In this document: piece after piece, positions 1-64,000 of the stretch
Layout of the letters: each line of letters opens with the position of its first letter
Numbering within the stretch: position 1 is the stretch's first letter
Assembly (NCBI GenBank): GCA_964106645.2
Contig: OZ067043.1
From: Podarcis pityusensis
Taxonomy: Eukaryota
Reading direction: 5' to 3' (one strand)
Length of the DNA: 64,000 bases
The notes under the pieces: generated by a model
Told to the model about the DNA's origin: nothing
Database searches by the model: none
What the model saw: only the letters and a program-made list of their open reading frames with translations
Program-made: the position numbers and the translations under genes

Positions 1-121
1 TCTGCTTGAGTGCAGGAAGCTCCTGCAGCGAATTGGAACCTGCACCTTGGTTTTCAAATGGTTTCAGGAGTCAAACAGGCTCCCGGAACAGATTAAGTTC
101 AAGAACCAAGGTACCACCGTA
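1..121. mobile_element. Right end of a Tc1/Tigger-like MITE, truncated by the window edge
   Basis: ccggaacagattaagttcaagaaccaaggtaccaccgta parallels the right end of the 16300-16531 element. Confidence 0.6.
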
Positions 122-171
122 CTCTTTGGGTCCACCAATCCAGCAAAAGTCTGCAGACTTTATGTATTGCA

Positions 172-316
172 TTTATATGCCACTTTTCCCTCCAAGGAGC
201 TCCAGGCTAAAAGGCAGAGAATGGCCCAGAGTCACCCAGTGAGCTTCATGGCTAAGCGGGGATTTAAACCTGGTCTTCCAGGTCCTAGTCTGACACTCTA
301 ACCACTACACCTTACT
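172..316 (-). mobile_element. MIR/Squam2-like tRNA-derived SINE
   Basis: tggcccagagtcacccagtgagcttcatggc...ggatttaaacctgg...ctctaaccactacacc pattern. Confidence 0.6.
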
Positions 317-3300
317 GGCTTTAGGAAGCCAAAATGATTAATAGAATATATTTCTGACCCTCCCAGATCATAGGGCCTACCAATCAACTCAGTCTTTTCT
401 GGATTCAGCTTCAAACACCTTCTCCACATCCCTCCCTATATCCTGGACAGACACTGCCAAACCAGAATTTTAGGACCCAGGTTGATTAGAGAGAGAAATA
501 AATAATGCCATCAGGACACTCCATTTTCATGATGTTGTCCCATACATCCAGCAGAATAGGATGACAGAGTAAAATGCTACTGGACCTTATAGAAAAGGTC
601 CTGAGAAGATGAGAAGTCACCACCCCTTACCACTCTCTGACTGCCTAGCCTGGACTACTGAAGAGCAGTCCTGCGAACACCTGCCTACTTTTGCAATAAC
701 GCCAACCTCTCATGTGACATTGCTCTTCAATGACAGGTAATCTGCTGTGGCCATAAACAAAGATTCTGATAGTTAACTAGATTGGTCAATACCCAGGACA
801 GAAACTGGAGCAGGCCCATGAACTGCCAAGGGAGGTGGAAACAGCCAACGGACTACTTACACGACCCTAAGGAAGTTGCAGAATGGGCAGGGAGTCAGTG
901 TTGGGAAGCCTACAGATTAATTTCCCCCGTCTTGGAATAGTAGCACAGACAACTTCAGTCTGTGTTAATCCCAACTGGCCTATATAAAAACAAGGTTGAC
1001 TCAAGTAAGCTACCAGAGTTGACATCCCTCAGCATATCCTCTGTACCAGTGGACGGTATCAAGTGTTCCATGAAAATTGAGAAAGACCCCCAAATACATT
1101 TCAGCCACTCTGATGTCATCTCTAAGTTAAGCGCCTGGGTTGCATTTAAGCTTATATTCATAATTATATGTGTATCCTACAACTGTGGAACACTCTTCTC
1201 TCTCTCTGAACACTTGTACCTTATGGCTTTCATCCACATAAATCCACTTACTGTTATCCCCAATGACAATCCAAAGCATTAGAAGTCACTCAGGGCCACT
1301 GTGTACATGATGTTTCTCGGACAGTGATATTGCTTCCATTTGCGGGGGAAAGGCATGTACACTGACTGCCATTGGCAGAAAACACACATACTTAGCTTGG
1401 CACATGCAGTGGGAATCACAGCTGCTTCTGAACACACACAACATGTGGCAAAATAGACAACACGTGCATAATTCACTTATGAATTATGTGCATCATAAGA
1501 ACCTTGTAGGAAAGTGTAAAGTATGCAATGTTCCATAAAAGCGACAATGAACTTGATAAAAAGGACTGAAGGACAACAGGTAATTTTATGGCTGACAGTG
1601 CTTGTCCACACATGAGCAGGCACCTTCTAAATCTCTGCAACTCTCTCTAGGCTTTTAGAGAACCCAACTTGCTCTCCTGGAGGCTCCCCCTCCACATATG
1701 CCACAAACTTTAGGGTTCTCCTTGATTTTTGTAGTAGGAAAGGTAAGCTGTTTGGCTTGGGCAGCATTGTCTGCTAATTGCTCTAACTTCCATTAATAAT
1801 CTTGGCAACATCATGAGACACTTAAGGAAACTTATGTAATGAATCAAAAGTACTATTATGACTGGAGTTTCAAACAAATAAGCATCATTCTAAGCTTTAA
1901 CAATGGTCACCTAAGACAAATTAGGAGGTGGTGTTTATAACGAAGGTTCTTTCCATTTAGCTTCCATTAATTTGTGGGGAGGGGAATGGGGGGGGTGTTG
2001 ATGGATCAATGCCTAGGAAGATTTTGGGGAAATGTCAACCCAGAGCATGCTGGAATGTGTGCAACACAAGAACCAAAGCACAAAGTTCCATAAACAACAG
2101 GCAAAAGATGGGGACATCAATAACATCATATGTCATCATGTTATTGTTCCAAGTGTGTTCTGAATACATGAAGGCTCTATAATTTTGCCCAAAGGTTTTC
2201 ACAAAAATCAAAACCCTTGCTTTCAAGCAAACAAAACAAATTAAAAGTCCATGGTCTTTGTTTCTGAGAGGTGCTAAAATGCAGTTATGAGAAAGGAAGT
2301 TATTATAAAGCATTTAAATCTATTATTTTGAGAAAAAATAATAGCTCCTTGGTAGGCAAAGAGAATGAAGGTGAACACTGTAGAGTCATTACAGAACTGG
2401 CAGAGCAGGTATAACAGCCGTCATGACTTATGAAGGGTTCATAATATGTTGTTATGCATGGTAAATATCTGTTGGGTACAAAGTTTTAAGAGGCTCCTTC
2501 TGCACATGAACCAAAACCTTTGCCAACTGGATTTACTTAGCCAAAAACAACAAAAATTGTCGCCGAATTTGGCCCTGCTGTTATCCACAGGGAAGTGCAA
2601 ATATGCCCAAGGCCGTCTGATCAGAGTCAATAATGCCACATTTTTCATTGCAGTGAAATGGCTAACCTGGCATTCGAATTTGTAACATCAGAGTTGAAGA
2701 AGCCAAAAGGCCTACTTAAGTTCAACCCCCTTTCCATGAGGAAAAACCACTCCTCCACGAACATTTAACTTTAGGAGTTAGCTGGGAAGTTTTTTTCCGT
2801 ACAAACCTAATTGGGATTGATTTGTGTGGCGTTTCATAAACCCCTGAGCTGGCATAAGTCATTGGTAAAATGAAATTATTGGGGGATGCCATGGGAGTTT
2901 TAAAAAAAAACAAACACCAACAACTTAGTAGGAACTTACCACAACAGACAATAGTAAAAGTGGGGAGGAGGATCAGCAACCAGGGCAATAGAGGAGAAAA
3001 CAGAAAGTATTTTGATTAGGGAAAATCCAAAACAAATAAGCAGCATTTGGCAGCAAATAAACAAAACAAAAAAGGTATTTTAAAAACTGGAACTGGGTAA
3101 ATAACATGCAATGGGTATTAAAAGGCCACACAGAAGGAAAAAGTCCAGCAAGAGGAAAGTTCAAGTGCAAAGCAGTGGACAAGAACATAAACCATGGGTG
3201 TGTTTTACCATGCAATAGAACATTACTGAATAATGTTAAAATTGTAACTGATGACAGGATATACTTCAGGGGTCGATTTAGCATCACACACATTGATCAG

Positions 3301-5541
3301 AAAAGATGCTCGCAGGCTGTTGTCCCATTAATGGAACAGCCACAAACTGCCTTTTGCTGTGGTTTTGTGCCAATTTTAACACCACCAGGGAAACCCTTCG
3401 GGGGGAGGTGAATCATGGTGCAGTTGACGGAAGCAACCAAACTGTATGGGTGCCACTTCAAGCAAGCGCTTGAGCTAAATGGAGAGTCTGTGTGACATGA
3501 ACTTTGCCTTTCGGTTAAAGTGGGCATTGTAAAAGGCTGCACGTGCTTGGGCCAGCTCCCAGGTGGTACAAAAAAGCACACCAGCTCCAAAACTGATTTT
3601 GGGTCCCCAAGCCTCTCGTTGCAGATGGCGGGTCATGGAATTAGCACTCTTGATATTACATGCCTTGATGATGCTTTGACTTGTTTGTAATTGCTCTTCT
3701 GAACCAAAGCTCTAAACAAGAGAGCCGGACTCTTATCTGACAGAGCAACATAGTCAGAGAAAATCAGAAGCAGAAATCAGAACTTGTACAGCTTTTGGGG
3801 AGGTGGAATCCAAAAACTATTCACATATTTACTAACAACAACAAGAGAATGCAAAACACACATATTTCAGCTACGTACCAAATTCTTAAAATTCCTTACA
3901 AAATTGGTCTGCGTTGGTGTATATAAAAGATATGTATTTGGAGACACTTCTATTGTTTTTAAATGAGGATGGAGGTTTGATTGGTACATTTTAAACACAA
4001 CTGTAAGGAAATTAGAGGTACTCGAGTCCCACTGAAATCAGAAGGGCTTACATACTTGTGCCCTGTACCACCAATTATTTCAACGGGAATCTGATTTTGG
4101 ATGAGTTCACACTGAGCTTTATGCCATGGTTAACATAAGCCGGGGTTTCTAAACAAAAAGCACACCATGGCTTATTAGCATAATTTGCTTGTGGTTAATA
4201 AACCATGATAAAGCTACTGGGCGGGGTTCAGGCGAGAAAATTAAACCATGATTTATTAAACCATGTCTTAGTGTTATGTGCAAACCATGCCACTCTCAAG
4301 AATGTGCCTGTCCTGTGACAAAAAATGAAGGTGTCCGCGTTCAAACTTATCTATTTATAGTCTTGGATATTTGTTGCAGTATTTTCCATTATAACTATTT
4401 CCCGACAGATAGCCATCTTAGGCCGTTGCAGCAAAAAGAACCAAGAATCTTGAGATGTCTGAAAAATAAATGTGCAAGTCTTTAAGGGGCATGATTATCT
4501 AAAAGGCAGTTGGGCTGGAAATTTGCTCAGTATGATGGGCCATATTAGAACCATATCAGTAACTTCCAAACAGCTAATCAAATAACACAAAAGGGGTCTT
4601 TCTGCTTTTTGTCAAAGTCTGGGCACTAACCACAAATCTCAAAGGCAGAATTCTAAGGTTTCGGGAGGTAGTGCACAGTCCAGGAAGCAAGGGAACTGTA
4701 CAACCTCTAAGCTTGCTTCATGAATCTTAGGAAATCTTTTCAGCAAAACAAAGGCTGAGGCAGAGTCTCTATTTCATATAATTCTCTGTAGACCCTCCCC
4801 CAGTCCATGGGATGATGAAACTGGCATTCTTATACAAGCCAGGGCAAGGTTGGTGGATTGTATCTCCCACAAGATCTTCAAGGATTATTTTCATGGTTTG
4901 GGTCCAGACATACATCAGAATCAGCTGTATCAGGTCACTGAACTGCTGCAGAGGAATTTGAATTTTGTACATCTTGAATTTTGTACAAAAGACTCTATCT
5001 TGGCACCCAGTTGAAGCCCATGACCTAATTCTTAAGAGATTTGAAAGCTGGAACTAAACTCAAGTTCATTTCACTCTTGCTCAGAGCTTAATGTAGCAGA
5101 AGAGTATTAATACTACAGTTATACGTTAGGATACGAGTGAACGTCTTTCTAACGGGAAACAGTTTTTTGCATTCAAGGTCTTTGAGCATTAGAACTTAAA
5201 TCGACCCCTGTGTTGGGGGGTGAAAATATGGTAGGAAGAAATGGTATTCTGTGTCAATATTGATGAGAAATGGAATACAAAAATAACAAACTAGTGATGG
5301 TAAAAAGTGGCTCATTCACCAAAGAACCTCATTAGTGTCATAATACAAATGCATTCATGCACTACCTAAATTGTCTAAAATGACCACAACAGTTTTACTG
5401 ATACTTCTTTGGTTAATTAATTCAGGTCAATAGCAGACAGCAACAGAAATACCCACAGCTAGCACATGTGGGCAAAGCATGGGCAGGAGTCATCATCAGA
5501 CCAATCTATTAGTGTTCTTTACTAACTAAAACATTACCTAC

Positions 5542-5556
5542 CTCCCAGCCAGTACT
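5542..5556 (-). CDS. DOCK7: DOCK7 15-nt microexon STGWE
   Basis: Long U-tract...ttattacgcag|AGTACTGGCTGGGAG|gtaggt; identical to the recalled human peptide IVHQ-STGWE-RMF. Confidence 0.93.
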
Positions 5557-7309
5557 CTGCGTAATAAAAAGTAAAACAAAAAAAACAAAAAACAAAAAGG
5601 TATGTCACAGGAACAAGACCAGCTCCTTTTCAAAGGCCAAAACATAACCATCAACAATAAGGTGCTGTGCACTTGAAATGGCTTAGCTGCCACACATTTA
5701 AGTTAGCCTTTCGTTTCATAGCCCAGAATATTAAGTATGAAGAAGCTCCATTATCGGGCGCTGGAAATCGAATGTAAATGCAAATCCTCTGGCAATCGGA
5801 AATTATTACATTGCATTCACCATTCCAGCCTGAAGTTCAGCTACTGAAACCCAGGTTAGTCCTGCTGGAGGAATTCAGTTTTTGCGCGCTGAACGGCATG
5901 CTGTGGAACACAATTGCAGTTCCCAAGTAATGAATGGCAGTACTCATTTTGTGTCATTGTTGTTTATATCTGTAAAGCAAAATGCAAACCATTCTTCATT
6001 TGTGCTTGAGCTCCAGTTAAAAATAATCATATGGCACAACCAGCTGTCCAAACAGTATCTCCCTGCTAAATTCAGGAAGTAAAAATGTAACCAAAATGGA
6101 AAATAATAGCCTCAATCTAGCAGAGCCTCTGGAGGCCCTGCACAGATGCAAGTGCCCTCATTTATCAGTATATGGACAACAGCTGGCTGTAATTTTGTGC
6201 CCAGGCACCCACTGTTCAGCTTCAAATCCTGGTTTCAAATGCTTAAGGGGGCATGCTTAACATTAGCTTTCATGTTAATTAACCATGGTTAAATTCAGCT
6301 GCCGTTAGCCTGAACTGCCTGGGAATGTGCCTTAAGTTTTGCTTAGAGTCTAATCTGATCCCAGCTGCTGTGGTGCCAACTTGCCCTTGTTTTGGCCCCC
6401 ACATACCATAGAAAATTTAGCTGTTGCACTCATCAACATGGAAGAAGCAGGACCGCATTGAGTCACATGCTCTTCTCTTGGTATCCACGTGTGCTGCATG
6501 AATGTCTGCAGAGAGGGGTCCTTCGTCTCTATAACTATACATGCGAGAACCCCGTCCCACCCCAACATTTGTGCTGTAGATGCAGACAACATGGCAGGGC
6601 ACAGACTGGAGTGTGTGAGATGGGAGAGGGCTGCTTGCAGCAGCCTCACTTCTTCTTCCCATGCTGATGAACATGGGAGCTTTAATGCCTCCACTGGGCT
6701 CTTCTCTTGGCCCATGGAGCCATCTGTCAGTGACACTTCCAGCCCACTTCTCCACACCCAAAAGTAGAGTCATTCATTACTACGCAGCCTCTACAATGCA
6801 GGTCACGGTTTGCACAAGCAGAGAGATGTTGCAGCACCAAAAAAGAGATACCTGCCAAAAAGGTAGCTCAAAATGCAAAAGAGCAAAATTAAATCCCCAG
6901 GCTGTCCAGCTATATATAGCTTTGGGCTGCAATATTATACCCGCTTACTTACAGCTAAGTAACTAATGGGAGTAAACAGGATTGCAGTATGAAAACACCT
7001 TAACTACACTTTCACATGTTGTGAAGTCAGTCTCTAGCCTGGAAAACACAAGCAAGGAATGAATTTGCAGTACACTACATTAGAGTAACCTGACTTAGGT
7101 GAATGGCTCTGGAAAAATTAGGATTTATCTGATTGCTCTCTTTGCCTAGTTTTGCTGATTTTTTACACTTTGCAATATTGTCCACAAGCTCTCCATATTT
7201 TGAATGCTTTGATGACCTGGAAAACAACTGCCATTGAGGTTTCAATGTAACTTGAAGGGAAAATGACACAAATACTTTTAAGGATCTCCACACTACAAGC
7301 AAGAGCCTA

Positions 7310-7450
<141 letters not shown>

Positions 7451-8586
7451 CTACAAAACAGTGTCCATGTCAGGCGGTTTTATCGATCCATCAAAAAAAC
7501 AGACATGCAACAGCCTGAGTACAATATGTTATTAAAATGCTTATATTACAATAATGAAATTAAAACACTTGCTTTGGATTATTTGGTTACTGAGATGGAA
7601 TAAGTAATGCCTGATATAAGTATCAGTCGTGTGTCAGACCTGTGCAAATGTACATTTTGCCAAAAGTTTGCAAGACTCCATGCATCAAAGGCCCATTTAA
7701 ACTTGATGAATACTGATTTAAGACTCCCAGCTCATGTGCTGGTCCATGTGTGAAGGAAGCAGCTAACAGCTTATGTAGCAGCTGTGCTGGGATGCCAGCA
7801 TGTTTGCTTCAGCCCATGGAATGAGAGCCTTTTTAAAGATTATATAAAACTGTGTTCCAATCCACAGACAGAAGCTTCCTAACACTACATGGTCAAGGCC
7901 AACCTTGATGACACAGAAATTTGAGGAACTGTAGTGCTGAACAAGGTTTCATAGCAACTTCTGAATGCACATTCCAGTTGGATCCTGATTTAGCACAGCA
8001 TGTTGGAGAACCAGCTTAGCCATGATTCCAATGGCACAAAATACGTGGGCTGGTTCGCAAGCAACTTGAGTCAATGCTGCTGCCACTTAAACGACTGAAT
8101 TCAGTGCAGCTGAGCAGCTGAAATGCAAATACTGAAGCTTCTATACTTTTCATTGTGCATTTGAGTTGCGCCCAGTGTTTACTTACATGCAGATCAGGGG
8201 TGGGGAACTATTTTCTGGCCTGCATTCCCACCTGGAAATTCCCCATTCCAGCTGTGAGTGTGGCCAGAGGCAAAAGTGGGCGAAACAACTGATGTGATTC
8301 TCACCTGTGTATGCTAGGCTGTATTCAAGCCAGAGGTTTCTATGTCCACATCCCTCCCTCTCTCTCCATTCAAACAAACAAGAGGCTTTATCGCAGCTCA
8401 AGAACACTTGAGAAGAATGCAGAGCAGGTGAGAGGTGGGGTCCAGGGGGAGGGGCCATGTTATGAGAAGGGGTGTGGCCTGGGGATAATCCAGAGGCCTG
8501 CATTTGGCCCTCAGGCCTGTGGTTCCCCACCCCAATGCAGGACACTGATCGTATATACTATGCAACCATAAGGGAGTACTGTACTA

Positions 8587-8826
<240 letters not shown>

Positions 8827-8916
8827 TCATTCATCACCAGGTTCAGGCAATGCTCTGCTGCAAAGTCTGAAACCAAAGCAGCTTCCATTCTGCCGAAGTC
8901 CTACTCTAATGGAACA

Positions 8917-9046
8917 TGTTGTTGTTTTTTAGTTGTTTAGTCATGTCCGACTCTTCGTGACCCCATGGACCAGAGCATGCCAGGCACTCCTGTCTTCCAC
9001 TGCCTCCCGCAGTTTGGTCAAATTCATGTTAGTAGCTTCGAGAACA
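8917..9046 (-). mobile_element. 5'-truncated Bov-B (RTE) LINE 3' end
   Basis: gttgtttagtcatgtccgactcttcgtgaccccatggac is the reverse complement of the Bov-B 3' terminus with a (CAA)n-type tail. Confidence 0.75.
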
Positions 9047-9398
9047 TAGTAACATGCAATTAAACTTTAGTTTTTTGTTTTTGCTCTACAGAATGTTAAT
9101 TTGAAATACAGGTTTACCCACAAGATGTTATTTTTTTGGGGGGAAAGCCACTGTACCAATGACCCATCCTCTTTGAGAAGAAACATGAAACCAAACTACT
9201 TTAGGAATTATGCAGCAAGTAAACAAGTATGGCAAATTCCTTTGTACATGGCTGGAATTAATAATAGAAAGAGCTTTTAGCCAATGTGTCTTCAATGTAT
9301 TGTACCAGCAGCCAAAGTGGAGCAATGCAATTATATCCCATGAATTTTTGGGAAATGTTCTTTTAATATAGACAACGCTATGTTTTCTGGGGGGCTTA

Positions 9399-9683
<285 letters not shown>

Positions 9684-9744
9684 TCAGTGTATGTTTACTT
9701 ACTCACATTTTCTTAAGACGGCAAAATATCCAGTAAAACTGTAC

Positions 9745-9845
9745 CTGTACATCAAGTCCACAAGCATCTCTGGGTCTTCTTGGTGCTCCTTCATCTTAAC
9801 TGTATCAGACAGGATCATATGGAGGTTGAACACAAGATCTTGGAC
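9745..9845 (-). CDS. DOCK7: DOCK7 exon VQDLVFNL...DLMY(R) (101 nt)
   Basis: cag/gtacag sites; followed by a 90-nt intron. Confidence 0.95.
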
Positions 9846-10055
9846 CTGAAATGGGAGGGAAAGTATCTGAAACAAATATTCTGTGCCAAACAAGGATTTG
9901 TTGGTTACTTCGAATTTGTCTGACAGGAATTCAATTGTGAAAATCACTTGCCATTGTTTATTTTTTAAAAACGAATCGTGCCAGGGAGACATCATGTTCC
10001 CCTCCAGTATTTCAAATTTTGCATTCATCGCCAGTCAATATTTGTTAATTCTATG

Positions 10056-10079
10056 TTCATTCATTCATTCATTCATTCA
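10056..10079. repeat. (TTCA)6 microsatellite
   Basis: Read directly from the sequence. Confidence 0.9.
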
Positions 10080-10593
10080 GCAAAGTTGGACTGAATTATT
10101 TGAGTGGATGAGCAGTTTCTTAGAAATGTCAAGTCAGACTTCGTTTTTTGTTGTTGTTCATTTCACCATTTAATCTGTCTGGTTTTGAACCTTAACACAA
10201 TTATTTATTGTTATTTTATTTTATGTGAGACCTTTTTAGACCAACTTCCATCAGATTGGATTTCAGAGTGATGCAGAGCACAACACAAATACAAAAGAAA
10301 CCCTCACCACAAAAAAAAAAAACAAACTAGGGATATCCAATCTGATGCCCCACAGATGTTGCTGGACTTCAACTCCCATCAGCCCCAGTCAGCACATCCA
10401 TTGGTCAAGGATTATGGGACCTGAAGCCCCCCCCCCCATCTGATTACATGTTCATGTATCACTCCATGTTCACATTCAGGTTTTGCATCATCAGAAATTC
10501 CAATATGGATCAACATCCTATTGAGTCTAAAAGCAAGTAAGCTGAAAATTGTGGGTCTTAAGGAAATAAAACAACCCATACTTATCTATGTCA

Positions 10594-10794
<201 letters not shown>

Positions 10795-11388
10795 TTACTG
10801 CGCCAATAACGTCAGGTGACAACACCAGCTTAATAGGCATCGCAGTCCCAAATCAAAAAGTACAGCAAACACGTTTGATTTTCCTGAAGGGGATCTGGCC
10901 AGAACTCCATCCATCCATCCATATGATTAATTTATAGCTGAGTTGTTTAACTCCAGATTAAAGTGTTCTCCTTTAAAGACGACACAAGCCTTTTGGTCTG
11001 TGTGTGACTATTCCCATTTAAAATATATGACCCTCAAAAAATCAGTGCTCCTCACTTGTCCTCTCTTGCACCAGTTTGAATAAGCATTGCACCCCATGCT
11101 TACAGAAACACTATACCAGGGGTGGGTATCTTCAGGCCAGAGGCCTCAGTGAGGCCCTCCAGCCCTCTCTATTTGGTCCTCTGTAATCCCCCCCCGGCCC
11201 TCACTGGCCCTGCATCACCCTCTTTGTATTTTGGCTTGGATGGAATGTGTCCTTGCGTCTGGATGGAGGACAGAAAGGGATGTGCAATTGTGTACAAAAG
11301 CTAGCCTACTGTACAAATCTAAAATTTAGATTTGTTGCTCCACCCACTTTTCCCTCTTGCCCTGCCCACCATTGGCATGCGGCCCTCA

Positions 11389-11610
<222 letters not shown>

Positions 11611-11710
11611 CTAGAAGGACAGCGCGAGAGACAAGCATTCAGCAGTCGTGGCTGCACCCCAAACACCAACACAAAGTTGAATTAATTGCACCACAATCAT
11701 CGTGGGCTCA

Positions 11711-12046
<336 letters not shown>

Positions 12047-12218
12047 TCAACTTTAGGGCTGTTGCAGACAGAAGTCACAGCAAAGGGAAGCACTGCGAAC
12101 ATGTGCAATGGAGAGAGAGTGGCCATTTCAGAATACACTTTCTACAGGGGGCATTGCTAGTCTTGCCTACTATCCGTTCTTCAGGCATTCAGAGCACTGG
12201 GAAGGTTATCATTCTCAC

Positions 12219-12315
12219 CTGGACTACTATCTCCAAAGTATCCAAAATGATCAGATTTGCTTCCGTTGCCAAGTTGCCATCGATAAGAGCCTCGTGTTCT
12301 ATCTCAGCTCGCGAT
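12219..12315 (-). CDS. DOCK7: DOCK7 exon SRAEIEHE...EIVVQ (97 nt)
   Basis: tag/gtgaga sites, phase 2/0. Confidence 0.95.
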
Positions 12316-15032
12316 CTAAAAAAGCATTAAAAATAAATTTTCTTTGGAGAAGCGAGGAAAAGAAACTTTTTGTTGCAGCTGGAGAAATAAGATTGCTTAT
12401 CAGATAATCACCATGCTCTAACAGAACACTTTAGCAGTGGGAACCATCAAAAACAGGCTCAACACCTAGCATCACCAGCTAAAGCAGGGATGGGGAACCT
12501 CTGGCCCTCCAGATGTTATCAGACTCCAGCTCCTATCAGGGCCCAGGCAGCATGGCCTATGGTCAAGGGCCTCTGCCTGTGAACCTAGAGATCCACCGCC
12601 AATCAAAGCAGATATTACTGGGCTGGGTGGACCAATGGCTTACATGATATAAGAACTTTAAGATAAAATAAAGCTAATAATGCTTGCAACAAAATGAGGA
12701 GCAGAGTAATAAACGATAAAGAGAAAAAGAAAACCACATTAGCATGTTCATGATAAGCTTGGGAGTACAGTGAGAGAAAAACAGCAGTGGGGGACCCATG
12801 GCACTCCCAATGTTGTTGGACTACAACTCCCATCATCCCTAACTGTTGACCACAGTGGCTGGATCCTATGGGAGTTGGGATCCACTGACATACAAAGGAC
12901 CACAGGTTCCTCATCACTTGCTTAAGGAGATGTTACTTTAACAGCTGATAGTGTGTGTGTGTTTGTATTTTATAGGAATCTGATGAGAAGCTTGAAGATA
13001 AACTGAAACCACTGCACTGTTAAAAAAATTCAGTGGGATTGTTGCACTTGCTAAGTTTGTAGGAAATTATGGTCTTCCAAATCTTATCAAACCACTTCTA
13101 TTCAGAAGGTTGCTTGGGTCCCTACTGTGCTACCAGGCAAAAGCCTACTAAAACAGAAGAGACTTTCAACAGCATTTTGTGATGTGGAATGGGGCAGCTC
13201 TTCAAAGAAAAATAGCCCACTGGATGGACAAACTGAGACAAGGTCTCAGGTAAGCCCTCTTCTCTTGAGAAACCAAGAGATTTTTCTTTCATGAAAAATA
13301 TGTGCACTATCACTGATCTATGGCTCCTCCTGGACATGTCTGAGTTGGCACACCTGAAGTAGTTATTTGAATCCTAACTAACACGATTTGTATATATCCT
13401 CCCTTTCATAAAGTTATGGGGCCTTTCCCTGCTAATGGTGCCCACTGTTTCTTCATGAAAGGCAAAGGATTAAAATTACAAAGTGTGCTGCAGAAACACA
13501 GTTTGGTAAGGGAAACTAGGGCTACACTGAAGAAAATGAGTATCTTTTTATTCATCTTTACATCAGTGAAGACAGCATGGCACTTTATGATGTGAACACA
13601 TGGTGGCGCTAAGAGAATAAATTTCTGACGAACATTACTAGCTAGTAGTTACCAGTGGAAATGTCTATGTGATGTATGAAACGTCCTGCTGGTGTCCTGT
13701 GGTGCTATAATGCACCATACATGCTTCCCAAAAGCCGGCAATGATCTGTCATAAATGGTAGCAGTACATGCTACTGTATGCACCAATCTGGAGCAGGCAA
13801 TATGCACTGCTAGCAACAGACCGAGCAACATCATTTTTACTGGCACATTGTTGGAAAAGTGGAATTTAGTCCTAATTATTCCACTTGACTTCCACTGAAG
13901 TATGTGTTGGAAGCTGGCCAGAGTGGCTGGGGCAACCCAGCCAAATGGGCAGGGAATGATAATAAACTAATAATAATAATTCAATTGGTCAATACTAGCT
14001 GTCTGCTAAAAATCCTACTAGGAGCATCCAGCTCCTCCTTCCCTCTAGGGATGTGTGTGCGTGCACAAGGGCAACTTCTATTGCAGTCCTTACATGAAGA
14101 GAAAGCTTTTGTAGAGCCTGGAGATGGCAGGGCTTGTACCTGGGACCTTACTACATGCAAAGCATATGCACTACCACTGAGTCACGCCTTTCCCACATTT
14201 ATTTCTGAGTCGGACAGAGCCTTCGGCAGAAAAGGAGAAAGCTGTCCAGCAGATGATGCATCAGCAGGCTGGACTGAGATCTTGCTCAACAATGAACATC
14301 TCCAGGGCTAAATATGTTTTAAGGGCACTGTCCATACACTCACACTGTGCTAGGCAAAACTGAATTGTACAGAAGGCAGTGAATGCCCTGGTCTTGCAGG
14401 TGCTGCAAAGGCTTTGAAAAGGAGAGTGCTCTAGAATTCTTAAAAGGAGATCTACAGATCTCTAGTTTATTCCTGCCTCCAGTTTATACGCCATGTGACC
14501 TTTTTGCATTTCGGCTGGTGGAACCTTTAACCAAACACCTCCAAAATTTTTACCAGGATCAAATTAAGACTACATCAAAAAGATGTAATGTTAATTGGAC
14601 TGTCAGGGAACTGCAATTTTCACACCAAAGTTCAGACGTGCCCAGCGCTATGGGGGGAAAAAGGGATACCCTGTAGCAGCACCCACCCACCCACCCTCAC
14701 ACTTCATAGCCAAGTCATGTTGCAAAAAACAAACAAACCCACAGACCTTCTGCAAAGCACCTCAGTCAAACAAAACCTGCACTCAGAGCCTTATTAGAAG
14801 ACAAAAAGCATGCCAAGCAAAGTTGCAACCGTAAGTCCTACACCTAACCAACACCCCACCCCAACCATTTCAAACCCCAGCAGGCACTCGTACAACAAAA
14901 GGAACCACTGAAGTCACAGGCAGGCATACAAAGCTGCTGCCAAGCGCCAAAAGCCAGAATTGCCATAGCAAAAGTACAGATGCACAACAGGGGAAAAAAA
15001 TTAAACACAGCAGTACACCAGTGCTACAGTAC

Positions 15033-15050
15033 CTGGCTGGTTTGTGGCTT
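15033..15050 (-). CDS. DOCK7: Candidate DOCK7 18-nt microexon (inserts SHKPAR)
   Basis: ccctaat branch point, tgtgctgtgtttttag|AAGCCACAAACCAGCCAG|gtactg; in frame in a phase-2 intron. Confidence 0.65.
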
Positions 15051-15478
15051 CTAAAAACACAGCACATGTGGGGAAAATAATCAAAGTGATGGATTAGGGT
15101 AGGAGAGGAGTCAGCTTGGAGAACTCCAGAATGGAGTGACCGATGGCACACATGCAATTACACCTGGTTACTCTTGGCTGCAACTTAAAGCATCCTATAG
15201 CCGTCTTATCAGTGCATTGGTCATCTTCCCTTACAGCACAATCCTATACAAGTCTAGTCAGGAGCAAGTCCCATTGAGTTTAATGACACTTACTACCAGG
15301 GAAGTGGGTGTAGGATTGCAACCTCCTGTTCTTTTAAATAAACAACACACGTGTGTGATAGCGCTATTCTTATGAGGTTAGTCCTATCTCAGTTCAGGTC
15401 CAGACCTGCTCATACTGTGAGGAGCAAGGCAGTCCCTATCTTGGCCAACTGGCCATTTCAACGTTAAAATGTTTGGGT

Positions 15479-15731
15479 ACCAGGCAGAGGGCCTTCTCGG
15501 TAGTGGCACCAGCCCTGTGGAACGCCCTCCCACCAGATGTCAAAGAGAAAAATAACTAGCAAACTTTTAGAAGACATCTGAAGGCAGCCCTGTTTAGGGA
15601 AGCTTTTAATGTTTAATAGGTTATTGTATTTTAGTGTTCTGTTGGAAGCCGCCCAGAGTGGCTGGGGAAACCCAGCCAGATGGGCAGGGTATAAATAATA
15701 AATTATTATTATCATCTTATTATTATTATTA
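15479..15731 (+). mobile_element. L2-type LINE 3' end with (TTA)n tail
   Basis: gggccttctcggtagtggcacc...tggaacgccctccc...ggaagccgcccagagtggctgggg...ataaataataa; short tails also at about 13905-13980 and 42115-42160. Confidence 0.7.
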
Positions 15732-15748
15732 TGGGTAAGGTAGCATTA

Positions 15749-15967
<219 letters not shown>

Positions 15968-16082
15968 TTAAATGATTATTGCACTTTAAAATTAATTATC
16001 ATCAGTGTTGACTAATCCTTTCAATACAAAATGAACCAGCTTCCAAGCAAACGTGTGAGTAAATCAACACTATCTACCAAAA

Positions 16083-16697
16083 CAGGAGGAGGAAACCTTT
16101 TTCAACTGGAGGGCCACATTCCTTCATAAACACCCTTCTAGGGGCCACACACCAGGGGTGGACCAGGGGCCTGAGAAAAAAGGGAGCCGGGCAACAGATG
16201 TAACATTTCCCTTTGTACATTAGGCTACATTTCAGTCACATGCACACAAAATGTGGAGGAGAGACACTGGTTTTACACATACACACCTCCATCCAAATAC
16301 AGTGTAACCTCAGGTTACATACGCTTCAGGTTACATACGCTTCAGGTTACAGACTCCGCTAACCCAGAAATATTACCTCAGGTTAATAACTTTGCTTTAG
16401 GATGACAACAGAAATCGTGCTCCGGCAGCACGGCGGCAGCAGGAGACCCTATTAGCTAAAGTGGTGCTTCAGGTTTCAGGTTAAGAACGGACCTCTGGAA
16501 GGAATTAAGTACTTAACCCGAGGTACCACTGTAGTAAAAGGAACCATCAAAATGCAAGGACACGCAAAGAAGTGCAGAGTATGGGCAGTGAGAGCCAGGG
16601 TCCTGAACGGGGCATCACCTGGAAGGAGCCTTGAGGGCCAAATGTACAGGTTTGAAGAGCTATATTTGGCCCTCGAGTCTGAGGTTCCCCACCTTTG
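16083..16697. mobile_element. Degenerate hAT-like element hosting the Tc1-type MITE
   Basis: Ends caggaggaggaaacct...gagggccac and ggccctc...aggttccccacctttg resemble other copies (11117-11450, 8196-8530). Confidence 0.5.
16300..16531. mobile_element. Tc1/mariner (Tigger-like) MITE
   Basis: TIRs CAGTGTAACCTCAGGTTA / TAACCCGAGGTACCACTG flanked by TA on both sides. Confidence 0.8.
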
Positions 16698-17118
16698 TTC
16701 TATAATATCTCATTAACACTATCAGGATAGTTTACTATTCATAAATTAAAGACTAGCTCAGTATCAAGGAATGTCGCATTGCTGACTCCAGAGGGCTCCA
16801 CTGCAGAGGGCCCAGTACAACCAATGTTTCCCCTGCCCTGTCAGAGTAAAGGACTGCTGGCATGGGGCAGCTTTCATGAAAAGCGGACTGAATCACTGCT
16901 CCTATACAGGACTCAGTTGGAGGCCGACTGCTGCTGAAGCAACATCCAAGCTCTGCCTCTTTCTGGCATTCAGCCTGAGCCTGCACAAGGCAGATTTGCT
17001 TTGCTTGGCCTGCCTTGTCACTGCAGAGGTCAATGCTTGCAGGAGGACTGCGGCCGCTCTCCCTGTCAATCACACAGAGCCGCCTTAGCACAGTGCATGA
17101 AGGGGGCCTCCCATTTCA

Positions 17119-17295
<177 letters not shown>

Positions 17296-17512
17296 TCACA
17301 AGAAAGAGGTCGGAACATGAAACAAGAGTCAGCCCTTTTTAAAAACAAAGAAAGCCCATTATAATTTAATACACAAATAAAGCTAATTATTTAGGCAGCT
17401 TCCTATATCTCACACAGAATTTGCAGTATCCACAAATTCTACTTCTAATCTTTCTTTTGGGAGAAGCTAAGACAGTTAAACTTGCTACAAAGTGGTATAT
17501 ATTTCTAGCGTT

Positions 17513-17651
17513 CAGGGCTTCTTTTTCAGTCGGAACTTGCCGGAACTCAGTTCTGGCACTTCTCAGGTGGGACACCACTGTCATTCTAAAAGAATGAGGG
17601 AAGCATTCATGGTAAGTTCCGGCACCTCGTTTTCCTAGAAAAATAGCACTG
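17513..17651. mobile_element. hAT-type MITE
   Basis: CAGGGCTTCTTTTTC...GAAAAATAGCACTG termini; degenerate 8-bp TSD ctagcgtt/gtagtgtt. Confidence 0.65.
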
Positions 17652-18242
17652 GTAGTGTTGAATCATCCTACGTTTGCTTTCTTGCCTATGCTTGGCTAAC
17701 TAGAGAACTGCGAATCATGGAGAAATTTGAATCAATCAGTTGTTCCTTCAGCAAAGCAGAGAAAGACCCTTCCGAGCAAACAGGGAGGAGATGGTACTAA
17801 CTCATTGGCTCTCAAGACTGTTCAGTGGGTACAATCCCAAGCAAGGATTGTATGCTGAGCAAAGCAGGGCAAAGACTCCAGAAGCTCGAAAACAGGAATT
17901 TAGTTTCCCTTTCTGATGGGAATTTGGTTTGGTGGAGACTTAAAGGGTGAGAAACACGAAGGAAACATTGTTAGAAGATCTACTTTTAACTGAGTAATGG
18001 TTGTGTGGTTCTGAATTCAGCGGCAACCATTTTGTGTGAGGGTGCTGTTCCTGACCCCTGCACATGTTGGCGGAGCATGAATAAGCCTACCTTGCCCTGC
18101 CCCATTTTCCGGCCACTTCTAGGCTGGCAGCGACGAGCATGTGCATGATCGCGCATCAATCGGACACATGTACACTGCTTTCTGCCTGTACCGCTTCACT
18201 TCTCTGAAAAACGTGAGCGTAATTGTCTTGCTGCTACTATAC

Positions 18243-18425
18243 CTTGTATTCGAAGCAAGAAACACAGAGGTAGAGCAAATCCAGTAAACGATTAAGCTGC
18301 AGCACAGAAAGGTCCGTGAACCATTTTTGTAGGACACTTTCATCAGCGTTCTTCAGGACCCACAAGAGGCAGATCAGAAGGTTCCGACTTGACTCGGCTG
18401 AAAATGTTGAATGCTGCCTATTTGT
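18243..18425 (-). CDS. DOCK7: DOCK7 exon TNRQHSTF...CFEYK (183 nt)
   Basis: cag/gtatag sites. Confidence 0.95.
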
Positions 18426-18691
18426 CTGAAAACACAGGAAGAGCCAGTTAGAATCAGGACCACTTCTTCTATTTAGAATATTACTCAACCAGCTACTCTT
18501 CTGTTCTTCTGGAAGGAGTCTGGTTGAATTTATTTTAACTATTAATTATTATTTGTATGTTTTATTGTGCTTTAAATATTCTATGGGGCAGCCAAATTAT
18601 ATAAATAATAACATTATTGTAATTATTACACTGGTTTTAAGTACTGGCATAGCCATGAATTGGATCACTGTGAACTATATATCACTTCAAT

Positions 18692-18716
18692 TCTATCTAT
18701 CTATCTATCTATCTAT
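18692..18716. repeat. (TCTA)6 microsatellite
   Basis: Read directly from the sequence. Confidence 0.9.
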
Positions 18717-19294
18717 CATCTGCTTTCTTAAGAAATATATTTAAAAATGGAATAGAAATACATTTAAAATTAATTAATTAAATAGTTTAGTTAGTTTGCT
18801 ACATTTAAACCATTGCTTCACACGGCTATCCTGAAGTGATTTGCAATAATGAAGTATAAAACAAACAAGATTTAAAAAACAAAAAACAAATATAAAATGC
18901 TAAGCCATCTAAAGGAGCACACAATATCCACACAGGATAGACATCAGTAGGCACCAAAATACTCAAACTGATTGAACAGGCCTAATGCAAGTCCTCTGAA
19001 TTTTAACTAAAAATACATTTCCCCCCCATGTGTTTCACAATGGAGAAGCGAGGTTTTAAATCTTGATGTGCAGCCAAAGAGTTTATTATTACACCACTAT
19101 CTCCCAGGAACAGAGATAATTTTGCTGCAGCGCAATCTATCCGTCACCTCCTCCCACCCACCCTCTATGTTCCAAGAGAGAGTAGTGCCATCTGTTCTGT
19201 GATCAGGACTGCCACCCACTCTTGCTGCCTTGCAAACACGGGACATGCACATTTGTCTGTTCAATGTTCTAGAGGAAAAAACACTTCTCTGTAC

Positions 19295-19449
19295 CGATGA
19301 CGTTAGGAGAAAACTGCTGGGACGGGTGAGTTGCGGGACAGAGGTTCCTGCAATAGCCATGGCAACCGTCTGGCTTATCATGCTTCCACCCTCGCTCTCA
19401 TAGTCCTCCATTGCTGTGCAGCTTGGCCGTCCGCGCTGGTTGTGGTTTT
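19295..19449 (-). CDS. DOCK7: DOCK7 exon (E)NHNQRGR...LLTSS (155 nt)
   Basis: cag/gtacag sites, phase 1/0. Confidence 0.92.
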
Positions 19450-20649
19450 CTGTAGAGAAACAAGCCAGTCCCAATGAAGCACCACTGCAACAAGGTTATC
19501 CCACTCAGCTACCACCCTCCCAAATTTTCCCTTAAGTATTGTTTAACTTGGAGGCTAAGCAGTAATAATGCCTTTCACACTGGACCGCAAGCGAGCAAGT
19601 AAAGCTATGTTCAAGGTACACTCATAAATTATCTGGATGAAAGTGTAGCATTGCCTCTTTCCCTGGATTTAGAATACCAACCATGCAAACAGTTTGCCAA
19701 TAGAAACATATGAACCTGCCTCATTCTATGCAGTCCAGCACTGTAGGTTTGTTGTCAGGAGTTGGTATCGTCAGGCAGCTGCCAAGGCTCACATTCTAGC
19801 TGGTGCCCCACTGTGACCCCTAGAGATCCCTAGTTCTCCTCTTCCTCGTTGCTGTTGCCTGTTCCCCTGGCCTCCTCAGGCATGCCAACAGTAACAAGAA
19901 CAAGGAGAAGGAAAAGTGTACTCCTGGGCTATGGTACAAACTGGGCCCAGAGATCTAAGGCAAATGGACAGGGAATGGACACAGTGGCAGGAAAGTGGAC
20001 TTCTTGCTCAAGGACCTTTCAAAATCTGGGACCAACACTGACTCCATACAGACAATTTATAAGGTTAGATGTGCTTAGCTTAAAGAGCAGAACTGTATCT
20101 TGCACTCTCAGCCTGTTAAAATACTGGTGTACAGACAAACCCAACACTTCAGTCAGTGAGCCCAACCAATTATCATCTTGTATGAGGCCCACTATCCACT
20201 AAATATCTTTTTCAGCAAGGCTTTGAGGGGATCTGATTAATTGGCCCAGATCTGACTGCATCTGCCATTAAAGCTCAATTGTTGTGGGTTTTATTTTTGT
20301 TGTGCTTTATTTATTGATATGATTGTATTCCAACTTGACATTACATTTTGATGAAAAGGGGTGTGTGTGTTAGAAACCTTTTAAATAAAACAAGTAAGAA
20401 CTCAACAGCGATAGCAACAGGTCAGTGGAGAAGACATTGGCACACATCCTATTCTGTGTAGCTTTGGGACTACATGCAAAATTTGATTGCTGATGCAAAC
20501 TCCTGAAGATTTAAGCACTCATTTCCTGGATGTCACTTAGGAATCCCTTGGTTGGTTGGTTTGTTTGTTTTTAAGTTACTTGTTCAAGTGAAAGACAGCA
20601 CTCAGGCAGCAGCACAACATGTCTGGCAGTTAATCTGCCATTTTTCTTA

Positions 20650-20880
<231 letters not shown>

Positions 20881-22268
20881 TTAGTTAATAGTTTTAGAGC
20901 AGATAAGACTTGGTAAACACACACCTACACCAACACGCTCACCGATACCGCATTTGTCTGTGTGTGCAGTGTGTCTTACAGTTGCACACCTGTATCAAAA
21001 GATGCCAGCGTTTTGTCACCTGCAGTAAAGTGGTAAATGAATCACGGTCATGGAGATGGCAATTTCACGGCCCCTGGTTTAACCACTGAAACAGGATTTG
21101 TTGATATGCAAACCCTTTAACATTAGCCTAGTGGCCCTCAAACGTGTATTTAGCTCCCACCACCTTTGCAACAGCTGAAGGTGTGAACCAGTTTTACAGG
21201 TGCTTCTCTCCTGTCTCCACACAGATCAATGGAGCAAATGCTTTTCAGTCAACCGCCATAGTGAAAGTAATGGGTCAATAAGCAGAAGGACAACCAGTGG
21301 TGGTTCCCCCAAAGCCCAGTCAATGGGAGCAGGGGCTGCTTATCAATGCTCCTACTGTTCCTTTTTTTCTTTTTCTCCTGCTGGTTATACTTGGTTGCTA
21401 TGGCTCCCTTAACACTTCCTGCCTCTTTGCTCCATTTTGTAAATTTCTTATCAGACTTCTGCATCTTTGCCTTAGTTGCTGCATCCTGAGTCCCTGGTGG
21501 CCACCACAACTTGTTTTTATCCGGAAGTGTGGCTTGCAACCTAAATATCCACGTGCTAGAGACTACACACATGCAAAGAGGTGCTTTTATTAAATGGCAC
21601 TACAACAGGCTGCCTGGGGAATCGGAAACCACGTTAAAAACACAGACCTCCTATTTGCCAGATGGGGTTATCTATAACATAAATGTAAGCCAATTACAGA
21701 GTTGCAAATCTGCTGGCAGATTTGAGGGCAGGGACCACACCCCTGTGTAGCTGGGGTTAACGGAAACGGTGTCCAGGTCTATGGCAATTAGTATCCAGGT
21801 CTATGGCAATCAAATCTTAATACTACCACATTTTGGCTGTGATCCAGAGCTCCATGCATCAATAGGGTTCTCATTGACTCTATGGGTTGTAACCTGCTGA
21901 AATTAATAAACCTAAATTAGCCATGCCCATCAGCTTCAGTGGGTCTATGCTCAGTAGAACTAGCACTGAATTCAATCTTGTGGTAGATGAAACAGCATGA
22001 AAGTGACTATGTTTATGGAGAAGCCCACGCTCTCACCCTGTATATACATGGCTGCCTCATAATACTGATATAAAAAGGTTGCTCTGGTAGGAAAGATCTT
22101 TGGATAGCAATCAAAGCAGAGGTGCTGAGCTTGAGAGTGGCTGGGACTTGAGGAAGTACCTGTTTCCTTTCTTTCCCCTCTAATATCACATTTGAACGCA
22201 GCCCTGCTTGTGAAACATTAGATCTCCTTTGAATTATTCCATCCTGCCCAGAATAATTGTAAAACTCA

Positions 22269-22412
<144 letters not shown>

Positions 22413-23077
22413 TTATGGAAACAAACACCAACCTTTGTTAAGTTTTATTGTATGTACTTCAGACTGCAACGTGTCGACTGCATTGTCCTCCGGACAGGTT
22501 ACATTTTACGAACAGACTATTTGGTAATCCTATAAATGTGGCTGGAGCAACCGGAAACAAGAGTATTGTATAACATACTTAAGACTTTTATTTACAGAAC
22601 TCCGAAAGACTCCACACACACTCTGCTCTCACAAACACTGCTCTCTATTTTTCTGTATTTCCAGTAAGTGAAGCCAGAAGTTTCCCAATTCATGAGCTAC
22701 ACCTCTGAATATAGAATCACATCCCTAGGATAAAGTTTTTTCCATACTCCTCCTCCTCCTAACAACTTAAATACAAAGTCAAGGAGCATGAAATATACAA
22801 GCAGTATACACAATTACAAATAGCTTAAATTATCTTCAGTACATATAGTATACCTGTTGTGAGTTACATTTTACTGTTCCAATAATGTGTGGTATTAAAA
22901 TGTGCAATATAGATTTGCTTTCCGTTCACCTTATTTAATTCGTATGCAACAGGTAAGCTTGGTCATGAATTGCACGGGGTTCACAGTCTTTCAAAAATTG
23001 GAATTATCTAAGCTCTACAGCATTTTGCATAGAGTATGCATGCTGCAACAACCACATGAGACAAATTACCTCTATTT

Positions 23078-23081
<4 letters not shown>

Positions 23082-23126
<45 letters not shown>
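23082..23126. repeat. (AT)n microsatellite, about 22 units
   Basis: Read directly from the sequence. Confidence 0.95.
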
Positions 23127-23129
<3 letters not shown>

Positions 23130-23505
23130 TTTAAGTGCAATAAGAATAAATCTGTCTTCTTCTTCTTACCCAATAGTTGATCACAACGGGACATGACTAC
23201 CACAAGTGGAAAAAGGTGACTGGCTCTTAATTATCGTGGTGGACACTGACCTTAGGATGCTTGGTGAGTGCTGTACCATCTAGTCCTCTGCCAGTCAACC
23301 TGGCTGGCTTTATCCAGTAAAGACAGACATGCTATGTGCAAAAATGGTGTTTTCCTTTCCCCAGGAGACTCTCTGTTCTCCTGGTTGTCCAGCACCCATA
23401 TAATTTAAAGCACTTTCCTCAGTGAGTCTGGATGCTGATTACACATATGAGCACCAAAGGACAACCTACATTCAAAGCAGAACAGTACTTGGAAAAGGTA
23501 CTTCA

Positions 23506-23778
<273 letters not shown>

Positions 23779-23849
23779 TTAAAGAGTTACAGGCCACCAG
23801 AAGCCACTTCCGCACGGAAATTACGGCTACAATTAATCCTGCATGCGGC

Positions 23850-24158
23850 TGCTAGACTGATGACTGGCAGCAGCCGCCAGGACCACATAACATGTCCTAA
23901 AAGACCTACATTGGCTCCCAGTACATTTCCGAGCACAATTCAAAGTGTTGGTGCTGACCTTTAAAGCCCTACACGGTTTCAGCCCTGTATTCCTGAAGGA
24001 GCATCTCTACCCGCATCGTTCAGCCCGGACACTGAGGTCCAGCTCCAAGGGCCTTTTGGTGGTTCCTTCACTGAGAGAAGTGAAGCTACAGGGAACCAGA
24101 CAGAAGGCATTTTGGTAGTCGCACCACCCACTCTGTAGAATGCCCTCCCATCAGATGG
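23850..24158 (+). mobile_element. L2-type LINE fragment (ORF2 C-terminal region)
   Basis: ctacattggctcccagta (LHWLPV-like) ...tgccctcccatcagatg; overlaps in sequence with the 15479 copy. Confidence 0.7.
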
Positions 24159-24399
24159 CAAACTGGCCGAGTGCCCTGGCCTCCCCTGAAAATGCCATGG
24201 AACCAGCTTCAAATTGACAACTGAAAGTGAAGCTTCTGTCACTCCACCAGTCATCTGCTCTTACGAATTCTGCTCCAGAGATGAACTTTCCTTCTCCTCC
24301 TACTCTCCTCCTTTCCCCTTCCCTGCTGCAGTTTCCAAAGATTCTTTGCTTTCACCTCATGCCAACCCATCCCTACCTCTTTTTATCCGGAGACTTTAC

Positions 24400-24513
24400 C
24401 TGTTTGTAGTACACCTTAGTAAGGCTGAAGACAAATCCTCTGTCCATAACAGTGAGTAGATCGTTTAGGAAGAAGGCTAAGCTAGTGTTGAGCCTTTCAA
24501 TCATTTCAGCATC
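24400..24513 (-). CDS. DOCK7: DOCK7 exon DAEMIERL...VYYKQ (114 nt)
   Basis: tag/gtaaag sites. Confidence 0.95.
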
Positions 24514-24681
24514 CTACATTGGGGTGGGGCAGAAGGGAATGAAAGGAAAGGAACAGAGATAAACACTGAGGCTTCATGCTAAGGCCCTCATCCAAGAATC
24601 TGTCTTGCGTCATCTGGAAGTTATCGTTCAGAATCAGCGGTTAAAATTTTGACAAGAGCACAGCTGAACTTCTTCCATTAC

Positions 24682-24822
24682 CTTCTGAAACCGGGAGACT
24701 ATATCACTGGCAATTGTGCTGACCAGAGCAGCTATGTCATCCATGAAGCGCTCCGGAAAACGATTCTTCCTTGGAGCATCGAGTTTGTCAGCAAAATACA
24801 AATGATGCACCATACTTTTTAC
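24682..24822 (-). CDS. DOCK7: DOCK7 exon VKSMVHHL...SRFQK (141 nt)
   Basis: cag/gtaatg sites. Confidence 0.95.
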
Positions 24823-25149
24823 CTGGAGGGAACATATATTATAAGTTGCAGTCAGTTGTAAGGGGAGAGGGTGGGGAGGAAAAAATCAGCCATGGATAGA
24901 TAGCACTGTGATTTGATGCCTTTCTTTAACACAAACCAGTCACAGCAATAGCTACAGATCCATCCTGTTTGGTGAGGGGCAGAATTTTCACCTCTAAACA
25001 TTTCCTGGTGTTTCAAGTGGGGCAAAATACATCCTGTCCTCTCAAATTTCTTGTGTGTGTGTGTGTGCCTGCTCCCAGCCCAAGCTGCTGCTGCTTCTTC
25101 TGAGCTATGCTTTCCCTTTTTATTTCTTCTTAAAATTACACAGTAAGTA

Positions 25150-25325
25150 GGGCCATAGCTCAATGGTACAGCATCTGATTTGCACGCAGAAGGTCCCAGG
25201 TTCAATCCCCAGGTAGGGCTTGGTATGTACCCAGTCTGGATTCCTGGAGAACTGCTGCCAGTCAGTGTATGAAATACTGAGCTAGATAGACCAAAGGTCT
25301 GACTCAGTATAGGACAAGCTTCCTA
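25150..25325 (+). mobile_element. Squam3-like tRNA-derived SINE
   Basis: GGGCCATAGCTCAATGGTA A box, GGTTCAATCCC B box, 3' ...ctgactcagtata...gcttccta; related copies at about 58570-58725 (+), 14100-14190 (-), 46439-46486 (-). Confidence 0.75.
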
Positions 25326-26021
25326 CACGGTGAAGTCAAAGCCCCACAGAGCCAAATAGAAGACCTGTTCCCTGCTTTGCCACAATGCAAGAGTGAGCAA
25401 TGAAACCGTTGCTGGATCCAAATTTTGTGGGGCTCTTGAATAAGAGGCTTTCAGTGGTATCTCCTTCCAGAGTGGTCTCGCTTCTCACCACCACCATCAC
25501 TGTTCCCCATTCACTCCTCCTCTCACTCTGGGCCCAATCTGAACCACTGGCCAGAAGGAAGATGAAGGCTCATGCCCACTTGGGGGAAAACAAGTGAACA
25601 TAAACAGATAGTAAATAACAGGGGCTGGGCAATAGGCCCCCTCCTGGAATGTAGTCCTTGGCAGCACCCAACCATGCTGACCATCGTCACCCACAGCACC
25701 TTGAACAAAATGGCTGCAGCACAGAAGGCCAAGTCATGGAGCATTCTCACAGCTGCCTTCGCAATGGGGATGCCCCCACAAACAGTTCTCTACACTCTTC
25801 TGAGCCCCTTCTCATCACTGAGAGGACTCTGCAAAACTGTTTTTGAGAAGCCATCTGCCACCCTCCCCTCCAAGGTCCTGTCTCATCTCTAATTCACACT
25901 ACCTAGCGGAATTATTCAAGGGCATTTCAAGCGTTGCACTAGCACAAGCACCTGAGAAATCAGTGGAATTAAGGTGAAACAGAAGAGAGAGAAAATGAAG
26001 AAGATTTCCTTGTTCTCTTAC

Positions 26022-26117
26022 CATAAGTTCGAAGAAGAACCACGCTTGCTGGAGAGCTGCCTCACGTACACTCCCACTGCAGACAACCCACTGTAAGGCC
26101 AGTTCTTCATGAAAAAG
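26022..26117 (-). CDS. DOCK7: DOCK7 exon LFHEELAL...FFELM (96 nt)
   Basis: Translated by hand; tag/gtaaga sites. Confidence 0.95.
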
Positions 26118-27264
26118 CTAGCCAGATTCAAATTCACATTCGGTATCAGTTGCATGATAATTTTCAAACACACAATCCATTAAAAAAGACCACAACAGTA
26201 ACAATGGACACACAGGGTTGGTGTGGACATAATACTAAATCATTATTAGACTTAAAGGAACAAGTCTAGCTTCCCTTAGCTCATATGAACCCTCTCTCCT
26301 TCCCCAATGCAGAGATACAGAGCAATCTGGAAGCTTTTGATTCTGTTTTTTTATTATTATAATTAAGCAAAGCTTGTTGTGTCATTCAAACATGGATGAA
26401 CTGTGGTTAAGTCTTAACTATGGTTGAGAGAAACAAATATGAAGTTGGCTTCTTTTCCCTAACCATAGTTAAGATTAACCAGTTTAAGGTTTGAATGACG
26501 TATTAAACTGTATTTAATCTAAAAAGTGGAGAAGTGGCGAGTCCAGGGGGAGGCCAAGCTCATTCTCATAAAGCTAAATCATGGTTAAGCATTTATGTCC
26601 GAGCACAGTCACAGTGAAGGATGAGAGTAAGCAAAACAATGAGTGTGAAGGGAACAGGAATGGTAAATGTACTTTGATGAAATACTTGGGGAACAACATC
26701 AGACCACAGTGTGTACTGTGTGTGAGAAATATTTCACATCACCTTGGTCCAGAATTTTATTATCAGTGGGATTATTTTTTTAAAAAATATCACTCTCTTT
26801 CCCTCAAAATGCTTGCTTTAGTTTTAAACACTTTGCCTAGCCTTTTCTTAACAGAATCAAGAAAAAGAGAACCTCTAAGGTACACAGGATGATACTTTAT
26901 CAAAGCAAATTATAATTTGCTCTGTGATTCTGGCAAAGATTATAAACATAAGGCATTAGGCTAAATAAATCATCATGAGCTTCTCTCTTCTGGTTCGTGA
27001 ATTGTTGCCTTCCCTCTTGTTTTTCTTATCTTGGCACCACAAAGGGGCATAATTGACAGCTAATTATGTGGGGATGTTTTGTTGTTTTTTTCATTTTTAA
27101 AAATCAGGCTTTCATAAGGAAGTAGTTCATTCCTAAGCCTGGGGGAGGTGAGAGGGACACTGCTAGAGTGAACATAATCATGCTATCACAGTTGCTTCTG
27201 ACAACATGCTCCTCTCTCTCATTTTGATCTTACCAGAGGGGCATAAGACAGAACAGGAGAGGTC

Positions 27265-27378
27265 TTTAAGCAGAGGTTGGCTGGCCATTTGACATGTATG
27301 ATTTAGTTGAGATTCCTGCATTGCAGGGAGTTGGACTAGATGACCCTCAGGGTCCCCTTCCAATTCTACAATTCTGTT
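27265..27378 (+). mobile_element. CR1 LINE 3' end
   Basis: gttggactagatgaccctcagggtccccttccaattctacaattct terminus. Confidence 0.75.
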
Positions 27379-28112
27379 ATTCTATGGAACCATGAGGCCC
27401 CTGCAACATTAGAACAACACTTCCCTCAGCGATGTTAAAAATGCAATTTATGCTTTGGCACGTGGGTAGAGTGCTGCTGAAGCTAAATGTAAGATACAGT
27501 TCTGAAGCACAAACAGCCTCCTGGAATAAGATAGGAGGCAGAGGAGGGAAACAGTTCATCCCTGGAGGGTACTTGACAGGAAGGAGCTCCTGTTTGTTCC
27601 TCCCCTACCTTCCGTTGCGGTAGGTGGAAAAGACCTGCTTGGGGAGGTTCCTAGCAGGATAAAAGTTTAGCTATTTTCTCTTCCCCTCCCTTAGAAGAAG
27701 TAAAGAATGAATGGGAAGGATGATGGAAAAGATGGCAGGAGTTTTTTCTAGCTCTCATCTTTCACTCCAAAACTTGTGAAAAACCAAGACAGAAAATGGC
27801 CAGTGGGAGCCACTGCAGAGCCCACATTTCTTGCGCATCTGCTTAAATCTTTGCACTATTCTTGAGAGAATTGTTTAAAATTGGAGAGGGGAACTCTTTT
27901 GAAACCATAAGTGAATCTTCTGAAACGTTTTATGACAGCCTAAAGCCCTGGTTTTTAACTGAGCAACCTTGGCTCTAAGCTGACTCAGCACTCTCAAAAT
28001 CAAGACACAAAGGCAGGGAACCCACTAAAGTGTGATGGCTTTAATGGTTTATAATGACTTAAAACTTCCCTGCCTTCCATACAATGTTTAAATTGTCTTC
28101 ACTAAAATCTAC

Positions 28113-28202
28113 CTTTTTAGTTGGCAACCGTCCTGTTAATGTTTGTAAGAAACTTGACGTCTCTGTGTGCGAAGACATACGATTACAACTTCGGTCTGTG
28201 GC
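28113..28202 (-). CDS. DOCK7: DOCK7 exon ATDRSCNR...LPTKK (90 nt)
   Basis: Translated by hand; tag/gtagat sites. Confidence 0.95.
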
Positions 28203-29797
28203 CTACAGAGTGGGAAATGAATGAATGATGACAGCACATTAAAGTTGGTTGCAGGTGACATTTGCAGTTTGGGGGCTACGAACATCAACAAAGTAAACAG
28301 AAACATCCAGGTATCAAATTCTTTTGTGCATCTTGTCAAATAAAGGCCCAGTCCGGACAATCATTTGAGGAATCATAAGACAAGATATATGAAGCTGGGA
28401 ATGAGTGAAGGGGCCAAGCATCCTTCCCTTCCACCTCCATCCAATTTGGGCATGGAAACCACTGAATGAACACCCACACTGTGGAATTCTGGCTTAATGT
28501 TCATTAACAAATCAGAAACTAAGTCAGGATGTGATCTAATCCCGGCTTATTTTCCTTGTTTGTTAACCGACATTAAGACAGAGTTCCTCGGTTTTGATAC
28601 AAAAACCAGGATCTTTACACCAAAGCTGTTGTGCAGCATGAGGAGGAGAGGGAAGAGAAGGGGAGCTTGACCCTGACTTCATAAGCCATGGCTTACAAAG
28701 TCTCAAATGCAATTTGTTTAGCAAAACATCTGCAGGGTTTAGGGCTCAGGCTTCTTTAAAATCAAGTGCAAAGTTTTCGCATAAAGATATGTATTGTTGC
28801 AAAGCATGAAACTGGTGTGTAGCAGCATTATATTCTCTTGATGTATATATTAAGAAAACAGTGTACTTTAAGATATCAGCGCCATTCCTTCCAGCTTAAA
28901 CAAATGCAGGGTTCTTACCTCCAAAGTATAATCCAATACCAATGGTTATTGCACTAAATGTGACTTTTTTGATTCTTAAATCTGGTTTTAATTTTGACGG
29001 CTTTTTGGCTAGAATGATGTTCATTTCTATCAGATTTGTTTGGGGTTGAAAAGATGTTGTTTTGCTTTTGTAGATAAAGCTGAGAGGTATGTTCAACTGA
29101 CTTCAACCCATTCCTTTGTTGGTACAAATATCCAATAAATCAATAATCATGCAGTGTTAAGAAGCAAGCAGCTAAGGTTATAGTGTCAAGACCTATAAGG
29201 TTACAGTGTCAAGACTCCAAATATTTCATACTTTGCAACAAAGGTATCTCTTATGACACCCTCCCCACTGTATCCAAATGTTATTAGCTGAGATTAAGAT
29301 CTAACATACACAACAATGCCGTTTTAATTGCGGTCACCTATTCACATGACAAAAGGAGGAGGGGTGGATGAGGGGAAAAAATGCATTATGAAAATGGTGA
29401 AAAGGAAAAGTGGCATGTTACCAAAACAACAACAACAACTTATATTTGGGGGAGGGGATTCTTAGTACATGTTTCCATTAGGAATATGTGTCACCTAACA
29501 ATTCAGAATTTTTGTAGTGGTAGATTATAAAGAAAGGGGGAAAGGAAATTAAATTATATAGCATCATCATTTCACAAACCCAGAAACAACTGAAACACAA
29601 AGCGAGGACAAACAGTGGTGGCAAGTGGGTGGTTTTTCATGCAGTGTGGTGGTGCTGGGGGTGGAGAATGAGGACATGGAACTCTTCAAAATAGATAAAG
29701 GCAAGTCAAGGAGACCACAGTGTAAACTCGGGAGGATAAGATGTTCTATAAGGTAATAGTAGCCAAGGCAAGAAGAAAGCTCTAATGTAGACACCAC

Positions 29798-29890
29798 CTG
29801 TGTAGTCTCTGCACTTGGACTGGGGTTGGATCCCCATGGGGCAGCTTTTGGAGCACCAGTGTTTACCCAGGAATTGGAGCGGTCTAAGCC
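29798..29890 (-). CDS. DOCK7: DOCK7 exon GLDRSNSW...AETTQ (93 nt, symmetric, likely cassette)
   Basis: cag/gtggtg sites, phase 0/0; matches recalled DOCK7 segment. Confidence 0.93.
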
Positions 29891-31931
29891 CTGGGCATAT
29901 AACAGAAAGCAGCAGGGAAAGGAAAGAAATGTTACATGTTGCATGCCACACAGTACAGGAAAACGCAGAGAAAATCAATTCCTTCAAAGAAACCCAGAGT
30001 GTATTCCATACAATTAGTACTGTTAAAACTACCTACGTTTTAGTCCAAAGGGTTATTTCTCTCATTTCCCCATCACACACGCGCTCACATGCTAAAAAGA
30101 TGGATGTCTTCAATAAAGGGCATCTTATCAAATTTCCCTATTTTTTTATTGATTTTTAAAAATATATAAGAAAAGCACTCATAAATATGTGTATGATGCT
30201 GTAACTATAGGCCCAGATCCAAATAAAGTCAGTCACACTGAAATGAGTGGAACTTATAAATGAGTTGCAGTTAAACTTGTCTTATAAATTTCAGTGAGAT
30301 TTAGGAGCAGCTAATTTTGCCTGAATTTGGGTCATTGATTACATCTTAAAGAAACCATTTTTGTGAGTTTTTAAACAAATACAAGAACCATTAAACATTT
30401 AGTACATCTAATGGTGTTTGTTCTAGCCATTGACTTTAAACATAAACTTACATATTCAATGTTCAAACATATTACTTAACATAACCTCTCCACTGAGACT
30501 ATTGAGCGGTTGGTATAACAAGGATTTTATCTTATTACTTCAAAGAAAGTAGCCTCATCAGGCCTCTCTTCACCAGCTCAGAGTAATGAAACCTGTCCAC
30601 ATACATTTCTGGGCACACAAAAATCGATATCTGCACACAGATGCACCCAAATTGCTGTTTCAAAAGTTTTCTAGTCTCCTGTAAATTGCTACAGCCATCC
30701 TGTTGGCATTTTATACTTGGACCAAAGGTCCCTGAACCAAACATTGGCAGATAAATAATGAATAAACAATCCAGGTCTCAGAGTCAAAATTTATAAACCA
30801 TGAAGCAATATGAAAACACTCTTAGGAGTTTAGAAACTCGCAGTAAATAAAGTTCAACAGCTGGGGCAAGAACAGTCCTGCAATCAAAATTTCTGTAAGA
30901 TGCAGTTTGTGGTTGGTTGGTGTTCCACCTGCCTTTTAAAAATCCATTGGTCAGTCTGAGTGCCAATCATGTCCTTGTATTGTATTCCTCCTTCCACTCC
31001 CCCAGCTCCCACCTCACACTCCCTCACCCCCTGGGTGCAGGGCAGGAACTGAAATAATCCAATCCATAATTTGGACCCAATCTATATTTTTTTCTAAAGC
31101 AAAACAGGATTTCAGAAGCATAGCAAAAAGCCCCAAATCAGATTTTGGTCGGGGAAAGAAATCATGACACTTCCAAAGCAAAATTGAGGGTTTCCACTGA
31201 TTTTGATGTCCCCAGAGTTTTACAATATCTCTGCCAGGCTGTCGCATTACTCCTTCCAGCTTATTAAAAAGCAGAATATGTTTCTGTAAGAAAGCTTCTA
31301 TCCATTTTTATTGCCAAATTACTCAAGGCCAGGCAGCTCACATAAAACTTATCATATCCAAGGTAAATTCCATGTGCACATCACTCCCTCAGGCATTTCA
31401 CAAAAAGGTCAAGGTGGTTTAATTAGCAAGACCATCAAATGGATACTTAAATATTCTGAGCTCTCCCAGTCAAAGCCTTTAATGTTTAATAAGAACAACA
31501 CGTGTCACTTTTTGGGGTGAAATGGTTTTTTTTAATCATTCAAAAATTATTAAATTCCTTGGTGCTTCCATTTCCATCTTGCCCTTTTATACAAACGGGG
31601 CGATGACTTAAAAAAATAAAGTGCCTTCGATTGATTTTTCATGTAACTGGGTGTAAAACGCTTTTAAAGTGGCTCATAAAATAATTTGGACCGAAAGGAA
31701 AAAGTAAAGGTCAGAACTTCACAATAAAAGAGTCTGCTCTTTCGTTGCCTTTGTCCTTGTACAGGTAGAGCACCTTGAAAAGTAACCTGCTAACGACTGC
31801 AAACACCCTTTGAGCGCTGCCTTCCTGAACAAGCAAGAACATCGCGGCACATTTTAAAGTACAAGCTGCATCCAATTTAGGGCAGATAACACTGCCTGGA
31901 CCTCAGTGGGGTTTGAAAATGTAAGAGATTA

Positions 31932-32246
<315 letters not shown>

Positions 32247-32812
32247 TCAAGTACCAGTCACTTCCACAGCGTCCTCAATGGTGCTGTTGGCAGGTCCCTT
32301 GGGTTCAAGTCATCCTTTGTGTTGCCTTCACTTCCCATCGGTCTCTGAAAATGATTGCCTTTGAAGCTTTCAAAGGAGGCACTGGAAGCCCCAGCTGGTC
32401 TGGAATTCATGCAGTGCCTTCATCAAGATGCCTGCACTTACTCAGTGGTGAGGAAAAGAGCCTGAACAGATGAGCCTTGATTCAACAAACCACAAGGGAA
32501 GGGAGATCTTCTGACACCACCCACTCCAGCTGAAGCTGCTTGTATCCCCTAGAAATATGTTCCTTGAGGTTGTGGGACTACTCAGCATGGGTGGACAGGA
32601 GATGGGGAGCAACCGTGTGGAGGTGGAAACTGGGAAGCATTAGGGACTCTGGTGCATCCAAGCGATGGTTGTGTGCACTGTGCTTTTTGTCAACTAACTC
32701 ACATGTTCTCTTGCTAAAACTAGGCTCAGCCTCTGACAAACTCCAAGACGACTAACACCTGGAGAAGCATGCCCCTCAGTTCCAATCTTTACCCCCCAAA
32801 AAGAGAACCCAC

Positions 32813-32977
32813 CTGAAGATGGTGAATTGGGAGAGGTGTTTGGCAAGCGAAAAACGTAATAAATATATGAGGTGAGGAGGTTGTTTCTGCCATGCTGGTC
32901 TTGGTTTCCTTCGAGGTTTTTGTGGAGTCTGTTTACAATAGAGGCCATGGCTTCAAAAGACGCTTGACCCAGATTTA
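32813..32977 (-). CDS. DOCK7: DOCK7 exon (V)NLGQASF...NSPSS (165 nt)
   Basis: tag/gtgggt sites, phase 1/1. Confidence 0.95.
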
Positions 32978-33986
32978 CTAAAAATAAATAAATCAAGCAG
33001 TTCAGCATTTATCAATATAGGTAACCTCACTATCACAACAGCTTTTTTTTTTTTAAGCTAAGCCCACATTCATTTCTCATGAAAAACATTTCCAGAGTAG
33101 CTTAAGTATTATGAAATTTAACCCTTAGCGGGGAGAGCAAGCACTTGATTTATTAAGACTTTCTAGGATGCTGAATAGTTTATATAGCATAAATTATAAG
33201 TTCCAACAAGGAATTGGGTAAGAAATGGTTCAGGCAGCATGCCAACCAGAAAGAGTAGAATCCAAATTGGTGCACTGTGGTCACAAAAAGGTTTTAGATG
33301 CAGCAGAGGTGTTTGCTAACGGAATAGGAAGAGTGATAATTTCTGTCACTTCTTCCTTCCCCTACACTTCCCCCCATTCCACCTTCCACCCTGTTCTGGA
33401 AGATCTCTCAACTGCCTGAAGCTGATTTTTTTTAAGGTGTTAGGAGTGGCAAAAGGAAAGAAATTGCCTCTCCTCCTCGTCCATTAATGGACACCCCCAC
33501 TGATCAAAGGACACCAACTGGAAATCACTAACCGTCGCAGTCAAAATGTTTAGCTCCCTTCCATTTCAATCCTCTACCATAGCTAACAAGTATACATAAG
33601 GGATACATATGAAAAGGTATTGTGATGGATGGGGAAGTGTTACATGTATCATAACTGGCCAAATATAATATATTGTTGTCCCTGGGATGACTTCATAGTA
33701 ATTTCAATTATCCGCACTACAGTACAAAGGAGAAGGCACTGAACGTCAAGCCAGCTCTGGCGTACTCTACTGAGAGTAACACAGAAACACACACATGGTG
33801 AACTCCAAACATCTCCTAATTCCATTCATCGAGACTTCCAATCAATGATAGCCCCAAATGTTACAGGTGAACAATGAAAACATCCTTGAACATGTCCATG
33901 AAGAACAAAACGTCAACATGTAATTATGGCAGTTTAAAGTGTGGATGAACTAATGCAGTAGGGAGGGTTCGCTCCAAGGTCTATCA

Positions 33987-34280
<294 letters not shown>

Positions 34281-34385
34281 CTAAGCCATGTTACTTCAAA
34301 AGTGAATTATATATTTTGTCTAAACAAAAAATACATTTCTCTGTGAGTGAGAGAGATAGGAGAAATTATATCTAGATTGGATTCA

Positions 34386-34580
<195 letters not shown>

Positions 34581-34711
34581 TTACAGATAGGTCTAGCAAA
34601 AGCAGGCACTCCATTCAATATTAGACATGGAAGATATGAACATCTTTTAAAGCTTGCTGTCTAAGAAAGGGATCAGAATATTTCAGATGCCTACTGCTTC
34701 AATTATCATTA

Positions 34712-34834
<123 letters not shown>

Positions 34835-35414
34835 TTAACGGGGGAAAGAAGGCAAAATATCTCATTTGTACACAGGGTATGTCCAATTCATCCAACATAA
34901 TAATAATAAAACTTATCTGAAGGTACAGGATAAGAACAACACACTATCAGAATCACAAGGATTTGGGTTCAAGAGTGCATGGACTTTGTGTTGAGTGGTA
35001 TATGCTCCAATTCTTACTCCAAAACAGGGTCGCAGGCCACAATCCCAGAGGCCCCCAGGTTCTCGCCAGGCCATGTCCCCTTTCCCCAGACAGTGCCCCT
35101 CACTGGCCCTGCCCTGCATCCTTCTTAAGTGCCTTTGCCTTGCTTATATTAGTCTCTGAACGGTGGTAATGCCTGTATGGTGCTCTGATTTTTGCTGGGC
35201 TGGAATGGAGTCTACTGGACAAAGGCAAGAAACATCTGTTGCTCCAGAAACATTTGGCCCTGGCCCCACCTGCCCCATGCATGTGCCCCCCAGAAGGCTG
35301 TCCATGAGGTAACGTGGCCCTTGGTTTGAAACAGGTTCCCTACCGTTGCTCTAAAAGGAAGAGGCGGAAGGAAATATAAGACTAGAAAATGGAAAACATG
35401 AAAGAAACGCTTCA

Positions 35415-35927
<513 letters not shown>

Positions 35928-37699
35928 TTAAGATAAAAAAATTCATCTGTAAGTATAAAGCTTTCAAAGCCTAGAATACAGCCATGCTTAACTGCCTGCT
36001 GCTCTTCTGCATTTAAATAGAATCTTATTGTGTGAGAAGCATAAAGAAAAAAAGAAGAATTAATAATTCCCACTTAGTTCCCTAACTCCAGAAAACCAAA
36101 TTCTATAAGACCTTCAGGTGAATTTAGCATTTCTAATATAAGAGGCAAATTTGCATGATCAAATCTTGGTTTAATGATACAGGAATGCTATTCTTTAAAT
36201 ATTTAATGGCCTGTTTGTTCTCTCTTAGCAAGTTACAGACAGGGAGGCAAGCTTGAGAAACGGTAAACCACTACAGTACTTAAAAAAACCAAAAAACACT
36301 GCATTACAGTAAGATAAATGTACTCATGACTCAGGGAACATCTGAAGTGCTTTGAGCACCTTCAAAACATATCACAGCACTCTGGAAAATTCCTTGCCCT
36401 GCTCTCCAACAGCATCAGCTACTAGCTCAAGGAAGAGAGCTGGACCTTGTATGTGATGAACAGCACTTTGGAGACAGTGTAAGTGTTCAGAAATGCAGTG
36501 CAAAATAGATGAACCCAGTCTCACATTGTGCAGATGAGTACCTTTGAAGCCCTCCCCTGCTCCCAGTGGGTAGGGACAGGGTCCTGGGAGCCTCCAATTT
36601 TTGCTGACTGCTCAACCCTGGCTACCTAAACCAGCCAAAATTTATTGACCCTTTTTCTAAGTGTTTTGCTAGAATACTTGGCATGCCACCAGGATCAAGC
36701 TGCATGTGATTTAAAAGTCAAAAGAATGACAAATCCCTGAAAAAGCCAAATAACATATAAATGAGATTTGGACACTTTAAACCTTAATAGGATTTGGGCA
36801 CTTTGGCCTCAGTCCTAAACCACTTTTACCCTTCATTGGGCTCCATCCAATATATTCCACTATTAATAGCTTGAAGAGGACGACAAAAATTCTGGACATA
36901 ATTATAAGGGGAAAAAATTCCTCACAAACTAAATAAACTTTAACCCAAATAAACTGAGCATTGGGTCAAGTTCCATTTACGAACGGAATGTCCACCAATT
37001 GCAGGATTTAATTTTTAGATGTACTGAATATCTGATTCAATAAATAAACAAACAAGCAAGCTCAGTGCCTTTTGCAAGACAGACCATATTGCAAGGTTAT
37101 CTGTTGCCAGGACTTTTGGAATTTGGCATTCCAAAGCGTAAATTTCAATGAAACAAAAATGTCAGATTCTTCATCCAAAATATATTGTGCATGATAGCAC
37201 AATACTCATATTTTAAAATTTTATATATATACATTATCCTAATGGGTAGCTTTTCTGTATTTAGTCACAACGTATGCTTACAAACAACACAGTGCAAGCA
37301 TTAGTGCCATGGTGGTGGTTGGTTTCATGAGACGGAGAGCACCTGAGAAAAAAATCGTACATAAAGGCTGCTGCAGTGTTCATGTACTTGACATGCCATG
37401 CTCCCCATAGGATTCTTAAAGAAGTCTAAATGCCATGTTTTGCACCAGCTGCCAAACATAGGATCAATACACATAGTGATAAAACCATTATCAAAAAATG
37501 GCATATATCCCACATTACATTGTCCACAGACCAAGAGGACTGCAGAAACATCAAGGCCTTTGTCACTGTTTTGCTTTATACTTATAATCAAAAGCACCAT
37601 GCACCTAGCTATTGGTACACTGTTATAACCACTACTGTCTTGCTTCCAATTGTAATTGCATTGTGCACATAGTGTCACGTGACGTCTTTTGCATTTTAC

Positions 37700-37770
37700 C
37701 TGTTATGATACACAACAGCTGTATATGCTTCTTTTGAAAATTCAGCACAGCTGGATTTTCCAAATATTAC
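37700..37770 (-). CDS. DOCK7: DOCK7 exon VIFGKSSC...VYHN(R) (71 nt)
   Basis: Translated by hand; cag/gtaaaa sites. Confidence 0.95.
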
Positions 37771-38633
37771 CTGCAAAAGGAAATAAAACAAGACAATTTA
37801 ACATTGCTTTTGAGTTCTAGAAGTTAGGCTAAGAGCCAAGAGCCTTTACCAACATCAGTGAAATGTCGGTCAATTTTGCCAAGGCAAAATGAACACCAGA
37901 ACCTCTACTGGTAAGACTACATTTTATATAATTATGATGCACGTCAGTTTAAACAATGATTACAAATGGAAAATGGGCAGGACGTGATTAGGCTGGAATG
38001 ATGGTTGCTACAATTTCATGAGATAGGTGATTCCATTTCTCTGCTGCACATTAAGCAATGTTGGTTGTATGAGCATCGTAGAAAAGAAATGGCAAGAACT
38101 ACATAAGCACAAGCCCAAACGCACCATGAAGTTTGAAAGGTTAGATTAGGCTTGTGTAGGGGCTCATGATTATGGCTATCCAGAAAAGAGTTTTCTCAGC
38201 AATGGCCACTCAATTGTGAGACTTTCCAGTTGAGGGTCCTTTACAATGTATAAAAGACCTTTGAAGACAGCTCTTTCCTCACCAGCTGTTAGTGGGTAAC
38301 ATTATCTTGAGGATTTTGTGCTGTGGGTCCTTGGATTTTAATGCTGCTTTTCTCATTTGAAATGCATGGAGCATTTTTTTCTCCAATTCTTATCTTTTAT
38401 TTATATATTCTAATGTGTGCAAAACAATCTTAGATGCTGTGGAAGCCACTTTGTAGAGAAGACTTCTGAAAAAGTGGGGTATAAATTTATTCAATTAGTA
38501 AATAAATTGGAGGACACAAGATGTCATAAAATAACATGTCATGAATATTTAAATTTAATATGAACTGTGCTCTATTCTTGCTGGGCCTGCAGAAAGGGTA
38601 GGAAGCAACATTGAGTCCAAAGCAGACTACTCA

Positions 38634-38897
<264 letters not shown>

Positions 38898-39265
38898 TTA
38901 CATAATGAATACTGCATCATACAACTATGAAGATATACCAAAGTGTCTTGGGCATCAGTTATAAACTTTGGAGCAATGTAGTGTGTTGTGTGAGGCCAAC
39001 GATGCACATTATTGCATCTTTTCTGCCTGCTTTCTTACACTTCTGAAACATAAACAATGCAAAAAGAAATCATGTAAGAGAAGTAGCCTGCAAACAGCAA
39101 GGGAAAACGAGAGTCAGAATGCATTATTTCTCAATATATCTTTGCCCATTTTGACATGACGCGTCTAAGTTTTACCATTTGGCTTTTCACAAACTCCCAA
39201 ACACAAAACATCACTGAGTCACTTGCTACAGATCCTCCACCAATGGTTTGGCATATACCATATTC

Positions 39266-39401
39266 CAGGCATAGGCAAACTCAGCCCTCCAGATGTTTTG
39301 GGACTACAATTTCCATCATCCCTAGCTAACAGGACCAGTGGTCAGGGATGTTGGGAGTTGTAGTCCCAAAACATCTGGAGGGCCGAGTTTGCCTACGCCT
39401 G
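39266..39401. mobile_element. Palindromic hAT-type MITE (136 bp)
   Basis: Near-perfect foldback CAGGCATAGGCAAACT...AGTTTGCCTACGCCTG; exact 8-bp TSD CCATATTC at 39258-39265 and 39402-39409. Confidence 0.9.
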
Positions 39402-40992
39402 CCATATTCCATATTCCACTGAGCCACAACTTCCCTGACTCACCACGACACTCCATTCTCAATGGGTTGCTTCCAAAGGCTCATATTCTCCAAATAGACA
39501 GAATCTCCCTCTGTCAGAGGAAGGAACCTTCTGTTGTCAGTAGCAGATATACCTTCAAATCAAACCCAATAGACTTTGCATTGTTCTTGTGCTACACAGA
39601 ATGGTGGACTATAGAGCCACATTATCTTTCTGCATTCCATACACTGCAGCAAGCTGAAGTGAGCAGATAGGGCTTTCTTTCTGTTTCAAAGGAAGACCTT
39701 CATGCTGAATTAAGCGCCGGAATTTCATCCCCATTGGTCATCTGGCTTAATCAATGTTCTCTTTATTATTTCTGCAGGCGGCTGCTGAAATACTTCTTTT
39801 TCCCCCTTTTTTGTGGCTCTCCTAAATTACCTCATTCTGGCATGAATACATTTGCTCCTCAACGTGCTTTTTCAAATAAAAATGGATATGAAAATTTACT
39901 TTAAAATGTACTTTTCTCATAAAACTTTCATTAAGTGTTATTAGTAGCTTAAGAGGGGGATTTAAATGTATTTGCGAAGCCAAGCTGTGTGATCCCTATA
40001 TTAAGAACAGTGTTCTTCTGGGGACTCATATTGGTACTGGCCATTAAAAAAAAAGGACTTATGCCCCTTGCACTCTTCTTTGGTGGTATTTTCTCTTAAG
40101 TACAGGTGAGGAACATTTCAATCCAAAGCGAAACTGTTTTGGTTAGAAGGTTAAATGTTTCTCCTGTTCAACATGCATCTATTTGCTTTTAAAAGCTTAG
40201 CAAATAGAATCCTGCCCTGGGGTTGACAGTGTTGCAAGAGGGAGAGAAACAAAGAGTTAAAACCCCACAACTTGCATCCAATAGGACAAATGCCATCATA
40301 CTTTCTCGTGACGATCCTGGAAGTGATCCTCTTTCTCCCTTCTGGGCTATGTGCCTTTCCTTGTCTTTGCAATGAATTATCTCTTTAAAACCCTACACTC
40401 CTCATATAGCATTCTGCCAGTGCATGGTATATTTTGTCATAGGTATGACCTTCTTATAGTGTACTCCTACACATGAACTTTTCAGAGTCTTATAAATCCC
40501 TTACAGCTTTATATCCCCTTTGGGGTTCAATGGTGTCCTAAAGTATGGAGGAAATCACTTCTGCTTGAACAACATGGTGGCATCCTTCCTAATATATCCT
40601 CCCTTTTCAACTTTTACTATGATCCACACGGATGCCAACCACCAAGAAGGAATGATGGGCCAAGCAAGGAGAGATCAGTAGTCCCAGGCTCCCCAGGCAG
40701 CCAGGGCAAAAGAAGGCTATGCACCGTTGAAGGAGATCAAGGTGGAGGTTCAGCACCATGCATAGTACTCCTGTAGCTGACACCAAAACATACAAGTTGT
40801 CTCAGCAAAGTTCTTCAGCAACTGGTCAAATTTTATAGGAGGGCTAGGTAGTCATTGACTAGAAGCCTCATCACTTAAGTACTGCCTGCAGCTGATCTCT
40901 CCTCACAGCTGATAAAAAAAAAAGTCCCTGTCATAAATGGCTAGTCAGGTTGGTTTGTCTGTTTTGGTGTCCAAAAAGCCTAACGAGAACAC

Positions 40993-41066
40993 AGGTTACA
41001 CTCATTTAAGTTTAATGATCAACTACCTCAACTTGACTTTTCAGGTCTGAGCAGCATATATTTATA
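40993..41066 (+). promoter_or_regulatory. ANGPTL3 proximal promoter: DR4-like element (40993-41008), HNF1-like site (41011-41023), TATA-like box (41057-41066)
   Basis: AGGTTA-cact-CATTTA; TTTAATGATCAAC is 11/13 to GTTAATNATTAAC; TATATTTATA about 95 nt before the ATG. LXR and HNF1A are established regulators of mammalian ANGPTL3. Confidence 0.65.
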
Positions 41067-41159
41067 GGCAAACTAAGTTGCAAGGACTATCACATAGAAC
41101 GGCTAACAGCAGCTTGGAAAAGCTTTTCTTTTCCAAAGGCTATCATAAACAGAAAGAAA

Positions 41160-41648
41160 ATGAAAATAATACTAGTATTACTCTTCGTAATTTCTCTAGT
41201 TGCTGCAACAAGAATAGATGGAGATGAGTTTTCCTTTGTACCAGAATCTCCTGAGCCAAGGTTTGCTATGTTACATGATGTGCAATTACTAGCCAACGGG
41301 CTGCTCCAGCTTGGGCGTGGCCTTAAAGACTTTGCCATCAAGACCAAAGGCCAGATGGATGACATCTTTCAGAAACTTCACCTTTTTGACCAATCTTTTA
41401 ATGAGATCTCAAAACAAGCCAATGAGATAAAAGAAGACGAGGAACAGCTAAAAAACACTACTTCTATGTTGCAAGTCAATAACGAAGAGATAAGGAACAT
41501 CTCTGTGGAGCTGAATTCCAAGATAGAAATACTTTCACGGGAGAAGATTCAACTTCAGGATAAAGTAGGGAAGCTGGAAGAAAAAATAACCAAATTGTTT
41601 CAGACCCAGATTGAAAATCAGGAGCCCGAAGAAATTGCAGCACTTAAA
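41160..41648 (+). CDS. ANGPTL3: ANGPTL3 coding exon 1 (signal peptide, SE1 motif, coiled coil; 489 nt)
   Basis: MKIILVLLF...RFAMLHDVQLLANGLLQLGRGLKDF...IAALK|gtaagt. Confidence 0.97.
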
Positions 41649-43659
41649 GTAAGTAGCAGGTATGGAATAGATTTAATATTTCCAAAGTTACCTGAAATGG
41701 TTTCCATGCTACTAATGGAATCCAAAGCTCCAAAGTCAATTATGACCTTGTTGCACTAATATCAGTGATGTAAAATATACTTTACCTAGTGGCTGTTTCA
41801 TACAGTTTTGCTTTGTTTCCAGTGATAAGTAAAATTAAGATGCTAAAATGTTTTTAAAAATTAAGATGCTAAATTAGATCACTCTTCGGGGAAGGAATAG
41901 CCAAAAATTCCTTTGCAAATCAAGTCAATTTGTGTTCAAGTACAAGTGTATTGGAAAGTACAGTACAGTATAGGAAAATGTTCTGATACCTTAGAGCAGT
42001 ACTCTCCAGATGTTGCTAGACATCACCTTGACTACTGGCTATGCTTGCTGGGGCTAATGGCAGTTAGGAGACCAACAATATCTGCAGGCACCATGTTGGA
42101 TACCCCTGCTATGATGATAATAATTTTATTATTTATACCCCGCCCATCTGGCTGGGTTTTCCAGTGCAAACATTTTCCAGTGCAAACTGCCCTTGTTTAT
42201 GCACAGGAATGTTTTCCACTTCAAACATTTCCAGGAAAGCCACATCACTGCATTTTGAGGAATGAAATGAACGTAGTTATCAAGAAAGCAACAACTGGTT
42301 CTCTACTGTAAATTTGTTCCTAAATGTTTGTTGTGCATTTATGTAAAATGTATCCTGTGGTACAAGGATACTTCATGACTTTTTCTTCTTTAATTAGTTT
42401 TTTGGAGGATAGTTTTGGATCAACAGCAAACTGCACGGAATATCTAGGGAACTAAACAATGGCTCACGTATGCTCTGTGCTTTACCAAAAAGCAACCAGA
42501 ATGAGATGAATTATTTTAACAAAAGCCAGGGATGGTCAGTGTTCTAAACATGTAAGCCACATGCTTTTGCGCCTAGAATTTTTTTCCTGGACAGTCCATA
42601 AAGGAAGATAATCAGAGTACCCTGGGTGGCTGGAACCGCTTCCCTTTCATAACATAAGACTATGACATAGGAAAGCCTCATTTATTTTTAAATATTGTAC
42701 TTTTCACAGCTTGTCCTTACAAAATTTAAAACAGACTGCTGCTTTAAAAATAATAATTCCACAATCAACACAACGAGTAACTCAGCTGCAACTGATAATG
42801 TATCAACCAAGTGCCAAAAGCAACATCAGCAAAGCGGCAAAAGATCATGAAATAATTTAAGCAAAAAGCCTAGAAAAATGAAATGGTGTTCAGCTGCTGC
42901 CCAAACAATAAAAGCACAGGCACAAAGCATACATTTTGGGGGCAGGATGTCTCCAAGATATGGCAAAACTACTAAGAGCAGTTGCAGCAGGGCCTCTCTG
43001 ATGACAGTTCACTGAGTAACTTTGTACAAGATGGTCAGGTTTGTATGAGTTGTTGTTGTTGCTGAAGTAGAAGGAAATGGCTTATGAATTCAGCCAGGGG
43101 AAAGGAAATAGAAGACAATCAGGACTCAAAGGGTAGGAATGAATTAAGAGTTTCTCCATGATGGCCAGCAGTGGTGTACACACCAGTACGAGAAGGGTGC
43201 ATCAGGTGGATTCTCAAAGACTGAACTCCTTAAACTTCCCTTTGGATATCAAAGGTCCTTTCCAGCAAAATGACTGCTTTTTTAGGGGGTGAGATGGGGT
43301 GGGATGCCAAAACAGATAATAAAAGCAAGTCCCAGACAGCAGCTTTGCTTCAGTTCCAAGAAACCAGCTCTTAATCCATTGCTTTTTTAGGGCAGAGTAC
43401 AGGATCCATAGATTATGAAGCAAAACAGGATTGTTGCATGATTTGACTATACAAAACCATCCCTCCAAATAAGACTGAGGATATACCTTCTACTTCTGTT
43501 TAGCATGCTAAGACAACAGCCTTTGGTGAAATTGGCTTGCACTGAGAGGTGCCCTTCTCCTAGCAGAAAGCCTCCTGCAAGGACCCTAAATCCAAAGAAG
43601 CTCTTCTATCAGCAATATTTTACACAAAATCTCTTTTTGTAGCCTACTAGAGCACATAT

Positions 43660-44016
43660 GGGACGTGGGTGATACTGTGGTCTAAACCACAGAGCCCAGG
43701 GCTTGCAGAACAAAAGGTGGGCGGTTCGAATCCCCGCAACGGGGTGAGCTCCCATTGCTCGGTCCCAGCTCCTGCCCACCTAGCAGTTCAAAAGCACGTC
43801 AAGTGCAAGTAGATAAATAGGTACTGCTCCAGCGGGAAGGTAAACAGCGTTTCTGTGTGCTGCTCTGGTTCGCCAGAAGCGGCTTAGTCATGCCGGCCAC
43901 ATGACCCAGAAGCTGTCTGTGAACAAATGCCGGCTCCCTCGGCCTACAGAGCGAGATGAGCGCACAACCCCAGAGTCGTCTGCGATGGGCCTAACGGTCA
44001 GGGGTACCTTTACCTT
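43660..44016 (+). mobile_element. Full-length Sauria SINE (lacertid type) in ANGPTL3 intron 1
   Basis: tRNA-like head with GGTTCGAATCC B box, (ACCTTT)n tail, 12-bp TSD TAGAGCACATAT at 43648-43659 and 44017-44028. Confidence 0.9.
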
Positions 44017-44404
44017 TAGAGCACATATACTACAAATCCAAATCAGGGGTGGAAAACCTGCAACCCTTCAGATGTTGGTGAACTTACTCACCAACCGCTT
44101 TGAGGGTTTTTTCTACAATAAAGCAGTATTTACATTTTATGAAATAAACTCGCAACATCCCTCAGCCACAGCCAGCATGGCTGGTGCAAGTTGTAGTCCA
44201 CCAAAATCTGGAAGGCCACAAATTCCCTATCCCTGGCCTAGATCCTCTGTACTCTGCATATTTCTCATGCTGTAAAACACTGACTCCACACTGAAATACA
44301 TCAGCCAGAGCTTGATCAAGAGTTCATGGACCTGCACTATTAAATTTTTTCCTTCTGCTTCATGGTCCTTTGAAACCAAGCCACTGTTTATGCTCTCCCT
44401 GCAG

Positions 44405-44515
44405 AACTTCGTGGAGCAGCAGGACAACCACCTCAGATCCCTTCTCAAAAGAGTTCAAGCGCAGCATGTTCAACTTGGCAAACAACAAGAACAAATAGAA
44501 GACCTGGAAGAGAAG
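44405..44515 (+). CDS. ANGPTL3: ANGPTL3 exon 2 (111 nt)
   Basis: cag|NFVEQQD...DLEEK|gtaaca. Confidence 0.95.
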
Positions 44516-45129
44516 GTAACATTGCTGCTTTACCAATGTCCTCCTCCAAATCAGGGCAGTCTTTTCAGGGATATCAGGTGATTTTTGAGACAGCTGGGAA
44601 CTGAGGTAAAGAGGTAAAGGGTGCGGAAATGGGGAGAAATAAAGAACTGATGGGAAAAGTACAAACTACTGAATAAATAGCAAAGTGTACAGGGAATAAC
44701 TCATCTTACACGATGATTTAATAATTTCAATACATTTCCATCATGCTCTAAGATAATTTGTGGACACTATGTGTCTTCACTGTGTATTCCCAATGTAGCT
44801 CCAGGATTGGAATGGAAAAATAACATTTCCTTGTTGTATTTCAACTTGAAAAATTCCGAAAATACTTCTTTCAGCTAACGATCTTTACCACTCTTGAGGT
44901 AAAAGAAATTGGGCATGCCCCACACATGACTGTAGAACGGTATTGGGGAGGGGAAATGCTTCATTCTCAGGAATTCTCTTGTAAAGATAAGAGGTCTCTA
45001 CCATCAGTAAACCACTTCTCCCCATTCTGTTATCTCAATATACCTGGGCTCCAAAGTGTCAGTAGATGAATGACAAATTTTACTAACAAAAAACAGACTA
45101 ATAATAATAATAATTCTCTGTCTCCCCAG

Positions 45130-45241
45130 CTAAGCGGCCCTGGTTTTCAAGACAACACACAGACTTTATTCCCCTTGAGAGAAGAAAATGAAACAGGGCA
45201 AACTGAACTTAATACAACAGCTAAAGTTCAAGATTACAAAG
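45130..45241 (+). CDS. ANGPTL3: ANGPTL3 exon 3, linker (112 nt)
   Basis: ctgtctccccag|LSGPGFQD...QDYK G|gtaact; divergent sequence, but its phase 0/1 joins exons 2 and 4. Confidence 0.88.
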
Positions 45242-46226
45242 GTAACTGCCCCTGTGGAAGAAGAAGAAACAAGTAATCCTTGTGTACACTGTCATCTGTG
45301 AATACTGTTCTAGTATACATTTTTCTACGAGTATACATCTTTGAACACCACACTGTTAAATTCTCTTTATTACTGTTGTTGGAAAAACAAGTGTGGCCTT
45401 CCACAACATGTTGCAGTGTATCTTCCTTCCAAAAAAGGAAAGCTCCTATTTAGGCTTCCAGTCATCCATTCCCTACAAGTAGGACATTCTACTCTATGTC
45501 CTTCCCACTCCCTGCTCAATTATTTTTTCTACTGTCACTGTTCATTCTGTTGTTAACGAACATGTTCATTTGGCTGTTTTGATGGAGTTTGTCCATTTAG
45601 GGTTGTTTTCTTTTTAAAAGCTTATTTCTGCAAGCCGCAAGTTTTCCCCAAGCATGCCAATACTTCCTTCTCGTTTCTCAGCGGCCATTTTGGCTACCAT
45701 TTTGTCTGCGCTACCAACTGGATGGGATAATGTGACATATTAAAAATAATAACAATCTAAAGAAGAATGGGAACCCTTTACAAAGTACTTAAAGAAACAA
45801 CAAAATGAACTGGACTCCTTGGCAGGTTTTGAATAAACATTCACAAACCTTTACTTGGTAATATATAGATAGATAAATAAATAAAGGATATTTACAATTT
45901 TATAACATGAAGAGAATAACCTGTGCTGAAAAATCAGAGAGAGGAGCTGAGGGAAGTCCGGGTGTGTGTGTGTTCCTTTTTGGGGAGGGGGGAGGGGGAA
46001 AATGGGAGTGGTGAATGAGGATAAAATGTTATGTTGAAATTCCTAATAAAAATATTCAAAAATTTTTTTTTAAAAAACAATCAAAGGAATGATTCACAGC
46101 ATTCTTTACTACAATATCATCACCCAAGTCCCTGCCACAATACTGAGTGCATTTCAGTGTGCCTTAAACTCACCCCGCAGGACTTTAGTCATACATTTGT
46201 AACTTTTAAAATCTTGTTGTTCTTAG

Positions 46227-46340
46227 GAAATGCTACTGATTGCATGTGGATATACAGCAGAGGTGAAAGATCTAGTGGCATTTATTCTATTAAGCCCAGA
46301 GGATCTGAGCCTTTTAATGTCTACTGTGAAATCAAAGCAG
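46227..46340 (+). CDS. ANGPTL3: ANGPTL3 exon 4, fibrinogen-like domain start (114 nt)
   Basis: tag|(G)NATDC...FNVYCEIKA|gtaagt. Confidence 0.95.
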
Positions 46341-46867
46341 GTAAGTCCAGCTACACCAGGGACCATCTAATTCTCCTGCTAAAAATCGTTATGGACTTCA
46401 TTTTCTGCCCTGAATGATGTTAAGTGTTCCATTAGGGAAACATAGGAAGTTACCGTATACTGAGTCAGGCCCATCTAGCTCAGTATCAGTTTAACTACAG
46501 TTGGTCAATAGTTAACTAGGATTACCAAATAAAAAAATGGTGCTGTCAGTAGGATCAATTATTTATGTTCCAACTGGGTCAGATGAGGATGCCACGACAG
46601 AATAATCATCACAACTAAACCTCTTCCAGCAGTGGACAAGTGGCATAGACAACTTTCACACCCATGCATGAAATTCCCATGGGAGTGAATTCAATGAATT
46701 TTTTCTATATTTAACTGCATTAAAAAGCATTCATGGGAGGCACAATATGGACTGAGCCTATGTTTGCTGCAGTCCAAAACTAGGGGGGAGGGCAATAAAG
46801 CAGGTAATATTTATAGTTTATAGTTTATAGTTTATAGGTAAGTTTATTTATCTTTTTTCATACACAG

Positions 46868-46963
46868 AAAGTGCATGGACAGTTATTCAAAACAGATCTG
46901 ATGGATCACTAGATTTCAACCAAACCTGGGAGAACTATATTCATGGATTTGGCAACCTGGATG
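46868..46963 (+). CDS. ANGPTL3: ANGPTL3 exon 5 (96 nt)
   Basis: Translated by hand: SAWTVIQNRSDGSLDFNQTWENYIHGFGNLD; cag/gtaaat. Confidence 0.95.
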
Positions 46964-49900
46964 GTAAATACATTCTCTTACATTTCCCTAAATAATTGAA
47001 GTATTTTTATGTGCTAAAATAGTAGTTGACTGTGTTTTATGTAAACATCAACACGTTAAAGTAAGTGAAAAACACCTTTGGGAAAATAAGGGATGATTCA
47101 CATTTGCATGTTTTAAACAGGTTAGCTTTCTTCACCCCCATTCTTTTGATCTGAATTGGTGCACAGTGAACAGCTTGAGATTCAATCGACCCTTGCACTA
47201 ACCCACAGAGCATCAAAGGCAGGGTGCCCCTCTAAAGACCAGTTTGCTAAAAGCACATGCAAGATGGGTTAACAGAAAAGAAGTTAATCAGAATGAATAA
47301 CCTGTCAAAACTGGGTTTTATGGATAGATTCTAATATACCTACCACTCAGATGTTTAAAATACATACACAATGTAGATTAAGAAAAATATACCCTGCACT
47401 TCAGATACATATCCACCTTCATGTTTACATGTACAGAACATTTTTGCTTAGGGCTTAAAACCGTTGACTAAGTCTATCAGGCATTTGACTGATGCAGATG
47501 ACCTGTACAACACCAAATTGAGATGTACAGTTCATGTGGATGAATCCAAGAATTTAGTTGATTTATGTACTGCTTGGCAATCCCAATCACTACCTTCTTC
47601 TATCCTGCCCTCACCCCACTATAACCATGTAATACAAGGAGAATCTTGCATGGCAACAGCTGCAGTTCCATGCAATGCAAGATAGGCAGGGCTCAACCTG
47701 ACCATTTCACAGAATCACTCTCTTCAGTTTTCACAATTTACTGCACCCTTTTGCAGGCACAAGACTCCCCTCTGTGTTTTTAGTGTGAAGCTTTTCCCTG
47801 GCACTGGCAAAGCAGCACTGGCAGCTGCTGTGCTATTATCAAGAGGTAGTGCCTGCTTATGTTACTTCAAAAACTTTCCAAGTTGAGTGAGGAAGTATGT
47901 AAGGAGGCACTTTCTAGGTGTCTAAAATACAGTACTAAAGTACTAAAGATCTGTAAACATAGCAATGCAGACAAAAAGATATTTCTATTATCTCAATGTT
48001 TTTTGCGGAAAATATTGGACCAAATGAGGCCAGAAAATACTCAAGAAACTTTACAGCATATTAGAATTAAACTTCATAATATACAGTAGAAAAGTTGCCA
48101 TGTGGTGACTGATACAACAGGCGGTTTTCATGCATATCACACAGTGAATAGCACTGGGTCAACATAAAGCTCAATGGGTTTCCGCTGAAACAAAATCCTG
48201 GTTTCTAAACTTAACCAGCCAATCGTCCCATCAGAGGACCAGGCAGAAAGAAACCACCCTTATTTGCACTGGTTAATCATCCACTTGGGACACCAAGGTG
48301 CAGGCTAACAGACACATCATCCAGCACACTTTGCTAAAGGTATGTTCCAAGCTGCTTCTACAGAGGTGCTAAAGGGGGGCAAGAATTGAAGTGGCAACCC
48401 TGTTTGGCCACCTGGACAGGGAGCAACATATATTAGCAATTATCCTGAAATCACTTAGTGAAGTCCTGAAATATTTTGGTCCATAAGTAGTTTGATTGGC
48501 TTCATTATCATTACTCGCAAAACCATAATTTCAAGACTGCAAAGTCAATTTTATACACCTGGAGCTGGACTAAACTAACCTGGTGCACTAGTGGAAGCCA
48601 GTGAAAGAACTCATGGTGCAATGGGCCTCCTCCTCCTCCTCAATCTGCTCTGGGGGGTCAGGAGAAGTCCCAGAATAGTGTGCAAGCAGAGGAGAGGGGA
48701 GATTCTGCCTGGAATGCAGAAATGTTTACACTTACAGAACAGTTGTAATAGCATGGTCTTCAATTCCACCCCTAGCATCTAGGGATGTCTCAAAACATCT
48801 ATTCTTCTATTACTTACATGAAGTTAAATAATACAGTCAAATCACTGGCCCATCCAGCAATGGCTCTCCAAGATCTCAGGCAAAGAGCCATTTCCTATTA
48901 TTGCCATCCAAGATCCTTGTTACTAAAAACTCCTGGGGACTGAACTCAGGATGTTAGAGATGCTAAGGAAATGCTGTTATCAGTAAATTATGGGCTTTTC
49001 TAGCTGTTATTTGCTATGTAGAGCAGACATGTCTAACATCAAAGACTCTCTTCTTAAACCAGAGTGCTATTGGATTCCGACCAAATGTTACTGGATTCCA
49101 ACTCCCATCAGTCCCAGACATCATCCAGCAACATCTGGAGGGCCAGGGGTTTCCCACCCCTGCCCTAAAATTCATTACATAGAAAATATTTCCACAAAAT
49201 GTGGCCCACCAAGAGTTTGATGGTTTGCAGTTCACTTGAACTCATGGACAGTTTGTTCCAAAGAGAGGTAGGGGAAATCCAAATAAATTTAGCATGTGCG
49301 ACACTGCAAAAATGTCTGAACAATCACAAGGTCTTCTTAAGGAAAAACTTCACATGTAGATTAGCTCAAAAAGTCGTTAAGTGCCATCTCCCCATTTCCT
49401 CCCAGCTGGGACCTGTGTTATATAATTCGCATTGAAGACACAAACAAGCCCTGTACAATTTCATTTCCTCCTAATAGCTACAAATTGTTTTGGCATTCCC
49501 ATAGCTTGTTACAGGTATTTTCAGTCCTCCTTATATTAATTGGAAACTATGGTAGCTCCATTTATGACATGAGATTGGATTGTCTATGGTGTATGAAAGT
49601 CCCCACAACAATATTGTTCTCAATATGATATTTTGCATTTTTTGTTTTTACATTAATGGTCTTCATTAAAAAATACTGCCCCCTACATAAAGCTCAAGCA
49701 CCTGGTTCACATGACACAGGAAGCCAAGCTGTGGTTCAAGAGTGAATCTTCCTTTAAAAAAAAAAAAGAGTTCATAAGGTGAAGTTTTCAAAACTTTTGA
49801 AATCAGAGCTTTAAGAAACGCTGACTTGGGGAGAAAGTTGATAATACTTTCCCACAGCAGCAAAATCAAAGTTGAAACTGAAATTTCATCATTACATTGT

Positions 49901-50621
49901 ATAAAGTTTGCCTGGTGGTGAAATCTGAAACATAAATGCAAAATCACATGTTTGTTTTAAAAGGGTACATTTTATCTTTTCCACTATTTCTTGCTCAAAT
50001 GTCCTCTCATTTACCTTTGCCAATTTGGAATGACTCCACTGGCCCAACTTTAGTGAAAAAATGCCTTAATGTAGTTATTCTGGAAAAATGGTAGAAGAAA
50101 ATACAACTATTTTTTAAAAGTAGAATCCAATGTGCACTTACTTCTAAGAAAACATGCTTAGTTTTGCACTCCATGTAATTCACTTAGAATGTTCAATTTA
50201 AATGTGCTGTGGTAAATGACACTACCTAAATGCCTATTAAGAGTGCATTCCTTTCTCATGGCTGACACTCCATTTCCATAGCAATTAAATTTTATATATG
50301 CCACTCGGTTCACTTATCAGAGAGATTCATTCACACACTTTTGTTAAGTATGCCTTGCATTATCCCTGGCAGACTCTGGCAAGCTGCAAAGTTCCATTCC
50401 GTTCATATTTAGTTTTAGTTTCCTGTTTTAATTGATCATTAGTGCATAATCTAAAAGTTGTAAACAAAAAAGAGATATCTCCAAGAGAGATTATCTGAAA
50501 AGTTCAAGGGTTCCCAAGACTCAGGTTGTCTGCTTAATTAACCGAATTAGTAACTCTAACTTGCTTATGTCTTGCCATCAGCCTAACCTAATAGTTCAGT
50601 CTGTGCAATTTGTATTTTCAG

Positions 50622-50894
50622 GAGAATTTTGGCTGGGCCTACAAAAGATCTATTCCATTGTAAACCAAGGTGACCACATCCTGCGTATTGAGCTGGAAGA
50701 CTCAAGAGCTAACCAACGTTATATTGAATACACATTCACCATGGGAGGTTCAGAAACAGACTACACTGCTCTTCTCTCCAGGATTACTGGGAATATCCCT
50801 AATGTTCTGCCTGAACAGAAAGAAGTGAAGTTCTCTACAAAAGATCACAACAGCAACACTGAAAGAAAAGTCAACTGTCCAGAAAACAATTCAG
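50622..50894 (+). CDS. ANGPTL3: ANGPTL3 exon 6 (273 nt)
   Basis: GEFWLGL...FSTKDH...CPENNS; cag/gtagtc. Confidence 0.95.
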
Positions 50895-52393
50895 GTAGTC
50901 TTTTTTGTACAAGCTGCTGCTTTAGTTTTTCTCATAAATCGGGGGGGGGGGGGATACGTTGTGGAAGATATAGCTGCAACTTTGTCTACAAAACATATAT
51001 TCCCTGTTCTGAAAAATGAAGCATTAGGAACCAGAAGCAAATTCTGAAGAACAACTGGGTATGTTGGGTGAGGGACTGCACATCTGAGTGATCAATCATG
51101 TTTAGAAACAAACTTATCTGCACTCAGAAAACTAGCATGTCATAGACACTATAACTTTTTTGCCTCAATATGGTATTTTATAAATGTATATTTAATATGG
51201 AGAAGTATCCAGTTGTGTAATTTTCCACATGCATTCTGTACTATCTTGGAAGGCTACATCTTATCAATCTCTGAACATGTGACTCACCTTCTAGTGCAGG
51301 GATGGATAACCTGTGGCCCTCCAGATGTTGGTGTAACTCCCATCCTCTCTATTGGCCATGCTGGCTGGGGCTGCTGGGTGTTGGAGACCAACAACATCTG
51401 CAGTGGCACAGGTTGCCCCATCCTTGCTCTAGTGTTTCTCTCCCATATATTTCTAGTCCCTAACTGAACGTCAGGCAGAACTTTAGGAAACAGAAATAGA
51501 ACTAAAAAGTGAAGTGATCTGGCAAAGATCTAAAAAGAGGGAGCATAGCACACAGGAATAACAAACTGGTGACATGATTTCCTGTAGAGCACCTCCAAGT
51601 AAATCCGCAAGAAGTGCTGGTATTCTATATACTTTCTCCTTAAACCGGGCAAAAACGTTATTCTGAAATTCCCTTTTCTGCCCCCTCCAATGTGGAAAAT
51701 TCAAATTTGCAGCATGAATCAGTAAGTTATTTTAATTCATTTGCAGTTCAATCCTATTTATTTTACTTCCTCTAATAAATGTAGATAACTATGAAACTGT
51801 ATAAAGTTCACCTCTGAGCGTCAGTTTTACAGAGAATGTAAGTGTTTGAGATAGATAGGAGTGCTGTGGGGGTTTTTAAATCTGACACTGGGTAATTAAG
51901 TTAAAATAGAATGAATTCTTTTTTAAAGAAGAGAGGTGGGGGTATGGGCCATTGTATGCAGAAGATACCCTGGCATTTCCAGGTAGAGATGAGTATATCT
52001 CCTACTGAAACGCTGGAGAGGCAATGCCAACGTAGACAACTCAGCATAGGGCAGCTTCCCATGTTCCTAGAGAGAGGGGTGGTGGACATTGAGGATTTGT
52101 GACCCAATCTGGCAGATGTTATGACAAGCTTCATAGAGGTACAGTTCTTCCTAGTTCCCTTCCCCCCGATAAGCAACTCCTCATACAAGGGAGCCAGCTA
52201 CTATTGATGCTACCAAGGATTTTGAGAAGTGACATCAAACATGGCATGAAAAGAAATGTCAGAAATCCTCCTCCACACATGGAAGCCACTTCTAGTGCCT
52301 AAAGGGGGGACTATGAACCACGCCCTTAGTCCTTATGATTGTACTACAGTGTTGTTGCTATCAATTAAATGGTGCTTATAATTTCATCTTCAG

Positions 52394-52578
52394 GTGGCTG
52401 GTGGCATACGGCATGTGAAGAAACAAACTTGAATGGAAAATATATCAAGTCAAGTTCAAGAGGAAAACTGGAACGGAAAAAGAGAGTGCTCTATTGGAAG
52501 CCTCAGAAAGGAAGGCCCTATTTTATCAAATCAACCAAACTGATGATACATTCTACAGATTTTGAAAATTTTGACTGA
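52394..52578 (+). CDS. ANGPTL3: ANGPTL3 exon 7, coding part to TGA (185 nt)
   Basis: GGWWHTACEETNLNGKY...STDFENFD*; total CDS 1380 nt = 459 aa. Confidence 0.95.
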
Positions 52579-52601
52579 GCATCACCATTTGGAGTCTATC
52601 T

Positions 52602-52607
52602 AATAAA
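52602..52607 (+). terminator. Candidate ANGPTL3 polyadenylation signal AATAAA (alternatives at 53274-53284)
   Basis: Canonical hexamer 23 nt after the stop codon. Confidence 0.45.
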
Positions 52608-55600
52608 GCACATTATACCTTTGTCAGAGCCAAGTGAAGGCACTTTTCAGTACTCAGGCGAAAGAATTCTATTGTACCTTAATGATATATTTTGTTTCTG
52701 TGGCCACCATATACAAAAACACAGTATGGTCAAATGATGGGCAGAGTAATGGAAACGGACAAATGCAGCCAGTTTTTTAGGATTGTTGCTGGCTCTAGAA
52801 ACCCACTGCTAGCAAGCTTTCCTTAGCTTTCCTAAGGATAGCTATATCTGAAGATGTTTACCATACCAGTGGGAAGGAAGAAGGGAAGGGAAAAGCTTGC
52901 CCCAGGTAGGGCTTGAGCTTCCCTACCTTCCCTCCTTTCTCTTAACAGCAGAACTTGTACTACAAGGGAGTCAGGAGAAGCCAACATTGCAGGGAAGAAG
53001 CGTGGCAAGGAGAAATCTTGGGGCAGAAAGGAAATATGATGCACAGGACAGCAGCTCACCAGCTCACCTGATTTTCCTAGCCTGGCCCAGCCTGTATCAC
53101 CATAGAAGAGAATTCAGCCACTTCATTTTGATGGCAGAAAATAAGCTACTGCTTTCAGGAAACATTTAGGGGACCATAACCTACTACCGTGGATCTCAAT
53201 GTCACCATAGGCAAGGGGGAAGGCTTTGTCACTGTTCTCTGTTCAAATCAACAGCTTTCATCGATCTCTATGGAATAAAATAAACAGGGTGCAATGCAAT
53301 TCACAGCTTAGGGGGGAGCAAGGCCTGTCTCTTTGAATGAAGGCTGAAGTCGTTTGTATGAGGGAGAACAGACATGCTTTTTACTACACAACACCTGTGA
53401 CCTACTATAGCTGGTACACACCTCTACCCATATAAGAGATTCCACTGAAATGGATGGCACAAAATTAATTGGCTCCATTCTGGATTTCATTCAAGTGAAG
53501 TGTAAAATTTGATTCTTGCCTAGTAGCTGCCCCCACCCCAGTGACATAGAAAAGTGCACCCCCTTAGCTTCTTCTCTATAGAAGAATGTCTGCCATTCAA
53601 CCCTCCAGAATTTAAGATGCCACTATGGTGATCGTGGCCTCCCACAATTTCTTGCACTAGCCTCTGCTGAGAGAAGGGAAAGGAAATGACGCCATTTGCA
53701 CATCAAGCTAAGCCATGTGGACAAGAATCAATGAGCTCGAGCGAAGTATTAGGGTTGCGTTCTCCCCTTTCCTCCTACCATGTAGTTGGGAGGACTTCTG
53801 TCAAGCTTGATTTCTCTTTTACATGTTACACTTAATGCATCTAGTATTTAACTCTTTGAATTTCATTGTTGAAGACACAGTAAAGTATCTCTCACAGCTG
53901 CTGTGGAGTACCTCAAATGAAGTGTCATATTGCAAATTCATATTAGATCTGCTGCAGGCCTCAAAGCTTTGAAAATCTTTACGCTCATCCTCTGCTTGGC
54001 TCAATGACATTTGCTAAATAAACAAATCTGCTATCATTTACATTAGCAAACTGATGGCCCATTTCTAATAATAAGGAATTTTTCACTTTTTAGTAATGTA
54101 AAATAAGGATCCACATCCATCACTTTTAGAAATAGATTTCCCTCTTCAGTGGCCTGCCACCTCTCCAAGAAAAAGCAAAGTATCTTTCATCCCAGTTATA
54201 CAACAAGGCACTGTGTAAAGATTACATATTATACATATATTATTTGGAAACACTGTGTCCTTGGGAAGACTTTTACCTGCCTTGATTTATTGCACACTCC
54301 CTGATGGTTGGCTGACCACAATTATTATCCCTCTGCCCTAATCCCTAAAAATATACTTAGTTGAAAAGAGACATGGAATTGCCTTCCAAATTCTCTTCCT
54401 GATTTGGCATTGAAGTTAATTAAATTTCTCCTTGAGAAACAAGAAATTTGGCCAGAAGAACAGTCAGGTTTTAGAGAAAGCTGTTTCTGCGATGAAAGAA
54501 TTTTCAGTTATTCATATGTGATGGCTAAATACAGTTTTCAGTAATATAACTCTTTCCAGCCTTCATCTATTGAATGAAATTAAGACTCTCCACATAAAAC
54601 CGAATTTGGGAGAAATCACTTTTCAGCTCAGTTAAGCTGTTGAGGGTTGTTGCTTGTTTGTTTTTTGGCCTAGAGTTTTGTGCTGCAGTAAATCAGATTT
54701 GGAGAACCTCTTCGATTCCAACTTCCAATATTGTTAGACTCCCAATTTCCATTGGGCCAGTCAACATGACCAACGGTCACGAATAATGTTATGTATTTAT
54801 ATTGGTTCTTATATTGTAAACCACCCTGTGATCTTTGGATGAAGGGTGATATAGAATTATTTATTTTTATTTTTATTATTAATGGAAGCTGAAATCCAAC
54901 CACATCTAGAGGGCCATAGCTTCCCCATCCCTGCTGTAAATTATGCAGCAAAGCTTTTGGAAGAACTTCAGCTCTAGAGTGGCTTAATAACCTTGGTTAA
55001 AAAAGGATATCATCCCAATGTAAAGAGACAATTATAGATGGTGTAACTTCACAGTGCCTAACAAACTGAAGTTCAATCTTGATTTTTATAGCGTCAATAA
55101 CCAAAATGGATGATGGCATGCCATGAAACCATGTGCTTTAACCTGCTCTTATGATATACCTCCATCCAGGTATTCTTGCAAATGGCATCAGACCAGACCA
55201 GATCATGGAGACATCTCCTATGTGCAAGTGGTTAAATGTGAACCAGGCCTCAGTTTTCTTATTACAAGCAGTTCCCCAAATGAAAAAAGTTGCTTCAGAC
55301 ACTAGATTAGCTAAACAGAAGACAGAAGGACTTCCAAGGAAGGAGTCAGATGATTGCGGAGTGTATCGTTTCTGAAAGTTCGGTGGGGAGCAACTGTGAA
55401 AGGAAAGAAGCGCTCTCCAAGATGGAATCAGATACTTGTCTAGGGAGCTAATATATTGGGAAGGAAATGTTCATATTACACAGCATTATAGATACTACTT
55501 GAAGGAAGCGTTCGATGTCCATATTTTCATATAAACGATCAAGTGGAATACAGTAGTCTTATGCCAAACAATCCAACATTCCACCACTGCAAGGGCAGGC

Positions 55601-56482
55601 ACCTGAAAGGGACTCTCAGGATCTATTTATGGACTCTTCTATAGTGCAATGCTATGCACATTCATATGGCAGCTAAGGTATGTATTCAGTGCAGTATTAA
55701 GTAACCTCCCATGAGTGTAAGTAATTCCACTTGTGCAACGGGACTGTCCTCTTCCCCCCCCCCATGCCCCCTAAAACTGTTCTGGGGATTTCTCCAACCC
55801 TCTGGGGCAGATTTGGGGAGAGTGGTGACACACATGGGGGGAGAAGGAGAGACAAAAGCAAATCCTTATGCTGGTGAGACAATTACTTAGCCCTGCACTA
55901 GGTACAAGCCTGTGTCCTTATGGATTCAAGAGGGCTTATTTCCAGATAAGAGCATAAGATTGTAGCCACAGAAAGATAAATTAGGAATCTGGATGAATTG
56001 TTAAAATATAAAATTCTAAACAGCAATTATGAGAACATGACAGATAAAATTTAGAATTAAACAAAGCAAAGATGAATACAACACTAGGAGAACATTCCTA
56101 GAAATAGGAATTGAAAGACTTAGGGCATCGACATTTATTTTATTTTTTACCGGATTGTATGAACAACAGGATAACAACCAACTAGTATATCTTATGTAAT
56201 CCTCTGAATATGCACTAAACTAAGAACTGGTGACTCTAATCAGCTTCCAGAAATATGAAAACAAAATCCAGAGGATACAGGCTATTGTGGATTTACTAAA
56301 CGAGAAATTAAAAAGCTTCCCCTGAAGACTCTTTGTTCTCTGAGCAATTACCTGATTACTGAAAGTGTGATTATCCTGAACAGACTCATCAGTCTCTGTG
56401 TGATCTGCCTCAATCACTGCATCTGGATGAAAGAGAGCACCATGCACTGTGTGAACTAATTAAAATCTAAATTCCACTCTTA

Positions 56483-56659
<177 letters not shown>

Positions 56660-57806
56660 TTAGCAGTATAACCAATCTGGTAAGCAACCATTTGCCTGGC
56701 TGCCCATGATGAGTAACAATCATCACCAGGTGGTGAATCAGGAAAACTTTACAAAATATGGTCCTTTCCCCCCCTTTTAGCCACCAAGTTCTAATGTTGC
56801 TTTGCATAGGTAGGCAGGCATCATGATATAGTAGCAGTGTTGGGATAATATAGTGATATAGTGTTATAATTTGTGTGTGTAGTGTTAACATAACAATGTT
56901 GCTGCTTAATCACTTAAAAATATGCTTCTAGTTAGTAAGTAGAGCTACTGCTTTGGAAAACAAGAAAATAATGTTTAACACCCTTCTTTTTATTTATTTA
57001 TTTTAAAAGCGTGCCATTAAATATTTTCTTGTTCTGCATTAAAAAAAGTAAGAGTTTCGCTTTCTGAAAGACCACTTGCTCATGTATGTTTTAATAGGAA
57101 CATAGGTAGCTGCCTTATCTTGAGTCTGATCACCGGTCCACTAGCAGCCTGTCTGATCACTGGTCTATCTACCAGCCTGCCACGGCCAGGTGCTAAGTCA
57201 GAAAGAAGAGGATAAACAACTTTCCAGCCTTGTGTCAAAAGGTTAGTAAAATTGTTTTAAGATCTGATCAGTTTGGGGGCTTTACTTGTAATACCTATTT
57301 GAGTTTAATAGTCAAAAGGCAAGAAAGTAAATATTTACAATTCTTTTCCAAAAGAAGGAATTTGGCGCAACAGCAAATAATATACTGGAAGGTTAGGGTT
57401 GTCAATCTCCAGAAGAGGTTTTACTTGCTTAAGGCATTGTTGGAAAAATAATTGCTGCTATCAAGAATGACTCATAAGGCCTCTCAGACTTTGTTCCTCC
57501 TGGGGGCCGAAATCTGAGTAGTTCAGATCCAAAAAAACCAAGGGAGCCAGCCACATAAACAACAGTTTCAGAGGAATAGTGGGAGAAAACAAGATTAATT
57601 TGTAATATTACTTTTCTAGTTCAGCACTGGTAAGCTATGGAAAAATAAGGAATTAGTTCTCTGTCCAGTGTTTGAATCTCATGGAAGCTACTCATGTGTT
57701 ATAAAATGGTTTACTGGACCCACATACAGTACTCTTACTGAAGAACAAAATACTTAAACAGATACAGAAACAAAATTGAAGCCATTCAAGGTATCAGTGG
57801 CTACTA

Positions 57807-57944
<138 letters not shown>

Positions 57945-58569
57945 CTATTGTTAATTAAAAATAAAAGCATGCAGTAACTTTCAACTGTGTTCTTAGGTAG
58001 AAAAAAACCTTTCCTTTTGCATGTTTTATTGCCTTTCATTATATTCCAAGTTTTCAAAGAACTGAATTGTTTAAATAGCTCTTCTCTGTTTTAAATTATA
58101 ACATATTCATAGCTAGATGAGATTCTCTTTTTAATTGCAATCAGGAGTAATTACAGTAAGCCTCCAATATAAAAAAAAAGGCCATAATGATTTCAGGATG
58201 GAGGGAACCACTAATGCTCATTTTATTCTCATTTTATAAGTTAAGCAAGGCATATAGCTCTGACTTCTCTGTTCAACTGATCAGAGCAACTTCCTTTGAC
58301 TTAGTAGTTATACTCCTATCTGACCAGGAAGAGCATCAGAACCAGAGCCTACAAATGCACTGCAGAGACTCTAGCACCAAAACTAAACTACAGTATTTCT
58401 TCCTTTACATTGCAATAATCAGACCACATTACAGAAAGATTTCACTGGGTGTTCATTGAGACTGCACTGGTGTAAGTGGCCTTAAAAGCTGCAGTATGAT
58501 ATCCATCTTGATTGAAGGGAACACCAACAGTTTTGCTACAGGCCTTTCGTACCCCCTTTGCACGTGAAT

Positions 58570-58725
58570 CATAGGCTACAGCTCTCTGCTTTGCATGCAG
58601 TAGGTCCCAGTTTCATACCCCAGTATCTCCAGGTAAGCCTGGTAATGCCCTTTGGAGAGCAGCTGCCAGCTAGTGTAGACCATATGAAGGTAGATGGACC
58701 ACTAGTATGAAGGCAGCTTCCTATG
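58570..58725 (+). mobile_element. Squam3-like SINE, degenerate
   Basis: tgctttgcatgcagtaggtcccag...ggagagcagctgccag...ggcagcttcctatgt. Confidence 0.65.
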
Positions 58726-60646
58726 TGTTTTACACGTAGAAAGGACTTATGCTACTAAAGTCCACCTCAGGGTTGTGCAGCTTCCCCTGGCCCCATTCTA
58801 TGTTAACTGTTGATGCCTGCAGGCGACAGCTTACATGGGTAGACCTCTATGAAAGCTGTTTCCATGCGCAACTTGGTTTCCCTTGCAGACATCCACACCT
58901 AACACATGCATGTTATGGTAGGGCCAAGGACCAAGACAAACTCACGGCTGGGCCCTGCAGCCCTTTCTATGCATGATGCCTCTTTCTGCATCCAATCTGT
59001 TTTCTAGAGACCGGCGCAAAGTGGCAAACGTAAGTGATAATAATGAAGGGCTGCGGTCCCTAAGTTGCTGGGCAGAAATATCTACTCTGCCCTTCTCATC
59101 AGAAACGAGCTTGTGTCACGCTGCCCTGAACCACTGCAGCTTATGCTAGTCAAGTTGCTAATTAGTTTGCTATTTGCTAGTAACAGGAAAATTGCCCACA
59201 GTGTGAACAATTTCATTCCCTGCAACCTATTAGACAGTGCACATTATTAAAGCGGATTTCCAGTATAATGCACTCTTTAGGGATGGTGGGAATTAGAATA
59301 TAATGCTGAGAATATAGAATTTAGGTCAAATGTAGTTACTTCAGCAGCTAGCGAGAGTGCTAGTTAAGTAAAAGAAGAAAAATAAAAACCTTGGTTGATA
59401 TATACTTTATTTAACAGTTGCCAACATAACCTTGGTTTTAAAATACGGTAATCTCAGTTAATATAGAAACAGTTTTGAAAACTGCACCTGAACTTTCAAC
59501 TAGAAACACACACAAATATTCTAGGTTTATCTTTCTTAATCCTAGCATGCTGCTTATGGGAATCCTGACCTGACCCAGAATCCCCAAGTCCTTGTTTTAT
59601 AAAGCTCTTAATCTGCCTCCTTGCAAAACCCAAGGTGTAGTGGGAGTATTAATCTGGGCTTTTTTCAGATCAGTAGACCAAGGTGCTGACCACCTTTGCT
59701 GGTATTGACATAAAGAAGCACCAATTTCGCATAATCTATACAGAGCCTATCTAAATTGTCCTGAATTTTTGCGAAGTGAGCTGGCATATCTTCTTCCGAT
59801 ACCCTTTACTTGTTGTCCATAACATGTGGTTTGAATTTACCTATAAATGTAATTTACCTGTAACATGTGGTTCGAATTTATCTGTAACACTGGTTGCACC
59901 AGTGTTAGAAACTGAGATATGAAAGCTAGGAACTAAATAGCACTTTAAACCTAGGTTATGGGCACAACAACAGAATGTCTAGGTACTTTTTTTATAACAA
60001 GAATACAAAGCTGAAAATGAATGAACTGCAGCTAAAATATTGTGTTCATTTTTCACATGGTCTAGTCCTTCCCCTGCTCACTCCCCTAATATTCTTAAGA
60101 GGGTTTCTTCTTCAGTCTTCAGAGAGTAGCTAGAAGTGGGAAGGCAGAAAAAGGTCCTCCTTTCCTTCCATTCTGCAGTTTAAATCTGAAATATTAGACA
60201 CAGTACTGCACCCAGAGATCAGAAACTGCTTGCGCTAATGAAATTCCCTGTCGCAAAATGCACCTAGAACAATGGGAGTTTCAAGCACTGCTTTGCACCA
60301 GCCCAAGAACCCGACTAAGGGATTCACTGACCCTGGTCATAAACTTCTCTTATTTATTTTGTATTTTTAGCTTGCCCATTCTGAAAGCTCAGTGTTACTA
60401 AACGTATTGCTTTAAAATAGCTGAATTGTAATACAATGCGAGATGCAATAAAATTGCAATTTAAAAACATACTGCATCTAGCATAGAGCATTACAACTTC
60501 TACAACCAGGAAAAAAAAAAAATGGTATTCCATGACCATCAGCAATTTTCAAGTGGTTCACAAAGGGAAAAGTTTGGGAACCACTGGCCTAGGGCTAAAA
60601 ACTCCTGTGCCAATCCCTAAAGTGTGAAGACAGGGATGTAATGTTA

Positions 60647-60874
<228 letters not shown>

Positions 60875-62009
60875 TTAGGAGCCAGCATGTGAAGAGAACG
60901 GCAGTTGCTTGAAATCATGAGAAAGGAAAGAGGGAATGGGTGGTTAATGCTAAGACAATCGCACTCCTGAGGCATTAGGAAACAATGAAGCACAGCTGAA
61001 TACCTCTGCTCCTCTCACATCAACCATACCCCAGTGCCTTGTGCCTATTATGAAAGTCTTTATCATGTGGAGAATTATGTTTTTCTCCTACTGCAAAAAA
61101 TGATGAAGTTGGCAGTTTTGGGAGGGTGGAGGGGATGAGGAAGATGCTGAACAGTGGTTTCAGATGAGCTGAGCGGCTCACAACGATTAATCCACTCCTT
61201 TGGAAAATGCTCATCAGCCTGAAACACTCTCTTAGACTTAGTTCTAGAGAGCATAACAGATGGTTTACGAGGAAAATCCTTGAAAGATAAACCTATTTGT
61301 TATTACAGGCTTGTCCTTTTTCCTTTCACCCCATTACCGAGGCTTGGGCAAGGGAAAAAATAGGCAAAGCAAGCTGATAAACACATATTGTGCACCAGGC
61401 CCAAAAGCAAACCCTGAGGCGTTAAAAAAACAGCAACAACAAAATAACTATTTTGTTGGATCAGAGTAGTGATCCATTGAAAATGTGACGTCCTTTCTCC
61501 AAGGACTGAGTGAAATTCAAGGTGCCACAAAGATGGGGCAAAATAGGGGAGGCTAATGACAACCCAGGAAAAGCTTTTACTGAAGAAGCTTTAAACAAAA
61601 CTTTAAAAGAGATAGCAAGAAAGCATGATGGATAAATAAGAGAAGGTTGTAGAAGATACATAGAGCAGCACGGCAGAAGAATGGGACAAGGAAGGAGAGG
61701 CGCTGAAAGCAGCAGAGAACGTTAGCCCCTGACATTCAATTAGAGAAGACTAAAAAGTTAGGAATGACGCACATACTACCAACTTCTATAGAACTGTAAC
61801 ACCCCCTGGAATGGGTCACTTTTATTTCAAAGGAAAAGCTGCTAGAAAGCCCCAGTCCAAAACAGAAAGATGTTCTGGATCAAGGCCTTGCAGCTGGTTT
61901 TTCTTCAAAATAGAAATAGCCATTTAAGCACGCTGTTTCAAAAGCGTAAATGACATGATTCAGTTTGTGTTAAGATTAAGAATCACTTTGTAATTATCTA
62001 GATACCTAC

Positions 62010-62175
62010 CTCCTGCAGCAATTTCCACTTCTGTAGAGTCCCTCTCCAAACTTCCAGCACTGCTGACTATGTTCATTAAATGAATGGCCGTCCATGCAAA
62101 AGGCATGCGATATCTGCCAAGCCTTTGGCAAAATTGTTCTGATTGACTTTTCAGTTTTTCTAGCTTTTCCTTGTT
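62010..62175 (-). CDS. DOCK7: DOCK7 exon NKEKLEK...EIAAG (166 nt)
   Basis: cag acceptor, gtaggt donor, phase 0/1. Confidence 0.95.
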
Positions 62176-62401
62176 CTGCAGAGGTAAAACCACAAAACTT
62201 ACAAAACTGAAACATTTCTGAATTTTTTCATACTGCCTCTGCTATAAATAAATGCTGGGTTTTCAACAGAAGGAAGTACTGTTTGAATAATGTATGATTT
62301 TTTTTAAATATGAGAAACTTGCAAATGTTTTAAGGGCTACAGAACTATTTAAAAAAAGACACCACCTGCATTTAGGGCGAAACCCATTGAAAACTGCTTA
62401 C

Positions 62402-62482
62402 CTTTGCAGCATCTGCTTCTTTTAAAATCATATATGGCTCTGCACACTCCCCAATATCTCCCTGTTGTAGTACCTTTTCCAG
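62402..62482 (-). CDS. DOCK7: DOCK7 exon LEKVLQQ...EADAAK (81 nt)
   Basis: cag acceptor, gtaag donor, phase 0/0. Confidence 0.95.
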
Positions 62483-64000
62483 CTGTAGGGGTGGGAAGTG
62501 GGATGGGATTGAAGAAGGAAAGGAAGAGGCAAGCATGATGTTTGAGATACGTACACCACACATATACACAATGAACTGACTAGCCAGCGCAGTTTAAGCT
62601 ACCCACCCAGACACCCACCCAATCAGGTAGACTGCCCTTCCTCTTTTGAACCAGCAATATAAACTGCAACTATAAAAGGTAAAGAGAGGCTTCAGCTATG
62701 TATGTGCAAGCAATTTCAACTGCATAGTCAATGCCCCTGAAGAAGTCACAGAGGAACCCCTGCCTAAAGTTTTGGCTTTGGGGCTTTGATCGGTTGAGAG
62801 CCAAACCAAGGCATTTTTGTTGGATGTGCCATGCTCTGGAACATCTAGTTACAAGTGAGACCAGACAAGGGAAGAAGAAAAATGCAGTGTGGAGTCTTCC
62901 TGTTTGGTTTTCCTGCCACTCCATTCCATTCTCCCCACCGAGCCGTTGGCCAGCACTCCGCAGCCACTGAGCATGCTCAATTCTCACTGGTCCAACCCCC
63001 CCCCCATTTCTGTACTTCTGCAAACCTTGATATTTCCCCAAAGCCTGCTGATACCTCCGCCTACATCTTCTGTGTGGATGCTACCATTGTGGCTACATAT
63101 AGCTACCTGGAACTAATTTACTGTTAAATATATGTGGAAATTTAAAAAGGAGACACAGCTAAGCAAAACTTTCTGAAAGTATTATTACTTTCTTCAAGGA
63201 GAATTTTGGGGAAAATGTGTAGGAGAGCTGTGAACATTCTCCATAAATGTTTTATTTAGCTGTCTCTCTCTTAGAGAAAGAATCAAGCCTTGAAGCAAGG
63301 CAGAGTTTATGATGGACAGTTTTACCCAGATTGTTTCTTATCTTTTGGCATTTATATTTCTAAAGATCCTTTTGCACAGCTCAATTCAAATGTCACCGAG
63401 AGAGGTTAATAACATGGCATTCATTTAGAGAGGTTTTCTTATCGCATTGCTGGTGGGGAAACCCAGGCTCTGCTATAAACAAGAAAAGTTCACTCCCTCA
63501 TAGATATCCTATGTGGATGAAGCAAGCAAACAAGCTGGAGGAGGAGGCGGGGGGGGGGGGAGGACAACATTTAGGAAACACGCTTGTTCCCAGCAACTAA
63601 CCATATTCATATATTCATTCACCCTAATCTGATACAATGATATGGCCACGGAAACAGGTTTTTGCATGTGCTCCTCTTGTTGGATCTGGAAATACTTATG
63701 CAAAAGGTTGCTGCATGAGCAATTTATAATACTGGATGTCTTCACCTAGCACACAGGCATGTTTCTATGACTCCAAAAAGCATCAAAACAGATGGTCAGC
63801 ACCATCGGTTTGGACAATACTGATAATCTGTGAGGAGGTGGAAGGTGCTAAATTCAGCCCAGGTTCTACATCTTCTCAATTGGGGTGGGGGGTGGGGTTA
63901 AGGTTGGCTTGGAACCAAAGTCCCTCCTCCCACTCTTTCAAAAGCACAAATGGCACTGCCAAGGCTGACAGTTCCAAACATTTGCTGGGCAACTAAGTAC

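What the first reader, a model, noticed from the sequence alone, without database searches (positions are those of the whole stretch)
3267..5210. Perfect 14-bp long-range inverted pair: candidate RNA bridge
Seen: CAGGGGTCGATTTA (3267-3280) and TAAATCGACCCCTG (5197-5210) are exact reverse complements 1.9 kb apart. A second helix in nested order, TTTTACCAT (3203-3211) with ATGGTAAAA (5297-5305), lies just outside. Pairing would bring distal UGCAUG motifs (3105-3110, 3209-3214) to within a few hundred nt of the STGWE donor and would loop out the 30-nt candidate exon. RNA bridges delivering distal RBFOX sites are an established mechanism, but a role here is inferred. A hAT TIR reading (CAGGGG...CCCCTG) is disfavoured because there is no 8-bp TSD (atatactt vs tgttgggg). 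A rough chance expectation for one 14-mer pair in a 7-kb region is about 0.1, so the match alone is not decisive.
Basis: partly seen in the sequence, partly recalled or inferred. Interest (0 to 1): 0.7.

Follow-up and report, generated by a model that had tools for sequence, protein, structure and literature searches.

The report
DOCK7 RNA bridge to hidden intraexon
In a lizard DOCK7 intron, two 14-base complementary stretches, one of them also present in a distant vertebrate, likely pair in the RNA and would pull a 15-base microexon next to a hidden splice element that is predicted to switch which of two neighbouring splice acceptors is used.

Summary
The 14-bp pair is exact. It lies in the 7,858-nt intron after the STGWE microexon of lizard DOCK7 (minus strand). 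Alone it is unremarkable: 22 of 40 control stretches hold such a pair. But the word occurs only twice in the genome, so it is not a transposon end. One arm is also the best-matching block between this intron and a distant vertebrate contig (12/14; about 4e-4 partners expected by chance). The partner arm was not seen in any distant species, so covariation is untested.

Just beyond the partner arm lie two UGCAUGs, the two longest AG-free runs in 74 kb, and the intron's only perfect donor. The next exon has two acceptors 9 nt apart, and gene models couple them to the microexon: included 23 distal / 4 proximal, skipped 0 / 26. The DOCK6-like paralogue has the same microexon, AG-free donor element and tandem acceptors, but not these arms.

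Best reading (0.5): EPB41-type intrasplicing, with the helix bringing the microexon donor to the hidden element. No RNA evidence. The second helix and the 30-nt exon are unsupported. No matching report in the papers or scan notes searched; the human PCCR catalogue was not readable.

The parts
7319..7450 (-). DOCK7 coding exon ending in KIVHQ, upstream of the microexon
   Evidence: 100% identical to Podarcis muralis DOCK7 entries
5542..5556 (-). 15-nt microexon STGWE
   Evidence: 15/15 identical in L017; present in many vertebrate DOCK7 proteins
5356..5361 (-). proximal UGCAUG (RBFOX-type motif), 180 nt after the microexon
   Evidence: collinear in L017; a UGCAUG also lies 50 nt after the paralogue's microexon
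5327..5343 (-). conserved block containing ACUAAU (QKI/branch-point-like; label recalled)
   Evidence: 12-13 of 14 matches to L017
5197..5210 (-). 5' arm of the predicted RNA helix, 331 nt after the microexon donor
   Evidence: best lizard-vs-L017 block, 17/20 over 5211-5192 and 12/14 over the arm
4120..4300 (.). fragment of a dispersed repeat inside the loop; the only repeat found in 3100-5700
   Evidence: 33 other matches at 70-92% identity
3267..3280 (-). 3' arm of the predicted RNA helix
   Evidence: no listed change in 2 of 2 related organisms that cover it
3209..3214 (-). distal UGCAUG, 53 nt beyond the 3' arm
3105..3110 (-). distal UGCAUG, 157 nt beyond the 3' arm
3095..3225 (-). 131-nt AG-free run, second longest of 5,012 in 74 kb of transcript strand
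2937..3086 (-). candidate intraexon: 150-nt AG-free run, 71% pyrimidine, branch-point-like words at 3019 and 2976, ending in a perfect-consensus donor (+1 at 2939)
   Evidence: longest AG-free run in 74 kb and the only perfect donor among 11 GTRAG sites of the intron; analogous element in the paralogue

Best explanation
The two 14-base arms likely pair in the DOCK7 pre-mRNA and would loop out 1.9 kb, bringing the STGWE microexon donor close to a hidden AG-free, donor-ended element that is predicted to drive two-step nested splicing. Step 1 (inferred): the hidden donor at 2939 splices to the proximal (DGK) acceptor of the next exon and consumes that AG. Step 2 (inferred): the element's branch point and pyrimidine tract now lie directly before the next AG, 9 nt downstream, and the microexon donor splices there, giving STGWE-RMFG. 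When the microexon is skipped, the upstream exon joins the proximal acceptor directly, giving DGK-RMFG. Shown by sequence: the arms, motifs, AG-free runs, donor and tandem acceptors, and that looping would cut the distance from 2,455 to about 512 nt. Shown in gene models: the coupling. Inferred: pairing, both splicing steps and RBFOX action.
For: (a) The arm is the top-scoring block (17/20) between 3.5 kb of lizard intron and 665 nt of L017 intron, collinear with two other blocks; 12/14 was reached in 3 of 3,000 shuffles. Expected perfect partners in the intron for all 14 L017-matching windows: 3.5-4.3e-4. (b) The word occurs twice in the genome; the reversed control occurs 8 times. (c) The two longest AG-free runs in 74 kb follow the 3' arm and end in the intron's only perfect donor. 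In 799,600 control bases, 0 of 30 perfect donors had more than 41 AG-free nt upstream, and 0 of 1,248 GTRAG sites had 147 or more. (d) Coupling in 71 cluster members not chosen on this site: microexon in 23 distal / 4 proximal; out 0 distal / 26 proximal; left out were 2 odd VMDGK models, 6 hagfish and 10 without the junction. With a query biased to the uncoupled form, 94 of 120 hits were still STGWE-R. (e) The DOCK6-like paralogue has a 15-nt ASGWE microexon, an 89-nt AG-free run ending in a perfect donor, and acceptors 10 nt apart; human DOCK6 in the PDB reads SSGWERVFG.
Against: No RNA reads, lariats or intermediates were seen. The partner arm was not seen in any distant species. The L017 arm differs at positions 6 and 14 and pairs with the lizard partner at only -15.6 kcal/mol, so the model needs an unseen compensatory change. 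Only one distant sequence was found, of undetermined organism, and its blastn hit alone had E = 0.15. By energy the helix is ordinary: rank 3 of 1,985 perfect helices and not in the top 8 extended duplexes. The paralogue lacks the arms (best 10/14) and its best candidate duplex lies within the shuffle range. Coupling is leaky: 26 of 120 carry both segments, and so do 3 of 4 microexon-bearing hagfish models; one medaka model has neither. Gene models are not independent. Two AGs precede the element, so it could be a 147-nt stop-containing exon. The DOCK8-like paralogue, which has no microexon, also has two long AG-free runs ending in weaker GTAAG words.
Confidence: 0.5

Rival explanations
1. Plain RBFOX RNA bridge: the helix only delivers distal UGCAUGs to the microexon, and acceptor coupling has another cause, such as 5'-exon-dependent AG choice.
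For: Arm conservation; UGCAUGs 53 and 157 nt beyond the 3' arm; -23.1 kcal/mol and 1.9 kb span are close to the ENAH bridge (-19.8 kcal/mol, 1,728 nt; PMC8052449 passages).
Against: A conserved UGCAUG is already proximal. The 5' arm is 331 nt from the exon, outside the 50-nt rule used in PMC8052449. It leaves the AG-free donor element, seen in two paralogues, unexplained.
Confidence: 0.2
2. The deep element is a poison or decoy exon (3086-2940, 147 nt, a stop in every frame) that the helix and RBFOX sites regulate, tuning DOCK7 level or intron retention.
For: AGs at about 3094 and 3088 with a branch-point-like word at 3121 and a 131-nt AG-free zone upstream; the paralogue's element also has two AGs before it; decoy exons with conserved splice sites are known (PMC7373989 passages).
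Against: A 71% pyrimidine, AG-free body is odd for an exon (general knowledge). It does not explain the coupling or the tandem acceptors in both paralogues.
Confidence: 0.15
3. The complementarity is chance; the conserved arm is a protein-binding or local-structure element, whatever the deep element does.
For: 22 of 40 control stretches hold such a pair; unremarkable energy; two mismatches in L017; an unchanged 14-mer in a close relative is expected with P = 0.71.
Against: Expected partners for the conserved windows are about 4e-4. The partner falls in a stretch (3180-3311) with no listed change in two relatives (P about 0.03, post hoc).
Confidence: 0.13
4. The arms are terminal inverted repeats of a hAT-type DNA transposon relic.
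For: The ends resemble hAT termini (recalled).
Against: Exactly two copies in the genome; no target-site duplication; the interval has no other copy except a 170-nt internal repeat; one arm matches a distant vertebrate at the collinear place.
Confidence: 0.02

Closest known systems
Intrasplicing (nested splicing) in EPB41/EPB41L3 (Parra et al. 2008, 2012; originals not held; seen only as passages in PMC7373989, PMC3439910, PMC4394429, PMC4482092)
   Same: A deep intronic element upstream of two neighbouring acceptors; an internal splice first, then an external splice to the alternative 3' site; present in two paralogues.
   Different: Here the outer donor is an internal 15-nt microexon, not an alternative first exon; the element is 5.3 kb (paralogue 0.47 kb) from the acceptors, not tens of kb; a long-range helix accompanies it; nothing is tested experimentally.
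RBFOX RNA bridges in ENAH and KIF21A (Lovci et al. 2013; original not held; passages in PMC6027157 and PMC8052449)
   Same: Intronic duplex of similar energy and span downstream of a cassette exon, with UGCAUG just beyond the distal arm.
   Different: The proximal arm is 331 nt from the exon, a proximal UGCAUG already exists, and a splice-site-bearing element follows the distal arm.
Pairs of conserved complementary regions (PCCR; PMC8052449, passages and 5 supplementary files searched)
   Same: At least 10 nt, at most -15 kcal/mol, under 10 kb apart, intronic, non-repeat; would be energy group II.
   Different: Conservation is shown for one arm only. The catalogue of 916,360 human pairs is on Zenodo and could not be read, so the human orthologue of this pair may already be listed there.

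Membership tests
PCCR / conserved long-range helix | At least 10 nt, free energy at most -15 kcal/mol, within 10 kb, same gene, not a repeat | tested here: met
   14 bp, -23.1 kcal/mol, 1.9 kb; two copies in the genome; criteria
PCCR / conserved long-range helix | Both arms in conserved intronic regions | tested here: inconclusive
   5' arm 12/14 in L017; 3' arm seen only in two close relatives
PCCR / conserved long-range helix | Compensatory substitutions | tested here: inconclusive
   Two changes in the L017 arm; its partner lies beyond the contig end; other routes found nothing
RBFOX RNA bridge | Binding site within 50 nt of one arm and the exon within 50 nt of the other (operational rule of PMC8052449) | tested here: not met
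   53 nt and 331 nt
RBFOX RNA bridge | Inclusion depends on RBFOX and on pairing | not testable with these tools
   needs knockdown and compensatory mutants
Intrasplicing (EPB41 type) | Two neighbouring acceptors whose choice is coupled to the upstream exon | tested here: met
   23/4 versus 0/26 in gene models; leaky, and models are not independent
Intrasplicing (EPB41 type) | Deep intronic element with branch point, AG-free tract and donor (feature list recalled; originals not held) | tested here: met
   also in the paralogue
Intrasplicing (EPB41 type) | After the internal splice, the first AG downstream of the element is the distal acceptor | tested here: met
   sequence of both acceptor regions
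Intrasplicing (EPB41 type) | Splicing intermediate detected and element required | not testable with these tools
   no raw RNA reads were available
hAT DNA transposon | 8-bp target-site duplication | tested here: not met
hAT DNA transposon | Multi-copy termini or body | tested here: not met

The most novel reading that the evidence does not exclude
DOCK7, and DOCK6 through a homologous element, use intrasplicing inside the coding region: a vertebrate-old hidden intraexon, docked to a microexon by a long-range RNA helix, turns a simple cassette into an either/or swap (STGWE versus DGK) in the catalytic DHR2 region. This would extend intrasplicing beyond the protein 4.1 genes and join it to RNA bridging and microexon control.
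Probability: 0.4. Interest if true: 0.85.

Novelty: new variant of a known kind. Interest (0 to 1): 0.7.

Why it matters
The passages I could read describe acceptor-switching intrasplicing only for two protein 4.1 genes (PMC7373989). A short, minigene-sized case in DOCK7, a gene linked to infantile epileptic encephalopathy (search listings), would show how a microexon can dictate a splice-site choice 8 kb away. It makes sharp predictions: one compensatory base, one splicing intermediate, one antisense target. It also marks deep intronic positions where variants could matter, and it may bear on why deleting the zebrafish dock7 microexon gave cryptic splicing (PMC12626424).

Tried and rejected
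Transposon end: rejected. Second 9-nt helix: rejected. A nested 16-bp helix with G-U pairs (5089/3707, -23.4 kcal/mol) has no match in L017 and is not counted. 30-nt exon: six AG-30nt-GT candidates lie in the loop; only the most plausible (3908-3879) was looked for, in 311 proteins, with 0 hits, and no 10-residue insert follows STGWE in 249 junctions. A strong-looking duplex in the paralogue (-46 kcal/mol; 5' arm unique) is within shuffles (-38 to -56). Distant orthologues: of 5 metagenome hits only L017 is relevant; L014 looks fungal and L013, L015, L016 have high GC and no intron context; genome contigs gave one bacterial hit, viral contigs none. Translations of open frames across the 3' arm gave no hit and one unrelated hit. 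Rfam: none. Earlier scan findings: nothing relevant. Papers not held. The supplement of PMC12871342 was unreadable and may bear on local DOCK7 structure. The zebrafish cryptic-splicing result does not discriminate between the explanations.
Full report
Observation. The two 14-mers are exact reverse complements at the stated places, cannot be extended, and form the only perfect inverted pair of 13 nt or more in 1-9000. The UGCAUGs, the 9-nt pair and the missing target-site duplication are as described. The match alone means little: simulations give P = 0.165-0.175 per 7.1 kb, and 22 of 40 control stretches of this genome hold such a pair.

Setting. The host gene is DOCK7 on the minus strand of a lacertid-like lizard: the exon 7450-7319 is 100% identical to Podarcis muralis DOCK7 entries. 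It is followed by the 15-nt STGWE microexon (5556-5542), a 7,858-nt intron, and an exon left of the window that begins DGK-RMFG and has a second AG 9 nt in. In the RNA, 5210-5197 is the 5' arm and 3280-3267 the 3' arm.

Not a transposon. The 14-mer occurs twice in 1.5 Gb, both here; the reversed control occurs 8 times. The only repeat in 3100-5700 is a piece at about 4120-4300.

Conservation. A scan with a microexon motif gave 5 metagenome contigs. One, L017, carries the identical microexon with splice sites and an otherwise diverged intron; I infer a distant vertebrate, probably a fish, and did not determine the organism. Downstream it shares three collinear blocks with the lizard: a UGCAUG, an ACUAAU block and the 5' arm. 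The arm block is the best of 7 blocks reaching 16/20 or more; 12/14 was reached in 3 of 3,000 shuffles. Taking all 14 windows of the first 700 nt that match L017 at 12/14 or better, the expected number of perfect partners in the intron is 3.5-4.3e-4. This test is post hoc and rests on one sequence. The contig ends 200 nt after the arm, so its partner is unseen. The L017 arm differs at positions 6 and 14 and would pair with the lizard partner at -15.6 instead of -23.1 kcal/mol; a compensatory change is predicted, not shown. Of 4 runs laid, 2 cover the 3' arm without change and none covers the 5' arm; an unchanged arm is expected at this distance (P = 0.71), and the change-free stretch 3180-3311 is only suggestive (P about 0.03). 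Energy gives no support: rank 3 of 1,985 perfect helices, outside the top 8 extended duplexes.

What lies beyond the 3' arm. UGCAUGs sit 53 and 157 nt on. The runs 3225-3095 (131 nt) and 3086-2937 (150 nt, 71% pyrimidine) are the two longest AG-free runs in 74 kb of transcript strand, and the second ends in the only perfect-consensus donor among 11 GTRAG sites of the intron. Branch-point-like words lie at 3019 and 2976. In 799,600 control bases, 0 of 30 perfect donors had more than 41 AG-free nt upstream and 0 of 1,248 GTRAG sites had 147 or more; 6 had 86 or more. Long runs alone are not rare (22 of 130 nt or more). Pairing would shorten the path from the microexon donor to the element from 2,455 to about 512 nt.

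Coupling. Among 71 cluster members not chosen on this site, jawed-vertebrate models give microexon in: 23 distal, 4 proximal; out: 0 distal, 26 proximal. Left out: 2 VMDGK models, 6 hagfish, 10 without the junction. With a query in the uncoupled form, the best 120 of 642 hits were 94 STGWE-R and 26 with both segments. In the best 120 of 362 hits of the first search, 70 had the junction: 62 DGK, 2 both, 1 neither, 5 other. A human partial entry reads, in a shifted frame, as the microexon joined to the distal acceptor (P0018; my reading). These are gene models, related by descent and by annotation transfer, so the Fisher P of 3e-11 overstates the case. Hagfish models look looser (3 of 4 with both segments).

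Paralogues. Two other matches exist in the genome. The C17 gene, DOCK6-like by its exon sequence against PDB 9vm2, has a 15-nt ASGWE microexon with a UGCAUG 50 nt after it, an 89-nt AG-free pyrimidine run with branch-point-like words ending in a perfect donor about 470 nt before the next exon, and acceptors 10 nt apart, so that the proximal one would shift the frame. It lacks the DOCK7 arms (best 10/14), and its best duplexes are within shuffles. The C11 gene, DOCK8-like, has no microexon match but two AG-free runs of 106-108 nt ending in weaker donor-like words; this is unexplained and tempers the argument.

Mechanism. The anatomy fits intrasplicing as summarised for EPB41: an internal splice first, then an external splice to the alternative 3' site (passages in PMC3439910; PMC7373989). 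The internal splice would remove the proximal AG, and by sequence the next AG after the element is then the distal acceptor in both paralogues. The helix would bring the microexon donor, the RBFOX-type motifs and the element together. My estimates: helix real and functional about 0.75, nested splicing about 0.6, both working together 0.5. Rivals are a plain RBFOX bridge (0.2), a poison or decoy exon (0.15; two AGs precede the element and the 147-nt span has a stop in each frame), chance pairing (0.13) and a transposon (0.02).

Literature. Searches. DOCK7 with 'long-range RNA structure', 'conserved complementary regions', 'STGWE' or 'alternative acceptor' plus microexon gave 0 papers. In one search the list ranks papers with both terms first, and none of the 40 listed held both 'intrasplicing' and 'DOCK7'. 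Read as passages only: PMC12871342, PMC12626424 (supplement rows), 10.1101/159350 (no DOCK mention), PMC7373989, PMC4394429, PMC4482092, PMC12435732, PMC8052449 (5 supplementary files without DOCK7), PMC4829307, PMC3439910, PMC6027157. Parra 2008 and 2012, Lovci 2013 and two other papers were not held; the detailed intraexon anatomy is recalled. The human PCCR tables were not readable and may list this pair. PMC12626424 reports that deleting the 15-nt zebrafish dock7 microexon led to cryptic inclusion; this is compatible with several readings.

Verdict. Nothing is shown at RNA level. New variant of a known kind; interest 0.7.

Noticed in passing
L019:3155-3169 and L019:9045-9136 (G000:C17, DOCK6-like): Paralogous ASGWE microexon, AG-free donor-ended element and acceptors 10 nt apart; direct use of the proximal acceptor would shift the frame.
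   Followed up: partly
L021:4839-4946 and L021:7122-7227 (G000:C11, DOCK8-like): Two long AG-free runs ending in weaker donor-like words in the matching intron of a gene with no microexon match; possibly relics or chance.
   Followed up: no
window 5089-5074 with 3722-3707: A 16-bp helix with G-U pairs (-23.4 kcal/mol) nested inside the 14-bp pair; no match in L017.
   Followed up: partly
L011 about 7682-7670 (start of the DGK exon, minus strand): The lizard DGK codons themselves contain a donor-like word overlapping the distal acceptor; the zebrafish primer in PMC12626424 suggests it is not kept there.
   Followed up: no
PMC12626424 supplementary file 9: The dock7 RT-PCR expects bands 15 nt apart and its reverse primer appears to overlap the 9-nt DGK segment (my reading), so it could miss the STGWE-distal isoform.
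   Followed up: no
window 4120-4300: Old dispersed repeat fragment, 33 other matches at 70-92% identity; family not determined.
   Followed up: no
window 39284-39383: Perfect 26-bp inverted pair with a 48-nt spacer, probably a small repeat element.
   Followed up: no
window 8940-9000: Sequence resembling a squamate SINE (label recalled).
   Followed up: no

Follow-up and report, generated by a model that had tools for sequence, protein, structure and literature searches.

The 64,000-nucleotide stretch of Podarcis pityusensis DNA analysed here (the window) represents the middle part of lizard DOCK7, since the exons of a DOCK7 isoform from Podarcis raffonei align to it one after another along 62178 to 7313 (minus strand), most of them at 95-100% identity. 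Within a 17.6-kb DOCK7 intron lies a nested gene on the plus strand (~41160-52575) with a first exon encoding a signal peptide and a coiled-coil-like segment and three exons encoding a fibrinogen C-terminal domain, which we take to be the known arrangement of ANGPTL3 inside DOCK7. The lizard copy of a 15-nt microexon encoding STGWE is found at 5556-5542 (minus), and the 22 nt next to its acceptor contain no UGC. The subject of this study is a different element, an 18-nt frame-preserving cassette microexon at 15033..15050 on the minus strand that adds the peptide SHKPAR and whose sequence had been quoted exactly in the original prediction. It sits in the 3.4-kb intron 15749-12316, between an upstream DOCK7 exon (ERSPSG…EKLDK, 15750..15846, minus) that ends in phase 2 at 15750 (AA|GT) and a downstream exon (SRAEIEH…IVVQ, 12219..12315, minus) that starts in phase 2 at 12315 (AG|A). 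Because both introns flanking the microexon are phase 2, its inclusion keeps the frame, as had been claimed, and yields LDK-SHKPAR-SRAE.

The splice sites are those of a canonical microexon: in minus-strand letters the acceptor is TAG and the donor GTACTG, the length falls within the 3-27 nt range of the class and the frame is kept. The 3' splice-site region (15051..15133) contains a CCTAAT branch point (15098-15093), a pyrimidine tract, a UGC (15064-15062) and the AG acceptor. Relative to the acceptor, CTAAT begins at -47 with the branch A at about -44, the TGC lies at -14 and the stretch from -66 onward is free of AG, a zone of about 64 nt; a branch point near -45 and a UGC at about -14 had both been foreseen. 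Such an arrangement, with a UGC in the interval from branch point to AG, a pyrimidine tract upstream and a long AG-free zone, is the layout of SRRM3/4-type microexons. The donor (CAG|GTACTG) matches six of nine consensus positions by a crude score that is not a maximum-entropy one. Folding of the acceptor region was no better than that of shuffled sequences (z +1.3 and +1.4), and no conserved RNA structure was found there. Downstream, the flank at 14733..15014 is rich in U+G and in YGCY, UGU and UGG motifs; the first 300 nt are 71% U+G, a level reached by 1 of 1274 minus-strand windows, in line with the UG-rich flank originally described.

A crude scan of the minus strand for frame-keeping AG…GT segments of 3-30 nt returned 160 candidates, two of which passed a crude microexon filter, the microexon at 15050-15033 among them; the thresholds were chosen with the target known and the established STGWE microexon fails the UGC filter, and hence the scan carries no p-value. 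The only other candidate to pass is a 6-nt segment at 866-861 (minus) with a UGC and a strong donor.

Scanning metagenome contigs for the pattern produced two matches. One (L003) was discarded as a chance match within unrelated coding DNA. The other (L002) is vertebrate host DNA that carries the orthologous DOCK7 intron; it probably comes from a bird, and one of its ends resembles a CR1 repeat of a kind typical of birds. Lizard and L002 are identical at all 18 positions of the microexon. Across the block 15015-15133, 108 of 121 aligned columns are identical (89%), comparable to the upstream coding exon (105/118), and no other part of the introns aligned over 2.5 kb. The branch point, the UGC at -14 and the donor are all kept, so the splice sites are conserved in the intron alignment that had been proposed as a check. 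The conserved block extends 83 nt upstream of the microexon and only 18 nt downstream, the latter comprising the donor and the first 18 nt of the downstream intron (15015..15032); the UG-rich tract beyond aligns in patches. The two RBFOX motifs pointed out earlier (TGCATG at 15156, GCATG at 14813) do occur in the lizard, but their role as regulatory elements is not supported: GCATG counts are at chance level (reached by 78 of 213 windows of the downstream size and 85 of 426 of the upstream size) and neither motif is kept in L002. We therefore reject RBFOX control of the microexon as unsupported.

Going beyond the original prediction, we find that RefSeq already includes the microexon in its models for many jawed vertebrates other than mammals. 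Isoforms from Podarcis raffonei (XP_053248175.1), Grus americana (XP_054688944.1) and Xenopus laevis (XP_041446320.1) carry SHKPAR at the identical junction, which identifies an orthologous exon and answers the RefSeq check that had been suggested; these are automated models with no tissue, regulator or function attached. The same insert occurs at this junction in gene models of other squamates, of birds, turtles and alligator, of amphibians, and of coelacanth, ray-finned fish, sharks and rays. A search with a neighboring exon, whose bait did not contain the insert, already recovered the microexon in horned lizard, coelacanth, catfish, seahorse and salmon, and a search baited with the junction found an insert there in 67 of the 120 matches listed (of 580), four of the 67 with a different shark insert and none mammalian. 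Among scorable isoforms the insert was present in 12/36 from birds, 6/32 from squamates, 4/7 from turtles and crocodilians, 27/36 from amphibians and 5/19 from cartilaginous fish, fractions that are biased by the bait, depend on taxon labels assigned by hand and leave out 4, 1, 3, 2 and 0 unscorable rows, respectively. Among these orthologs, Xenopus laevis, Discoglossus, smelt and catfish each have gene models that include the exon next to others that skip it. The peptide drifts along the tree, from SQKSVR in sharks and rays through SQKAVR in bichir and sturgeon, SHRSVR-type peptides in teleosts and SHKTVR in coelacanth to SHKPAR-type peptides in tetrapods. Of the six-residue inserts of this type, 88/88 have K or R at position 3 and 82/88 have S or T at position 1, where the 88 are isoforms rather than independent events and the last R is forced by the splice phase. 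The joint occurrence of insert and STGWE in non-mammalian models (64/19/22/81) reflects annotation depth and was set aside. Paralogs and distant DOCK-C proteins contain no matching insert, and the loop is variable in them.

Several neighboring variants were seen in these models. In salmon, anchovy and moray eel (P0104, P0114, P0181, P0513) the microexon peptide is followed by a related run of 18-23 further residues, a teleost extension or a second small exon. At the same junction, shark models show another 6-residue insert, of the IFVCDR type (P0173-P0175, P0180, P0281, P0282, P0285, P0287-P0289), either alone or after SQKSVR, which is probably an alternative acceptor. We considered whether this IFVCDR/IFICDR insert (8 isoforms) is a version of the microexon and rejected the idea; it is a separate element, because 2 isoforms contain it together with SQKSVR.

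Could the segment nevertheless be a chance pseudo-exon or an annotation artefact? In four of 24 sequencing runs without tissue labels, unspliced contigs cross the microexon in three, and the matches listed were filled by interspersed repeats, with no exon-exon joint among them; this is the one point on the side of an artefact, and given the shortened listings it carries no weight either way. Against it, length, position, phase and a related peptide are the same from sharks to birds, the flank is conserved as strongly as coding sequence, and in a protein assembled from a sequencing run (P0079) the microexon, in its fish version, follows directly on two upstream exons. We regard an artefact as extremely improbable and the 18-nt segment as almost certainly a real cassette exon, a judgment for which conservation is decisive. 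The exon is genuine and ancient; automated annotation already contains it, whereas the papers searched do not describe it.

The architecture of its splice sites makes it moderately likely that the microexon is neural and under predicted SRRM3/4 control. We envision that an exon this short would escape ordinary exon definition and be skipped by default, the whole intron being removed in one piece, and that where SRRM3/4 is expressed it would act through the UGC at -14, which lies downstream of branch point and pyrimidine tract but before the AG, to promote inclusion. A study of this class (10.1101/2024.09.17.613571) reports that 74-79% of SRRM3/4-dependent microexons have a UGC in this interval, that it is not required for the response to SRRM4, and that donor strength also plays a role. 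The UGC is only a 3-mer, which counts against the SRRM3/4 reading.

A competing explanation is that the exon is real but responds to CELF, MBNL or ESRP proteins acting through the U+G-rich downstream flank; inclusion would then occur in muscle, in epithelia or broadly and in part, in place of a neural switch run by SRRM3/4. The downstream 300 nt hold 10 YGCY (a count reached by 2/213 windows), 17 TGT (4/213) and 8 TGG[TG] (4/213) motifs, which are of MBNL, CELF and ESRP type. The insert is also present in many RefSeq models, which may mean inclusion beyond brain samples. In addition, the zebrafish neural-exon table of PMC12626424 lists no 18-nt dock7 event; the 15-nt event is likewise missing there. 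However, the block conserved with L002 is mostly upstream (83 nt versus 18 nt), the UG-rich tract is patchy and the upstream layout fits SRRM3/4 targets. We consider control from the downstream flank rather unlikely, about half as credible as the SRRM3/4 model.

The mammalian sequences tell a different story. The insert is absent from all 87 scorable isoforms among 96 examined, a set of about 40 species that includes a marsupial longest isoform and chimpanzee and leaves out the full-length human and mouse sequences and the monotremes; the original statement that canonical human DOCK7 lacks the peptide is in keeping with this absence. Annotation in mammals does capture DOCK7 microexons, as the 15-nt STGWE microexon is present in 24 of the first 84 mammalian isoforms, and RefSeq isoforms from pig contain the insert in 0/9 and STGWE in 4/9. 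Sequence clusters point in the same direction: in the insert-bearing amniote cluster (580 members) the 15 members listed all have the insert and none is mammalian, though mammals and birds cluster together elsewhere. Judged from protein annotation, loss of the microexon in (therian) mammals is likely, and the exon appears to be ancient and lost in this group rather than merely unannotated. Its persistence in mammals as a rarely included, unannotated exon is improbable, given 0/87 isoforms from about 40 species in which a 15-nt microexon was captured in 24/84 and an insert cluster that lists no mammal. What speaks for persistence is that a small part of the large clusters was listed (15 of 580 and 15 of 3096 members in the two biggest), that the comparison is one of annotated proteins, and that the lizard Pogona also scores 0/9.

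In Pogona vitticeps the microexon is present in 0/9 scorable isoforms (P0186, P0187, P0271, P0273-P0278), several of which have STGWE, and this could be a second loss or an annotation miss. The microexon is likewise absent from four UniRef models of Podarcis muralis DOCK7. Such models indicate that annotation may miss the exon or that lineages may lose it.

Mammals vary the same loop in another way. A 9-residue insert 33 residues upstream, at the junction 17151/15846 (P0054, P0188, P0197, P0198, P0200, P0226, P0228, P0231, P0232, P0312, P0525), is carried by 11 isoforms from mammals and by a killifish model, and by none of the sauropsid, amphibian or shark isoforms compared. The lizard has no GT 27 nt beyond the donor of this junction. 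These observations raise the possibility, which we put forward tentatively and hold to be somewhat less probable than its negation, that DOCK7 had a neural SRRM3/4 microexon which lineages as far apart as sharks, birds and lizards have maintained for more than 400 million years, but which disappeared at the root of the mammals, where a different, 27-nt splice extension now diversifies the same flexible loop. Such a turnover would be rare, since no class of alternative exons is more conserved.

At the protein level, the microexon adds a short basic peptide upstream of DHR-2, as originally claimed: SHKPAR occupies residues 1452-1457 of P0205, in the armadillo region and about 210 residues before DHR-2, whose lobe A begins at 1668. 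Its S/T-x-K/R pattern presumably resembles a weak kinase site, a speculation on our part. In AlphaFold models of ~410-residue fragments, the helices do not change when the insert is left out (57-row alignments; mean pLDDT 84 with it and 86 without it). At fragment residues 133-138, the insert forms the end of a loop with pLDDT below 50 (98-131), ahead of a helix that starts at 140; the low confidence of the loop means that no contact can be read from the models. A fold search with the AlphaFold model found nothing at E up to 0.001 beyond generic helical repeats. We predict that six residues whose third position is always basic, placed at the end of a loop ahead of a long armadillo helix, would act on a contact of this Rac1/Cdc42 exchange factor, be it with a partner, through phosphorylation or within an oligomer, and not on its catalytic site. 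Given inclusion, and by analogy with a paralog discussed below, such an effect on the loop is reasonably probable.

Our favored model, held with moderate confidence, is that DOCK7 has an optional 18-base exon, present from sharks to birds and lizards, likely included in neurons through SRRM3/4 and probably lost in mammals, which would lengthen a flexible surface loop and leave the fold unchanged. Microexon catalogues start from human and mouse and a mammal-lost exon is therefore invisible to them. If the exon is neural and truly lost, it would constitute a dated, testable feature of a neuronal Rac1/Cdc42 activator by which mammals differ from other jawed vertebrates, one that could be assayed in chick, Xenopus or zebrafish, and its host gene controls neuronal polarity and cortical development. 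The mechanism is not new and the effects of single microexons are usually small; deletions of single microexons in zebrafish usually produced mild phenotypes or none (PMC12626424).

No description of the 18-nt exon was found in the papers searched, a scope that lies outside VastDB and most subscription papers, and further supplements may list the chicken or zebrafish exon. A search by gene name in the supplements of PMC7821500, PMC4317164 and PMC12868881, whose tables may be coordinate-only, gave no DOCK7 match. The published DOCK7 microexon is the 15-nt one (PMC7935315, PMC12626424, PMC12626420); it is the single DOCK7 event in the human SRRM4-overexpression table (PMC7935315), and PMC12871342 describes a DOCK7 microexon as conserved between human and chicken. 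The sole dock7 event in the zebrafish neural table (PMC12626424) is DreEX0028015, a 20-nt, frame-shifting, strongly neural and SRRM-dependent exon without a human ortholog, and probably another exon since its length differs (20 versus 18 nt); the two tables bearing on its position appear to rest on different genome assemblies.

Regulation through the armadillo domain has a precedent in DOCK6. According to PMC13503879, this domain sits between DHR-1 and DHR-2, its contacts keep DOCK6 auto-inhibited, DOCK6 is further tuned when a disordered armadillo loop is phosphorylated, and DOCK7 is suggested to behave in a similar way; the tuning role we propose for the DOCK7 insert is a prediction by analogy with this regulation. 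In the cryo-EM structures of this paralog (9vm2-9vm8; PMC13503879) the DOCK7 junction aligns at DOCK6 1376/1377 in the armadillo region, DOCK6 has no insert, and the auto-inhibitory contact (V918/S920/R924) and the S1194 loop lie elsewhere in the sequence. The STGWE microexon (HsaEX0020638; zebrafish DreEX0028014; PMC7935315 and PMC12626420) shares with the 18-nt exon its gene, its class and the preservation of frame, but it lies in another intron, is inserted within DHR-2 lobe A rather than the armadillo region, is conserved in mammals and has a measured response to SRRM4. Finally, the SRRM3/4-dependent neural microexons (3-27 nt), as portrayed in PMC12626424 and 10.1101/2024.09.17.613571, resemble the 18-nt exon in length, frame, a UGC near the acceptor, a long AG-free zone, conserved flanks, jawed-vertebrate depth and a GTPase-regulator host. 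Unlike the studied members of this class, most of which are common to human and mouse, the DOCK7 exon is apparently absent from mammals and its neural control is predicted.
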